DNA from: Eledone cirrhosa
Taxonomy: Eukaryota
Length of the DNA stretch: 64,000 bases
Direction: 5' to 3'
Assembly: GCA_964016885.1 (NCBI GenBank)
Contig: OZ024752.1
Coordinates: 32,488,001-32,552,000 of the forward strand
Position numbers and translations under genes: made by a program. Shown in pieces: positions 1-64,000 of the stretch. Numbering within the stretch: the stretch's first letter is position 1; every line of letters begins with the position of its first letter. The notes under the pieces were generated by a model, which saw only the letters and a list, made by a program, of their open reading frames with translations, was not told the origin of the DNA and made no database searches.

Positions 1-89
1 TTATACTCAGGTATATCCTAATGTTTGTTAAGTGAGATGGGAGTTGGTCGGAGTATCGCTAAAAGCTTTCTTTGTTATTGTATTAAATA

Positions 90-132
<43 letters not shown>

Positions 133-194
133 TGAAGTATTTCCGTCGGAAAGGTACAGGAAAAAAGAGTGCTCTATGTAGGCTACAGAGCTTA

Positions 195-519
<325 letters not shown>

Positions 520-981
520 ATATATATATGTATATATATACACACATAGACATACTCGTACATAGACACACATTTATATGTAGATTTGTTTTTGTGTATG
601 TACATGTGTGTGCGCGTGCGTGTGTGTGTTAATGCCTCTAATAATAATCATGATTACCAAAACCTATCTATTCCTCTATCATAATAAATAAGTCATGAAC
701 CTTTTGCTCAATATAATTTATTATATGTCTCTTTGCCGACCACAAACTAAGCCATTTAACCAATTTTATCCTCATGAATCATCATCATACCCGTTGACCA
801 GTCTTCGGTAATCACAAACAAACATGGCTTCCTTCTTCTTCCTTACACACTCACCAATAATCACGTGCTATTTTCGATTCTCATAAATGTTTGCAATCTT
901 TAAAATCTTTACAATTTCACACACGTTGTATTTACTTGGTATTAAATAAACATATTTGTGTATATCTCTCCCTCTCCCTCT

Positions 982-1018
<37 letters not shown>

Positions 1019-1021
<3 letters not shown>

Positions 1022-1181
1022 TGAGATTCTACAGGACTAGAACTGTTTCATTCTTGAGAAGTCATCAGGAATGAAGCAGTTCTAGGTCCTGTAGAATCTC
1101 ATCTATATTAAAACTTTTATACTCTGCAATGTATTGAGTACCTTACTTACTGTGGTTACCTCTGATTCAACCCGGAATAAC
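1019..1181. mobile_element. HHR-bearing (TA)n-embedded repeat family A (other copies at 8957-9138, 25941-26070, 37268-37320)
   Basis: Shared sequence gagattctacaggactagaactgtttcattc...tcatcag, with tail ...gtattgagtaccttacttactgtggttacctctgattcaacccggaataac in three copies. Each copy abuts (TA)n and three show a partial inverted repeat. Confidence 0.8.
1027..1071 (-). ncRNA. Minimal type-I hammerhead ribozyme motif (family A)
   Basis: Minus strand reads TTC-CTGATGA-c-TTC(tcaa)GAA-t-GAAA-CAG(ttctagtc)CTG-TA-GAA. Confidence 0.7.
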
Positions 1182-1182
<1 letters not shown>

Positions 1183-1262
<80 letters not shown>

Positions 1263-1305
1263 TATATTATATATATTATATATATATATATATTATATAT
1301 ATATA

Positions 1306-1360
<55 letters not shown>

Positions 1361-1972
1361 ATATTATATATTATATATATATTATATATATTATATATAT
1401 ATATATTATATATATATATATTATATATATATATTATATATATATATTATATATATATTATATATATATATATTATATATATATATTATATATATATATA
1501 TTATATATATATATTATATATATATATATTATATATATATATATTATATATATATATATATTATATATATATTATATATATATTATATATATATTATATA
1601 TATATATATTATATATATATATATTATATATATATTATATATATATATATTATATATATATATATTATATATATATATATTATATATATATATATATATT
1701 ATATATATATATTATATATATATATATTATATATATATATTATATATATATATATTATATATATATATATTATATATATATATATTATATATATATATAT
1801 TATATATATATATATTATATATATATATATTATATATATATATTATATATATATATTATATATATATATTATATATATATATTATATATATATATTATAT
1901 ATATATATATTATATATATATATTATATATATATATTATATATATATATTATATATATATATATTATATATA

Positions 1973-2010
<38 letters not shown>

Positions 2011-2261
2011 ATATATATTATATATATATATATATATTATATATATATATATATTATATATATATATATTATATATATATATATTATATATATATATATT
2101 ATATATATATTATATATATATATATTATATATATATATATTATATATATATATATTATATATATATATATTATATATATATATATTATATATATATATAT
2201 ATTATATATATATTATATATATATTATATATATATATTATATATATATATATTATATATAT

Positions 2262-2295
<34 letters not shown>

Positions 2296-2407
2296 ATTAT
2301 ATATATATATATTATATATATATATATTATATATATATATATTATATATATATTATATATATATATATTATATATATATTATATATATATTATATATATA
2401 TTATATA

Positions 2408-2453
<46 letters not shown>

Positions 2454-2553
2454 ATATATATATTATATATTATATATATATATATATTATATATATATAT
2501 ATATTATATATATATTATATATTATATATATATTATATATATTATATATTATA

Positions 2554-2588
<35 letters not shown>
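1183..2588. repeat. Long degenerate (TA)n / TATTA array
   Basis: About 1.4 kb consisting only of T and A. Confidence 0.95.
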
Positions 2589-2765
2589 ACAAAGAAGGTG
2601 TGGTAAGGAACCAGGTGGACCATAGCGCACCAGAGTACTCGATACTTAGGGTAGTAGAGTGGGTAAAAGCAAAAGAGTCAGGACCCCGACGGCTGAGCTC
2701 CGGCCGTTTCGACAGCTAGATCCTAACTGTTAGGATCTAGCTGTCGAAGTCCCGACTCTTTTCCT
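2589..2765 (-). mobile_element. Repeat family B with the 3' half of a hammerhead and a terminal fold-back (other copies at 16408-16600, 27270-27380, 27396-27590)
   Basis: Shared ggtgtggtaaggaaccaggtggaccat...gaccccgacggc...gccgtttcgac. Minus strand gives GAAA-CGGC(nnGAGCTCn)GCCG-TC-GGGG. Perfect hairpin at 2708-2748. Adjacent to (TA)n. Confidence 0.7.
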
Positions 2766-3009
2766 AGAGAGAGAGGCTATATATATATAAATATATATAT
2801 AGAATGTATGTGTGTGATTAGGTACGTACGTAAGTATGTATGTACGTATATATTGGTAAATATCATCTTGGTTAAGAGAGTGGGACTGGCTTTGTGCAGT
2901 GCCTTTGTTCACTATAAAAGCTTCACGGCACAGGCATTGCTTTATATCTGGAGATCTCTCTGCACTTGTCGTCACATGGTACAATGGGCTCAGCACTATG
3001 TGTCAATAA

Positions 3010-3153
3010 TTGTCACAAGTGTAGTGTTTGTACCAGAGTTTTCAAGTCGCTGGCTGGACTAAAAAGTCACACTCGTTCAGCGCATCGGTAGGGGTTCTCC
3101 TACATGGATATAAAGTAGTGGCCGTACTCGAAAACGAGTTGGCAGCCACCATG
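3010..3153 (+). mobile_element. 3' end of a LINE (RTE-like) encoding a terminal C2H2-type zinc finger, with a (TATG)n tail; copies at 37873-38013 and 59936-60078
   Basis: Three near-identical ~140 bp copies translate to CHKCSVCTRVFKSLxGLKSHTRSAHR-stop, followed by a short UTR ending ggcagccac(c/t)atg. The clade is inferred from the terminal CxxC-x12-H-x4-H motif. Confidence 0.6.
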
Positions 3154-3169
3154 TACGTATGTATAGACA

Positions 3170-3705
3170 ATAGCAGGGATTGAAATTCCTAGATTAAAAT
3201 CAGCGCACGATCTGTGAATTGTTATGAAGAATGATGCATCGTGTCATGCGCATATCACGAAGATGGCTACTATGTGCAGACGACTGGCCGGATGAATTCT
3301 GATGTCATTCAAGACCAGATACCTAGACATGTGTTGAGCCTCTGTAAAACATTTGCTCTCAACTCTAGTCATCAGGCAATGAGAAATTCACTGCGGAACC
3401 TGAAGCAACCCGACGATGCTACACCAAGAAGTTTGCTTCAATGAAAGAGATTGGCTACAGGGATAGGCTGAAACAATTGAAATAGTTCTGCTCCTAATTA
3501 TATACATCTTAAAGATCCAGGAATGGCTAACACAAAATTTTGGCCTAGAGATCTGGACTACTCTCTGAACTGGAAGTCACTGCGTATTGCCAAAAGTCTC
3601 CGCCTCAACATCTTGTGTCAAATCTAGATACTGCAATAGTTTGGGGTTCCGAGGGACACCAGCTTTTTAATATGATGCCAGAAAGCTTGAGAGATATACA
3701 AGTGG
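3170..3705 (+). mobile_element. Decayed CR1/L2-group LINE ORF2, C-terminal part
   Basis: Frameshifted translation: DL*IVMKNDASCHAHITKMATMCRRLAG*ILMSFKTR ... YTKKFASMKEIGYRDRLKQLK ... IIYILKIQEWLTQNFG ... SRYCNSLGFRG-QLFNMMPESLRD. Confidence 0.75.
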
Positions 3706-4497
3706 TAATTCTTTTTTTAAAAAGAGGTGGGCGAAGAAAGCTGAAAAACGGACGATACACCTAATGACCCCTCTCATCAGGCGACCTCTGGAGGTCCTTG
3801 TGATTTCAGTATATTAAGGCTGATACCACACACTCCAGTGCACACAAAACAGTGAAGTTTTCCAGAAGCATATCGACATTCTACTCTAGAAGATCCCAGA
3901 TTAGTCTACAGAGCAACAAAGAACACAAATGGCGGCGGCGGTGGTGTCAAAGTGAAGTCCCCCCATTCATCAACGGCCAGTAAAGGAAGGGCAGCTATAG
4001 AAAGTGTTGTTACAATGTCGGTGCCCAGGCAAGGCTTCACTCCGTATGCCAGAAGATCGAGTAAAAGAGTACATACATTTGTCTTTGTGAGAACATACAT
4101 AAAGGACACGCGCGCGCGATAAGAGTTTAAATTATATTTGTCACTGATTTCATTACATTTTCAAAACTACAATTGCACGTGATTCTGATAGAAGCCATAT
4201 TGTTTTGTTGATTTTTTTCCGCATTTTTGTCTTCATCCTAAAGAGGGAGATGTTTTTTGAAAGCCATTAATATTCCTTCCCATATTCTTTGTCAATTTTC
4301 TTTCTCAACTTTTATCTGTTGTATATCTGTCATATATCTATATATTTATATTTATATAACTATACCCATTCACGTAACGTCGATTTTGGAAGAACCCGCC
4401 CACACCAACCCATGCCTTTGAGAAGCGTCAAAATGGCTAACGAAAAATACAAATGAAAAGAAGCTTAACAATAACAACAATGACGACGGCGGTGATG

Positions 4498-4536
<39 letters not shown>

Positions 4537-4751
4537 TTTTCTTTATTATATAAATATTGATGAAGCTCCATTTGACGTGCGAGAAATGTTTGATTCCCTG
4601 AAATATGGTTTTCACTAAACACCCCCAAAAGAACTGAAAATATATATTTTTTTTAAACTCTGTTTTTATGACAATGCACGTTTATCTCATTTTTATATTG
4701 AAGAAAGATAAAGAGCAAATGAGGGAGCTTGCCTGAGAGAGAAAAGAGAGA

Positions 4752-4822
<71 letters not shown>

Positions 4823-4999
4823 TCGACCCCAATACTTGACTGGTACTTTTTTTATCGGCCTGGAATGGATGAAAGGCAAAGTTAGCGTCAGTAGGATTTA
4901 TACTGAAAGAGCAGAAAGCCGAAACAAAAACTGCAAAGCATTCTATCTGACGTTGTAGCAACTCTGCCAATTATATGAAAATGTCAAAGAAATATGGCT

Positions 5000-5352
5000 A
5001 GACCTTTAAATCCAGAGTGACTAGTAGTAAACACAACCACAAGGATATTGTCCGAACGTGGAAGGGCCGAACTCCCACTGTCATCGCCTCCATCTCTCTC
5101 GCCCTCCCCATCTCTCCGTATGGTGAGCAAATGGGGTCACACGTGCTGGCTTCCCCCACAGCCCCGGCGGACAGAATAGAGAAGGCGTTTCCCCGGAGGA
5201 TGGTAAGGTAGATGCGCTGGAAGAGCCATTCCAATTCACGAGGCTCACACCTGCGGCTGGCCAGCTCGTCAGCGCCTATGGTGGTGAGTAAGGAGGTATC
5301 CCTAGGGCCAAGGAGACCAGAAGTCCCCACTACCAAGGGCACGACCGCGAAC
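5000..5352 (-). mobile_element. CRE-like non-LTR retrotransposon 3' fragment (restriction-like endonuclease C-terminus plus 3' UTR)
   Basis: FAVVPLVVGTSGLLGPRDTSLLTTIG...EPRELEWLFQRIYLTILRGNAFSIL matches the PLAVET-G...QR-S----RGNA--IL end of REL domains. Shorter pieces at 7677-7790, 20990-21135 and 28660-28713. Confidence 0.75.
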
Positions 5353-5554
5353 ATGTAAAGTGGATGTTTTTTACCCATCACATCGTTGCTTTACTCGTTC
5401 ATTTCTTTGGTATTGTACTTAATATCTTTTTTTTTTAACGAAAATGTTAGTATATACAGGGTGCAACTGTCATCATGATTTTACATCCGCTTCCCATAGC
5501 TTCAAGGCTGCATGTATTGGACAATATATATAATAGGCAATTTGTAATTTAACT

Positions 5555-5920
5555 AATAATGGTTTCTTATATAGGCACAAGACCATCAATTTTGGGGAAG
5601 GGGAAAGTCGGTTAAATCGACCCCAGTGCGTGGCTGTTACTTTATTTTATTGACCCCGTAAGGATGAAAGGCAAAGTTAAGCTCGGCGGGATTTGAACTC
5701 GGACTGTAAAGGGCTATAACTATGCTGCAAAGCATGGCGTCCAACCCTCTACCGATACTGCCAATCCACCACCAATTTAACTAATAATTGTTTCTACGTT
5801 TGGCACAAGGCCAGCAATTATATCAGTACATTACTGGTACTTTATTTTATCGACCCCGTAAGGATGAAAGGCAAAGTTAACCTTGGCGGGATTTGAACTC
5901 AGACCATAAAGGGCCGTAAC
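5555..5920 (-). mobile_element. Two copies of the dominant tRNA-derived SINE (Deu/Nin-like core)
   Basis: Reverse complement of ggtggattggcagtatcggtagag...gagttcaaatcccgccgag (A and B boxes), gcctttcatccttacggggtcgataaaataaagtacca and tail ggccttgtgcc. A diverged copy lies at 4820-4970. Confidence 0.9.
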
Positions 5921-6849
5921 TCTTGGTGACTTAACATCTTAAAGGGAAGAAAGAGGAAACTGCCAGTTTTACGTCATTCGAATAATGATTATTAATGGAA
6001 ATAGCAGTGAACTAACTACAAATGGAATTGAAATTAGAACGCTTATTTTATTCGCATAAAGCTTAATGCCATTTCAGAGCTGACCCATTGTCTGTCAGTC
6101 GATATTATCATCAAACTTCTGGTCGTTTCCATGTTATGTTACATTTGTTGGTTTTCGTATTATTACTATTGTCGTTGCTTCCAGTTTTCTGCTTCCATGT
6201 CAGTTTGTATATAATATTCACAATACCAACAGCTACGAACAACTGTTCAATTTAACACTATTTTCCCTTTCTCTCTATACTCTTTACCTTACGGCACTTT
6301 ACAATATATCTTATTCTAAACAATTTACACATTTGTAATGCAAGCAAGATGGAATCTAGCGTTCACATGTCGTCATCTCAATGTTTGAGTCGACTAGGAA
6401 GTAGGAACGCTTGCGAGGAAATAACTGCAAGACTGTAAGACTGAGATTTAAAAATAAGAAGTTATTTCTGACAAACTATAGAAAAGTTGGTGTTTCACAC
6501 ATTGTAGTAGTATGTGTTGTGACGTAGAGAATCTCCTAGAACTGCCTGCTGGTACATTAGAAATATGATGCTCCATTTTTTTTTTTTTTTAACTTAAAAA
6601 TAATTGAACAGAATCTAATCATTAAAAAAAAGGGGCGGTGACTCAGGTTGTTTTGGGTTGTTTTGGTTTGTTTTGGTTTGTTTTGGTTTTTTTGGGGTTG
6701 TTTTGGTTTGTTTTGGTTTGTTTCTTCAGAATTCTCACACGTTGTTTTCCTTGATCGTAAAAATGATTAGAAAGATAAATTACGACTGAAAAGTTTGGGT
6801 AAAAAAAATCAGAAAGATTTCACTTAGGTGACTTAGGCGAGCGAGAAAG

Positions 6850-6880
6850 CTTCGCGGGCCGCAGGTTGCGCACGACTGCT
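6850..6880 (-). mobile_element. Possible hAT-like transposon terminus
   Basis: Minus strand cagtcgtgcgcaacctgcggcccgcg resembles hAT terminal motifs; no partner end was found. Confidence 0.35.
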
Positions 6881-6969
6881 TTAAACAAAGCAATCTTCAG
6901 TGAACTTTCGTTGTATAGTTGGGACACTACGGGAAAGGATTTGCTTTCCGAAAAGTTTCCGTCTACCAA

Positions 6970-7990
6970 ATAATTGTTTCTACTTTAGGCACAAGGCCAG
7001 CAATTACCCAGTGCATTACTGGTACTTTATTTTATCGACCCCGTAAGGATGAAAGGCAAAGTTAACTTCGGCGGGATTTGAACTCAGATTGTAAAGGGCC
7101 GTAACTCTATGCGTCAAACCATGGCGTCTTGTCTCTGAAATAGAAAATTATATTATTATTATTATATATTATAATTAATTGTTTCTATTTTTGGCACCAT
7201 GCCAGCAATTATCCCAGTGTATTACTGGTACTTTATTTTATCGACCCCGTAAGGATGAAAGGCAAAGGCAACCTCGGCGGGATTTGAACTCAGATCGTAA
7301 AGGGACGTAACTATGCTGGAAAGCATGGCGTCCGACCCTCTACCGATACTGCCACACTCATGACGTTTTTATCAAACAGACATATATTTACCCCAAGTGC
7401 TCTGCAGTTGATTTAACCCTCGGTCATTCATATGCCTATACGAGTCATCACCAAAATATTTCATGGATATTATATCAAATTATTTTGGTAATATATGTTT
7501 CTATACTATGGTGTGGTAATAAATACATATATACATATATTAGGTCTGAACATAATTGAATCGAATCCGAGGTTAACTTTGCCTTTCATCCTTACGGGGT
7601 CGATAAAATAAAATACCAGTAATGCACTGGGATAATTGCTGGCCTTGTGCCAAAAGTAGAAACAATTATCACAACCCCCGTCTCTCTCGCTCTCCCCCAT
7701 CTCTCTCTATTATAAACAAATGGGGGCCCACGCCCTGGCCGCCTCACGGCCCCGGCGGCCAGAATAAAGAAGGCGTTTCTCCAGAGGATGATGAGGGAGG
7801 CGCGGGTGGATTGGCAGTATCGGTAGAGGGTCGGACGCCATGCTTTCCAGCATAGTTACGTCCCTTTACGATCTGAGTTTAAATCCCGCCGAGGTTGACT
7901 TTGCCTTTCATCCTTACGGGGTCGATAAAATAAAGTACCAGTAATGCACTGGGTAATTGCTGGCCTTGTGCCTAAAGTAGAAACAGTTAT
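6970..7990. mobile_element. SINE cluster: 6970-7128 (-), 7180-7355 (-), 7565-7670 (+), 7805-7990 (+)
   Basis: Direct matches to the SINE consensus, in both orientations. Confidence 0.9.
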
Positions 7991-8784
7991 TAATCTTTAA
8001 GCCATAAAATATAAGTCACCCATCACCCATCACCCACAAAACACACACACACACACACACACGCATACATACATACACAATATTCCTATATCAGATAACT
8101 TCTATTCTATTATTAATTGATCTAAATAGTGAACAAACGTAGACATTAAAACGCCATTTTTATTGTATAGAGACAAAGAGGAAATTATGTCGATAACCAT
8201 GGAAGTCGTCTGTTCGTGATGCTTCGTCCTATATCATCAATATTGTAGGAAAATAGTAGGAAGATAATATTAAAAATAGAAAAAGAGTTTGTCCTCAAAA
8301 GGTTTTTCATTTAAAATTCACAATGGAAGGCCATATAAAAGAAATATTTGCTTAATAAGGATTAGAAAAGAATGATAAGGGACAATAGATTTGTAAACGG
8401 CAGCATGCAGTTACATATAGGTGTCCACTACATATCTTGATTTACCTTTATATGTATAGATACACTTGTGTAGGTATGTATATATATATATATATAAATG
8501 TATCTATCTGTGTGTATGTGAGAGGGGGGGGCTGAGGGGGTGAGAGGGTGAGAGGGGGCGAGAGGGGGTGAGAGGGGGCGAGAGGGGGTGAGAAGGGGCG
8601 AGAGGGGTGAGAGGAGGCAGAGGAGGGGTGAGAGGGAGAGATGGGGGAGAGAGTGTGTGTGTGGTGGGGCATGTATTAATGTGCATGTTTTCTATATAAT
8701 TATGCATAAAATCATTGAACCATTAACTAATAATGAACTCAATACGAGGGTAATAGTTATGTTTACATAGAAAATTCCTGACAG

Positions 8785-8824
8785 GGATTTCGAAGTTTCG
8801 CCTGTAGACGGCTTCGTCAGATAA
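8785..8824 (-). ncRNA. Degenerate hammerhead motif
   Basis: CTGACGA-a-GCC(gtctaca)GGC-GAAA-cTTCGAAa-TC; stem I is not evident. Confidence 0.4.
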
Positions 8825-8923
8825 TCCAAAGACGTCTACACACATACACACGTGTGCGTATGTGTGTACGTACTTTTCTCATACATACATACATTAAAGC
8901 TTAATAATGAATATTTGATCTAC

Positions 8924-8956
<33 letters not shown>

Positions 8957-8959
<3 letters not shown>

Positions 8960-9138
8960 CTTCTACAGGACTAGAACTGTTTCATTCGGAGGAAATCATC
9001 AGTAGCTTTCCTAATGATTTCCTCCGGATCAAAAAGTTCTTGTCCTGTACAAGCAATTTCTATATTAAATATTTATACTCTGCTATGTATTGAGTTCCTT
9101 ACTTACTGTGGCTACCCCCGATTGAACCCGGGATAAAC
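8957..9138. mobile_element. Family A fold-back copy with a minus-strand hammerhead (about 8958-9007) and a degenerate plus-strand mirror
   Basis: Minus strand CTGATGA-t-TTC(ctcc)GAA-t-GAAA-CAG...CTG-TA-GAAGC; flanked by TA-rich repeats. Confidence 0.7.
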
Positions 9139-9165
9139 ATATGTATATATAAACATACATATATA

Positions 9166-9197
<32 letters not shown>

Positions 9198-9582
9198 ACA
9201 CATACATATATATACGAACGCAGCGCTCTCTTGATGAATGTCCGCCTCACAATTTGTTGACGTAAGTAATAAGCACATTATTTTTTTTATTCTTCGCTTT
9301 TCGTATTCCTTTATAAGACAATGTTTAGCCTAGCCGACTTCCAACGTGAATGTGCTTCGCTAAGGAGATCTAATAAGATCCAAACATGTACGTTCTTTTC
9401 ATCGGGTTAGGTTATAGACAATGTCCATTTCCAAATCATATTCTGAAAAAAAGCTTAAATCTGTTAAAATTATAGGAATTAACTATCTTGGTTGTTTCAA
9501 TAATATGGCATCTCTAAAAAAGTTGCGAGTTGGATTCCCGGAACTGGCGATGCATTATGTCCTTCACCAAGACATTATTTCA

Positions 9583-10915
9583 TTGGCAGTATCGGTAGAG
9601 CGTTGGACAAGACAACATGCTTTGCAGCATAGAGTTACGGCCCTTTACAATCTGAGTTCAAATCCCGCCGAAGTTAACTTTGTCTTTCATCCTTACGGGG
9701 TCGATAAAATAAAGTAACAGTAATGCACTGGGATAATTGCTGGCCTTGTGCCCAAAGTAGAAACAATTATTTCACGTTCTTCTTTCTACCAGGAGTTACA
9801 ACCGGTAGATAGTATCAGTAATTAGAAATTCGAATGAAAACATTGTTTCCTTGGTCCAAATTGACGAGTTCCACTCCACTTCGTAAGCGAATAAGATCTG
9901 GAATCTTGTCGATTAGAATTTTTTTTTAAATATCTTTATATGTATATTTAATTGTTTATCTGTTGTTAATTGTGTGTGACCATCATTGATGGTTATCGGG
10001 CTTACAAAGACTCATGGGTTTTTTGTTTTTTTTTGCTTTTGTTCTTTTTTTTTTACTGATGAGACTGTAAACGAAATAAAGGGATAGGGAAAGAAATAAA
10101 GTGTTAAATGAAGGAAGTCGCGAAGAATAGACCGGGATTTACTAATAAATGAATAAATACAAAAATATGAAGATAAATAATTTTGTCATTCATTATGATG
10201 AGAAAAGTTACGCCCCTTGCTATTCTGAGTTAAAATCGCGCCGAGGTTAACTTTGCTTTTCATCCTTACGGGGTCGATAAAATAAAGTACCAGTAATGTA
10301 CTGGGATAATTGCTGGCCTTGTGCCAAAAGTAGAAACAATTATTTCACGTTCTTCTTTCTACCAGGAGTTACAACCGGTAGATAGTATCAGTAATTAGAA
10401 AGTCGAATGAAAACATTGTTTCCTTAGTCCAATTTGACGAGTTCCACTCCACTTCGTAAGCGAATAAGATCTGGAATCTTGTCGATTAGAATTTTTTTTT
10501 AAATATCTTTATATGTATATTTAATTGTTTATCTGTTGTTAATTGTGTGTGACCATCATTGATGGTTATCGGGCTTACAAAGACTCATGGGTTTTTTAGT
10601 TTTTTTTGCTTTTGTTCTTTTTTTTTGCTGATGAGACTGTAAACGAAATAAAGGGAAAGGGAAAGAAATAAAGTGTTAAATAAAGGAAGTCGCGAAGAAT
10701 AGACCGGGATTTATTAATAAATGAATAAAGACAAAAATATGAAGATAAATAATTTTATCATTCATTATGATGAGAAAAATTACGCCCCTTGCCATTCTGA
10801 GTTAAAATCCCGCCGAGGTTAGCTTCGTCTTTCATCCTTACGGGGTCGATAAAATAAAGTACCAGTAACGTACTGGGATAATTGTCGGCCTTGTGCCAAA
10901 AGTAGAAACAATTAT
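9583..10915 (+). repeat. Tandem duplication with ~573 bp period, bounded by three SINE copies
   Basis: ttcacgttcttctttctaccagg... starts at both 9771 and 10344. SINE pieces at 9583-9770, 10205-10343 and 10780-10915. Confidence 0.9.
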
Positions 10916-10934
10916 TAATGCCGTTGTTAGGGCG

Positions 10935-11595
10935 GTGTAGTGGTGGTAGTGGTAGTGGTGGTGGTGATGGTGGTGGTGATGGTGATGGTAGTGGTGGTGG
11001 TAATGGTGGTAGTGTTAGTAGTGGTAGTGGTGTTAGTGGTGGTGGAAGTGGTGTTAGTGGTGGTGGTGGTAGTGGTGCTGGTGGTGGTAGTGGTGGTAGT
11101 GGTGGTAGTGGTGGTGGTGGTGGTAGTGGTGGTGGTGGTAGTAGTGGTGGTGGTGGTGGTGGCAGTAATGGTGGTAATGGTGGTAGTGGTGTGGGGGGGT
11201 ATTGGTTGGTGGTAGTGGTCGTAATAGTGGTGGTGGTGGTAGTAGTGGTGATAGTGGTGGTAGTGTTAGTAGTGGTAATGGTGTTAGTGGTGGTGGAAGT
11301 GGTGTTAGTGGTGATGGAAGTGGTGTTAGTGGTAGTGGTGGTAGTGGTGGTAGTGGTGGTGGTGGTGGTGGTGGTGGTAGTAGTTGTGGTGGTGGTAGTG
11401 GTGCTGTTAGTGGTGGTGGTGTTGTTTTTGGTGGTGGTGGTGGTGGTGGTAGTTGTGGTGATGGTAGTGGTAGTGGTATTAGTGGTGGTAGTTGGGGTGG
11501 TAGTAGTGTTAGTGGTGGTAGTAGTGCTAGTGGTGTTAATATTAGTGGTAGTGGTAGTGGTAGTAGTGGTGGTGGTAGTGGTGGTGGTGGTGGTG

Positions 11596-11657
<62 letters not shown>

Positions 11658-11670
11658 AGTAGTGGTAGTC
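10935..11670. repeat. (GGT/AGT)n trinucleotide array
   Basis: Direct reading. Confidence 0.95.
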
Positions 11671-12377
11671 GTTGATGTCATCTATTGACTCCGTCTAACC
11701 AAACCATAGTGAAATTAATTAATTCCATTCGTTATAAATTATTTTCTACTTTTTTCTGTTATTGCTATAACATTCGTAAGGTATTTCCTCTAGCTGTTTA
11801 TATGGCTTACTTAGAGAAGGAACGACAGAGCCCTCTAATGGGTTTTTTTTTTAATTGTTACTGGAATTGCAGTAGGGACGGGTGGACAAACAAATAAAGA
11901 AACTACGGCTGATTAGTAAAGAGTATAACAAGATATCTCGTGGCATAATGTTAATCCGAAGGTTTGGCCCAATTGCTAACAACAGACGAATTCTATTAAA
12001 ATCACAAATATGAAGAGTTCAATAGGGAAGCGGAGGAGATCTACAGAGTGCCTCTGAGTGACCTGGGGCTAAATAAAGACCGTAATGACATCAACAAAGC
12101 CAGCAGTGCTAAAATCAAGGAAGCTTTGGCAAGAATATAATTGTTTCTACTTTTGGCACAACGCCAGCAATTATCCCAGTGCATTACTGGTACTTTATTT
12201 TATCGACCCCCGTAAGGATGAAAGGCGAAGTTAACCTCGGCGGGATTTGGCAAGAATATAATGTAAACTGTACACAATACTATTTACAGGAGGAAGGTAA
12301 TAGAGTTAGAAAGAAGAGAAACGCGAGCTCTTTCATTTCTCGGCGAGGCAATTGTGTTTAAGCGTGGACCATACACA

Positions 12378-12955
12378 TATATTAGTATTGGTGCTCTGAA
12401 ATAGCGATGTGTATATGAATGTATGTATAGTATATTTGGTAATATACTGTATATTTGATTAAAAATCATTTTGTAGGCCATACGCTATGAGTTTTAAAGT
12501 AGTGACTATGTCACTTACTTATTCTCGGCAAAAACAAAGGGAAAGTGATCCACAGTCTGTTTCTCGCTTGTTAACGTTTATCAAGACCACACACTCCCCT
12601 GCCTTTCAGAGAATTATAGATGCTGGATTCTTATAGAATTCCAGTAATATTGAAGAACTGATTAAACAGAGCGATTGCCGGTCAAGCAAAAATTACGTAT
12701 TAGTATTGGTGCTCTGAAATAGCGATGTATACATGAATGTATGTATAATATATTTGGCATTATACTGTATGTTTAATTTAAAACATTTTGAAGACCATTC
12801 TCTATGAGTTTTAAAATAGTGACTATATGTCACTCACTTATTCTCGGCAAAAACAAAGGGAGAGTGATTGACAGTCTGTTTCTCGCTTGTTAGCGTTTAT
12901 CAATCCCCCCCCCTCCACCCCACCCGCCTTTGCCCAGAATTATAGTTGCTGCATT
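12378..12955. repeat. Diverged direct duplication (about 250 bp, period about 320 bp)
   Basis: tattagtattggtgctctgaaatagcgatgt...gtctgtttctcgcttgtta occurs at about 12379 and about 12698. Confidence 0.85.
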
Positions 12956-13092
12956 CAAACAGACATCCCTAAAATAAATGTAAGGTCACAACCTCAAATG
13001 TTGGTATAGCTTAGAGCAACCAGAACTCATGTAGGTATGCGGGACGTATGCATGTTTGTATGTGTGTGTGTGTGTATGTGTATGTATGTATG

Positions 13093-13477
13093 TCTTATTC
13101 AGAATTTTAAAACTGTAACTTATTTCTGGGATCGCTAGAATATTGATGCCTATTATCTTGTTCTTTGTATTTAGTTCTGTTTCAAGTAGTAATCTAATCC
13201 GTCTATAATATTTCTTTCTAATCTTTTCTTTCATCGGTGTATGTTGAAACCCGTCTAGTTCATAGATTTCTAAATATTTATGTCTGAGACTGATCTAATT
13301 CTTTTATCTCAGTTTCTTTATCTAGCGTGATACTAGTTTTCCACTATTCAGACTTACCTTAGCATATTTTTTCTTGTTCAAGCCATGTCTATTTATTTTG
13401 TGAATCTATGTACTGTCTGCAGCAGTGTTTCAAGTTGTCTTTTATCTGCAGTCGATTTTCCATCGTTGGAATAAATC

Positions 13478-13478
<1 letters not shown>
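13093..13478 (-). mobile_element. Decayed Dong/R4-like LINE reverse transcriptase fragment
   Basis: QLETLLQTVHRFT...KYAKVSLNSGKL...EIKELDQSQT-KYLEIYELDGFQHTPMKEKIRKKYYRRIRLLLETELNTKNKIIGINILAIPEISYSF. Confidence 0.75.
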
Positions 13479-13529
<51 letters not shown>

Positions 13530-13590
13530 AAAATAGTAGCAGAAGTAGTGGTGGGTGGTAGTAGATAGTGGTAGTAGATAGTAGTAGTGA

Positions 13591-13647
<57 letters not shown>

Positions 13648-15335
13648 CAGATATTGTTATATTTTCCGGAAAAACATCGTAATTATTATATTTTTCTCTA
13701 TACAAGTCACTATGGAACGTTTTGAAAGACATTCAGCAGGATATAGAACACATCACCATCATCACCATCATCACCATCACCACCATCACCATCATCACTA
13801 TCACCACCATCACCATCATCACTATCACCACCATCACCATCATCGCCATCATCGCCATCAGCATCATCGCCATCATCAACGCCATCACGATCATCGCCAT
13901 CACCATCACCATCACCGCCATCACCATCACCATCATCGCCATCACCATCACCGCCATCATCACCACCATCACCATCACCATCACCATCATCATCAACAAC
14001 AATGCCGTTCTCTTTTATTCTGGTATTACAATTATTACTATTGCCACCATTATCACCAACACCTTCACCACCATCGTCATCACCATCACCATCGCCATCA
14101 CCATCACCACCATCACTATCACCATCACCACCACCACCTTCACCACCATCACCATCACCAACGCCTTCACCACCATCGTCATCACCATCAACACCAATGC
14201 TGTTTTCTGCTGATGTTGCAATCATGACATCATTGTCATCATCGTCGCCTCCACCATCGTCATCACCATCACCATCACCATCACCATCATCATCACCATC
14301 ACCATCGTCACCGTCACCACCACCATCATCATCGTCACCGTCACCATCGTCACCGTCACCACCATCATCACCATCACCATCGTCACCGTCACCACCATCA
14401 TCACCATCACCATCGTCACCGTCACCACCATCATCACCATCACCATCGTCACCGTCACCACCACCATCACCATCGTCACCGTCACCACCACCATCATCAC
14501 CACCATCACCATCACCATCACCATCAATGCCGTTCTATGTATATCTGGTTTTCTGCTGATCATCACTATCATCATCATCATTATCGTCGTCTCCACCACC
14601 ACCACTACTACCACCATAATCACACCATCACCATCGTCGTCGTCGTCTCCACCACCACCACCATCACCACTGTCACCACCACCATCACCATCACCACCAC
14701 CATCACCACCACCACCACCATCACCGCTGTCACCACCACCACCACTGTCACCACCACCATCATCAACACTGTCACCACTGTCACCATCACCACCACCACC
14801 ATCACCACTGTCACCACCACCACTGTCACCACCACCACCACTGTCACCACCACCATCACCACTGTCACCACCACCACCACCACCATCACTGTCACCACCA
14901 TCACCACCACCACCACCACCACTGTCACCACCATCACCACCACCACCACCACTGTCACCACCACTGTCACCACCACCACCACCACCACTGTCACCACCAC
15001 CACCACCATCACCACCACTGTCACCACCACCACCACCATCACCACCACCATCACCACCACCACCATCACCACCACTGTCACCACCACCACCACCACCACC
15101 ACTGTCACCACCACCACCACCACTGTCACCACCACCACCATCACCACCACCACCACCACTGTCACCACCACCACCACCATCACCACCACTGTCACCACCA
15201 CCACCACCATCACCACCACCATCACCACCACCACCATCACCACCACTGTCACCACCACCACCATCACCACCACCACCACTGTCACCACCACCACCATCAC
15301 CACCACCACCATCACCACCACCACCACCACCACCC
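13478..15335. repeat. Compound (TAG)n, (CAT/CAC)n and CACCACCACTGT arrays
   Basis: Direct reading. These arrays produce the His-, Thr-, Pro- and Gly-rich ORFs. Confidence 0.95.
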
Positions 15336-15742
15336 ATCTATCTATTGGCCTATATTGTTTGTCTCGATCAATAGATGCAATATCGAATAACGTCCATCAT
15401 TTTAATGAAATATTTCAGGTAAAATGTTCGGACCAATGGCAACCGAGGAAGCCATAGCTATGTGGGAGATGTTTTAGTTCTGATGCATCCAGAGAAGAAA
15501 TTGAAATTGCTTTAAATTCCAATATATTGAAAATATACATTCAAACAAAATATACCATTTCATATAAGACAATGGAAAGAAATGATTAGTTTAGTTATTC
15601 CAAAATAAAGCACTGACAATAAAGTACTAAACGTGTGCGTATGCATCGTATATATTTTTGTGTGTATAAATACATATATAAATTATATATTTATATATAC
15701 ACACACACACATATATATCATTTCATCATATTTCATTTCATT

Positions 15743-15875
15743 TCACGTCCGCTTTTTCCCTGCTTGCAAGGGTGGGACGGGAACTGATTCTGGCTTGATT
15801 TCTACAGCTGGATGCCCCTTCCTAACACCAACCTCATTTACAGTGAGGGCTGGGTGCTTTTTTTTCCGTGGTGCC
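15743..15875 (-). mobile_element. SINE remnant with a V-domain-like motif
   Basis: Minus strand ggttggtgttaggaaggggcatccagctgtagaaa resembles the V-SINE central motif. Confidence 0.5.
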
Positions 15876-15919
15876 TCCACGACCACTTTGCAGTGGAATG
15901 ATAGGGACCTCAGTCCCTA

Positions 15920-16067
15920 TCATCTCATTTCTACAGCTGAGTAAACTGGAGCAATGTGAAATAAAGTGTCTTGCTCAAGGAAACAACACATCACCCGGTC
16001 TGAGAATTGAACTCACAACCTTTCGAATGCAAGGCCAATGCTCTAACCACTAAGCCATGTGCCTCCA
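15920..16067 (-). mobile_element. tRNA-headed CORE-type SINE
   Basis: Minus strand tggcttagtggttagagc (A box), gagttcaattc (B box), then gttgtttccttgagcaagacactttatttcac (CORE). Another CORE fragment at 62561-62600. Confidence 0.8.
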
Positions 16068-16077
16068 TATATATATA

Positions 16078-16362
16078 TTATTAGAAATGTAAGCTATCGC
16101 CGTATTTTTTACTTAGCCTGATAGTGGGGTTAAGAACCCTCGGAGAAATGGAAAAAGATGAGTATTGGCGTACATGGGAGTCGAACCCACATCTTTGGTT
16201 ATCCGGACCACTGTGCTTCCATTTACATGTGGGTTCGACTCCCATGTACGTCAATACTCATCTTTTTCCATTTCTCCGAGGGTTCTTAACCACACTATCA
16301 GGCTAAATAATTACTTTAATTTCTTTAGTCAAAAATACGGTGATAGCTTACATTTCTAATAA
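16078..16362. mobile_element. Palindromic element with a tRNA-like head
   Basis: Inverted arms ttagaaatgtaagctatc.../...gatagcttacatttctaa. Internal T-arm GTGGG-TTCGACT-CCCAT and anticodon-like arm TGGT-ccggata-ACCA on the minus strand. Confidence 0.7.
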
Positions 16363-18031
16363 TTTCAGACCAACTCGCTGTTTCGAAAATATTCTTACTA
16401 TATATATCGGAGGAAATGTGGTAAGGAACCAGATGGGCCATAACGCACCAGAGTACTCAATACTTAGGGTAGTAGAGTGGGTAATAGGAAAAAGTATGAC
16501 CCCGACGGCAGATTCAAGCCGTTTCGACGGCTATTTCTGGACTTAAATATCCGTCCAAACGGCTTGAGCTCTGCCGTCGGGGTCATACTTTTTCCTATAT
16601 ATATACTGTATATATATATATATAAGTAGTTTCACAACAGTTAGTTCACCATACAGAGAACAAATGCTTCATCTTCAGTGGATCTTCAGCTCGGTCTGAG
16701 TGGAGTTGTACAGAAAAGGAAAATCAACCGTATGAATACGCATGCGCAGAAACGGTCACTTCTCCTGGGCGATTTAATCCCACGGTCAAACGGTGTAAAG
16801 GACAGGACATAACTGCGAATGTCCGGAATAAATTATTCGAGTTGATCAGAATATTAGAATGTTGAAGTTATTCAATCTGGAGCTTTGTAATTAAGCAAGA
16901 GGTGTTTCCAGACGTGTGGACACCGTGAAAAAAGCTCATGCCTTGAATTATATATATATATATATATATAACGATAAAGTTTCGTTTATACGTGTCTATT
17001 TTTTTGGTGTATCGACGCGTTTCGTAGAGGATTGGTTCAAAGTCAGCCATGGCAGTTATGCATTATTTTTAGCAGGTCGAGGCACCACGTAGTGACTGTT
17101 GTTGACTTGTAGTATGTATTGCTTTCATTCTAACCATATGCCCGTACGTAGTATCGGAGCTGTGATCTCTCAATTCGGAGAAGTAGCAGCTCTACCAGAG
17201 CGACTCTCCTATCTGCGAGCTACTCACTATCGAGTAACGTTACTCCAAAGAGACTTCGGAGGAAACCCATTTCAATTTATTCCTGAGACATTCTAACCAC
17301 ATGTCCGTTGTATCGGAGCTGTGATCTCTCAATTCAGAGAAGTAGTAGCTAGTTGACTGTTTAATATAGGGAGCTGGAATGAACCAGCCACTAAATAGAA
17401 AACAACGTCAAGCTTTATGTGACCGAGATCAAATTGTTGTCTATTGAAATTTTAGTTAATTCCCTCCCATAATCTTTTTATTTTATTTTTGGTAAACCTA
17501 ACATCTGTAGGTCAGATGTAAATTGAATGAAACACTTGGAAACATTTTTCATTAATAAATTCTTTTCAATGACAAAATGTATTATTATTTTACATTACAA
17601 GACTTCATTTATTTTTTCAACTTAATTAATTTCATTTACGATCTCTTTGAAGTGACACATGAGAAAAACTTTTCATTATTTCTGTATTATATCACACATT
17701 CATAATATAAATATCAATGGAATGATATCGGGTTCATTTTTTTAGATTTTTTTAATAGTTTGACACATAATTTACTCCCGCTGCTATTCCTCTCTCTCAT
17801 TTATCTCTTCTATCTATTTATCTCTCTCTCAATCTATATATTTATCTATCTCTACCTATCTCTATCCCCTCTATCTATCTATTTCTCTATCAATGTATCT
17901 ATTTATCGATCTCCATCTCTCTAGCTATCTATCCATATATCTATCGATCTCTATAAAGGAGTATATGTTCAGTCAATGTAATCAATGAGTTACATAACGA
18001 CACGTTTAGCGACGTTATGTCCATTAGCATA

Positions 18032-18490
18032 GGCGGTGGATTGGCAGTATCGGTAGAGGGTCGGACGCGATGCTTTCCAGCATAGTTACGTCCCTTTTCG
18101 ATCTGAGTTCAAATCCCGCCGAGGTTAACTTTGCCTTTCATCCTTACGTGGTCGATAAAATAAAGTACCAGTAATGCACTGGGTAATTGCTGGCCTTGTG
18201 CCTAAAGTAGAAACAGTTATGTCCATTAGCAAACAACTTCACTGAGGCTGTTTTATTATACCCAGTTGTAGGCCGGTGGATTGGCAGTATCGGTAGAGGG
18301 TCGGACGCCATGCTTTGCGGCATTGAGTTACGGCCCTTTATGATCTGAGTTCAAATCCCGCCAAGGTTAAATTTGCCTTTCATCCTTACGAGGTCGATAA
18401 CATAAAGTAGCAGTCATGCACTGGGGTCGATTTAATCGACTTTCCCCTCCCCCAAAATTACTGGCATTGTGCCTATAATAGAAATCATTA
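18032..18490 (+). mobile_element. Two full-length SINE copies (18032-18220, 18275-18490) with target-site duplications
   Basis: Consensus match; gttatgtccattagca flanks the first copy and ttatacccagttgta flanks the second. Confidence 0.92.
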
Positions 18491-18721
18491 TACCCAGTTG
18501 TAATGAAGGCATGTATTTGAGGGAAATTTAACTGCCTTTTCTAGCAGATCTGGAAAATTTACGGTAGACACAATGCTTATGCTATTGCGCTGTAGAGATT
18601 GATATTAGTAATGAAGGCATATATTTGTCGAAGCAAATATTTTGCGATGAATTAAGTTGACGAGAGATCACTTAGCATGGCTTTAGGAAAGAGTTGGTAT
18701 GATTGGTGAGTTGCATTGAAC

Positions 18722-18752
<31 letters not shown>

Positions 18753-19179
18753 TCATTGCTATTGTTTAACCCTGGGTCAGTAAGTAGAACTATGACCAAA
18801 GTCAATTCAGCCATGCTGACTGCATTCTGCAATCTATTAATATTTTGAAACATGAAGAATCGAAAAGCAATCGTTGAAGAAAATCTTTCAAGCATGCTAT
18901 ACATATATTATGGAAAAACCTTTTGACATATGCATTCTACTTTTTTAAATTCTAGAGCCATTAACTATAGTCAGTATAACTCCAACTATATTACTGGATG
19001 TTATGTCCTGCTGGATATAGGGAAACAAGTGTACGGTAATATAAGAATAAAACTGCTCCCTGTGACAAGGAAGTTTCTTCCTTTGTGTTCTCTTTAACAC
19101 CATTTAAGGAACACCGACCTTTGAAAACCACCACAACCGATCAATTCCTTAATTCATTATTGTTATCCACTTTAGATAT

Positions 19180-19742
19180 TGGTTTCTGATTTAGGCACAA
19201 GGCCAGCAATTTTGGGAGCGGAGGAAAGTCGATTAAATCGAACCCGGTGCTTATTAAATCGAACTGGTACTTTATTTCATCGACCCTAACCGTAAGTATG
19301 AAAGGTAAAGCTAATCTTTCAACATATTTCAGACCTATTACCTGATTTTCAAAAGTGAAACGAAAACGGTTCTAAACCAAAACGAACGATGTGTTCTTCC
19401 CTAACAGGTCTACGTTTCTGAAACATGGACGCGAAAATATTTCCTTGGTCTGATTTGACGAGTTCCACCCCACTCGGTTAGTGAATGAAGTCTGGCATCT
19501 TATCGTTCGATTCCTTAACAGTGACTGGAACGAAATCGAAGCAATTACATAATTTTTTCTACTTTAGGCACAAGGCCAGCAATTACCCAGTGCATTACTG
19601 GTACTTTATTTTATTGACCCCGTAAGGATGAAAGGCAAAGTCAACCTCGGCTGGCTGGATTTGAACTCAGGTCTGTAAAGGGACGTAACTATGCTGGAAA
19701 GCATGGCGTCCGACCCTCTACCGATACTGCCAATCCACCGCC
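19180..19742 (-). mobile_element. SINE copies at 19180-19315 and 19552-19742
   Basis: Consensus match on the minus strand. Confidence 0.88.
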
Positions 19743-22331
19743 CGAAGCAATAACATAATGATATAAAAATTTATCAGTTTATGCACCAAAATAGAAAGAA
19801 GAATTTTTACGAAACGAGAAATTTCCATGGGTTTCGCCAGTTATTGTTTGAATTTGCTCATGAATATAAATCTCCCAGGAAACGAAATGTCAACATCTTA
19901 GTTTATAATTCTGAAATCTTTTTCTTACTGACATGTCGATTTATGCTAGATCCCACATGCTTTATCTGCTGTAAATTGGATAAAGCGATTTAATATATGC
20001 AAGAGCTGCTGTCGTACGCGTAGAGTCATACTTCCAGCCGAAAGACAGTACACTATTACCGTATTCCATAGCTAAGAGAATTGCCTTGAGAGAATTGCTC
20101 AATCTTTATACTTATAAAGATGATGTAAAGAGAAAGCTTAACGTGAGACGTTTGCCAATCAACAGGCGAGCTTCTATGTGGTCACTTCAAATGTTAGAAA
20201 TGGCAGTCAAATATTCCTTCCTCAGATTGCGTATTGACTTTTTGAGAAAGGGATACATATTCGATAATGAAACCCTACATTCAGAATGTCGATAGACCAA
20301 GGAAATATTTTCGCGTCCATGTTTCAGAAACGTAGACCAGTTCGGGAGGAACACATCGTTCGTTTTGGTTTAGAACCGTTTTCGTTTCACTTTTGAAAAT
20401 CAGGTAATAGGTCTGAAATATGTTGAAAGATTAGCTTTACCTTTCAAGAGCAATAAAATTACCCATTTGTCATTAGAGTTGAGATGGGGCGAAATATCAA
20501 CCGTAACAGTCGCCTAATGCCTCAAATATCAGAAGCATTGTATAACATGCAATAAAGTCGAATAATGAACAATAATGAAATTTTTGAAGAAATGGAGCAT
20601 TACAATATCTTCAAGAAGAGCAAGACAAAATCTCAGCCCAACATTATCATAAGAATTCTGTCCGCCGGGGCTGTGTGTGTGGGGGGGGGGGCATCAATCT
20701 AATTGACTGACTTGTCATTTTATCAGTCAACACAGAAATTCCTGCCCACTTTCAGCACATGTATTGCGTGTGTTTGATATTTTTGTATCTCTGGGTAAAT
20801 TTTGTAGCCACTTCAATGTATTGTCTTAACATTTGTCACTGGTTTTACGAAATGTGACTACATTAAGACATCAAATTCACAGCACAACAGACATATAAAA
20901 TACAATTTTCATAAATGATCAGCCACAAAACCAAAAGCGCTGTTAACTTCCAAATCTGCTTCCATTAGAAAATAGTAACCTAAGTAAACATGAAAGAACA
21001 GCCGAACTCCCACTGTCATTGCCTCCATCTCTCTCGCCCTCCCCATCTCTCCGTATGGTAAGCAAATGGGGTCCCACGTGCTGGCCTCCCCACAGCCCTG
21101 GTGGACAGAATGGAGAAGGCGTTTTCCCAGAGAACGATTGCAATGAGGGTCGGCTGAAGAGTTCCTAGACCGACTATGACACTACTACCACCATCACCAT
21201 TTATGTAGTTCTTACAGATTACATATGACAGTGACGAGCAACAAGACCTGAGAGTCAAATGAATTCAAGATGAAACAACCTTGAATTAATTTTTTTTATA
21301 TCAACACATAAACCATCATCGGTGACCTTCTACAGGAAGAGAATCAATTGGAAGTTGAAGCATTAATGCTTTTCTCACGGCAACAATAAAAGTATGGAGA
21401 AATTTCTACAAAGAGACATCGATATCAGATTTTATATTATTCTCTCTGGACAGTTCTCTTATGTGTTTATTAGAATCATTACACAACATACGTATGAATG
21501 AAATATGAGTTAAAAGTTCTATCATATCAACTTGGTATTAGAAAACAATTGAGTATGTTATGTTAAGGCAAAATGTTTGACGTCTGAATGGTAAAATTTG
21601 TTTTCCTGACGTCAGCCATACAGCCATGTTGTCATTAATTTGTGTCTGTATCGAATCTTTCCATTATTTCTCAAATCATCCAAACAACAAGAGGTTTGAA
21701 CATTTAGGATTATTGTTGGTGAGACTAGAAACATTTTTTCCAACAATGATAGTACAGTAACGTTCACAGAATATTTCTGACAGGCGTGGCGACTAGAAAA
21801 GCTTTATGTTAATGTTTACTAACACTATTAGTATTTCACTAGCGCAGAAAATAGGAAGCCATTTGATTTATTGATTCTAAACATCCTATGAAATATCATT
21901 TCAATAAACAATGTTTTCAGAAAAAGTTCTTACTAATTTTAATATGTCCTTCAATAACAACAATAATTGCAATAAACAATAATTTTTATACGTAACAGTC
22001 TCAGATGTTAGAGACAGACATTCACAGACATCTTTTGTAAATTATAATTCCTCTGTGGGGACCATGGAACAATTTGAAGTACTTAGAGTATAGGAATTAT
22101 TCAGATAGACTACTTTAAGTTCTAAGTTCAAACCTTATTCAGTTCCTCCTTCTAAACGGTGTTGATAAAATATGAACCTTTAAAGTACTCAGGTTAAGGT
22201 CGGCTTCGAATATAAGTAAAAGTAAATACAAACAATGGACTGACAAACTAAATTCATCTATTAACATCTCATTTCTCGTCATTTGTTAAAGGTTTGTTTT
22301 TTAATGTATTGGAGAGTTTTATATGGAATAA

Positions 22332-23605
22332 TAATGGTTTCTTCTTTTGGCACAAGGCCAGCAATAAACCAGTGCATGACTGGTACTTTATTTTATCGAC
22401 CCAGTAAGGATGAAAGGCAAAGTTAACCTCGACGGGATTTGAACTCAGAATGACAAGGGCCGTAACTCTATGCGTCAAAGCATGGCGTCCGATCCACTAT
22501 TATATGGAATAATAATGGTTTCTTATATAGGCACAAGGCTAGCAATTTGGGGGAGGGGAAAGTCGATTAAATTGACCCCAGTGCGTGACTGGTACTTTAT
22601 TTTAGCTCTGGCCTGATGAACATCTGGGTTCGAGACAGAATTTAGCCTTTTAGAGATAGTCCAGAAGTTTATAGTAGTGTGTCTAACTATGGCCTTTGTT
22701 TGGCATGTTACGCTATGTTAGTATTTATCTATTCTGTGTAAAGACTGTTTTCATGATCTGATATGTCTCTCGGACTGAGTTCAAATCCCGCCGAAGTTGA
22801 ATTTGCCTTTCATCCTTCCGATGTCGATATAATAAAGTATCAGTTACGTACTGGGGTAGTCTATGTAATTGTCTTCCCGGCGTGCATATACGAAGAAAAT
22901 AAAATAATAATGTCTTTTACATTTCATTAAAATCTAACATTGAACTTATAGATTGTTGTTATACACTAAAGGGTGGTACGAAAGTCTTGTCCTCTCCCCC
23001 ACCCCCTTGTCACATGGTGGATTGGCAGTATCGGTAGAGGTGCTTTGCAGCATAGTTACGTCCCTTTACGGACTGAGGTCAAATCCCGCCGAGGTTAACT
23101 TTGCCTTTCATCCATACGGGGTCGATAAAATAAAGTACCAGTAATGTACTGGATAATTGCTGGCCTGGTGCCAAAAGTAGAAACAATTATTTTTTGTTTT
23201 AATAATATAATATATATCATTAATTTGGATTGGCAGTATTGGTAGAGGGTCGGGCGCCATGCTTTGAAGCATAGAGTTACTTCCCTTTATGATCTGAGTT
23301 CAAATCCCGCCGAGGTTAACTTTGCCTTTCATCCTTACGGGATCGATAAAATAAAGTACCAGTAATGCACTGGGATAATTGCTGGCCTGGTGCCAAAAGT
23401 AGAAACAATTAATTATAAGTGGATTGGCAGTATCGGTAGAGGGTCGGGCGCCATGCTTTGAAGCATAGAATTACCTCCCCTTATGATCTGAGTTCAAATC
23501 CCGCCGAGGTTAACTTTGCCTTTCATCCTTACGAGGTCGATGAAATAAAGTACCAGTAATGCACTGGGATAATTGCTGGCCTTGTGCCAAAAATAGAAAC
23601 AATTA
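22332..23605. mobile_element. SINE cluster (two minus-strand and four plus-strand copies or fragments)
   Basis: 22332-22495 (-), 22512-22602 (-), 22772-22860, 23016-23190, 23227-23412 and 23419-23605 (+). Confidence 0.9.
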
Positions 23606-23644
23606 ATTATAATATATAATAATAATAATATAATTTTCTATTTC

Positions 23645-23856
23645 AGAGGTCCTACAGTTTGGAAGAGAGGCTGCTTGCAAGTGTATGGACACATGATCGT
23701 GTGCATTCTGGCAAGAGCATGGAGGATGTGCGACATGACTTCACTGCAAGATTCGGCAAACCAGCTCCTCCGAAGAGGACGATACTGTGATGGGAACATA
23801 AACTGTTTCTCATTACTTTCTGGTAGGGGGTGACAAAACTTTCGGTCCACCCTGTT
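23645..23856 (+). mobile_element. Tc1/mariner-type deletion derivative: transposase N-terminal HTH (DUF4817-like) joined to a right TIR
   Basis: RSYSLEERLLASVWTHDRVHSGKSMEDVRHDFTARFGKPAPR-(frameshift)-TIL*WEHKLF, then ggggtgacaaaactttcggtccaccctgt (a CAGGGTGG-type TIR). Confidence 0.7.
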
Positions 23857-24687
23857 CATTAATTTTATTATATAAATTTTCAAATATATACTGTGCTGTG
23901 CATAAACATTTATTATAAAATCAATCACACCAACGACGAATGCACATTATGCAGTTGAGTTAAGTTCTAGTTTGCGTTTCATCTCAATATCGTTTGACTA
24001 TAGCTCTCTTCCTGGGCAAAAATGTAAGAATACTTGTCCTCTGATGAACTGCTGAATAGTCATGAAACATTTAAAAACATTATCGTATGTTTTCCGGATT
24101 ACGAAAAGAATAACAGAATTTGAGATGCAAACTCCTTAGCTTCATTTATTTTGTTACATATAGGTTTCCATATAAAATATTGCTGAGACCAGTCATTGTT
24201 ACATAAAAGTTTTTTTTCTCTGAATGATGTCGTCCAGTCATATAATCCACTATTGTTCCATATTCTATGAAACAGTTTTTGTTTGTTTGTTTGTGCAGGT
24301 GTAGATGGTGGTGGAATGGGTGTGAGGGGGCAGGAAAGAGAGACTGAGAGACAAACAGATAGAGAGAAATACAAAGAGAAAGAGAGACAGACAGACAGAC
24401 AGAACAGAGGGAGAGAGAGACAGACAGAACAGAACAGAGACAGACAGAACAGAACAGAGACAGACAGACAGACAGAACAGAACAGAACAGAGAGAGATAG
24501 GGGGGCAGAGAGAGGGGAGAGGGGAGACAGAGAGAGGGAGAGGGGGACAGAGAGAGGGGAGAGGGGTCAGAGAGAGGGAGAGGGGGAGAGAGAGAGAAAG
24601 AGAGACAGACAGAGAGAGAAAGAGAGAGAGAGACAGAGAGAGAGAGAGTGTGTGTGGAAATGGGAGAGAGAGATGCTGACAGAAAGA

Positions 24688-24729
<42 letters not shown>

Positions 24730-24734
<5 letters not shown>

Positions 24735-24769
24735 TACCTTTTTATGATGTCTACCTGTTATTATTCATT

Positions 24770-24803
<34 letters not shown>

Positions 24804-24970
24804 AATGAATAATAACAGGTAGACATCATAAAAAGGTAATTTATTCCGTCTGCTTACAAATGTTTCCACGGTGGTACTACAGCCTAGTTATGCTATGTGC
24901 AAATTTACAAGTATTTGCAGAACTCAAATATCCAATGCTGTGACCACTGTTTCCTCAGAGCAGAATATAT
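24730..24970 (-). mobile_element. HHR-bearing element whose 3' tail is duplicated in inverted form around a central (TA)n
   Basis: aaattacctttttatgatgtctacctgttattattcattcttta-(TA)n-taaagaatgaataataacaggtagacatcataaaaaggtaattt. Confidence 0.8.
24849..24964 (-). ncRNA. Type-I hammerhead with a long, branched stem II
   Basis: TCTGCT-CTGAGGA-a-ACaGTGGT-c-ACAGC...TGCAAAT(acttgtaa)ATTTGCA...GCTGT-agt-ACCACcGT-g-GAAA-CA(tt)TG-TA-AGCAGA, followed by aataaa. Confidence 0.78.
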
Positions 24971-25738
24971 ATATACAGAGAGAGGGGTGAGGAGGTGGGG
25001 AGAGGGGGGGATTGGGAGGAGCGAGAGGGGAGATAGGGTAGGGGGTGATGTGGGGAGGGGGGTGTGGAGAGAGAGGGGGGAGAGAGGGGAGAGAGGGAGA
25101 GGGAGAGAGAGAGGGGAGAGAGAGAGAGGGGAGAGAGAGAGAGAGGGGAGAGAGAGAGAGGGGAGAGAGAGAGGGGGGAGAAGAATAACAACAAAATAAT
25201 AGTTTTCATATCTAAAAACATTTAAAAAAATAGAAATAAAAACTTAAGATGTAATAAATAAACAAATAAAATATAAATAAAAAAATATTTTGTACAATAA
25301 AATGATAATAGAAAATAAATAATTGAATAAGAAGATATAGATTCAAACCTAACAGGAATATAGAAATTACCTAATTTCCGAAAATATAAAATATAGTTTA
25401 TACAATACAAACCACGTGATATACATCTTTCTAGACACAACACTGAAGTCTGTGTTATGTCGTCTAAAAATATATGGCGGACTAAAGGACTAAAATTGGA
25501 CGGAAAGTTGTTTTATCACATAGGCAATGCATTTTCTCTACCACTTCCATGAAGAAGGGGGTGAGAAAAAGGAGGGGGGGGTCAGAATCGACCTTCAGAA
25601 ATGAACAAGTAGGAAGAAGAGGAGGGATAAGGTAGAGATAAAGAGCAAAGGAAAAAAATGCCACCTGAATGTAATAATTATTCAATCCAACCCTTATGCA
25701 TGAAACTGCATTTTACAAGGAGGCCGATGAGGAGCATT

Positions 25739-25925
25739 GTGGATTGGCAGTATTGGGAGAGGGTCGGACGTCATGCTTTGACGCATAGAGTTACGGCCCT
25801 TTCTATTGTGAGTTCAAATCCCGCCGAGGTCAACTTTGCCTTTCATCCTTACGGGTGTCGATAAAATAAAGTACCAGTAATGTACTGGGTTATTGCTGGC
25901 CTTGTGCCAAAAGTAGAAACAATTA
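25739..25925 (+). mobile_element. SINE copy
   Basis: Consensus match. Confidence 0.9.
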
Positions 25926-26017
25926 TATATATATATATAGTAAGTTATTCCGGGTTGAATCGGAGGTAACCACAGTAAGTAAGGTACTCAATACATAGCA
26001 GAGTATAACTGTTTCAT

Positions 26018-26062
26018 TTCCTGATGATTTCTAAAGAATGAAACAGTTCTAGTCCTGTAGAA
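26018..26062 (+). ncRNA. Minimal type-I hammerhead (family A)
   Basis: TTC-CTGATGA-t-TTC(taaa)GAA-t-GAAA-CAG(ttctagtc)CTG-TA-GAA. Confidence 0.7.
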
Positions 26063-26115
26063 TCTCATCTATATATATATATATTTAATGTATAATAAAC
26101 AATACAGTATAATTA

Positions 26116-26184
26116 CCTCCTTACCAGAGGTTTCCCGAATAAGACGAATACAAGAAACGTCCGCATTCGTTCATCAGACAAGGC
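26116..26184 (-). ncRNA. Type-I hammerhead, distant relative of the 306-366 motif
   Basis: cctt-gt-CTGATGA-a-CGAAT..GACG(loop)CGTC..ATTCG-g-GAAA-CC(tct)GG-TA-agg. The downstream taattata..tattgtttatta resembles the 195-400 element. Confidence 0.65.
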
Positions 26185-26334
26185 AATTTAAAACATAGTG
26201 AAATTTTGAAAAATCTCCTCAAGAAAGGCAAAAGTTTAACGGGCAAAAAAGAAAATATATATATATATGTGTCTAGGGTGGGTAAAATTCCAGAGATCCA
26301 TGGACGAGTTCTCTCCAGCGGTCTCTGTCCCTCT

Positions 26335-26700
26335 GGCATCAACATATGTTAACCTCGGTCTTCCTCTTCCAGTGTGTCCATGCAGGGGCTCCCACAGGAG
26401 CACTGAGTGCAGCATCAACTCTGAATGTCGGTGAGCATGTCCAGCTAACCTCAGTCTCCTCTGTGTCACTTTTGAGCTGCCTTTCGGGCGGCTCCCGTAC
26501 AGCTCTGAGTTTTTCATCCTCAGTGTATACTGATTAATGTTCAGAGCCATCCTCAGCATTCTCGAGTAACACCCATCCACCATCTGAGTGAGTTTCTTGG
26601 TCAGTGTCCAAGTCTCAGACCCGTACAGCAGCACAGACTCCACTACAGCAACGAAGAGGCGGATCTTCAGGTCTTTACGAAGGTCCGACTTCCACACCGA

Positions 26701-26702
<2 letters not shown>
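26335..26702 (-). mobile_element. RTE-clade LINE ORF C-terminal fragment
   Basis: VWKSDLRKDLKIRLFVAVVESVLLYGSETWTLTKKLTQMVDGCYSRMLRMALNI...RRLRLAGHAHRH...LLWEPLHGHTGRGRPRLTYVD. Confidence 0.9.
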
Positions 26703-26751
<49 letters not shown>

Positions 26752-26755
<4 letters not shown>

Positions 26756-27090
26756 AGCTCTGCTGATGATGAATTCCAACCGTGACCATCTCCGCTGAAA
26801 ATTTTCATGAAATAGTCTTACGACTATACAGAGCATTTGAAGTTTTTCCAAAATGAAGGATAGGTATCTTGAACTTTATTTTATCATGAGTTAAGGCTCT
26901 ATTGATTTTTCCCTGGATTTCACTAAATTCTGTGGATGAATTTATATCCCGATTCTCTTTAGGATGAGTTTAAATTATTTTTCCCACATCTTCCGTTAAC
27001 TATTTTTCCCATTTTGACGCTATAGTCACTTATATATCATGGAATGCTGTTCGCTTTTCGCTGCAGTGTTTTCTATACCTTTCATTTATA
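26752..27090 (+). mobile_element. (TA)n-flanked HHR element; a 5'-truncated second copy lies at 59515-59750 (-)
   Basis: The tail aaggctctattgatttttccctggatttcactaaattctg...ttttgacgctatagtcacttata is found reverse-complemented at about 59.5-59.75 kb. Confidence 0.8.
26757..26834 (+). ncRNA. Type-I hammerhead with well-formed stems I and III
   Basis: GCTCTG-CTGATGA-TGAA...TTCA-t-GAAA-TAGTC(ttac)GACTA-TA-CAGAGC; AUA site. Confidence 0.78.
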
Positions 27091-27161
27091 TATATATATA
27101 TATATATATATAATAAGAATAAGGAAGAAGAATTCAGTGTTGCATCATACCATATTTAATA

Positions 27162-27254
27162 ACATATTACATATGTTTCTCTATCGATCAGCTCGTGGCA
27201 AGATCTATTATAGATCGAACCTGACTCTGTAATAGAAAGGTGGTCAGATATGCT
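27162..27254 (-). ncRNA. Extended-stem-II hammerhead, family C (one core substitution)
   Basis: AGCATAT-CTGACcA-cctt-TCTAT-tacagag-TCAGgTTCG-ATCTAT(a)ATAGAT-..-CGAGCTGA-tcg-ATAGA-GAAA-CATATG-TA-ATATGTT. Confidence 0.65.
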
Positions 27255-27590
27255 TAGTATATGGGGATAGAGTCAGGACCGCGACGGCTGAGCTCCGGCC
27301 GTTTCGACAGCTAGATCTAAGTGTCGAGAACTCTGGTGCGTTATGGTCCACCTAGTATCTTACCACACTTTCTTTGTTATATATATATATATATAACGAA
27401 GGAGGTGTGGTAAGGAACCAGGTGGACCATAACGCACCAGAGTACTCAATACTTAGGGTAGTAGAGTGGGTAATAGTAAAATGTATGACCCCGACGGCAG
27501 AGCTCAAGCCGTTTCGACGGTTATTTCTGGAGTCCAGAAATAGCCGTTGAAACGGCTTGAGCTCTGCTGTCGGGGTCATACATTTTACTA

Positions 27591-27666
<76 letters not shown>

Positions 27667-28869
27667 TAATTAAAGATGGTTTTCCGAAGCGGTTCGAGAG
27701 AAAAATCACAGTTAAACAAGATACTCGATGCATTAGAAGAGAATAAACATATTTATTAAATATAAAAATGACATACACATACACACATATATGAGTGTGG
27801 GTATGTATGTATGTATGTATACGCATTTATTTGTATATACAAATACAAGAAAAACTGATTTAATAGTCGTTGCATATCTTTGTAATGAAATATCTGTCTT
27901 GGAATATATCTGAAGACGTGTAAGCGCGTGTGTGTGTGTGCATGTACGTGTGCCTGTGTGGATGTGTGCGTACATTAGCCTCTGTGTGTGTATATGTGTA
28001 TATGTGTGTGTGTATGTGTATATGTGTCTGTGTGTGTGTGTGTGTACATTTGGCTCTCTGTGTGTGCGTCAATGTATAAACTAGTATGCGTGTTTCGATA
28101 TAGTTTTGCTGTGAAAATATAATAAATATATATTTTTCGAGGCAATGATAACATACCTGATCGAACAAATGATGGCTATTGCGCAGGTTGAATACAAAAT
28201 GCAGAATATACATGATTTTTCAAAGGAAATATGCACTGGAATTGATTTACCATTCCTTCTCCAGCAAAGCATGAAGTCTAAGAATGTCGTTGCCAGAAGC
28301 TCTACTACATGAATTCCATTAGAAAAACGATAGTGTGGATGGAATTTAAAATCAAGATACTGATGATAATGATGATGATGTTACTGACATTGTTGTTGTT
28401 GTTGGTGGTGTTGTTGTTGTTGTTGTTGGTGGTGGTGGTGTTGTTGTTGTATAGTCCTATCTCAACACGAACCACACACAGATAGGATCAAATCGATCCA
28501 GCCGTAAATAAGTTGTTGTTTTATAGATAATGTATTACTTTGTGTTGGTTTTGTAAAAAGAGAGGGCAGTGTAACCATAGAGACTTACTGCACATATATA
28601 ATTAGGACAATGGGATTGATGAGTTAATATCTGTATACAACAACTACAACGGTACGCGATGGGGCCCACCCACAGCCCCGGCGGACAGAATGGAGAAGGC
28701 GTTTCCCCGGAGGACTGTGGAATAAATTATGGAATGCGTCGTTCCGTTTTTAAGACGCTAAGTTGTGATTTGAGGGAGAATTCGGTTGTTATCTCTAGCA
28801 GATCAACCAGATATGTAGATGTTACGTCAGAGCTTCACTTACCACCAAGCTATATCGACTGGTGAGTCT

Positions 28870-29866
28870 ATCTCCCTATACTATCTTACATTTACTATAG
28901 CCTATCTCCCTATAATATAGTATGTCTATACTATATAACATACTATATCCTGTCTATACTATATCACATATACTATACTATATAACATATGCTATATCCT
29001 GTATAGTATATAACATATACTATACTATATCCTGTCTATACTATATAACATATACTATATACTATATTATGTATATACTATATAACATACACTATACTAT
29101 ATCATGTCTATACTATATAACATATTCTATACTATATCATGTCTATACTATATAACATATTCTATACTATATCATGTCTATACTATATAACATATTCTAT
29201 ATCCTGTCATACTTTATACTATATCCTGTCAATACTATATAACATATATACTATATAACATATACTATATATACTATATAACATATACTATATATACTAT
29301 ATAACATATATACTACATAACATATACTATATATACTATATAACATATACTATATATACTATATAACATATATACTATATAACATATATACTATATAACA
29401 TATACTATATATACTATATATACTATATAACATATACTATATATACTATATAACATATACTATATATACTATATAACATATACTATATATACTATATAAC
29501 ATATATACTACATAACATATACTATATATACTATATAACATATATACTATATAACATATACTATATATACTATATAACATATATACTATATATACTATAT
29601 AACATATATACTATATATACTATATAACATATATACTATATAACATATATACTATATACTATATATACTATATAACATATACTATATATACTATATAACA
29701 TATACTATATATACTATATAACATATATACTATATAACATATATACTATATAACATATACTATATATACTATATAACATATACTATATATACTATATAAC
29801 ATATATACTATATAACATATACTATATATACTATATAACATATATACTATATAACATATACTATAT
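28870..29866. repeat. AT-rich minisatellite (TACTATATAACATA variants)
   Basis: Direct reading. Confidence 0.93.
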
Positions 29867-29997
29867 CCAGTCTCAATTCAATATTTAGGTTTCGATTGTC
29901 AGTTGTTTTCATAAAGTTTCACATCAAAACGACTTCTGGGCAAAAATAGTTGGGTGTAGTTATGTTAGTGGATAGTTCGGGATATGGGAGTGTTTTG

Positions 29998-30141
29998 ATA
30001 ACATGGGATGAGGGGAGGATAACATGGGATGAGAGGAAGACAACATGGGATGAGGGGAAGACAACGTGGGATGAGAGGAAGACAACATGGGATGAGGGGA
30101 GGATAACATGGGATGAGGGGAAGACAACGTGGGATGAGAGG
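29998..30141. repeat. 21-bp minisatellite, about 7 copies
   Basis: acatgggatgaggggaggata and variants. Confidence 0.92.
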
Positions 30142-30259
30142 AGAGTGTCTGTAGTGCCTGAATGGAGGTAACATGAGACCAGCAAACTCCGAGAAGCAGA
30201 GACCATTGTAGTTGTGATAGCTGATACCAAGGACTTTGTTTCAGGGGGGGGGGGGGGGG

Positions 30260-30590
30260 GTACCTTGTGCCAAAAGTAGAAACAATTATTATTAAAATAA
30301 ATTACCAGTAATACACTGGGGTCGATATAATAAACTTTCCCTCCTCCCAAATTTGTTGGCCTTGTGCCTAAATCAGAAATCATTATTGATCAGAAGAAAG
30401 GGCAGTGGATTGGCAATATCGGTGGAGGGTGGGACGCCATGCTTTCCAGCATAGTTACGTCCCTTTACGATCTGAGTTCAAATCCCGCCGAGGTTGACTT
30501 TGCCTTTCATCCTTACGGGGGTCGATAAAATAAAGTACCAGTAACGCACTGGGTAATTGCTGGCCTTGTGCCTAAAGTAGAAACAATTAT
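30260..30590. mobile_element. SINE fragments and a full plus-strand copy (30405-30590) with TSD ttattgatcagaagaaa
   Basis: Consensus match and duplicated flank. Confidence 0.88.
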
Positions 30591-31564
30591 TGATCAGAAG
30601 AAAAGGAGCAGTCGATACAGATAACACCCCAAAATGGAAATAGAGGTATTACCTGGAAATTCCTTAAGATCAGCGTCTCCACCCCACCCACCCTCATCAC
30701 AAGGGGGAAAATATATGCCTTCAGCTATAAACATAGGAAAGAAAAGAAAGAGAAAAAGAATACTACACTGTTGATTTTAAAGATTTTAAGATACATCAGA
30801 ATAAACTTTGTTCCTAGTGAAATTTCTAATTAGTATTAACAGCAATGAATAAACAATGGTTTAAATAAACATTTTTGGCACGTAATTTTCTCAAATGGAT
30901 AAAGTTACAGACAGTCACGTATGTTTTGGTTGTCTTTGAATTTCTTTGTTATTTGAATAGTTTTTAGTGTAGTTTTTAGTGTTTAGTATAATCCCTCGAT
31001 GTGAGTCTTGAAGAAGAAAGAAGAAAAAGAAAAAGAAAGAAGAAAAAGAAGAAAAAGAAGAAGAAGAAGAAGAAGAAGAAGAATGATGGTAAACTCTCTG
31101 TAAGCCGGGTTCTTTGCTGCAGATTAGATTCCCCGATAAAACAAAAATTAAAATTAAGAGAAAGAAAGAAGAAACAAAACAATAGGTATTAAACTTCAAA
31201 TCATATAGGTAAATAGGAATTTAGAATATGATAAATAATTGTTTCTATATTTTCTCACAAGGTCAGCAATTTGAAAGGAAGAAGAAAGTCGATTAAATCG
31301 ACTCTAACGTGTTACTGGTACTTTATTTCATTGACCCTGGAAGAATGAAAGACAAGCTAACTTCGGCGTGATTTGAACCATTAACGTAAAGGGACGACTT
31401 TCCCCCTCTCTTCAAATTGCTGCTCTTCTGCGAAATGTAGAAAGTTATTGTAACCAATTTACAACTTCATGATATGGGGTTTGTTGAGCACGTTATGTTA
31501 AATGAAGTAAAATGAAATCTTGCATTACAGTAAACCAAAGTATTAAATACTTTCCTTTACTTTC

Positions 31565-31955
31565 CTGCAACACTTTCTCCAGCTGCCATCTGGTCCAGTC
31601 TGCGACTAACCCATGTCCTGCTGCACGTCGGGGCTGAGGAGGCCAAACTCTCCCAGTACCGGTCGCTCTACGACGGGTTTGCGGTCGTGCCCTTAGCAGT
31701 GGAGACTTCTGGTGTCCTTGGCCCTAGGGCTACCTCCTTACTTACCACCATAGGCGCTGAGCTGGCCAGCCGCAGGTGTGAGCCCCGCGAGTTGGAATGG
31801 CTCTTCCAGCGCATCTCCCTTACCATCCTCCGTGGCTGTGGGTCAGCACGTGGGACCCCACTTGCTCCCCATACGAAGAGATGGGGAGGGCGAGGGAGAT
31901 GGAGGCGATGATAGTGGAAGTTCAGCTCTTCCACGTTCGAACCTTGTGGTTGTGT
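31565..31955 (+). mobile_element. CRE-like retrotransposon 3' fragment
   Basis: HLVQSATNPCPAARR-AEEAKLSQYRSLYDGFAVVPLAVETSGVLGPRATSLLTTIGAELASRRCEPRELEWLFQRISLTILRG. Confidence 0.78.
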
Positions 31956-32004
31956 TCATTAAGCAGTTTTACTTTTGTTAAGATTTTGTTTTTTATAACG
32001 ATAA

Positions 32005-32066
32005 TATAGGAATTAACAAGAAGCTGAACTAACCCAGCTAGAACTATAAGTGTGTGTGTCTTGCTT

Positions 32067-32119
<53 letters not shown>

Positions 32120-32200
32120 AATTCCGTAAACAAGAGACGAGCTTTTGACCTGTAGTCAAATACATTGAAACAACCATCGCTTGAACACTTCAACAGCTTG
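32005..32200. repeat. Unclassified interspersed repeat (second copy at 37668-37742)
   Basis: taggaattaacaag(aa)gctgaactaacccagctagaa...gtcttgctttc is shared; both copies begin at TA-rich sequence. Confidence 0.7.
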
Positions 32201-32781
32201 TGTATGTGTGTATATATATATATACACAAAAAAAAATTTTTTCTCCACACGCCACCTACACCCACAACACGCTTAAACCCCACACACACGTACTTTCCAC
32301 CACATATTTACACCCTCAGCCTCCTGATTCCTCTCCCCCCACCCCTCTATCCACACACGCACAGACACTCCGACCTACAACCCCCCCCCACACACACACA
32401 CACACCTCTTCCTGAACATGCAACCCCGTTCTTCCCCCAACCCTTACTTTCACATACACACACACACACACACACGTACACCTACACACACAGACCACCT
32501 TCAGCCCTCCCCGCTCGGACACCCCGTATCCCTCTCCCCACTCCACCCGCCACCACCCCTACACACCCCACACCCTTTACCACCTGTTTTACCCCACTTT
32601 TAATTTCAGTTTATTTTGATCATGCTTTTATATTTAAATTTATTTCATTCCTTGTATTTTGATCATGCTTTATTTTTATTATTATTTTTATTATTAATTT
32701 CATTCGCACCGTTTCCTTTCGTTATATGTCTCTCCACCACTCCCCTGCACACCCTTTGAACTCTGTTCCCACACACTTCTC

Positions 32782-32813
32782 ACCTGAGGAAGGGCTTATG
32801 CCCGAAACGTCGT
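32782..32813 (+). ncRNA. Penelope-type minimal hammerhead
   Basis: AC-CTGAGGA-a-GGGC(ttat)GCCC-GAAAC-GTC-GT. Stem III is reduced to a palindromic ACGT; aataaa at 32850; (TA)n at about 32905. Confidence 0.75.
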
Positions 32814-32901
32814 TCCCCACCAACACCCCACTCTCCAGAGCGTGAAATTAATAAACATTCGTTGTACTGCCTCTCTGTTTTGTTCCTGTTCATATTTTTC
32901 C

Positions 32902-32945
<44 letters not shown>

Positions 32946-33443
32946 CCTCTCCACCTTCACTCTCATCTCCTCCCCTTTTTTCATCCTTTCCACCCCCCCC
33001 CCCCTCCCTAAATAAAATATTTTTTCCTCGTACATATTTTTCCCTTCGTTAATTTTAAAATTCTTTTAATTTATACATTATCTTCCAACGGTTTTCAACC
33101 TCTCTATGTAAAACAATATATCTTCTCTCAGTTATAAAAACTATCTCTTTCTCTCTATCACCCATCTCTCCCTCTCCACCTTCACTCTCATCTCCTCCCC
33201 TTTTTCATCCTTTCCACCCCCCCCTCCCCTCTCTAAATAAAATATTTTTCCCAATATCACACATCAATCTAAAACTACTTTTCATATGTTGATTTAAAAC
33301 TGCACTATCCACAAGTGTTTTTTAGCCTTCATATCATGTCCTCCTGTTTTATCTGATGAAAACACAAATATTATTGCATGATGATGTTTGTTTTTGAAAT
33401 GCGCATAATAAAATACATGGAACTCCTTTAACCATCTTTTGAT

Positions 33444-33477
<34 letters not shown>

Positions 33478-34211
33478 TATATAGATATATATATGGATCT
33501 GTAACTCCTGATAGAGTCGTAGAGGCACCGTAGTGACATACAAATACTTTGAACGATTTAAACCTGGCGGAACACCCATGCCCTCATCATATCTGAATAC
33601 AGAGGATTTCTTCGAGAGAAAGAGAGGCAATGATAGAGGGGAGGGGTGAGAAAATGATAAAGAGGAAGTGAGAAAGAGACATAGAGAAAAATATTGGCCA
33701 CAGTACTAGACTGGCACTTTTTTTATCTAATTCGAAAGGATGTAAAGCAAAGTTGACCTCGACCGGATTTGAACTCAGAGAGCAGAGTACCAGTATTAAC
33801 ACTACAAAACACTATCAGACGTTCAACAGCTTAACACCATGATATTTCCTTGAACAAATCTGATTCTAGACACTTGTCTTCCGCAGGAGTCGGTATATTA
33901 TTAAAATTTACACATTAAATCCTGTTGAAAATGACTAGATGCTTTGTTATCGCTGGATCAATATAGAAAATCGATATCCAATAGATGACCTTAAAATACT
34001 AAAACGGAAAATCGATAATGTCTCTCGTTTCTACCGATATGTATTAAGCGAAAAATAAACAGTAGTTTTATGACAGCGTCGTAAAACAATATTGGTTGGT
34101 GTTGTAGGTTTTAGTTATACGTTGAAAACAGAAACGGTTAATATTGCTGAAAAATATTCTCTTGTTCGATAAAGATTTTCTATTATTTACCATGTTTCAC
34201 ACAAACATCTA

Positions 34212-34314
<103 letters not shown>

Positions 34315-34394
34315 TTACAATAAATGCGTCCCTAGGCGGTATGCCGTTTGAGCACTCGATGCTAGCGCAGAGCAGAGTATATTATAGATAACGA

Positions 34395-34628
34395 GGTGGA
34401 TTGGCAGAATCGGTAGAGGGTCGGACGCCATGCTAGGGCGGTGAATTGGCAGAATCGGTAGAGGGTCGGACGCCATGCTTTCCAGCATAGTTACGTCCCT
34501 TTACGATCTGAGTTCAAATCCCGCCGAGGTTGACTTTGCCTTTCATCCTTACGGGGTCGATAAAATAAAAGTACCAGTAATGCACTGGATAATTGCTGGC
34601 CTTGTGCCTAAAGTAGAAACAATTATTA
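34395..34628 (+). mobile_element. SINE with a duplicated 5' head, inserted into the family C fold-back
   Basis: TSD attatagataacgagg on both sides; the head ggcagaatcggtagagggtcggacgccatgct occurs twice. Confidence 0.9.
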
Positions 34629-34671
34629 TAGATAACGAGGAATCAGTAATGCATCGAAACACAATTTATTA

Positions 34672-34763
34672 ACATATTACATGTGTTTCTCCGACGATCA
34701 GCTCAAGGCAGGATTTATTATAAATCGAACCTGACTCTGCATTCGGAAGGTCCTCAAATATGT
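34672..34763 (-). ncRNA. Extended-stem-II hammerhead, family C (second copy), within palindrome 34625-34860
   Basis: ACATAT-tTGAGGA-cct-TCCGA-atgcagag-TCAGgttc-GATTTAT(a)ATAAATC-..-gagCTGA-tcg-TCGGA-GAAA-CAcaTG-TA-ATATGT. Confidence 0.65.
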
Positions 34764-34916
34764 GTATAGACCCTGCATTGAGCTGATCGTCGGAGAAGCA
34801 TATGTAATATGTTAATAAATTGTGTTTTTATGCATCACTGATTCCTTGTTATCTATAATATATATATATATATACTCTTTTACCTGTTCCAGCCATGCTG
34901 GGGCACCACCCTTGAG

Positions 34917-34948
<32 letters not shown>

Positions 34949-34950
<2 letters not shown>

Positions 34951-35086
34951 GGGTGGTAGCTGGAAAAGCGGAAAATTTGTCATGAAGTGCACGGACGACA
35001 TTTTGAGTATAATGCTTTGTAACATCAGTCTTTGTAAAAATAAATCGCAGTTTCACCAATTTTCCGCTTTTCTAGCGACCACCGTG
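34949..35086. mobile_element. Tc1/mariner-type MITE
   Basis: About 29-bp imperfect TIRs cagggtggtagctggaaaagcggaaaatt / aattttccgcttttctagcgaccaccgtg, in a TA context. Confidence 0.8.
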
Positions 35087-35199
35087 TATATATATATATA
35101 TGTGTGTGTGTGTGAAGATGTAGGATGCTCAAGTGCAGGAGATAACAGCAATTACCCTCTGTTGATATAAAATAGCTTATAAAAATCGGAAAATATTGT

Positions 35200-35295
35200 C
35201 AGCAGCCGCTACGAAAGATCGAACTCCGCATCCCCCAGTTACCGGTTGAGTGCTATAGCCACTGATCTAAGGGACCACTGAGTTAAGGGACCCCC
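35200..35295 (-). other. tRNA-like remnant (pseudo-tRNA or SINE head)
   Basis: Minus strand cagtggctatagcactcaaccggtaactgggggatgcggagttcgatctttcg contains a B-box-like gagttcgatc. Confidence 0.45.
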
Positions 35296-35463
35296 TGACA
35301 ATATCTTACTGTCTAAATTAAAGAGCTGGATCAAACAGCTTTTGAGAAGGTAAAGAAATGTCGTGGGTGAAGCTCGAATTTTCAAGCTTACAAAACTCAG
35401 AGGAAATAAAATGTTGTATGCTCAAGTTCAAGAAATAACTGCAGTTACAGTCAGTTGCTATAT

Positions 35464-35518
<55 letters not shown>

Positions 35519-35537
35519 TATATTCTTCCCCCCTGTC

Positions 35538-35643
<106 letters not shown>

Positions 35644-35675
35644 AAAGAATAGAGGTGTAACACACAAGTTATTAT

Positions 35676-36066
35676 ATATTGGTAAACGGAATAGAAAATG
35701 CTGACAAATTGTTCACAGTTGAAAAATGGTTTAATTAGGAATAAAAGAGTATTAGTAATTGTATGGGTTAGTATTCAGTTGTGGTTTTAAGTTTTTAAGT
35801 TTTTACCGGTTGCGCATTTCTAAATGCTTTTCAAAAATAATTTTGAGATAGAGTGTCCGTGTTGTTTGCTCAGATCAGAGCAAACAACACGGACACTCTA
35901 TCTCAAAATTATTTTTGAAAAGCATTTAGAAATGCGCAACCGGTAAAAACTTAAAAACTTAAAACCACAACTGAATACTAACCCATACAATCACTAATAC
36001 TCTTTTATTCCTAATTAAACCATTTTTCAACTGTGAACAATTTGTCAGCATTTTCTATTCCGTTTA

Positions 36067-36072
<6 letters not shown>
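35676..36072. repeat. Near-perfect palindrome with ~195-bp arms, between (TA)n tracts
   Basis: attggtaaacggaatagaaaatgctgac...gttgtttgctc-agatca-gagcaaacaac...gtcagcattttctattccgtttaccaat. Confidence 0.93.
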
Positions 36073-36106
<34 letters not shown>

Positions 36107-36152
36107 TATTGAAGTTTGCTTGAAGCATTGTGGAACAATAAGTAAATATCTT

Positions 36153-36572
36153 TAAGTCGTTTGGAAGCCTCGACAATGCAAATGGGTAAATCTCCGGGTA
36201 ACAAGGTCCGGTGGTGGAGGGAGAGATGTAAGTGGGTGTACGTTGGGATGCGTGGTGTGTATAAGATGTGTGAGATGTGTAGAATGGAGGGAAGAGTAAA
36301 AGGATAAAAATAAAAATAACAACACAAGAGAGAGTGTTACCTTGGGAGAGATATAATAGTTCCTATATATTTCGGATTCACAAGGTAACACTCTCTCTTG
36401 TGTTGTTATTTTTATTTTTATCCTTTTACTCTTCCCTCCATTCTACACATCTCACACATCTTATACACACCACGCATCCCAACGTACACCCACTTACATC
36501 TCTCTCTCCACCACCGGACCTTGTTACCCGGAGATTTACCCATTTGCATTGTCGAGGCTTCCAAACGACTTA
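36153..36572. repeat. Near-perfect palindrome with ~190-bp arms and a ~36-bp spacer, between (TA)n tracts
   Basis: aagtcgtttggaagcctcgac...gtgttaccttg / caaggtaacac...gtcgaggcttccaaacgactt. Confidence 0.93.
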
Positions 36573-36583
36573 TATATATATAT

Positions 36584-36623
<40 letters not shown>

Positions 36624-36987
36624 GGGATAACAAGTTATCGTTATAGGTAATCCAGTTAGAGGTTGTGACTACCCTGCGTCGTGGATACTATCTGACCATA
36701 TTTACGTACTCTGGTGTGTTGACCAGAGGTAAATAATGTATTGGAGATCGAATGACGCAACCTCAGGCGATTAGCGAACTCTAGACTCACCTGATTAACG
36801 AAACAATTGCCAGCCCTTATTGTGCAGCCAACCATGTTACTCTTCATTCTTTAACTATATATATATATATATAATATAAAACTCGAGGGCGACCGGCAAA
36901 GGTACAAGGTGCTGAATAGCGGTCGCCCTCGGGTCCTCGATTTTGAGCCCCATGGATTTTATCTATTACATTCACGTATTATATTTC

Positions 36988-37032
36988 GAATACCTGATGA
37001 TATCACTGGATTCATACGGAACCCGGTCATTG
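36988..37032 (+). ncRNA. Degenerate hammerhead motif
   Basis: AAT-ac-CTGATGA-TAT(..)ATA-c-GgAA-cCCGG-TC-ATT; GAAA is mutated to GGAA; aataaa follows downstream. Confidence 0.4.
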
Positions 37033-37568
37033 AAATGATCATAGTATAATAAACCTTTCAAGGATTTACACAAATGCAGCCTCCTGTCATTTCATTATAA
37101 TATTTAACTCCGTAATAGCACCACCAACTACAAAAACAAAGACGGTTGAACTGCTTTACGTTGAGTACTCTCTATATTATTACATTGCGATTGACCATAC
37201 GGAATTGACCAGCTCTATCCAGTGGTGAACCTCAAACCTGAATATATATATATATATATATAATATAGATGAGATTCTACAGGACTAGAACTGTTTCATT
37301 CTTTAGAAATCATCAAGGGTTGACGGACCCAGCATATTTATCAATGCCAGTACCAGTTGTATCTCAGCGCACTCAATGGGCAATGTAAGATACATTACCA
37401 GAGTATACACATAGTTATTTGCCTCAACACAACACACGTAAAGCGGGTGCCTATAAGGTTCCCGGACTCGAGTTTCTGCCGCACTAATGCACCATCTGTC
37501 TGCATATATTATGCAACGATGCACAATCGGCTTATGCGGCTTCATCAGCGGGTATCGCCTAATTACGG

Positions 37569-37625
<57 letters not shown>

Positions 37626-37634
37626 AGGGTATAC

Positions 37635-37671
<37 letters not shown>

Positions 37672-37764
37672 GGAATTAACAAGCTGAACTAACCCAGCTA
37701 GAAATACAAATGTGTGTGTTTTTTTGCGTCTTGCTTTCACATACACACACATATATATATGTAC

Positions 37765-37797
<33 letters not shown>

Positions 37798-38055
37798 TGT
37801 ATGTATGTATGTATGTATGTATGTATGTATGTATGTATGTATGTATGTATGAATGTGTGTATGTGTACTAATTGTCACAAGTGTAGTGTTTGTACCAGAG
37901 TTTTCAAGTTGCTGGCTGGATTAAAAAGTCACACTCGTTCAGCGCATCGGTAGGGGTTCTCCTACATGGATATAAAGTAGTGGCCGTACTCGAAAACGAG
38001 CTGGCAGCCACTATGTGTACTAATAACCTCTCCGTCATATCAACTGAGGTGAATA

Positions 38056-38097
38056 TATGTCACTGATGAGATCTATCAAGATCGAAACATGCCCATA
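38056..38097 (+). ncRNA. Hammerhead motif with a mutated cleavage triplet
   Basis: TATG-tca-CTGATGA-GATC(tatcaa)GATC-GAAA-CATG-cc-CATA; the site reads GCC instead of GUC. Confidence 0.55.
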
Positions 38098-38731
38098 GTT
38101 TTCACCACTTTGCTCTGAAGACAAGATCCACTCGTAACTAATTATTTGTTATCATTGCTTATTGTTTCTTTGATGTATTCTATTATTTAAATGACATCTC
38201 AGAAGTTGTTTTTGTCTTCTAATTGCAGGAATAATCTATTTCGGTTAATCAAAAGTTTTTTTTCATTTCGCTATATTATATTTCTGAGGTATTTCCCCGC
38301 CGCCGCCGTCGTGGGTGTATATATGTTATACATAGGTTTCACTGATCATCCCAGACAAATGACATCAAATCGATTGATATTCAACTCGAACAACTGTAGA
38401 TCGATGCTGAGAGAGAAAACGTGACCTGCCAGAGCGTTCCAGAAAGTTACAGTTCTGGTAGGAGCTGGGGGAGGCGAAGGTTGAAGAAAAGACTAGTGGA
38501 GGTGTTTAGTCTTGTATTTTTGGCGATCACAAATGTATAGAAGTGGGCTATAGTTAATTAATATTCGCCACCAATATATTACTGGTACTCATTTATTCAA
38601 CAGAGGATGAATGAAATTAGATTCTACTCCATCAGAATTTGAACTCTGAACCTAACTAAATATATTCTACAAGATATTTTCAGCCGATGATCCACTGGTT
38701 TCTGGTATTTGTTGTCTTTATATGTCACAAA

Positions 38732-39816
38732 TATGTGAAGATGTGTGGCTTAGTGGTTAGTATGTGAAGATGTGTGGCTTAGTGGTTAGTATGTGAAGAT
38801 GTGTGGCTTAGTGGTTAGTATGTGAAGATGTGTGGCTAAGTGGTTAGTATGTGAAGATGTGTGGCTAAGTGGTTAGTATGTGAAGATGTGTGGCTTAGTG
38901 GTTAGTATGTGGAAGATATGTGGATTAGTGGTTAGTATGTGGAAGATGCGTGGCTTAGTGGTTAGTATGTGAAGATGTGTGGCTTAGTGGTTAGTATGTG
39001 AAGATGTGTGGCTAAGTGGTTAGTATGTGAAGATGTGTGGCTTAGTGGTTAGTATGTGGAAGATGTGTGGCTTGGTGATTAGTATGTGAAGATGTCTAGC
39101 TTAGTGGTTAGTATGTGAAGATGTGTGGCATAGTGGTTAGTATGTGGAAGATGTCTAGCTTAGTGGTTAGTATGTGGAAGATGTGTGGCTTAGTGGTTAG
39201 TATGTGAAGATGTGTGGCTTAGTGGTTAGTATGTGGAAGATGTGTGGCTTAGTGGTTAGTATGTGGAAGATGTGTGGCTTGGTGATTAGTATGTGAAGAT
39301 GTCTAGCTTAGTGGTTAGTATGTGAAGATGTGTGGCATAGTGGTTAGTATGTGGAAGATGTCTAGCTTAGTGGTTAGTATGTGAAGATGTGTGGCTTAGT
39401 GGTTAGTATGTGAAGATGTGTGGCTTAGTGGTTAGTATGTGGAAGATGTGTGGCTTAGTGGTTAGTATGTGGAAGATGTGTGGCTTAGTGGTTAGTATGT
39501 GAAGATGTGTGGCTTAGTGGTTAGTATGTGAAGATGTGTGGCTTAGTGGTTAGTATGTGGAAGATGTGTGGCTTAGTGGTTAGTATGTGAAGATGCATGG
39601 CTTAGTGGTTAGTATGTGGAAGATATGTGGCTTAGTGGTTAGTATGTGGAAGATGTGTGGCTTAGTGGTTAGTATGTGAAGATGTGTGGCTTAGTGGTTA
39701 GTATGTGGAAGATGTGTGGCTTAGTGGTTAGTATGTGAAGATGCATGGCTTAGTGGTTAGTATGTGGAAGATATGTGGCTTAGTGGTTAGTATGTGGAAG
39801 ATGTCTAGCTTAGTGG
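38732..39816 (+). repeat. 29-30 bp minisatellite (roughly 37 units) derived from a SINE 5' end
   Basis: Unit tatgtg(g)aagatgtgtggcttagtggttag runs directly into agttcaaatcc (B box) and the CORE-like gttgtgtccattagcaagatactttatttcacg at 39822-39890. Confidence 0.92.
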
Positions 39817-39915
39817 CCGTTAGTTCAAATCCTGTACCAAGCGACGTGTTGTGTCCATTAGCAAGATACTTTATTTCACGTTACTCCAATCAACTTAGTT
39901 GGTAACCGTCCACTA

Positions 39916-40070
39916 TCCTTACGGGGTCGATAAAATAAAGTACCAGTAATGAACTGAGTAATTGCTGGCCTTGTGCCTAAAGTAGAAACAATTATCTCCT
40001 TATAATATATAACCAGCAATTTCTCTGTCTGTCTGTCTGTCCGACAGTGGAAACACGTGCGCGCGTGGTT

Positions 40071-40128
<58 letters not shown>

Positions 40129-40510
40129 CAGCTATTCCTCTCTTTTAGTCTGTCTGATTCTCTCACTCTTTCACTTTGTAACACACTAACATTCCTCCCC
40201 TCTATCGCTGTGACGAATGGGGAGATGGAGGAGGAGGAGGAGGAGAGAGTCACTTCGTCACTTCACCTCTGCCTTTCTTTCTCTCCCCTCTCACTCCCTC
40301 ATTACGTACAGACATTAGGGCGGTGGATTGGCAGAATCTGTAGAGAGTCGGACACCATGCTTCATAGCATGGAGTTACGTCCCTTTACGGTCTGAGTTCA
40401 AATACCGCCGAGGTTAACTTTGCCTTTCATCCTCACGGGATCGATAAAATAAAGTACCAGTAATGTACTGGGTAATTGCTGGCCTTGTGCCAAAAGTAGA
40501 AACAATTATT
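39916..40510 (+). mobile_element. SINE copies at 39916-39993 and 40319-40510
   Basis: Consensus match. Confidence 0.88.
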
Positions 40511-40627
40511 AGAAACATTGCTTCATTTTTACATATCTAAGCATTAGTAAAATAACTAATAATTTCAAAAGTAATTTTTCAATTCCAATTGTTATGAACA
40601 GCAAAACATTAATAACAATTTTGTTCT

Positions 40628-40871
40628 AAGAAATATATATACATTTCTGTGTGTGTAATATATATATATATACACACACAGAAATATATATACATTTCTG
40701 TGTGTGTAATATATATATATACACACAGAAATATATATACATTTCTTTGTGTGTAATATATATATATATACACACACAGAAATATATATATATACACACA
40801 GAAATATATATACATTTCTGTGTGTGTAATATATATATACACACAAAAATATATATACATTTCTGTGTGTG

Positions 40872-40912
<41 letters not shown>

Positions 40913-40975
40913 GAAATATATATACATTTCTGTGTGTGTAATATATATATATATATACACACACAGAAATATATG
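40628..40975. repeat. Minisatellite with internal palindromes (CACACAGAAAT..ATTTCTGTGTG)
   Basis: Direct reading. Confidence 0.88.
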
Positions 40976-41505
40976 GGCATTTCTCTGTTTGTCTGTCTGT
41001 CCTTCCCTAAAACTCAAATGTAGGTGCTACAGAAATATTACCTTCCCCTTCCTTTCTCCACTTTGGTACTACCAAGAGAAACACTGTCGCTATAGAAACA
41101 TTACCTTCCCCTCTCCACTGACTTTGGTCACTGAGGCCGCAGGAATCGCTGGTTGCTATAGAGACACCTTGCACAAGCCAGAAGTAACCAGTTCGAGGCG
41201 GTTGTGACTTGACACCATGCCAAGGACCATTTGAAGATATATTTCCATCGTTATATCATAACGTTTATGTATCATAACGTTTATATTTCCGTCACTAATC
41301 TCTTTTTCTCCTTTTTCGTTTTAACATATATTTATTTCAAAGATTTCACCGTATAGATAACATATATATTTATACATGCATAAAAGACACACCGAGAGAC
41401 AGTGAACATGTGGTGCCGAAAACATTTCTCATCCAAACTCAACAATATCAGTATATACACTAGATTTGCTAGCAGAAAACCGCCCACCGGGTGGTTTTCT
41501 GCTAG

Positions 41506-42161
41506 TCTATATATATAAAACTGAGGATGTCTGTCTGGGTGTGTGTGTGTGTGTCTGTGAGTTTGAATCCCTAAAACTCGAGAAGTACCCAACCGATCTT
41601 TTCCAAACTTTACATGTGTATTACTTATGTTTCAGTGAGTGTTATGCACATAAATCCAACTTTTTGATCCCCTAGAGCCTGCATTAGGTGAAAAACTGCG
41701 TTTTTTTTCAGCTTTTTATGGGTTTTTTTAGGCGTTACGTCAGACCGATTTCCTTGAAATTGTAACTATGTATTAATCAGTCTCTTCTTCATACCGTGAG
41801 CAAAGAAAATCCAACTTGTTTATGGTCTAGAGCCCGCATTAGGTGAAAAACTTCATTTTTTTCAGCTTTTTATGGATTTTTGAGGCGTTACGTCTAGCCG
41901 ATTTTCCCCAAATTTCAAGGCATATTATGCACATAAAAAAAAAATTCATTTTCTTGATCCCCTAGGGTCCGCATTAGGTGAAAACCTGCATTTTTCCTGC
42001 TTCATCGAGAAAAATCTTAAAGAAAGATTATCCAGCCATCAGAGTATTCGGTTTATTTTCTCTACATATTGTCCAGGCATGCAGTTTTTCCACGATTAGG
42101 TCTGTTGGCGGCCCGCGTTCCAAAATACCTTATCCCGTGCAACGCCGGGTACGACTGCTAG
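41506..42161 (+). mobile_element. Non-autonomous Helitron
   Basis: 5' TCtatatatataaaactgaggatgtctgtc; 3' hairpin CCCG-tgcaacgc-CGGG at 42134-42149, then CTAG|T; internal ~140-150 bp repeats (ctagagcccgcattaggtgaaaa-like, three copies). Confidence 0.8.
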
Positions 42162-42259
42162 TGTTTTATATATTCAGATATTGTTGATATTTTTACTAAA
42201 CCAATAACAAACAGTTCATGAGGAGAAGAAAGGAAACCTCATAACGTCCACGTCTAAAC

Positions 42260-42420
42260 TTGTTTATAAACTGATTATCTCAATTCGTTTCAACGACGCT
42301 GTGTAATCAATTAACCGGAAACATATATTTTGATTTATGGCTCTTGTTCTCGCCTCGTTGACAGTTTATGGCGAGCGTCGCTCAGCAGGATTTTGTAAAA
42401 AGAAGCCAATAAAAGTAAGG
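42260..42420. promoter_or_regulatory. Candidate Hox/TALE cis-regulatory module
   Basis: TGATTTATGG (42331), TGACAG (42359), TTTATGG (42365), CCAATAAAA (42406) and TAATCAATTAA (42304) in unique sequence that retains CpG. Confidence 0.45.
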
Positions 42421-42484
42421 GGAGGCTACCAGGTAGTATCAGCCACCATTAAAAGAACAAACAAGTTCAGTTCAATCTAAACAA

Positions 42485-42670
42485 TAATTGTTTATACTTT
42501 TTGGCACAAGGCCAGCAATTATCTCAGTGTATTACTGGTACTTTATTTTATCGACCCCGTAAGGATGAAAGGCAAAGTTAACCTCGGCGGGATTTGAACT
42601 CAGTCCGTAAAGGGACGTAACTGTGCTGCAAAGCATGGCGTCCGACCCTCTACCGATACTGCCAATCTAC
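42485..42670 (-). mobile_element. SINE copy (another at 43835-44021, minus strand)
   Basis: Consensus match. Confidence 0.9.
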
Positions 42671-42741
42671 TGCCAATCTAAACTATAATAAAGGAAGGTC
42701 TGCGGGACTGCGTACGGTTTTTCTTATCCTCCGGTTCGGTT

Positions 42742-43022
42742 TGGAGATTTCTGGTGTCCTTGGTCATAGGGCCACCTCCCTACTCACCACCATCGGCACA
42801 GAATTGGCTACCTGCAGGTGTGAGCCTCGCGAACTGGAATGGCTCTTCCAGCGCGTCTCCCTCACCATTCTCCAGGGTAACACCTTCTCTATTCTGTCCG
42901 CCAGGGCCGTGAGGCGGCCAGCACGTGGGCCCCATTTGCTTATAATAGTGAGAGATGGGGAGAGTGGAAAAGACGGAGGCAGTGACAGTGGGAGTTTGGT
43001 TCCTTTGTGTTCGGACCTGGTC
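42742..43022 (+). mobile_element. CRE-like retrotransposon 3' fragment
   Basis: EISGVLGHRATSLLTTIGTELATCRCEPRELEWLFQRVSLTILQGNTFSILSARAV. Confidence 0.78.
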
Positions 43023-43791
43023 TATATGTATATGTTTCATTTAGGTTTGTCTGTCATCATTGCCTGTGGACGGCTCAATAAAATAGTAGTTGTTTCTTTT
43101 CTTCACCAGGTTGTTTGTTTAACACAAAAACACACCAGACCGTGTAGACATAGGATCAAGAGTGTTTTAATTATAATCTTTCAGATTTTTTTTCAACGTG
43201 AGCTTATTTTCTATAGCAAGTTTCAGAGAAAAGGTTCGCTGATATTTCTCGTCACTAGAGTGACCACCAAGAGGCTCCCTTGTAGCTAAATTGTGAGTTG
43301 TGATGATAACGTGCTGTTTATGGTGCGATGGTCTTGTTTATTGTGTAGTCGTTGGTGGTGGTGTTTATAATTTCGTGGTCGGTTTTATATTGTAGTACTA
43401 GTGTGTATAGTATAATATAGTATAGTTGTGGTGTTTATAGCGCAGTGGTGGTGCAGTGGTGGTGGATGGTGGTGGTGGTGGTGGTGGTGGTGGTGGCTGG
43501 CAGTCATGATCGGTGTAGTGTTAAACAAACGGTCAAAAACAACAAGCCCACCACAACTTTCAACACTACTGCTAAAAGTAATCCCTATCCTCACCCTCTC
43601 TACAAAACCCACATTAAGCAGCATCACTATCAATATCATAAACAACATTAGTATAATTCTACCCTACAGACATATTCCAGGATCGATCACGCCAGTTATA
43701 CTGGATATAATGATTTATATCTATCCTACGCCCATAATTTGTAACAAGATTTATTTGAGGCCGTGTGTCATTGCCGTATATTGATTGTTAA

Positions 43792-43835
<44 letters not shown>

Positions 43836-44022
43836 ATTGTTTCTACTTTAGGCACAAGGCCAGCAATTACCCAGTGTATTACTGGTACTTTATTTTATCG
43901 ACCCCGTAAGGATGAAAGGCAAAGTTAACCTCGGCGGGATTTGAACTCAAACCATAAAGGGGCGTAACTCTTTGCTGCAAAGCATAGCGTCAGACCCTCT
44001 ACCGATACTGCCAATCCACCGC

Positions 44023-44268
44023 TCGAACTTTGGGCTGATCAATAGCGAAACACGCGTCACCAACCAATAAACGTAATGAAGGAACCAGGCGTAACATTAT
44101 ATATATATATATATAATGAAATAAAACAAGGGCGAGTGGTTACGCCTGGTTCCTTCATTACGTTTATTGGTTGGTGACGCGTGTTTCGCTATTGATCAGC
44201 CCAAAGTTCGATCTGTATCTATCTAGCCTGACTCTGTAATCAATGACTCGTCGGAGGACCTCTTTGGT

Positions 44269-44270
<2 letters not shown>
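44023..44270. mobile_element. Tail-to-tail fold-back around a central (TA)n, with an extended hammerhead-like motif related to family C
   Basis: Arms at 44023-44095 and 44140-44211. Minus strand GGT-cct-CcGACGA-GTcATTGAT-tacagagtcagg...gctg-ATCAATaGC-GAAA-CacgcG-TC-ACC, then aataaa. Confidence 0.65.
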
Positions 44271-44318
<48 letters not shown>

Positions 44319-44390
44319 ATTATTATTTATATTTAACAAAGTAATTGCATATCATGTCGTGTGATTCCGAGAAGGTTATGAGTGAAGAAA

Positions 44391-44442
<52 letters not shown>

Positions 44443-44466
44443 TGAGTGTGAGTGTGAGTGTGGTGT

Positions 44467-44523
<57 letters not shown>

Positions 44524-45029
44524 TGAGTGTGGTTATATATCTGTATATATTCAGAGTGGGTAACCGAGGCTCCGACAATGTGCATTTATATATACTCGTC
44601 TGTGTGTGTTTGTGTTTTCATGTGTGTGTGCGTGTGCGTGCGTGTGCCTGTGTGTGTGTATGTATCTGTGTGTTTATATATACTCTTGTGTGTATGTGTG
44701 TGGTGTGTGTGGTGTGTGTGGTGTGTGTGGTGTGTGGTGTGTGTGGTGTGTGGTGTGTGTGTATCTGTGTGTTTATAAAATGTAAATCTATTGGGAGATA
44801 TGTTGTTGATTCAACGTCCATACATTAATTATGGAGTAAATTATGTTTAACATCAATCCTGAAAAAGTTCGAACCTTTTCGATTCTGAGGCATCGCTTAT
44901 TAAACATCAAATATTTAAGGATTACAACCTCATTAATGACTTCATTAATGACGTCATCAAACTCATTAGAAAGTCTTAACCTCTCATTAAGTTGATTAGA
45001 TATTTTCTACTTTAGTAATAAAGCAGCAT

Positions 45030-45770
45030 ACAGTATCTGAAGAGGGTCGGGCGTCATGCTTTGCAGCAAAGAGTTACGTCCCTTTATGGTCTGAGTTCAA
45101 ATCCCGCCGAGGTTAACTTTACCTTTCATCCTTACGGGATCGATAAAATAAAGTACCAGTAATACACTGGGGTAATTTCTGACCTTGTGCCAAAAGTAGA
45201 AACAATTATTAAATATTTCCTCTAGCAGAATCGGTAGAGCGTTGGACAATATGCTTTGCGGTCTAGAGTTATGGCCCTTGGCGGTCTGAGTTCAAATTCC
45301 GCCGAGGTTAACTTTGCCTTTCATGCTTACGGGGTTGATAAAATAAAGTACCAGTAATGCACTGGGATAATTGCTGGCCTTGTGCCAAAAGTAGAAACAA
45401 TTATTACTAGGTGGATTGGCAGTATCGGTAGAGTGTCGGACGACAGGCTTTTCAGCATAGAGTTATGGCCCTTTATGGTCTGAGTTCAAATCTCGCCGAG
45501 GTTAACTTTGCCTTTCATCCTTACGGGGTCGATAAAATAAAGTACCAGTAATGCACTGGAGTAATTGCTGGTCTTGTGCCAAAGGTAGAAACCATTATTA
45601 CTAGGAGTGGTTGATTAGAAACAGCTATTTACTACCTGAGTTCTAATTCCGCCATGGTGAACTTCGCATTTCATGACTCCAGAGTCGCTAAAATAAAGTA
45701 CCAGTTAAGTACTGGGACCAATATAATGGATAACACCACCACTCACGCCCAAATTCCGGGCCTTATTCTA
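45030..45770 (+). mobile_element. Four tandemly arranged SINE copies or fragments
   Basis: 45030-45210, 45225-45405, 45410-45598 and 45635-45770. Confidence 0.9.
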
Positions 45771-46049
45771 AGGAATAATTATCTTTCCCTATTTCTGAGT
45801 AATTAGATTCTTATTCCTCACTAACGTATATTTAATTCAAGAACCTCCATTTACTCAAATATATACTCATATTCTATATACTGTGTTTATTTACACACAT
45901 CTATCTACTATATATCCCAATGTTCTATTTCACCTCCGATCTTTACAAATCTATTTTCTGCCTTCCTTTACACCATCTTTCACTAATTATCACTTTTACA
46001 TCTATCTTTCGCCTTTTCCTTTTCTTTCATTAAAATATATTTCGCTAAA

Positions 46050-46290
46050 TTGGTTTCTAATTGAGGCATATGCCAACATATATAAGATTTTGCCTAATTG
46101 ATTTCTAATTAAGACCAATATATATTAGATTTTACCAAAATGATATCTAATTTAGGCACAAGACCAACATATATTAGATTTTACCAAATTGATTTTTAAT
46201 TAAGGCATAAGGCCAATATATATTAGATTTTGCTAAATTAATATCTAATTAAGGCACAAGACCAACATATATTAGATTTTCTCTAATTAA
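46050..46290. repeat. ~45-bp degenerate tandem repeat resembling the reverse SINE tail
   Basis: tctaattaaggcacaagaccaacatatattagatttt recurs about five times. Confidence 0.7.
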
Positions 46291-47614
46291 AGCCCGTTAG
46301 GATTTGCCATATCTTTTACCTATTGTATTTTCTTTAACTGTAGGTATTCGCTTTACAGCCTTTTAGGACTGAAACATACAGTATAACATAAGCCAAAACA
46401 TGTTCTCTTCAGACAAAATCCACTGGAGATGTAGAAAACATTTGATATGCAGACAGTCAGACGAGCTGTTCCGATCTGTAACCAACAAGTATAAAAACCT
46501 CATCACAGAATGTATTATTTGAATGGGAGAAATATTACAATTGGAATTGATGTTTTCGAACTGGTATGATGACATTGGATTGGTAAAAAAAAAAAAATTA
46601 AAAAAATTAAAAAAAATAAAAAATTAAAAAAAAATAATATTGACTGTTAGTCTATTTATTTATAACTTAAGTTAGATTAAATTAGATACTATACTAACAA
46701 AAAATATATTCCAAGATGCAAATTAATAATGTAACTATGTAATAAAAAAAATTTATTAATTATTAATTTCGTAGACAATTTATCTTAGTTTATGTAAACA
46801 AATTAATTTAGTAGATATTATTAGAGTGGAAAAAAAATATTTAACAATTTGCTTTGCTAATTTATAACTGGCTAAGTTATTATTGTATTAATATAAATTG
46901 GTTCAAAAGAAAAGATGTATTTGTTGTAGCCTAATTATTTAAAATGAAAACTGCATGTATTACAGCATAATATGTCAATTTATATTAAAATTAATTCATT
47001 TATATACTAATTAAAGTTAAAAAAGATGTAAAAGTTATGATGAAGGAATATTATAATACTTATTTGTTTTATTTACCTTATTAACGATTTATAAATAAAA
47101 AAAAGCAAAAAAACTGTATATAAAGAAAATTCTATATTATTTATTTAATGGACTATTAAATTGTATTTAAAATTTAACAAAATATCCTATGAAACGTTTT
47201 GCCATACTTATGAAGACAAGAACTAAAGATTTAAGAGCATTTATTTATAATTAAATGCCTATTTTGAATGATGTGGAGAATCTCTGTGGTACAGAGGTCA
47301 AATTCCTTAGATATAGATACATTTCCATAAGGCAAAGCACGAGAAAGTTTCTGCCAAGAAAAGCAGACAAAAAATGACTGCGCTCTTTCAGAAGACCGAC
47401 TTACTCCACGAGTGGAAAGATGTAGAAGAGATGACATCATAATGAGAATCCCCATCGTCAATAATGACGGGGACGAGAGCAAAGAAAAAAGACTAAATGT
47501 TCAAACAGTCAACAGACAGAATAAAGTCACTGGATACGTATCACTTGGGATTTCGTATTTTCAATATAGTCGCATGAATGTGTTACTCTCAGATACATAT
47601 ACATCAATCGGGAG

Positions 47615-48030
47615 TCACCGATTTCTTGGAAACAGAAGCTGACAAATAAAGAAATACCACCAATCTCAAAAAAAGTTGCCTGCCGACGAATGAAACTGGC
47701 TTGGCACTGCATCCGTCACCCAAAAGAGACAGCATCACCACTTGTGCTCTGAAAACCAGCGGTCGCCGAAGAAGCGTGGGGAAGACAAGCCGTCTAATTC
47801 ATTGATACCCTGCTGAGAGATGCTAACATTGATACCCTGCTGAGAGATGCTAACATTGATACCCTGCTGAGAGATGCTAACATTGATACCCTGCTGAGAG
47901 ATGCTAACATTGATACCCTGCTGAGAGATGCCAACATTGATAACATCGACGAACTAAGAAATGTCATGCTCAGTCGGGATGATTGGGGAAAGCGTGCTGA
48001 ATCTTTGCGAGTGTAAACTCGGCTGAAGAA
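47615..48030 (+). mobile_element. RTE-clade LINE 3' end with an internal 27-bp x5 tandem expansion (47800-47942)
   Basis: ISWKQKLTNKE-IPPISKKVACRRMKLAWHCIRHPKETASPLVL*...FIDTLLRDAN(x5)IDNIDELRNVMLSRDDW. Confidence 0.8.
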
Positions 48031-48591
48031 GAAGGAAATCACCGATTGACGTTGCTTCTTTATTAATCGACAGGGGAGAGGACAACTTCATCTAGTTAAC
48101 TAGAACTAAGAATAACCATATTATAAGCATTATTTCCTAAGGAGATAACTATGGAAATGTTTACTTTATCCGTCGAAAGCTTCAATTATCAGTTTATGGA
48201 TCATTTGATACGCCAGCTAATGAAGCGCTCTGGATTCATTCTCCCCTTGCACTCAATCGATTCACTGTATAAATAATTTCGACAAACTATCAACGTCTCA
48301 GCTTCCTATTTCCCAACTCATTAAATCTTTGCTTTCCTCTTCTCTCATTAACAACAATATAAACTGATTATTCCGTAAATTATGGATGATTAGAACAATT
48401 TAATCATTAAATAGATATAAGTCTAGAAAGAACGTCATTAAAGAAACGTCTAGACTTTTCTCTCTGTATATGTATATATATGATATGTATATATATATAT
48501 ATATATGATGTCCTCATTTTATTGTATTGTCCTACTTCCGTTAATTCTTCTTTCCTGTGGATTTCTGATACTTCTTCCTTGAATATATATA

Positions 48592-48623
<32 letters not shown>

Positions 48624-48807
48624 CAGCATAGTTACGTCCCTTTACGATCTGAGTTCAAATCCCGCCGAGGTTGACTTTGCCTTTCATCCTTACGGGGTCG
48701 ATAAAATAAAGTACCAGTAATGCACTGGGTAATTGCTGGTCTTGTGCCTAAAGTAGAAACAATTACTATTTATTATATTTTGCGAGGTAATACTGCCAAT
48801 ACAACAA

Positions 48808-48858
<51 letters not shown>

Positions 48859-48960
48859 AAAAGCAAACAGAAATAACAAAGCAAACGACACAGTACAATG
48901 AAGAAATATATATATATATATATATATATTAGTTTTACGCTTGATATAATAGTAAAAGAG

Positions 48961-48995
48961 TCTTAGCGTTTCGGACGCTAGTCCTTCATCAGAAA
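48961..48995 (-). ncRNA. Penelope-type minimal hammerhead
   Basis: TTT-CTGATGA-a-GGAC(tagc)GTCC-GAAAC-gc-TA-AGA; (TA)n lies about 30 nt downstream on the minus strand. Confidence 0.65.
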
Positions 48996-49549
48996 ATATA
49001 AAGTGAAATTAAAGCAACAGAAATATAGAAGAGAGTGAGAGGGTTATGTGGTCCTAAGCTAGAGTTTATTTAGCTTATAGATAAGTGGAGCACTAAAAAA
49101 TATGTTAGAGAACGTGAATCTCTGAAATACACCTTTATCAGAACCAACAATACTGAGTTGCTTAACAAACTGTATGAATTGAAGGAGGAAAACCTACATA
49201 AGATGAGGGTGGACTCGGATATAACGGATTGATTTTGAGAGCTGTGTGGCGAGATTTACAAAGAGATAAAATACTTCTGTCCATTTCTTGTTGAGGAAGT
49301 CCCTGAACAAATGCTTACGGGGTATTTCGATTATCTCAGGGAGGTATATAATGCATGGTGGTTGAGCGGGAACGTGGGGTGTTAGCCATGGTTGCTACCT
49401 GTGGTTTTAATCCTAATCCTTTTGTTTTAAATCATATATTATGTGATTATTGTCTTCTATAATACTGTTATACGTATTTCAGATTTTTATCAAATTAATG
49501 TCTATTGTATAACGTCCTTGCCCTTAACAAAATTATATTAAAAAATGAA

Positions 49550-49900
49550 AGTAAGTCCCACATGTTTTGTAACCCCTATGTTTATAATGCGCAAGTCCTA
49601 CATGTTTTGTAACCCCTGTTTATAATGTCCAAATCCCACATGTATTATAACCTCTATGTTTATAATGCACAAGACCCACATGTATAGTAACACTGTTTAT
49701 AATTCACAAGCCCAACATGTATTGTAACCCCTATATGTATAATGCACAAGTCCCACATGTATTAACCCCTATATTTATAATGTAGAAGTCCCACATGTAT
49801 TGTAACCCCTATGTTTATAATACACAAGTCCCACATGCATTGTAACCCCTATGTTTATAATGTTCAAGCCCCACATGTAACCCCTATGTTTATAATGTTT
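49550..49900. repeat. ~41-bp minisatellite
   Basis: caagtcccacatgtattgtaacccctatgtttataat and variants. Confidence 0.88.
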
Positions 49901-50325
49901 ACTCTATTTTATGTGCAAAGCCTTGTAGCTATTAACAAAGAAACCAATATTATCGTTATTAGCAAAGGCGATGGGTTGGCAGTATCGGTAGAGGATCTGA
50001 CGCCATGCTTTGCAGCAAAGAGTTACGGCCCTTTATGGTCTGAGTTCAAATCTCGCCGAGGTTAACTTTACCTTTCATCCTTACGGGCTCGATAAAATAA
50101 AGTACCAGTAATACACTGGTGTATTTGCTGGCCTTGTGCCAAAAGTAGAAATAATTATTTTATATATATAAAGATTGGTATGGAGATTGTTTAAGATATT
50201 TCTAGAGTAGTTGTTGTTGTTGGGTTTTCAGCCCCAAGCTATCTTTTATTTAACAGACTTATGATGAAAGCCACTCTAGCCATTGCCACCCCCCCCCCAT
50301 CCTTTTGTATATTTAGGGTCGATAA

Positions 50326-51449
50326 AATAAAGTACCTGTCACGTACTGGGGTCGATTTAATCGACTTTCCCCTCCCCCAAAATTGCTGGCCTTGTGCCTA
50401 TATAAGAAACAGTTATTACTACTACTACTACAACTACTACTACTGCTGCTGCTATCATCATCGCCGTCAACGTTATTGTCGTTGTTGTGTTTATTTCATC
50501 CTCCTGCACACATACTTCAACCATTCACTTCTCATGGAGGAATCATAAATACTTATTTGAAAAAATTTAGCAACAGAAGCTGAATATAATAATTGGTGGG
50601 GAAACAACTTGTCTGAATTCTATATAAATATCATTGGTGATTGGTGGTGATAGTTGTGGTGGTAGTGGTAGTAGTAGTAGTGGTGGTGGTTGTGGTGGTG
50701 GTGGTGGTGGTGGTGGTGGTGGTGGTGGTGGTAGTGGTGGTGGTAGTTGTGGTAGTAGTGGTTGTGGTGGTGGTGATTGGTGGTGATAGTTGTGGTGGTA
50801 GTGGTAGTAGTAGTAGTGGTGGTGGTTGTGGTGGTGGTGGTGGTGGTGGTGGTAGTGGTAGTGGTGGTGGTGATTGGTGGTGGTGGTAGTTGTGGTGGTA
50901 GTAGTGGTGGTGGTTGTGGTGGTGGTTGTGGTAGTAGTGGTGGTGGTGATTGGTTGTGGTGGTAGTAGTGGTGGTGGTGGTGGTGGTGGTGGTGGTAGTT
51001 TGGTGGTGGTGGTGGTTGTGGTAGTAGTGGTGGTAGTAGTTGTGGTGGTAGTAGTGGTGGTGGTGGTAGTTGTGGTGGTAGTAGTGGTGGTGGTTGTGGT
51101 AGTAGTAGTGGTGGTGGTAGTAGTGGTGGTGGTGGTAGTAGTGGTGGTAGTAGTGGTGGTGGTGGTGGTGGTTGTGGTAGTAGTAGTGGTGGTGGTAGTA
51201 GTGGTGGTTGTGGTAGTAGTAGTGGTAGTGGTAGTGGTGGTGGTGGTTTATATAGAATTCAGACAAGTTGTTTCCCCACCAATTATTATATTCAGCTTCT
51301 GTTGCTAAATTTTTTCAAATAAGTATTTATGATTCCTCCATGAGAAGTGAATGGTTGAAGTATGTGTGCAGGAGGATGAAATAAACACAACAACGACAAT
51401 AACGTTGACGGCGATGATGATAGCAGCAGTAGTAGTAGTAGTAGTAGTT

Positions 51450-51500
<51 letters not shown>

Positions 51501-51600
51501 ACTGTTTCTTATATAGGCACAAGGCCAGCAATTTTGGGGGAGGGGGAAAGTCGATTAAATCGACCCCAGTACGTGACTGGTACTTTATTTTATCGACCCC
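50326..51600. repeat. Inverted duplication (arms about 50326-50628 and 51247-51600) around a (GGT/AGT)n array
   Basis: SINE 3' part plus unique sequence catcgccgtcaacgttattg...tctgaattctatataaa is mirrored on the other side. Confidence 0.92.
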
Positions 51601-51855
51601 GTAAGGATGAAAGGCAAAGTTAACCTCGGCAGGATTTGAACTCAAAGCGTAAAGGGCCGTAACTCTATGTAGTAGTAGTAGTAGTAGTTGTAGTAGTAGT
51701 TGTCGTGGTGGTGGTAGTAGTAGTGGTGGTGGTGGTGGTGGTGGTGGTAGTAGTGGTGGTAGTGGTAGTGGTAGTAGTAGTGGTGGTAGTGGTGGTGGTG
51801 GTTGTAGTAGTGGTGGTGGTGGTGGTGGTGGTAGTAGTAGTGGTAATAGTAGTGG

Positions 51856-51889
<34 letters not shown>

Positions 51890-51988
51890 CGGTAGTGGCG
51901 GTGGTGGTGGTGGTAGTAGTAATAGTAGTAGTAGTGGTGGTGGCAATAGTGGCAGTAGTGGTGGTGGTGGTGGTGGTAATAGTAGTGG

Positions 51989-52031
<43 letters not shown>

Positions 52032-52689
52032 CGGTAGTGGCGGTGGTGGTGGTGGTAGTAGTAATAGTAGTAGTAGTGGTGGTGGCAATAGTGGCAGTAG
52101 TGGTGGTGGTGGTCGTCGTCGTCGTCGTAGTCGTCGTCGTGTGTTGTACAGGTGTTGGTTATGATAATTATGATGATAACATGATAACGTGGGTGGAGTT
52201 GATTATTGTAGTGATGATGATGATGATCGTTATAGTCATGGTAACGCGAGTTACCTTGCGCAGTCGTATATCTTACTTATCCACCCACTCAGTCAGTCAG
52301 TCGCTCTAAAATCTCTAAATCTCTTAACTCGACCTCTTCTTTCGATAAGCTCAGCTTTTCGTTTGCCGCCTCTGGCCACCATTACGTTAGCAGACGATCA
52401 ACACCGATACATGGGGGCGGGGGGGGGGGGGCGAAGTATTGTATGCCTGATTAAATGGCGGATGTCTCCGTCTCGGAAAGACTCCCATGTTTTTATCCGC
52501 TAATAATTAAAATTGGTGTGGATGTCCGCGTCATTATTTGGCTGATGATCGGTTTTTTTTTTTTTTCCTTCTGAGGAATTTTGGCGCAAATTAATGGTGA
52601 CCGACGCCAAGTCGGTTAAATTTTAGTTAATTTAAGATGAGAGATTATTATTGTCTCTTAAAATGTAATTACTGTTGTTGTTTTTGATA

Positions 52690-53990
52690 GTGGTGGTGGT
52701 GGTGGTGGTGGTGTAAGTGATGGTTGATGTGATGGTGGTGGTGACGATGTAAGTGGTGGTTGATGTGGTGGTGGTGGTGACGGTGTAAGTGATGGTTGAT
52801 GTGGTGGTGGTGGTGACGGTGTAAGTGATGGTTGATGTGGTGGTGGTGGTGTAAGTGATGGTTGCTGTGGTGGTGGTGATGGTGGTGTAAGTGATGGTTG
52901 AAGTGGTGGTGATGATGGTGGTGTAAGTGATGGTTGATGTGGTGGTGGTGGTGGTGGTGTAAGTGATGGTTGATGTGGTGGTGGTGGTGGTGGTGTAAGT
53001 GATGCTTGAAGTGGTGGTGGTGGTGGCGGTGTAAGTGATGGTTGATGTGGTGGTGGTGGTGACGGTGTAAGTGGTGGTTGATGTGGTGGTGGTGGTGACG
53101 GTGTAAGTGATGGTTGATGTGGTGGTGGTGGTGACGGTGTAAGTGATGGTTGATGTGGTGGTGGTGGTGTAAGTGATGGTTGCTGTGGTGGTGGTGGTGG
53201 TGGTGTAAGTGATGGTTGAAGTGGTGGTGATGATGGTGGTGTAAGTGATGGTTGATGTGGTGGTGGTGGTGGTGGTGTAAGTGATGGTTGAAGTGGTGGT
53301 GATGATGGTGGTGTAAGTGATGGTTGATGTGGTGGTGGTGGTGGTGGTGGTGTAAGTGATGGTTGATGTGGTGGTGGTGGTGGTGGTGGTGGTGGTGTAA
53401 GTGATGCTTGAAGTGGTGGTGGTGGTGGCGGTGTAAGTGATGGTTGATGTGGTGGTGGTGGTGATGGTGTAAGTGATGGTTGAAGTGGTGGTGGTGGTGG
53501 TGGTGGTGTAAGTGATGGTTGATGTGGTGGTGGTGGTGTAAGTGATGGTTGATGTGGTGGTGGTGGTGGTGGTGGTGGTGTAAGTGATGGTTGATGTGGT
53601 GGTGGTGGTGGTGGTGGTGGTGGTGACGGTGTAAGTGATGGTTGATGTGGTGGTGGTGCTGGTGGTGTAAGTGATGGTTGAAGTGGTGGTGGTGGTGGTG
53701 TAAGTGATGGTTGATGTGGTGGTGGTGGTGGTGGTGTAAGTGATGGTTGATGTGGTGGTGGTGGTGGTGGTGGTGTAAGTGATGGTTGATGTGGTGGTGG
53801 TGGTGTAAGTGATGGTTGATGTGGTGGTAGTGGTGGTGGTGTAAGTGATGGTTGATGTGGTGGTGGTGGTGATGGTGTAAGTGATGGTTGAAGTGGTGGT
53901 GGGGGTGGTGGTGTAAGTGATGGTTGAAGTGGTGGTGGTGATGGAAGTGATGGTTGAAGTGGTGGTGGTGGTGTAAGTGTGATGGTTGCA
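52690..53990. repeat. ~30-36 bp G/T-rich minisatellite
   Basis: ggtgtaagtgatggttgatgt(ggt)n units. Confidence 0.93.
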
Positions 53991-54334
53991 GTGGTGAAGG
54001 AAGTGATGGTGATGGTGTTGAAATGGTGGGGGGGGGGATGATGGTGGTGGTGTTGAAGTGGTGGGGAGGGGGGTTGAAGTGGGGGGGGGGGGGGGGTTAT
54101 GGTGGTGGTGTTGAAGTGGTGGTGGTAAACTAATATCTTGTATTTATATTTATTGTTGTTGTTGTTGTTGTCTTGTTACCAGAACCTGATAGAGTGTACC
54201 AACTGTTGAATAACAATAAATACTGACTTCAAACAACTAAATATGCTCATTATTGATGTTGACAATTAACATGTGGGTGGTGGTGGTGATGGTGATGGTG
54301 ATGGTAGTGGTGGTGGTGGTGGTGGTGATGGTAG

Positions 54335-57300
54335 TGGTGTTGGGGGTGGTGCTGGTGGCGGAGGAGGTTGTGGTGGTGTTGGGGGTGGTGCTGGTGGCGG
54401 AGTAGGAGGTTGTGGTGGTGTTGGGGGTGGTGGTGGTGGCGGAGGAGGTTGTGGTGGTGTTGGGGGTGGTGGTGGTGGCGGAGGAGGTTGTGGTGGTGTT
54501 GGGGGTGGTGCTGGTGGAGTAGGAGGTTGTGGTGGTGTTGGGGGTGGTGCTGGTGGAGTAGGAGGTTGTGGTGGTGTTGGGGGTGGTGGTGGTGGCGGAG
54601 GAGGTTGTGGTGGTGTTGGGGGTGGTGCTGGTGGCGGAGGAGGTTGTGGTGGTGTTGGGGGTGGTGCTGGTGGAGTAGGAGGTTGTGGTGGTGTTGGGGG
54701 TGGTGGTGGTGGCGGAGGAGGTTGTGGTGGTGTTGGGGGTGGTGCTGGTGGCGGAGGAGGTTGTGGTGGTGTTGGGGGTGGTGCTGGTGGAGTAGGAGGT
54801 TGTGGTGGTGTTGGGGGTGGTGGTGGTGGCGGAGGAGGTTGTGGTGGTGTTGGGGGTGGTGGTGGTGGCGGAGGAGGTTGTGGTGGTGTTGGGGGTGGTG
54901 GTGGTGGCGGAGGAGGTTGTGGTGGTGTTGGGGGTGGTGCTGGTGGAGTAGGAGGTTGTGGTGGTGTTGGGGGTGGTGGTGGTGGTGGAGGAGGTTGTGG
55001 TGGTGTTGGGGGTGGTGGTGGTGGCGGAGGAGGTTGTGGTGGTGTTGGGGGTGGTGGTGGTGGCGGAGGAGGTTGTGGTGGTGTTGGGGGTGGTGCTGGT
55101 GGAGTAGGAGGTTGTGGTGGTGTTGGGGGTGGTGCTGGTGGCGGAGGAGGTTGTGGTGGTGTTGGGGGTGGTGCTGGTGGAGTAGGAGGTTGTGGTGGTG
55201 TTGGGGGTGGTGGTGGTGGTGGTGGAGGAGGTTGTGGTGGTGTTGGGGGTGGTGGTGGTGGCGGAGGAGGTTGTGGTGGTGTTGGGGGTGGTGGTGGTGG
55301 CGGAGGAGGTTGTGGTGGTGTTGGGGGTGGTGCTGGTGGAGTAGGAGGTTGTGGTGGTGTTGGGGGTGGTGGTGGTGGCGGAGGAGGTTGTGGTGGTGTT
55401 GGGGGTGGTGGTGGTGGTGGCGGAGGAGGTTGTGGTGGTGTTGGGGGTGGTGCTGGTGGCGGAGGAGGTTGTGGTGGTGTTGGGGGTGGTGCTGGTGGAG
55501 TAGGAGGTTGTGGTGGTGTTGGGGGTGGTGCTGGTGGCGGAGGAGGTTGTGGTGGTGTTGGGGGTGGTGCTGGTGGAGTAGGAGGTTGTGGTGGTGTTGG
55601 GGGTGGTGGTGGTGGTGGTGGAGGAGGTTGTGGTGGTGTTGGGGGTGGTGGTGGTGGCGGAGGAGGTTGTGGTGGTGTTGGGGGTGGTGGTGGTGGAGTA
55701 GGAGGTTGTGGTGGTGTTGGGGGTGGTGGTGGTGGCGGAGGAGGTTGTGGTGGTGTTGGGGGTGGTGGTGGTGGCGGAGGAGGTTGTGGTGGTGTTGGGG
55801 GTGGTGCTGGTGGAGTAGGAGGTTGTGGTGGTGTTGGGGGTGGTGCTGGTGGAGTAGAAGGTTGTGGTGGTGTTGGGGGTGGTGGTGGTGGAGTAGGAGG
55901 TTGTGGTGGTGTTGGGGGTGGTGGTGGTGGCGGAGGAGGTTGTGGTGGTGTTGGGGGTGGTGCTGGTGGCGGAGGAGGTTGTGGTGGTGTTGGGGGTGGT
56001 GCTGGTGGAGTAGGAGGTTGTGGTGGTGTTGGGGGTGGTGGTGGTGGCGGAGGAGGTTGTGGTGGTGTTGGGGGTGGTGCTGGTGGCGGAGGAGGTTGTG
56101 GTGGTGTTGGGGGTGGTGCTGGTGGAGTAGGAGGTTGTGGTGGTGTTGGGGGTGGTGGTGGTGGCGGAGGAGGTTGTGGTGGTGTTGGGGGTGGTGGTGG
56201 TGGCGGAGGAGGTTGTGGTGGTGTTGGGGGTGGTGGTGGTGGCGGAGGAGGTTGTGGTGGTGTTGGGGGTGGTGCTGGTGGAGTAGGAGGTTGTGGTGGT
56301 GTTGGGGGTGGTGGTGGTGGTGGAGGAGGTTGTGGTGGTGTTGGGGGTGGTGGTGGTGGCGGAGGAGGTTGTGGTGGTGTTGGGGGTGGTGGTGGTGGCG
56401 GAGGAGGTTGTGGTGGTGTTGGGGGTGGTGCTGGTGGAGTAGGAGGTTGTGGTGGTGTTGGGGGTGGTGCTGGTGGCGGAGGAGGTTGTGGTGGTGTTGG
56501 GGGTGGTGCTGGTGGAGTAGGAGGTTGTGGTGGTGTTGGGGGTGGTGGTGGTGGTGGTGGAGGAGGTTGTGGTGGTGTTGGGGGTGGTGGTGGTGGCGGA
56601 GGAGGTTGTGGTGGTGTTGGGGGTGGTGGTGGTGGCGGAGGAGGTTGTGGTGGTGTTGGGGGTGGTGCTGGTGGAGTAGGAGGTTGTGGTGGTGTTGGGG
56701 GTGGTGGTGGTGGCGGAGGAGGTTGTGGTGGTGTTGGGGGGGGGGGGGGCGGAGGAGGTGGGGGGGGGGAGGTTGTGGTGGTGTTGGGGGTGGTGCTGGT
56801 GGCGGAGGAGGTTGTGGTGGTGTTGGGGGTGGTGCTGGTGGAGTAGGAGGTTGTGGTGGTGTTGGGGGTGGTGCTGGTGGCGGAGGAGGTTGTGGTGGTG
56901 TTGGGGGTGGTGCTGGTGGAGTAGGAGGTTGTGGTGGTGTTGGGGGTGGTGGTGGTGGTGGTGGAGGAGGTTGTGGTGGTGTTGGGGGTGGTGGTGGTGG
57001 CGGAGGAGGTTGTGGTGGTGTTGGGGGTGGTGGTGGTGGCGGAGGAGGTTGTGGTGGTGTTGGGGGTGGTGCTGGTGGAGTAGGAGGTTGTGGTGGTGTT
57101 GGGGGTGGTGGTGGTGGCGGAGGAGGTTGTGGTGGTGTTGGGGGTGGTGCTGGTGGCGGAGGAGGTTGTGGTGGTGTTGGGGGTGGTGCTGGTGGCGGAG
57201 GAGGTTGTGGTGGTGTTGGGGGTGGTGCTGGTGGCGGAGGAGGTTGTGGTGGTGTTGGGGGTGGTGGTGGTGGCGGAGGAGGTTATGGTGGTGTTGGGGG

Positions 57301-58380
57301 TGGTGGTGGTGGCGGAGGAGGTTGTGGTGGTGTTGGGGGTGGTGCTGGTGGAGTAGGAGGTTGTGGTGGTGTTGGGGGTGGAGTAGGAGGTTGTGGTGGT
57401 GGTGGCGGAGGAGGTTGTGGTGGTGTTGGGGGTGGTGGTGGTGGCGGAGGAGGTTGTGGTGGTGTTGGGGGTGGTGCTGGTGGCGGAGGAGGTTGTGGTG
57501 GTGTTGGGGGTGGTGCTGGTGGCGGAGGAGGTTGTGGTGGTGTTGGGGGTGGTGGCGGAGGAGGTTGTGGTGGTGTTGGAGGCGGTGCTGGTGGAGTAGG
57601 AGGTTGTGGTAGTGTTGGGGGGGAGGTTGGGGGGGGGGGGTAGGAGGTTGGGGGGGGGGTTAGGGGGGGTGCTAGTGGGGGAAGAGGTTGTGGTGGTGTT
57701 GGGGGTGGAGTAGGAGGTTGTGGTGGTGTTGGGGGTGGTGGTGGTGGCGGAGGAGGTTGTGATGGTGTTGGGGGTGGTGGTGGTGGCGGAGGAGGTTGTG
57801 GTGGTGTTGGGGGTGGTGCTGGTGGCGGAGGAGGTTGTGGTGGTGTTGGGGGTGGTGCTGGTGGCGGAGGAGGTTGTGGTGGTGTTGGGGGTGGTGGTGG
57901 TGGCGGAGGAGGTTGTGGTGGTGTTGGAGGCGGTGCTGGTGGAGTAGGAGGTTGTGGTGGTGTTGGGGGGGGGGGGGGGGGGTTGCTGGTGGCGGAGGGG
58001 GGGTTGGGGGGGTTGGGGGGGTGCTGGTGGCGGAGGAGGTTGTGGTGGTGTTGGTGGAGTAGGAGGTTGGGGGGGAGGTTGGGGGGGGGGAGGTTGTGGT
58101 GGTGTTGGGGGTGGTGCTGGTGGCGGAGGAGGTTGTGGTGGTGTTGGGGGTGGTGCTGGTGGCGGAGGAGGTTGTGGTGGTGTTGGGGGTGGTGCTGGTG
58201 GCGGAGGAGGTTGTGGTGGTGTTGGGGGTGGTGGTGGTGGCGGAGGAGGTTGTGGTGGTGTTGGAGGCGGTGCTGGTGGAGTAGGAGGTTGTGGTGGTGT
58301 TGGGGGGGAGGGGAGGGGGGGGGGCGGAGGAGGTTGTGGTGGTGTTGGTGGAGTAGGAGGGGGGGGGGGGGGGGGGGCTG
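54335..58380. repeat. 39-bp G-rich satellite (about 100 units)
   Basis: ggtggtgttgggggtggtg(c/g)tggtgg(cgg/agt)aggaggttgt repeated. Confidence 0.95.
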
Positions 58381-59119
58381 GTCGTCGGCGTTGTCGTCGT
58401 CATGATGGTTTTGCTGGTGGAGGTGGTGGAGATGATGGTGATTACTTGGGTGGAGGTGGTGATGGTGATGTGACAATGATTTTAATGGAGGTGGTGATGG
58501 TGGTGGTAGTGGTGGGGGGGTAGTGATAGTGGTGGTGGTGGTGATGGTAGTGATGGTGGTGGTGGTGGTGGTGGCGGTGGTGGCGGTGATGGTGGTGGTG
58601 GTGGTGTGACAATGATTTTAATGGAGGTGCTGATGGTGGTGGTTGTGGTGGTAGTGTTGGGGGGGGGTAGTGATGGTGGTGGTAATGATGGTGGTGGTGG
58701 TGATGGTGGTGGTGATGGTGGTGGTGGTGGTGGTGGTGGTGATGGTGGTGGTGGTGATGGTGGTGGTGGCGGTAGTGATGGTGGTGGTGGCGGTGGAGGT
58801 GGTAGTGGTGGTGGCGGTGGTGGTGGTGGTAGTGGTGGTGGCGGTGGTAGTGGTGGTGGTGGTGGTGGTGGTGGTGGTGGTGGTGGTGGTGGCGGTGGTG
58901 GCGGTAGTGATGGTGGTGGTGGCGGTGGTGGTGGAGGTGGAGGTGGTGGTAGTGATGGTGGTGGGGTGGTGGTAGTGGTGGTGGTTGAGGTGGTGGTGGT
59001 GGTGGTAAGGATCAACAACTATAGTGTTATTGGTGAAATGTGATGATAGTGAGAAGGAAATATATGTTGGTAAGGTAAAAACGAATGTTTTGCACAATAT
59101 GGTGTTGTTATGGTGACAG

Positions 59120-59163
<44 letters not shown>

Positions 59164-59356
59164 CTATGTGTGTGTGCGTGCGTTTATATATGTATGTCTA
59201 TATATGTGTCTGTGTGCGTGCGTTTATATATGTATGTCTATATATGTGTCTGTGTGTGTGTGTGTGCGTGCGTTTATATATGTATGTATATATATGTGTC
59301 TGTGTGTGTGTGTGTGTGTCTGTGTGTGTGCCTGTGTGTCTGTGTATGTATGTATG

Positions 59357-59402
<46 letters not shown>

Positions 59403-60519
59403 CGTGCGTTTATATATGTATGTATATATATGTGTCTGTGTGTGTGTGTGTGTGTGTCTGTGTGTCTCTGTGTCTCTGTGTCTGTGTGTCTCTGTGTCTG
59501 TGTGTGTGTGTGTGTATAAATGAAAACTATAGAAAGTATTGTAGCAAGAAGCCAACAGTATTCCATAGTATATAAGTGACTATAGCGTCAAAATGAGAAA
59601 ATAATTAACGTAAGATGTGGGAAAATAATTCAAACTCAATTCAAAAAGAATCAGGATATAGATTCATCCAACAGAATTTAGTGAAATCCAGGGAAAAATC
59701 AATAGAGCCTTAATTCATGTTAAAATAAAGTTTAAAATACCCATCCTTCAATATGTATTTATATGTATGTATGTATATGTGTATATGTGTGTATGTATGT
59801 ATGTATGTATGTATGTATGTGTGTGTGTATGTGTGTATGTATGTATGTATGTGTGTTTGTATGTGTGTATTTGTGTATGTATGTATGTATGTGTGTTTGT
59901 ATGTGTATGTGTGTATGTGTGTATGTATGTATGTATGTCACAAGTGTAGTGTTTGTACCAGAGTTTTCAAGTCGCTAACTGGACTAAAAAGTCACACTCG
60001 TTCAGCGCATCGGTAGGGGTTCTCCTACATGGATATAAAGTAGTGGCCGTACTCGAAAACGAGTTGGCAGCCACCATGTATGTATGTATGTATGTATGTA
60101 TGTATGTATGTATGTATGTATGTATGTATGTATGTGTATGTGTGCGTGCGTGCGTGCGTGTGACAATGGTCTGCGACAAAGCAAGTAGGAAGGAAGAATT
60201 TAAAGGTTGTAGATCAACCTGCTAGATGTAACTGTCAAACCTCTTTCAAATCACACGTTGTTGCTTTAAGGAAAGATACATTGTATGATGTAGTCTTAGA
60301 TAGACATGTCTGGCGGTGGGAAATAACAGAATCATTACATCTGCTACAGCTTTGATCATAAAATATCCTTTTCCCCAGACTTAGGCTAAACAACAACAGC
60401 AGCACAATCGTGGTTTTAATGTACTAGAGAGTGAAGGCGGGGAAGTTAACTGGAAAGAAAGAGACAGATACATACATACAACAGGGGGAGGGGTTGAAGG
60501 GACAGAGTGACATAGAGTG

Positions 60520-60900
60520 AGGGGAGGAGTTGGACAGAGAGACAGACAGTGAGGGGAGGAGTTGGAGAGACAGACAGAGACAGACAGAGAATGGAGGAGT
60601 TGGAGGGATAGACAGAGACAGAAAGAGTGAGGGGGGGAGAAGGTGAATAGAAAGAAAGAGACAGAGAGAGTGAGGGGAGACGGGAGAAGATGAATAGAAA
60701 GAAAGAGACAGAGAGAGTGAGGGGAGAGAGGAGAAGATGAATAGAAAGAAAGAGACAGAGAGAGTGAGGGGAGAGGAGAAGGTGAATAGAAAGAAAGAGA
60801 CAGAGTGAGGGGAGGGAGAAGGTGAATAGAAAGACAGACATAGAGAGAGTGAGGGGAGGGAGAAGGTGAATAGAAAGACAGACATAGAGAGAGTGAGGGG
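60520..60900. repeat. ~40-bp purine-rich minisatellite
   Basis: gagtgaggggag...gaaggtgaatagaaagaaagagaca units. Confidence 0.88.
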
Positions 60901-60943
60901 AGTTTAAGTAAAAGAAAGAGATAGAGCCATATAGACAAATGGA

Positions 60944-61824
60944 GTTTCTACTTTGGGCACAAGGCCAGCAAATACCCCCAGTGCATTACTGGTACTTTAT
61001 TTTATCGACCCCGTAAGGATGAACGGCAAAGTCGACCTCGGCGGGATTTGAACTCAGAACACAAAGGGCCATAACTATGCAGCAAAGCATAGTGTCTGAC
61101 GCTCTACCGATCCTGTTGTCAAACCACCGCACTTAGAGCGAGTTGTTTTCTGTTGTACTTCTAACAGACAACATAATGGTTTTTGATTTAAGCACAAGGC
61201 CAGCAATTTGAAGAGGGGAAAGTCGATTAAATCGACCTCAGTGCATTACTGCTACTTTATTTTATCGACCCCGTAAGGATGAAAGGCAAAGTTAACCTCG
61301 ACGGGATTTGAGCTCAGTCTATAAAGGGGCGTAACTATGCTGCAAAGCATGGCGTTTGATCACCGCCCTTCTGACAACGTAATGCCAATGAATGACGACT
61401 GGACTCAGAGGGAGTTTTCAATAGTCGCTGAAACTGTTAGAAATAGTAGCTAAATCGTCCTTGAATCATACCCTAGAATCTTAAATAACCATTTCATTTT
61501 GTCTTCTTTTTCTTTTTTTTTTTTTTCTTCTTTGAATATTATGAAATGTGATCATAAACAAGTGTGTGAGTGAATGAATGAATGAGTGTGTGAATGAATG
61601 AGTGTGTGAATGAATGAGTGTGTGAATGAATGAGTGCGTGAATGAATGAGTGCGTGAATGAATGAGTGCGTGAATGAATGAGTGCGTGAATGAATGAGCG
61701 TGTGAATGAGTAAGTGAGTATAACTCTCTCTCTCTCATATCTATCTCTCTCTCTATATATATATATAATTGTTTCTACTTTAGGCACAAGGCCAGCAATA
61801 ACCCAGTTCATTACTGGTACTTTA
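60944..61824 (-). mobile_element. SINE copies at 60944-61130, 61175-61365 and 61768-61824
   Basis: Consensus match on the minus strand. Confidence 0.88.
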
Positions 61825-61972
61825 TATATATAATGTTATATAGTAAGGTGTATTATTGGTTGTGTCCATACGGTCCAATAAATTGTTGTTACCAATATTA
61901 AGTTCTCCACGCTTTTGTATATCTCCAATTCCATTTATGGGAACAGCTAGATGATGTAAAACGGAGTATTTG

Positions 61973-62287
61973 TATCAAAATAAAGATCCGAAGGCATGGT
62001 ATAAATTTCCAATCATTTTAATCACGACACATGTTTCAATAAGAGATAGATCGATCGTGTAGCCATGATCGATTATCACTGATCTCGTCAGGTGAAAATG
62101 AATTGTCTTCAAATCCTTGATATGAGGGAGAAAATTAATGATGTTCACTCACAGAGTTTAGTCCCTCATTTTCACCTGACGAGATCAGTGATAATCGATC
62201 ATGGCTACACGATCGATCTATCATTTATTGAAACGTGTCGTGATTAAAATGATTGGAAATTTATACCATGCCTTCGGATCTTTATTT

Positions 62288-62293
<6 letters not shown>
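61973..62293. mobile_element. Fold-back element with ~128-bp arms, each containing a complete hammerhead
   Basis: Arms at 61973-62101 and 62166-62293; (TA)n follows. Confidence 0.85.
62173..62242 (+). ncRNA. Type-I hammerhead with a long stem II (mirror on the minus strand at 62023-62094)
   Basis: CAC-CTGACGA-GAT-cag-TGATA-ATCGATC-(atggctacac)-GATCGAT-c-TATCA-ttt-ATT-GAAA-CgtG-TC-GTG; GUC site. Confidence 0.8.
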
Positions 62294-62323
<30 letters not shown>

Positions 62324-62650
62324 CCGTATCTACTTACTCGCAGGACTCTTTAACTTGCTGTGTAACAGTTTAACTTTCTCATGGTTTTGTATCTATTTTC
62401 TGCTATGTTCTTGTGAACCATTCCTTATTGTCAAACTTTTTATAGCCTAAGATATTAGTTACTACTTCAACATATTTTCTTGACCAAATGCCACCTGTTG
62501 ATAACTCAGGTATCCTCTTCGTAGTTTTACCAACTTTCCTATCTCTGAAAGCTTTCATGCGTTATGTCCTTGAGCAAGACACTTTATTTCACGTTGCTCC
62601 TTCTACCTGGAGTTGCGACCGATAGAGAGTAGTAGCAATTGTAAAGACCA

Positions 62651-62701
<51 letters not shown>

Positions 62702-62741
62702 ATATTAAATAAATGGAAACTATATTTATAAAACCATATTT

Positions 62742-62800
62742 ATTCTATTATATATATTTCAAGGGTACCAAAACTTTGGTACGCTCTCATCAGATAAAAT
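62742..62800 (-). ncRNA. Type-I hammerhead
   Basis: ATTTTAT-CTGATGA-GAG-c-GTACCAAA(gt)TTTGGTAC-c-CTT-GAAA-TATATA-TA-ATAGAAT: 7-bp stem I, palindromic stem III, aataaa directly after. Confidence 0.75.
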
Positions 62801-63779
62801 ACAAAGTTTGTTTTATAAATATTGACATAACCAGGAAGAAGATCTTAACGGTTCAAGTTTTTCCTGGATAGTAAAGGAAAGAAGGGAAAGAGAAGAAAAG
62901 TCAAATATTTCAAATTATTAAGATGAGTATGCAAATGAGGTTGAGGTATAGAGCTGGAAAAAAAAGAAAAAAAACGTTATTTTTAGACGCTAGGTAGATT
63001 TAAATAATTATTAGGATATATGTATGTGTAGGAAGAAGAAAGAGAAGGAAAGAAGAGCTTGTATTTACGTTAATTTAAAAAGAATTAACAGTTTGTAGAA
63101 ATGGTGGAATATGATTCCGGAATTTAAAAAAAATTATTTAGCTATATTATGAATTATAATATTATATATATAATTAGATTATATTATGAGTTATAATATT
63201 ATATATATAATTAGATTATATTATGAGTTATAATATTATATATATAATTAGATTATATGAAGAATTATGGTTGTACTTATTACATTACAACAGGTTGTGA
63301 GTATATAAATATCTATATAGATTAAAAATCGTGCAAGTATAAGTATTATTAGTGATTTTTTTAGAAATAAACTACAATTATTAATTGTTTATATTTCTCA
63401 TATGAGTTACGAAAGATGTTGATTTTCCATTTTACATTTTAAAAAATTAAGAAAAAGACGTAGTTCAAGTTGTTAGAGGACAACAATTCGTAGATTCAAA
63501 TATTTTGTTCCAACATTGAAAATGTTTTCAGAATATTATTAATTTAGCGAAGTTATATAGTTTATCATACAAGTTATCGTGTCTATGTTTGCTCAATTGT
63601 AAAGGAAAAGATAACCCTAATCTTATTTGCTAACCATTAAATTGGATGAAGGATTTACTCAGAAAGTATGAAGAGAAAATTATATATTATTTTGTGTGAG
63701 CTTATTTTTTTTTCAAGGATGAGAGTTTCAATTACATATTATTTACGTCGAAAGATGTGTGAAAAGTTTGAAGATTAAA

Positions 63780-64000
63780 AAGAGGAAAAAAGTATTATGC
63801 ATTTCGAAGAAGTATCGTAAAGAGGATATCTTTCAGAATGTCAATTAAAGTTTATCAATCTACATCTAAAAAATAGATTAAGAAGAGTATCATTAGGAAA
63901 AGGATATCAAATGGTAAAAATACTAAATTTAAGAGGAAGATCATTTTTAAAATGTTTAATTTTTAAAGAATAACTCAGTAAATCAGTTTAAAGGTGTATA
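63780..64000 (-). pseudogene. Possible highly decayed Penelope-like RT remnant upstream of the 62742-62800 hammerhead
   Basis: Scattered minus-strand peptides in different frames (NDLPLKFS, FLDV, HSERYPLYDTS) fall in the order expected for a PLE RT C-terminus, but the match is weak. Confidence 0.25.

Follow-up and report, generated by a model that had tools for sequence, protein, structure and literature searches.

Two head-to-head, 5′-truncated copies of a probable Penelope-like element form a palindrome with a hammerhead motif on each strand in Eledone cirrhosa

The palindromic locus at 61843-62292 of the window (the whole 64,000-nt stretch of contig OZ024752.1 that was analysed) is very probably one short insertion of an endonuclease-bearing Penelope-like element (PLE), consisting of two head-to-head, 5′-truncated copies. 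From the sequence, it is clear that two 5′-truncated copies of a repeat end are joined head to head through a junction microhomology, that their 3′ ends are unequal, and that (TA)n lies outside them. The arrangement is of an already described kind in animals. The features of the locus, and of a second palindrome in the window, are collected in Table 1.

Table 1. Features of the palindromic locus and position of the second hammerhead palindrome (window coordinates)
Feature	Position	Strand	Details and basis
Second hammerhead palindrome	195..399	.	88-nt arms, 95%; cores at 312 (+) and 281 (-)
(TA)n-like run, left outer end	61823..61842	.	Remnant of microsatellite target; sequence
One-sided 124-nt extension ('tail') of left copy	61843..61966	-	Family sequence, not flank; read depth
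Left arm, pLTR-like end with type-I hammerhead	61967..62101	-	Alignment, descriptor, folding
Left-arm hammerhead		-	Helix I from 62101; core (CUGACGA) 62091-62085; cleavage 3′ of 62026 (N17 of the GUC triplet)
Spacer, family sequence upstream of left hammerhead	62102..62169	-	Read depth, translation
5-nt microhomology at inverted junction	62166..62170	.	Complementary to 62097-62101
Right arm, inverted 5′-truncated copy with type-I hammerhead	62166..62292	+	Core (CUGACGA) 62176-62182; cleavage 3′ of 62239 (N17 of the GUC triplet)
(AT)15.5 microsatellite, right outer end	62290..62320	.	Tandem-repeat finding

Repeat finding in the window resolved the inverted repeat into an inner part (arms 62029-62101/62166-62238, 96% identity) and an outer part (arms 61967-62030/62235-62298, 97% identity), and blastn of the arms gave 96.9% over 129 aligned columns. 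The palindrome that a preliminary description had placed at 61973..62293 is therefore real, with arms at 61967-62101 and 62166-62298 that are about 97% alike, and the few substitutions and indels reported between them come down to two adjacent substitutions in stem II and one 2-nt indel in loop III. The 341-nt palindrome stretch folds at -228.7 kcal/mol, against -73.1 ± 5.6 kcal/mol in 100 shuffles (z = -27.8). The element itself reaches 124 nt further left than the start given in that description, to about 61843; this extension belongs to the left copy only, and the right copy has no counterpart. The 5-nt microhomology coincides with the first bases of the right copy's helix I, and the family homology of the minus-strand copy continues through it to 62169 (a contig of read run X7 covers 62114-62169). 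Around the insertion at 61843-62292, no target-site duplication could be distinguished from the flanking (TA)n runs; such a duplication is an optional PLE feature that microsatellites hide. A cut-off SINE-like fragment (61775-61825), matching 28 other places in the window over most of its length, adjoins the left (TA)n run.

To follow the family beyond the assembly, we used four of the 13 listed public read runs, mapped onto 61780-62660 at 85% likeness; most mapped reads were 90-95% alike. Summed depth in run X11 was 172-769 over 61840-62109, including 172-468 over the extension at 61843-61966, and about 100 over 62110-62169. Contigs of run X1 span 61840-62169 and pieces from X7 lie at 61840-61986, 61895-62057 and 62114-62169, so that the extension is present in contigs of both. 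The reads thus show extension, left arm and spacer to belong to one interspersed multi-copy repeat family, in which the left hammerhead is preceded by the spacer. Among 40 of the 74 variant rows, variation in the catalytic core was found at N7 only (62087 and 62180). N7 sits in a CpG and is polymorphic within the family, and its variation may be partly CpG decay; for these reasons, the C at N7 in both palindromes was dropped as a candidate for editing. Read ends of X11 piled up at 61927/61930, 62004, 62104 and 62133, all of them on AATT sites. They are thus restriction ends of a reduced-representation library and not element ends, and were rejected as element boundaries, together with the 39-nt tail that one of them had implied.

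Membership of the PLEs rests on four structural hallmarks and on copy number, and not on an ORF. An inverted 5′-truncated copy, a tail of 30-40 bp that is often at one end only, and (TA)n targets are given as PLE features in PMC8557442; in its supplementary table, Penelope-13_HM combines hammerheads on both strands with an inverted 5′-truncated copy. Inverted pLTRs that overlap a direct pLTR, junction palindromes and self-priming are described in PMC3846280. PMC4209133 reports minimal hammerheads in pairs, on opposite strands and separated by 100-700 bp, as truncated PLEs, to which it also relates scattered motifs. At our locus we found a type-I hammerhead in the terminal repeat, an inverted 5′-truncated copy joined at the 5′ end, a (TA)n target and a multi-copy family; a one-sided tail is also present, but is 124 nt long (65 nt at 195-399) against the published 30-40 bp. 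This known inverted-pLTR form of PLE, with its asymmetric extension and (TA)n ends, had been missed in the preliminary description, which therefore took a by-product of transposition for a possible regulatory device.

The minus-strand translation of the spacer contains G-L-N with six further codons up to the stop, some 40 nt upstream of helix I, and the GIY-YIG domain of Naiad_Obim ends in P-L-G-L-N (PMC8557442 supplement). With G[LM]N-then-stop seen in 0.6% of 20000 shuffles, a comparison made post hoc, there is a weak hint from translation that the spacer may be the end of an endonuclease ORF followed by 3′ UTR. Searches for a PLE RT or GIY-YIG domain with 21 and 15 translations gave nothing relevant in Pfam; one frame of the extension had 0 hits among protein homologues, and its other two frames nothing relevant in Pfam. 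None of six short motifs (0/6) was seen in the available PLE consensus set of PMC8557442, where line breaks could hide matches, and a 25-nt arm pattern had 0 matches in metagenome and prokaryote genome contigs. A gapped hammerhead pattern returned 11 metagenome loci and one viral locus; none is homologous to the element, and most fall in coding sequence and resemble chance matches. One, in an AT-rich plant-metagenome contig (L002, 91-144, minus strand), is a plausible minimal type-I hammerhead with a G-U pair closing stem II, and Pfam gave no hit upstream of it.

The same geometry had been said to recur at 195-400. A palindrome with hammerheads is indeed present there, but it belongs to another family: it shares no match above 7 nt with 61967-62298 and carries a GUA triplet. 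With a near-perfect central hairpin, a 65-nt extension on the left only (about 130-194) and (TA)n at both ends, it repeats the anatomy of 61843-62292 in an unrelated family. The helix III of its motif at 312 is nearly identical to that of Hydra-1_oBim in the supplementary table of PMC8557442.

Two such palindromes in 64 kb, together with the high copy number of the arm, could also be the mark of a palindromic element that is non-autonomous, resembles a MITE or a retrozyme, is mobile as one unit and employs its two hammerheads in the manner of two-polarity ribozyme circles. One X1 contig that joins 61968 to 62166 points the same way, as a single-contig hint of another head-to-head copy with the same breakpoint, the letters between being not known. 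We nevertheless consider such an element highly improbable. The ends of the locus are asymmetric by 124 nt of family sequence, where a MITE or palindromic DNA transposon would have symmetric TIRs bounded by a target-site duplication; the spacer is ordinary upstream family sequence that continues the left arm; the two hammerhead palindromes are unrelated in sequence; and the remaining hammerheads in the window are solitary. There is no head-to-tail tandem of units, each with a hammerhead, by which retrozymes are defined (bioRxiv 10.64898/2026.07.22.740005), and perfect pairing of the arms would silence both ribozymes.

An assembly or long-read fold-back artefact, mirroring a single hammerhead-bearing repeat end, has very little probability. 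Depth was 0 over the flank at 62290-62529 in all four runs, so that the junction with unique flank is covered by none of them, and no strand-changing joint was seen among 15 of the 19 joints in mapped reads; the inverted junction accordingly rests on the assembly sequence and not on reads. Inverted PLE structures are moreover known to trouble assemblies (PMC8557442), and frame shifts in a 39-bp array elsewhere in the window (54277-59006) could be read errors. However, the arms differ by two substitutions and a 2-nt indel, and the right arm holds a non-family state: 62223 and 62224 are two derived letters, at which 13 of 13 X11 reads carry the left-arm state. The junction microhomology and the stop of the right arm at (AT)n also speak against an artefact. 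When the window was compared with itself, ten short-looped palindromes of 100 bp or more emerged, covering 2468 bases (3.9%); five shuffles gave none. Seven of the ten adjoin (TA)4 at one end, a regularity not to be expected of technical chimeras, and in six of these seven an extra 33-134 nt separate the other end from (TA)4.

Each arm, read outward, presents helix I, CUGACGA, a long stem II, GAAA, a very short helix III and GUC, with the conserved core CUGANGA/GAAA/NUH intact at all conserved positions; the two cores lie on opposite strands, 85 nt apart. The earlier claim of complete hammerheads on both strands thus holds for the catalytic core of each arm, but not for helix III, which is minimal, with 2 bp and a 2-nt loop in the right arm and 3 bp and a 2-nt loop in the left. 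The helix III segment has a self-complementarity of 1.0 in both arms (self-duplex -3.1 and -6.0 kcal/mol), and by these calculations is of the minimal, dimer-dependent type. A relaxed type-I descriptor found eight motifs in the window; 100 block-shuffled windows gave 0.15 on average and 3 at most. The descriptor was tuned after two stricter versions, of which the first found four motifs and the second three, including neither arm of 61967-62298, and it still misses the left arm of the second palindrome, at 281. Rfam gave 0 matches in the window at the gathering score, and no hammerhead family was among its 22 matches to E 10. Five of the eight motifs have (TA)4 37-52 nt downstream, compared with a background of 9% of positions within 60 nt.

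A single minimal PLE hammerhead showed no cleavage, and dimers low cleavage, in PMC4209133, as the review PMC6765202 agrees; in PMC11167929, a PLE hammerhead showed no activity unless protein was present, and insertion in vitro did not require it. Since helix III is minimal here and single motifs were inactive in PMC4209133, a single arm is, by analogy, unlikely to cleave alone. Two hammerheads on opposite strands cannot dimerise in cis.

The preliminary description had proposed that transcription from either side would give one sense hammerhead and its antisense, and that ribozyme folding would then compete with a hairpin of ~128 bp. The geometry is as proposed, but there is hardly a competition: the hairpin wins outright, because the antisense arm is transcribed before the sense arm whichever way the locus is read through, and an open core within the full palindrome comes at a cost of 35.6 (plus) or 35.4 (minus) kcal/mol. 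In an arm taken alone, structures with an open core make up a computed share of 0.0007-0.003, a figure that considers secondary structure only. The folding models indicate that the hammerheads are probably locked in a duplex of about 130 bp and silent in a read-through transcript; a free hammerhead would be expected only in a transcript starting inside the spacer. Such a hairpin would offer a substrate for A-to-I editing or for processing into small RNAs. The preliminary description implied a host-selected RNA switch, with ribozyme and hairpin competing for control of a transcript. Such a switch is scarcely credible, although both cores are intact at every conserved position: the antisense arm is made first and the duplex is favoured by about 35 kcal/mol, even in isolated arms the computed structures rarely have an open core, the opposite-strand ribozymes form no cis dimer, intact cores are expected from a young insertion, and the four mapped runs gave no sign that the locus is conserved.

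For the PLE insertion that we favour, a series of steps can be proposed. The PLE protein would nick an AT-rich or (TA)n target, and reverse transcription would start at a site within the element RNA, not far downstream of the hammerhead, as PMC11167929 and PMC8557442 suggest. The anatomy shows that the first cDNA took in the extension, the hammerhead and 68 nt upstream before it stopped; its last five bases would then have paired with the complementary five at the start of helix I. The inverted copy may then have been made by the cDNA folding back on itself, to which we give slightly better than an even chance, or by annealing to a second cDNA, primed on the opposite strand from a second start site, which we place slightly below even; the two predict the same junction. 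PMC11167929 describes cleavage and extension of both target strands, with two internal RT start sites explaining the tail. The inverted copy comes to its end in (AT)n, 124 nt short of the first copy, and in this reading the hammerheads are passengers of the element's terminal repeat. In both hammerhead palindromes (n = 2), at least one arm has its core no more than about 10-15 nt from the junction, as might be expected if the RNA began close to helix I.

The locus is a clean footprint of PLE insertion chemistry, with its microhomology at the start of helix I and its two different 3′ ends, and it is relevant to whether such insertions arise by fold-back or by two-strand priming. By itself, a single locus matters little, being one more described retroelement junction with ribozymes that are probably silent. 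The density of palindromes in the window, on the other hand, suggests a possible large source of dsRNA in a lineage with heavy A-to-I editing. Exceptionally high dsRNA potential and hyper-editing are reported for octopus in PMC5625713, the available text of which names a palindromic repeat as a cause of hyper-editing for frog only and leaves octopus out of the repeat analysis; among the open-licence papers listed, we found no published link between PLE-type palindromes and cephalopod editing. It is a tentative and rather unlikely idea, drawn from one window, that near-perfect dsRNA in this animal stems mainly from dense head-to-head stumps, made at insertion by many PLE families whether or not they carry hammerheads, and that these stumps explain the dsRNA potential and hyper-editing of octopus.

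Hammerhead cores occur in only two of the ten palindromes. Two others, at 35673-36076 and 36143-36582, are adjacent, with arms of about 200 bp (99% and 95%), no hammerhead cores, (TA)n at the right, and 33 and 41 extra nt before the left (TA)n; they show the one-tail signature of PLEs, possibly of Naiad type. The last 13 nt of the first arm of this pair equal the 3′ end of one PLE consensus in the PMC8557442 supplement, listed there just before Chlamys-1_eDeb, a hint that concerns one of six motifs. Six more palindromes, of 115-287 bp, lie at 16077-16363, 34624-34860, 44023-44211, 16484-16598, 27317-27456 and 27473-27591. One family is represented twice, at 16484-16598 and 27473-27591; each copy follows the same sequence, which is related to 27317-27456 (also 2571-2718), and with that sequence perhaps forms a MITE-like composite; three or four of the ten palindromes in the window may be MITE-like.

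The window is otherwise AT-rich, as in an animal genome, and crowded with microsatellites and copies of a 194-bp SINE-like repeat, which give it an octopus-like look. The SINE-like repeat is found at 23226-23612, 45031-45605 and some 28 scattered places; some copies stand in tandem, and many form nearby inverted pairs, which are another source of dsRNA. Five solitary type-I hammerheads of different families lie at 33353 (+), 36994 (+), 37548 (-), 26177 (-) and 62793 (-). Their helix III is self-complementary, three end in (TA)n within 37-52 nt, and the motifs at 36994 and 37548 point towards each other, with (TA)n at about 37245 between them. Upstream of the hammerhead at 62793, the AT-rich stretch 62800-64000 might be decayed PLE coding sequence, for which neither Pfam nor phmmer gave support; the one match to 63269-64000 among 1.84 billion proteins, a repeat-rich CARD-like protein, was rejected as spurious. 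Minisatellites of 39 bp (54277-59006) and 36 bp (52693-53973) are stop-free in several frames, Pro/Thr/His- or Gly-rich, and the frame shifts in the 39-bp array suggest a non-coding satellite or read errors. An open frame at 26236-26700 on the minus strand looks like the 3′ part of a non-LTR retrotransposon ORF; its match to DUF6451 is weak and falls below the cut-off (E 0.0024-0.012).

Among known systems, the locus most resembles the EN+ PLEs with an inverted pLTR (PMC8557442, including its Fig. 2; PMC3846280; Penelope-13_HM of the Hydra clade), which share its head-to-head 5′-truncated copy, the outward hammerheads on both strands, the one-sided extension, the (TA)n ends and the short overlap at the junction. 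In contrast to these elements, almost no ORF is left here, and the extension is 124 nt instead of 30-40. Since no ORF is tied to the family, it is not assigned to any of the clades Neptune, Hydra, Poseidon and Nematis.

The opposite-strand minimal PLE hammerheads of Schistosoma mansoni (PMC4209133) are similar in their conserved core, their short self-complementary helix III, the placing of motifs on opposite strands and the presence of many families in one genome. Their helix II is 7-8 bp long and closed by the G10.1-C11.1 pair, whereas stem II here has about 16-18 bp with mismatches and a closing G-U or A-U pair, and helix I has about 10 bp with a bulge; the motif is therefore not of their exact minimal form. 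Several Hydra-clade hammerheads in the supplementary table of PMC8557442 are likewise without a G-C pair at 10.1-11.1.

The animal non-LTR retrozymes (bioRxiv 10.64898/2026.07.22.740005) are, like the element described here, non-coding and PLE-derived with a type-I hammerhead, but they are head-to-tail tandems that can dimerise in cis, whereas the present copies are head to head with their ribozymes on opposite strands. Finally, the palindromic Harbinger repeat of Xenopus tropicalis (PMC5625713) is, like our locus, a self-folding repeat of about 200-300 bp that needs no neighbour to form dsRNA. That repeat, however, is a DNA transposon with a palindromic consensus, whereas the palindrome described here appears to have been made at the insertion of a retroelement.
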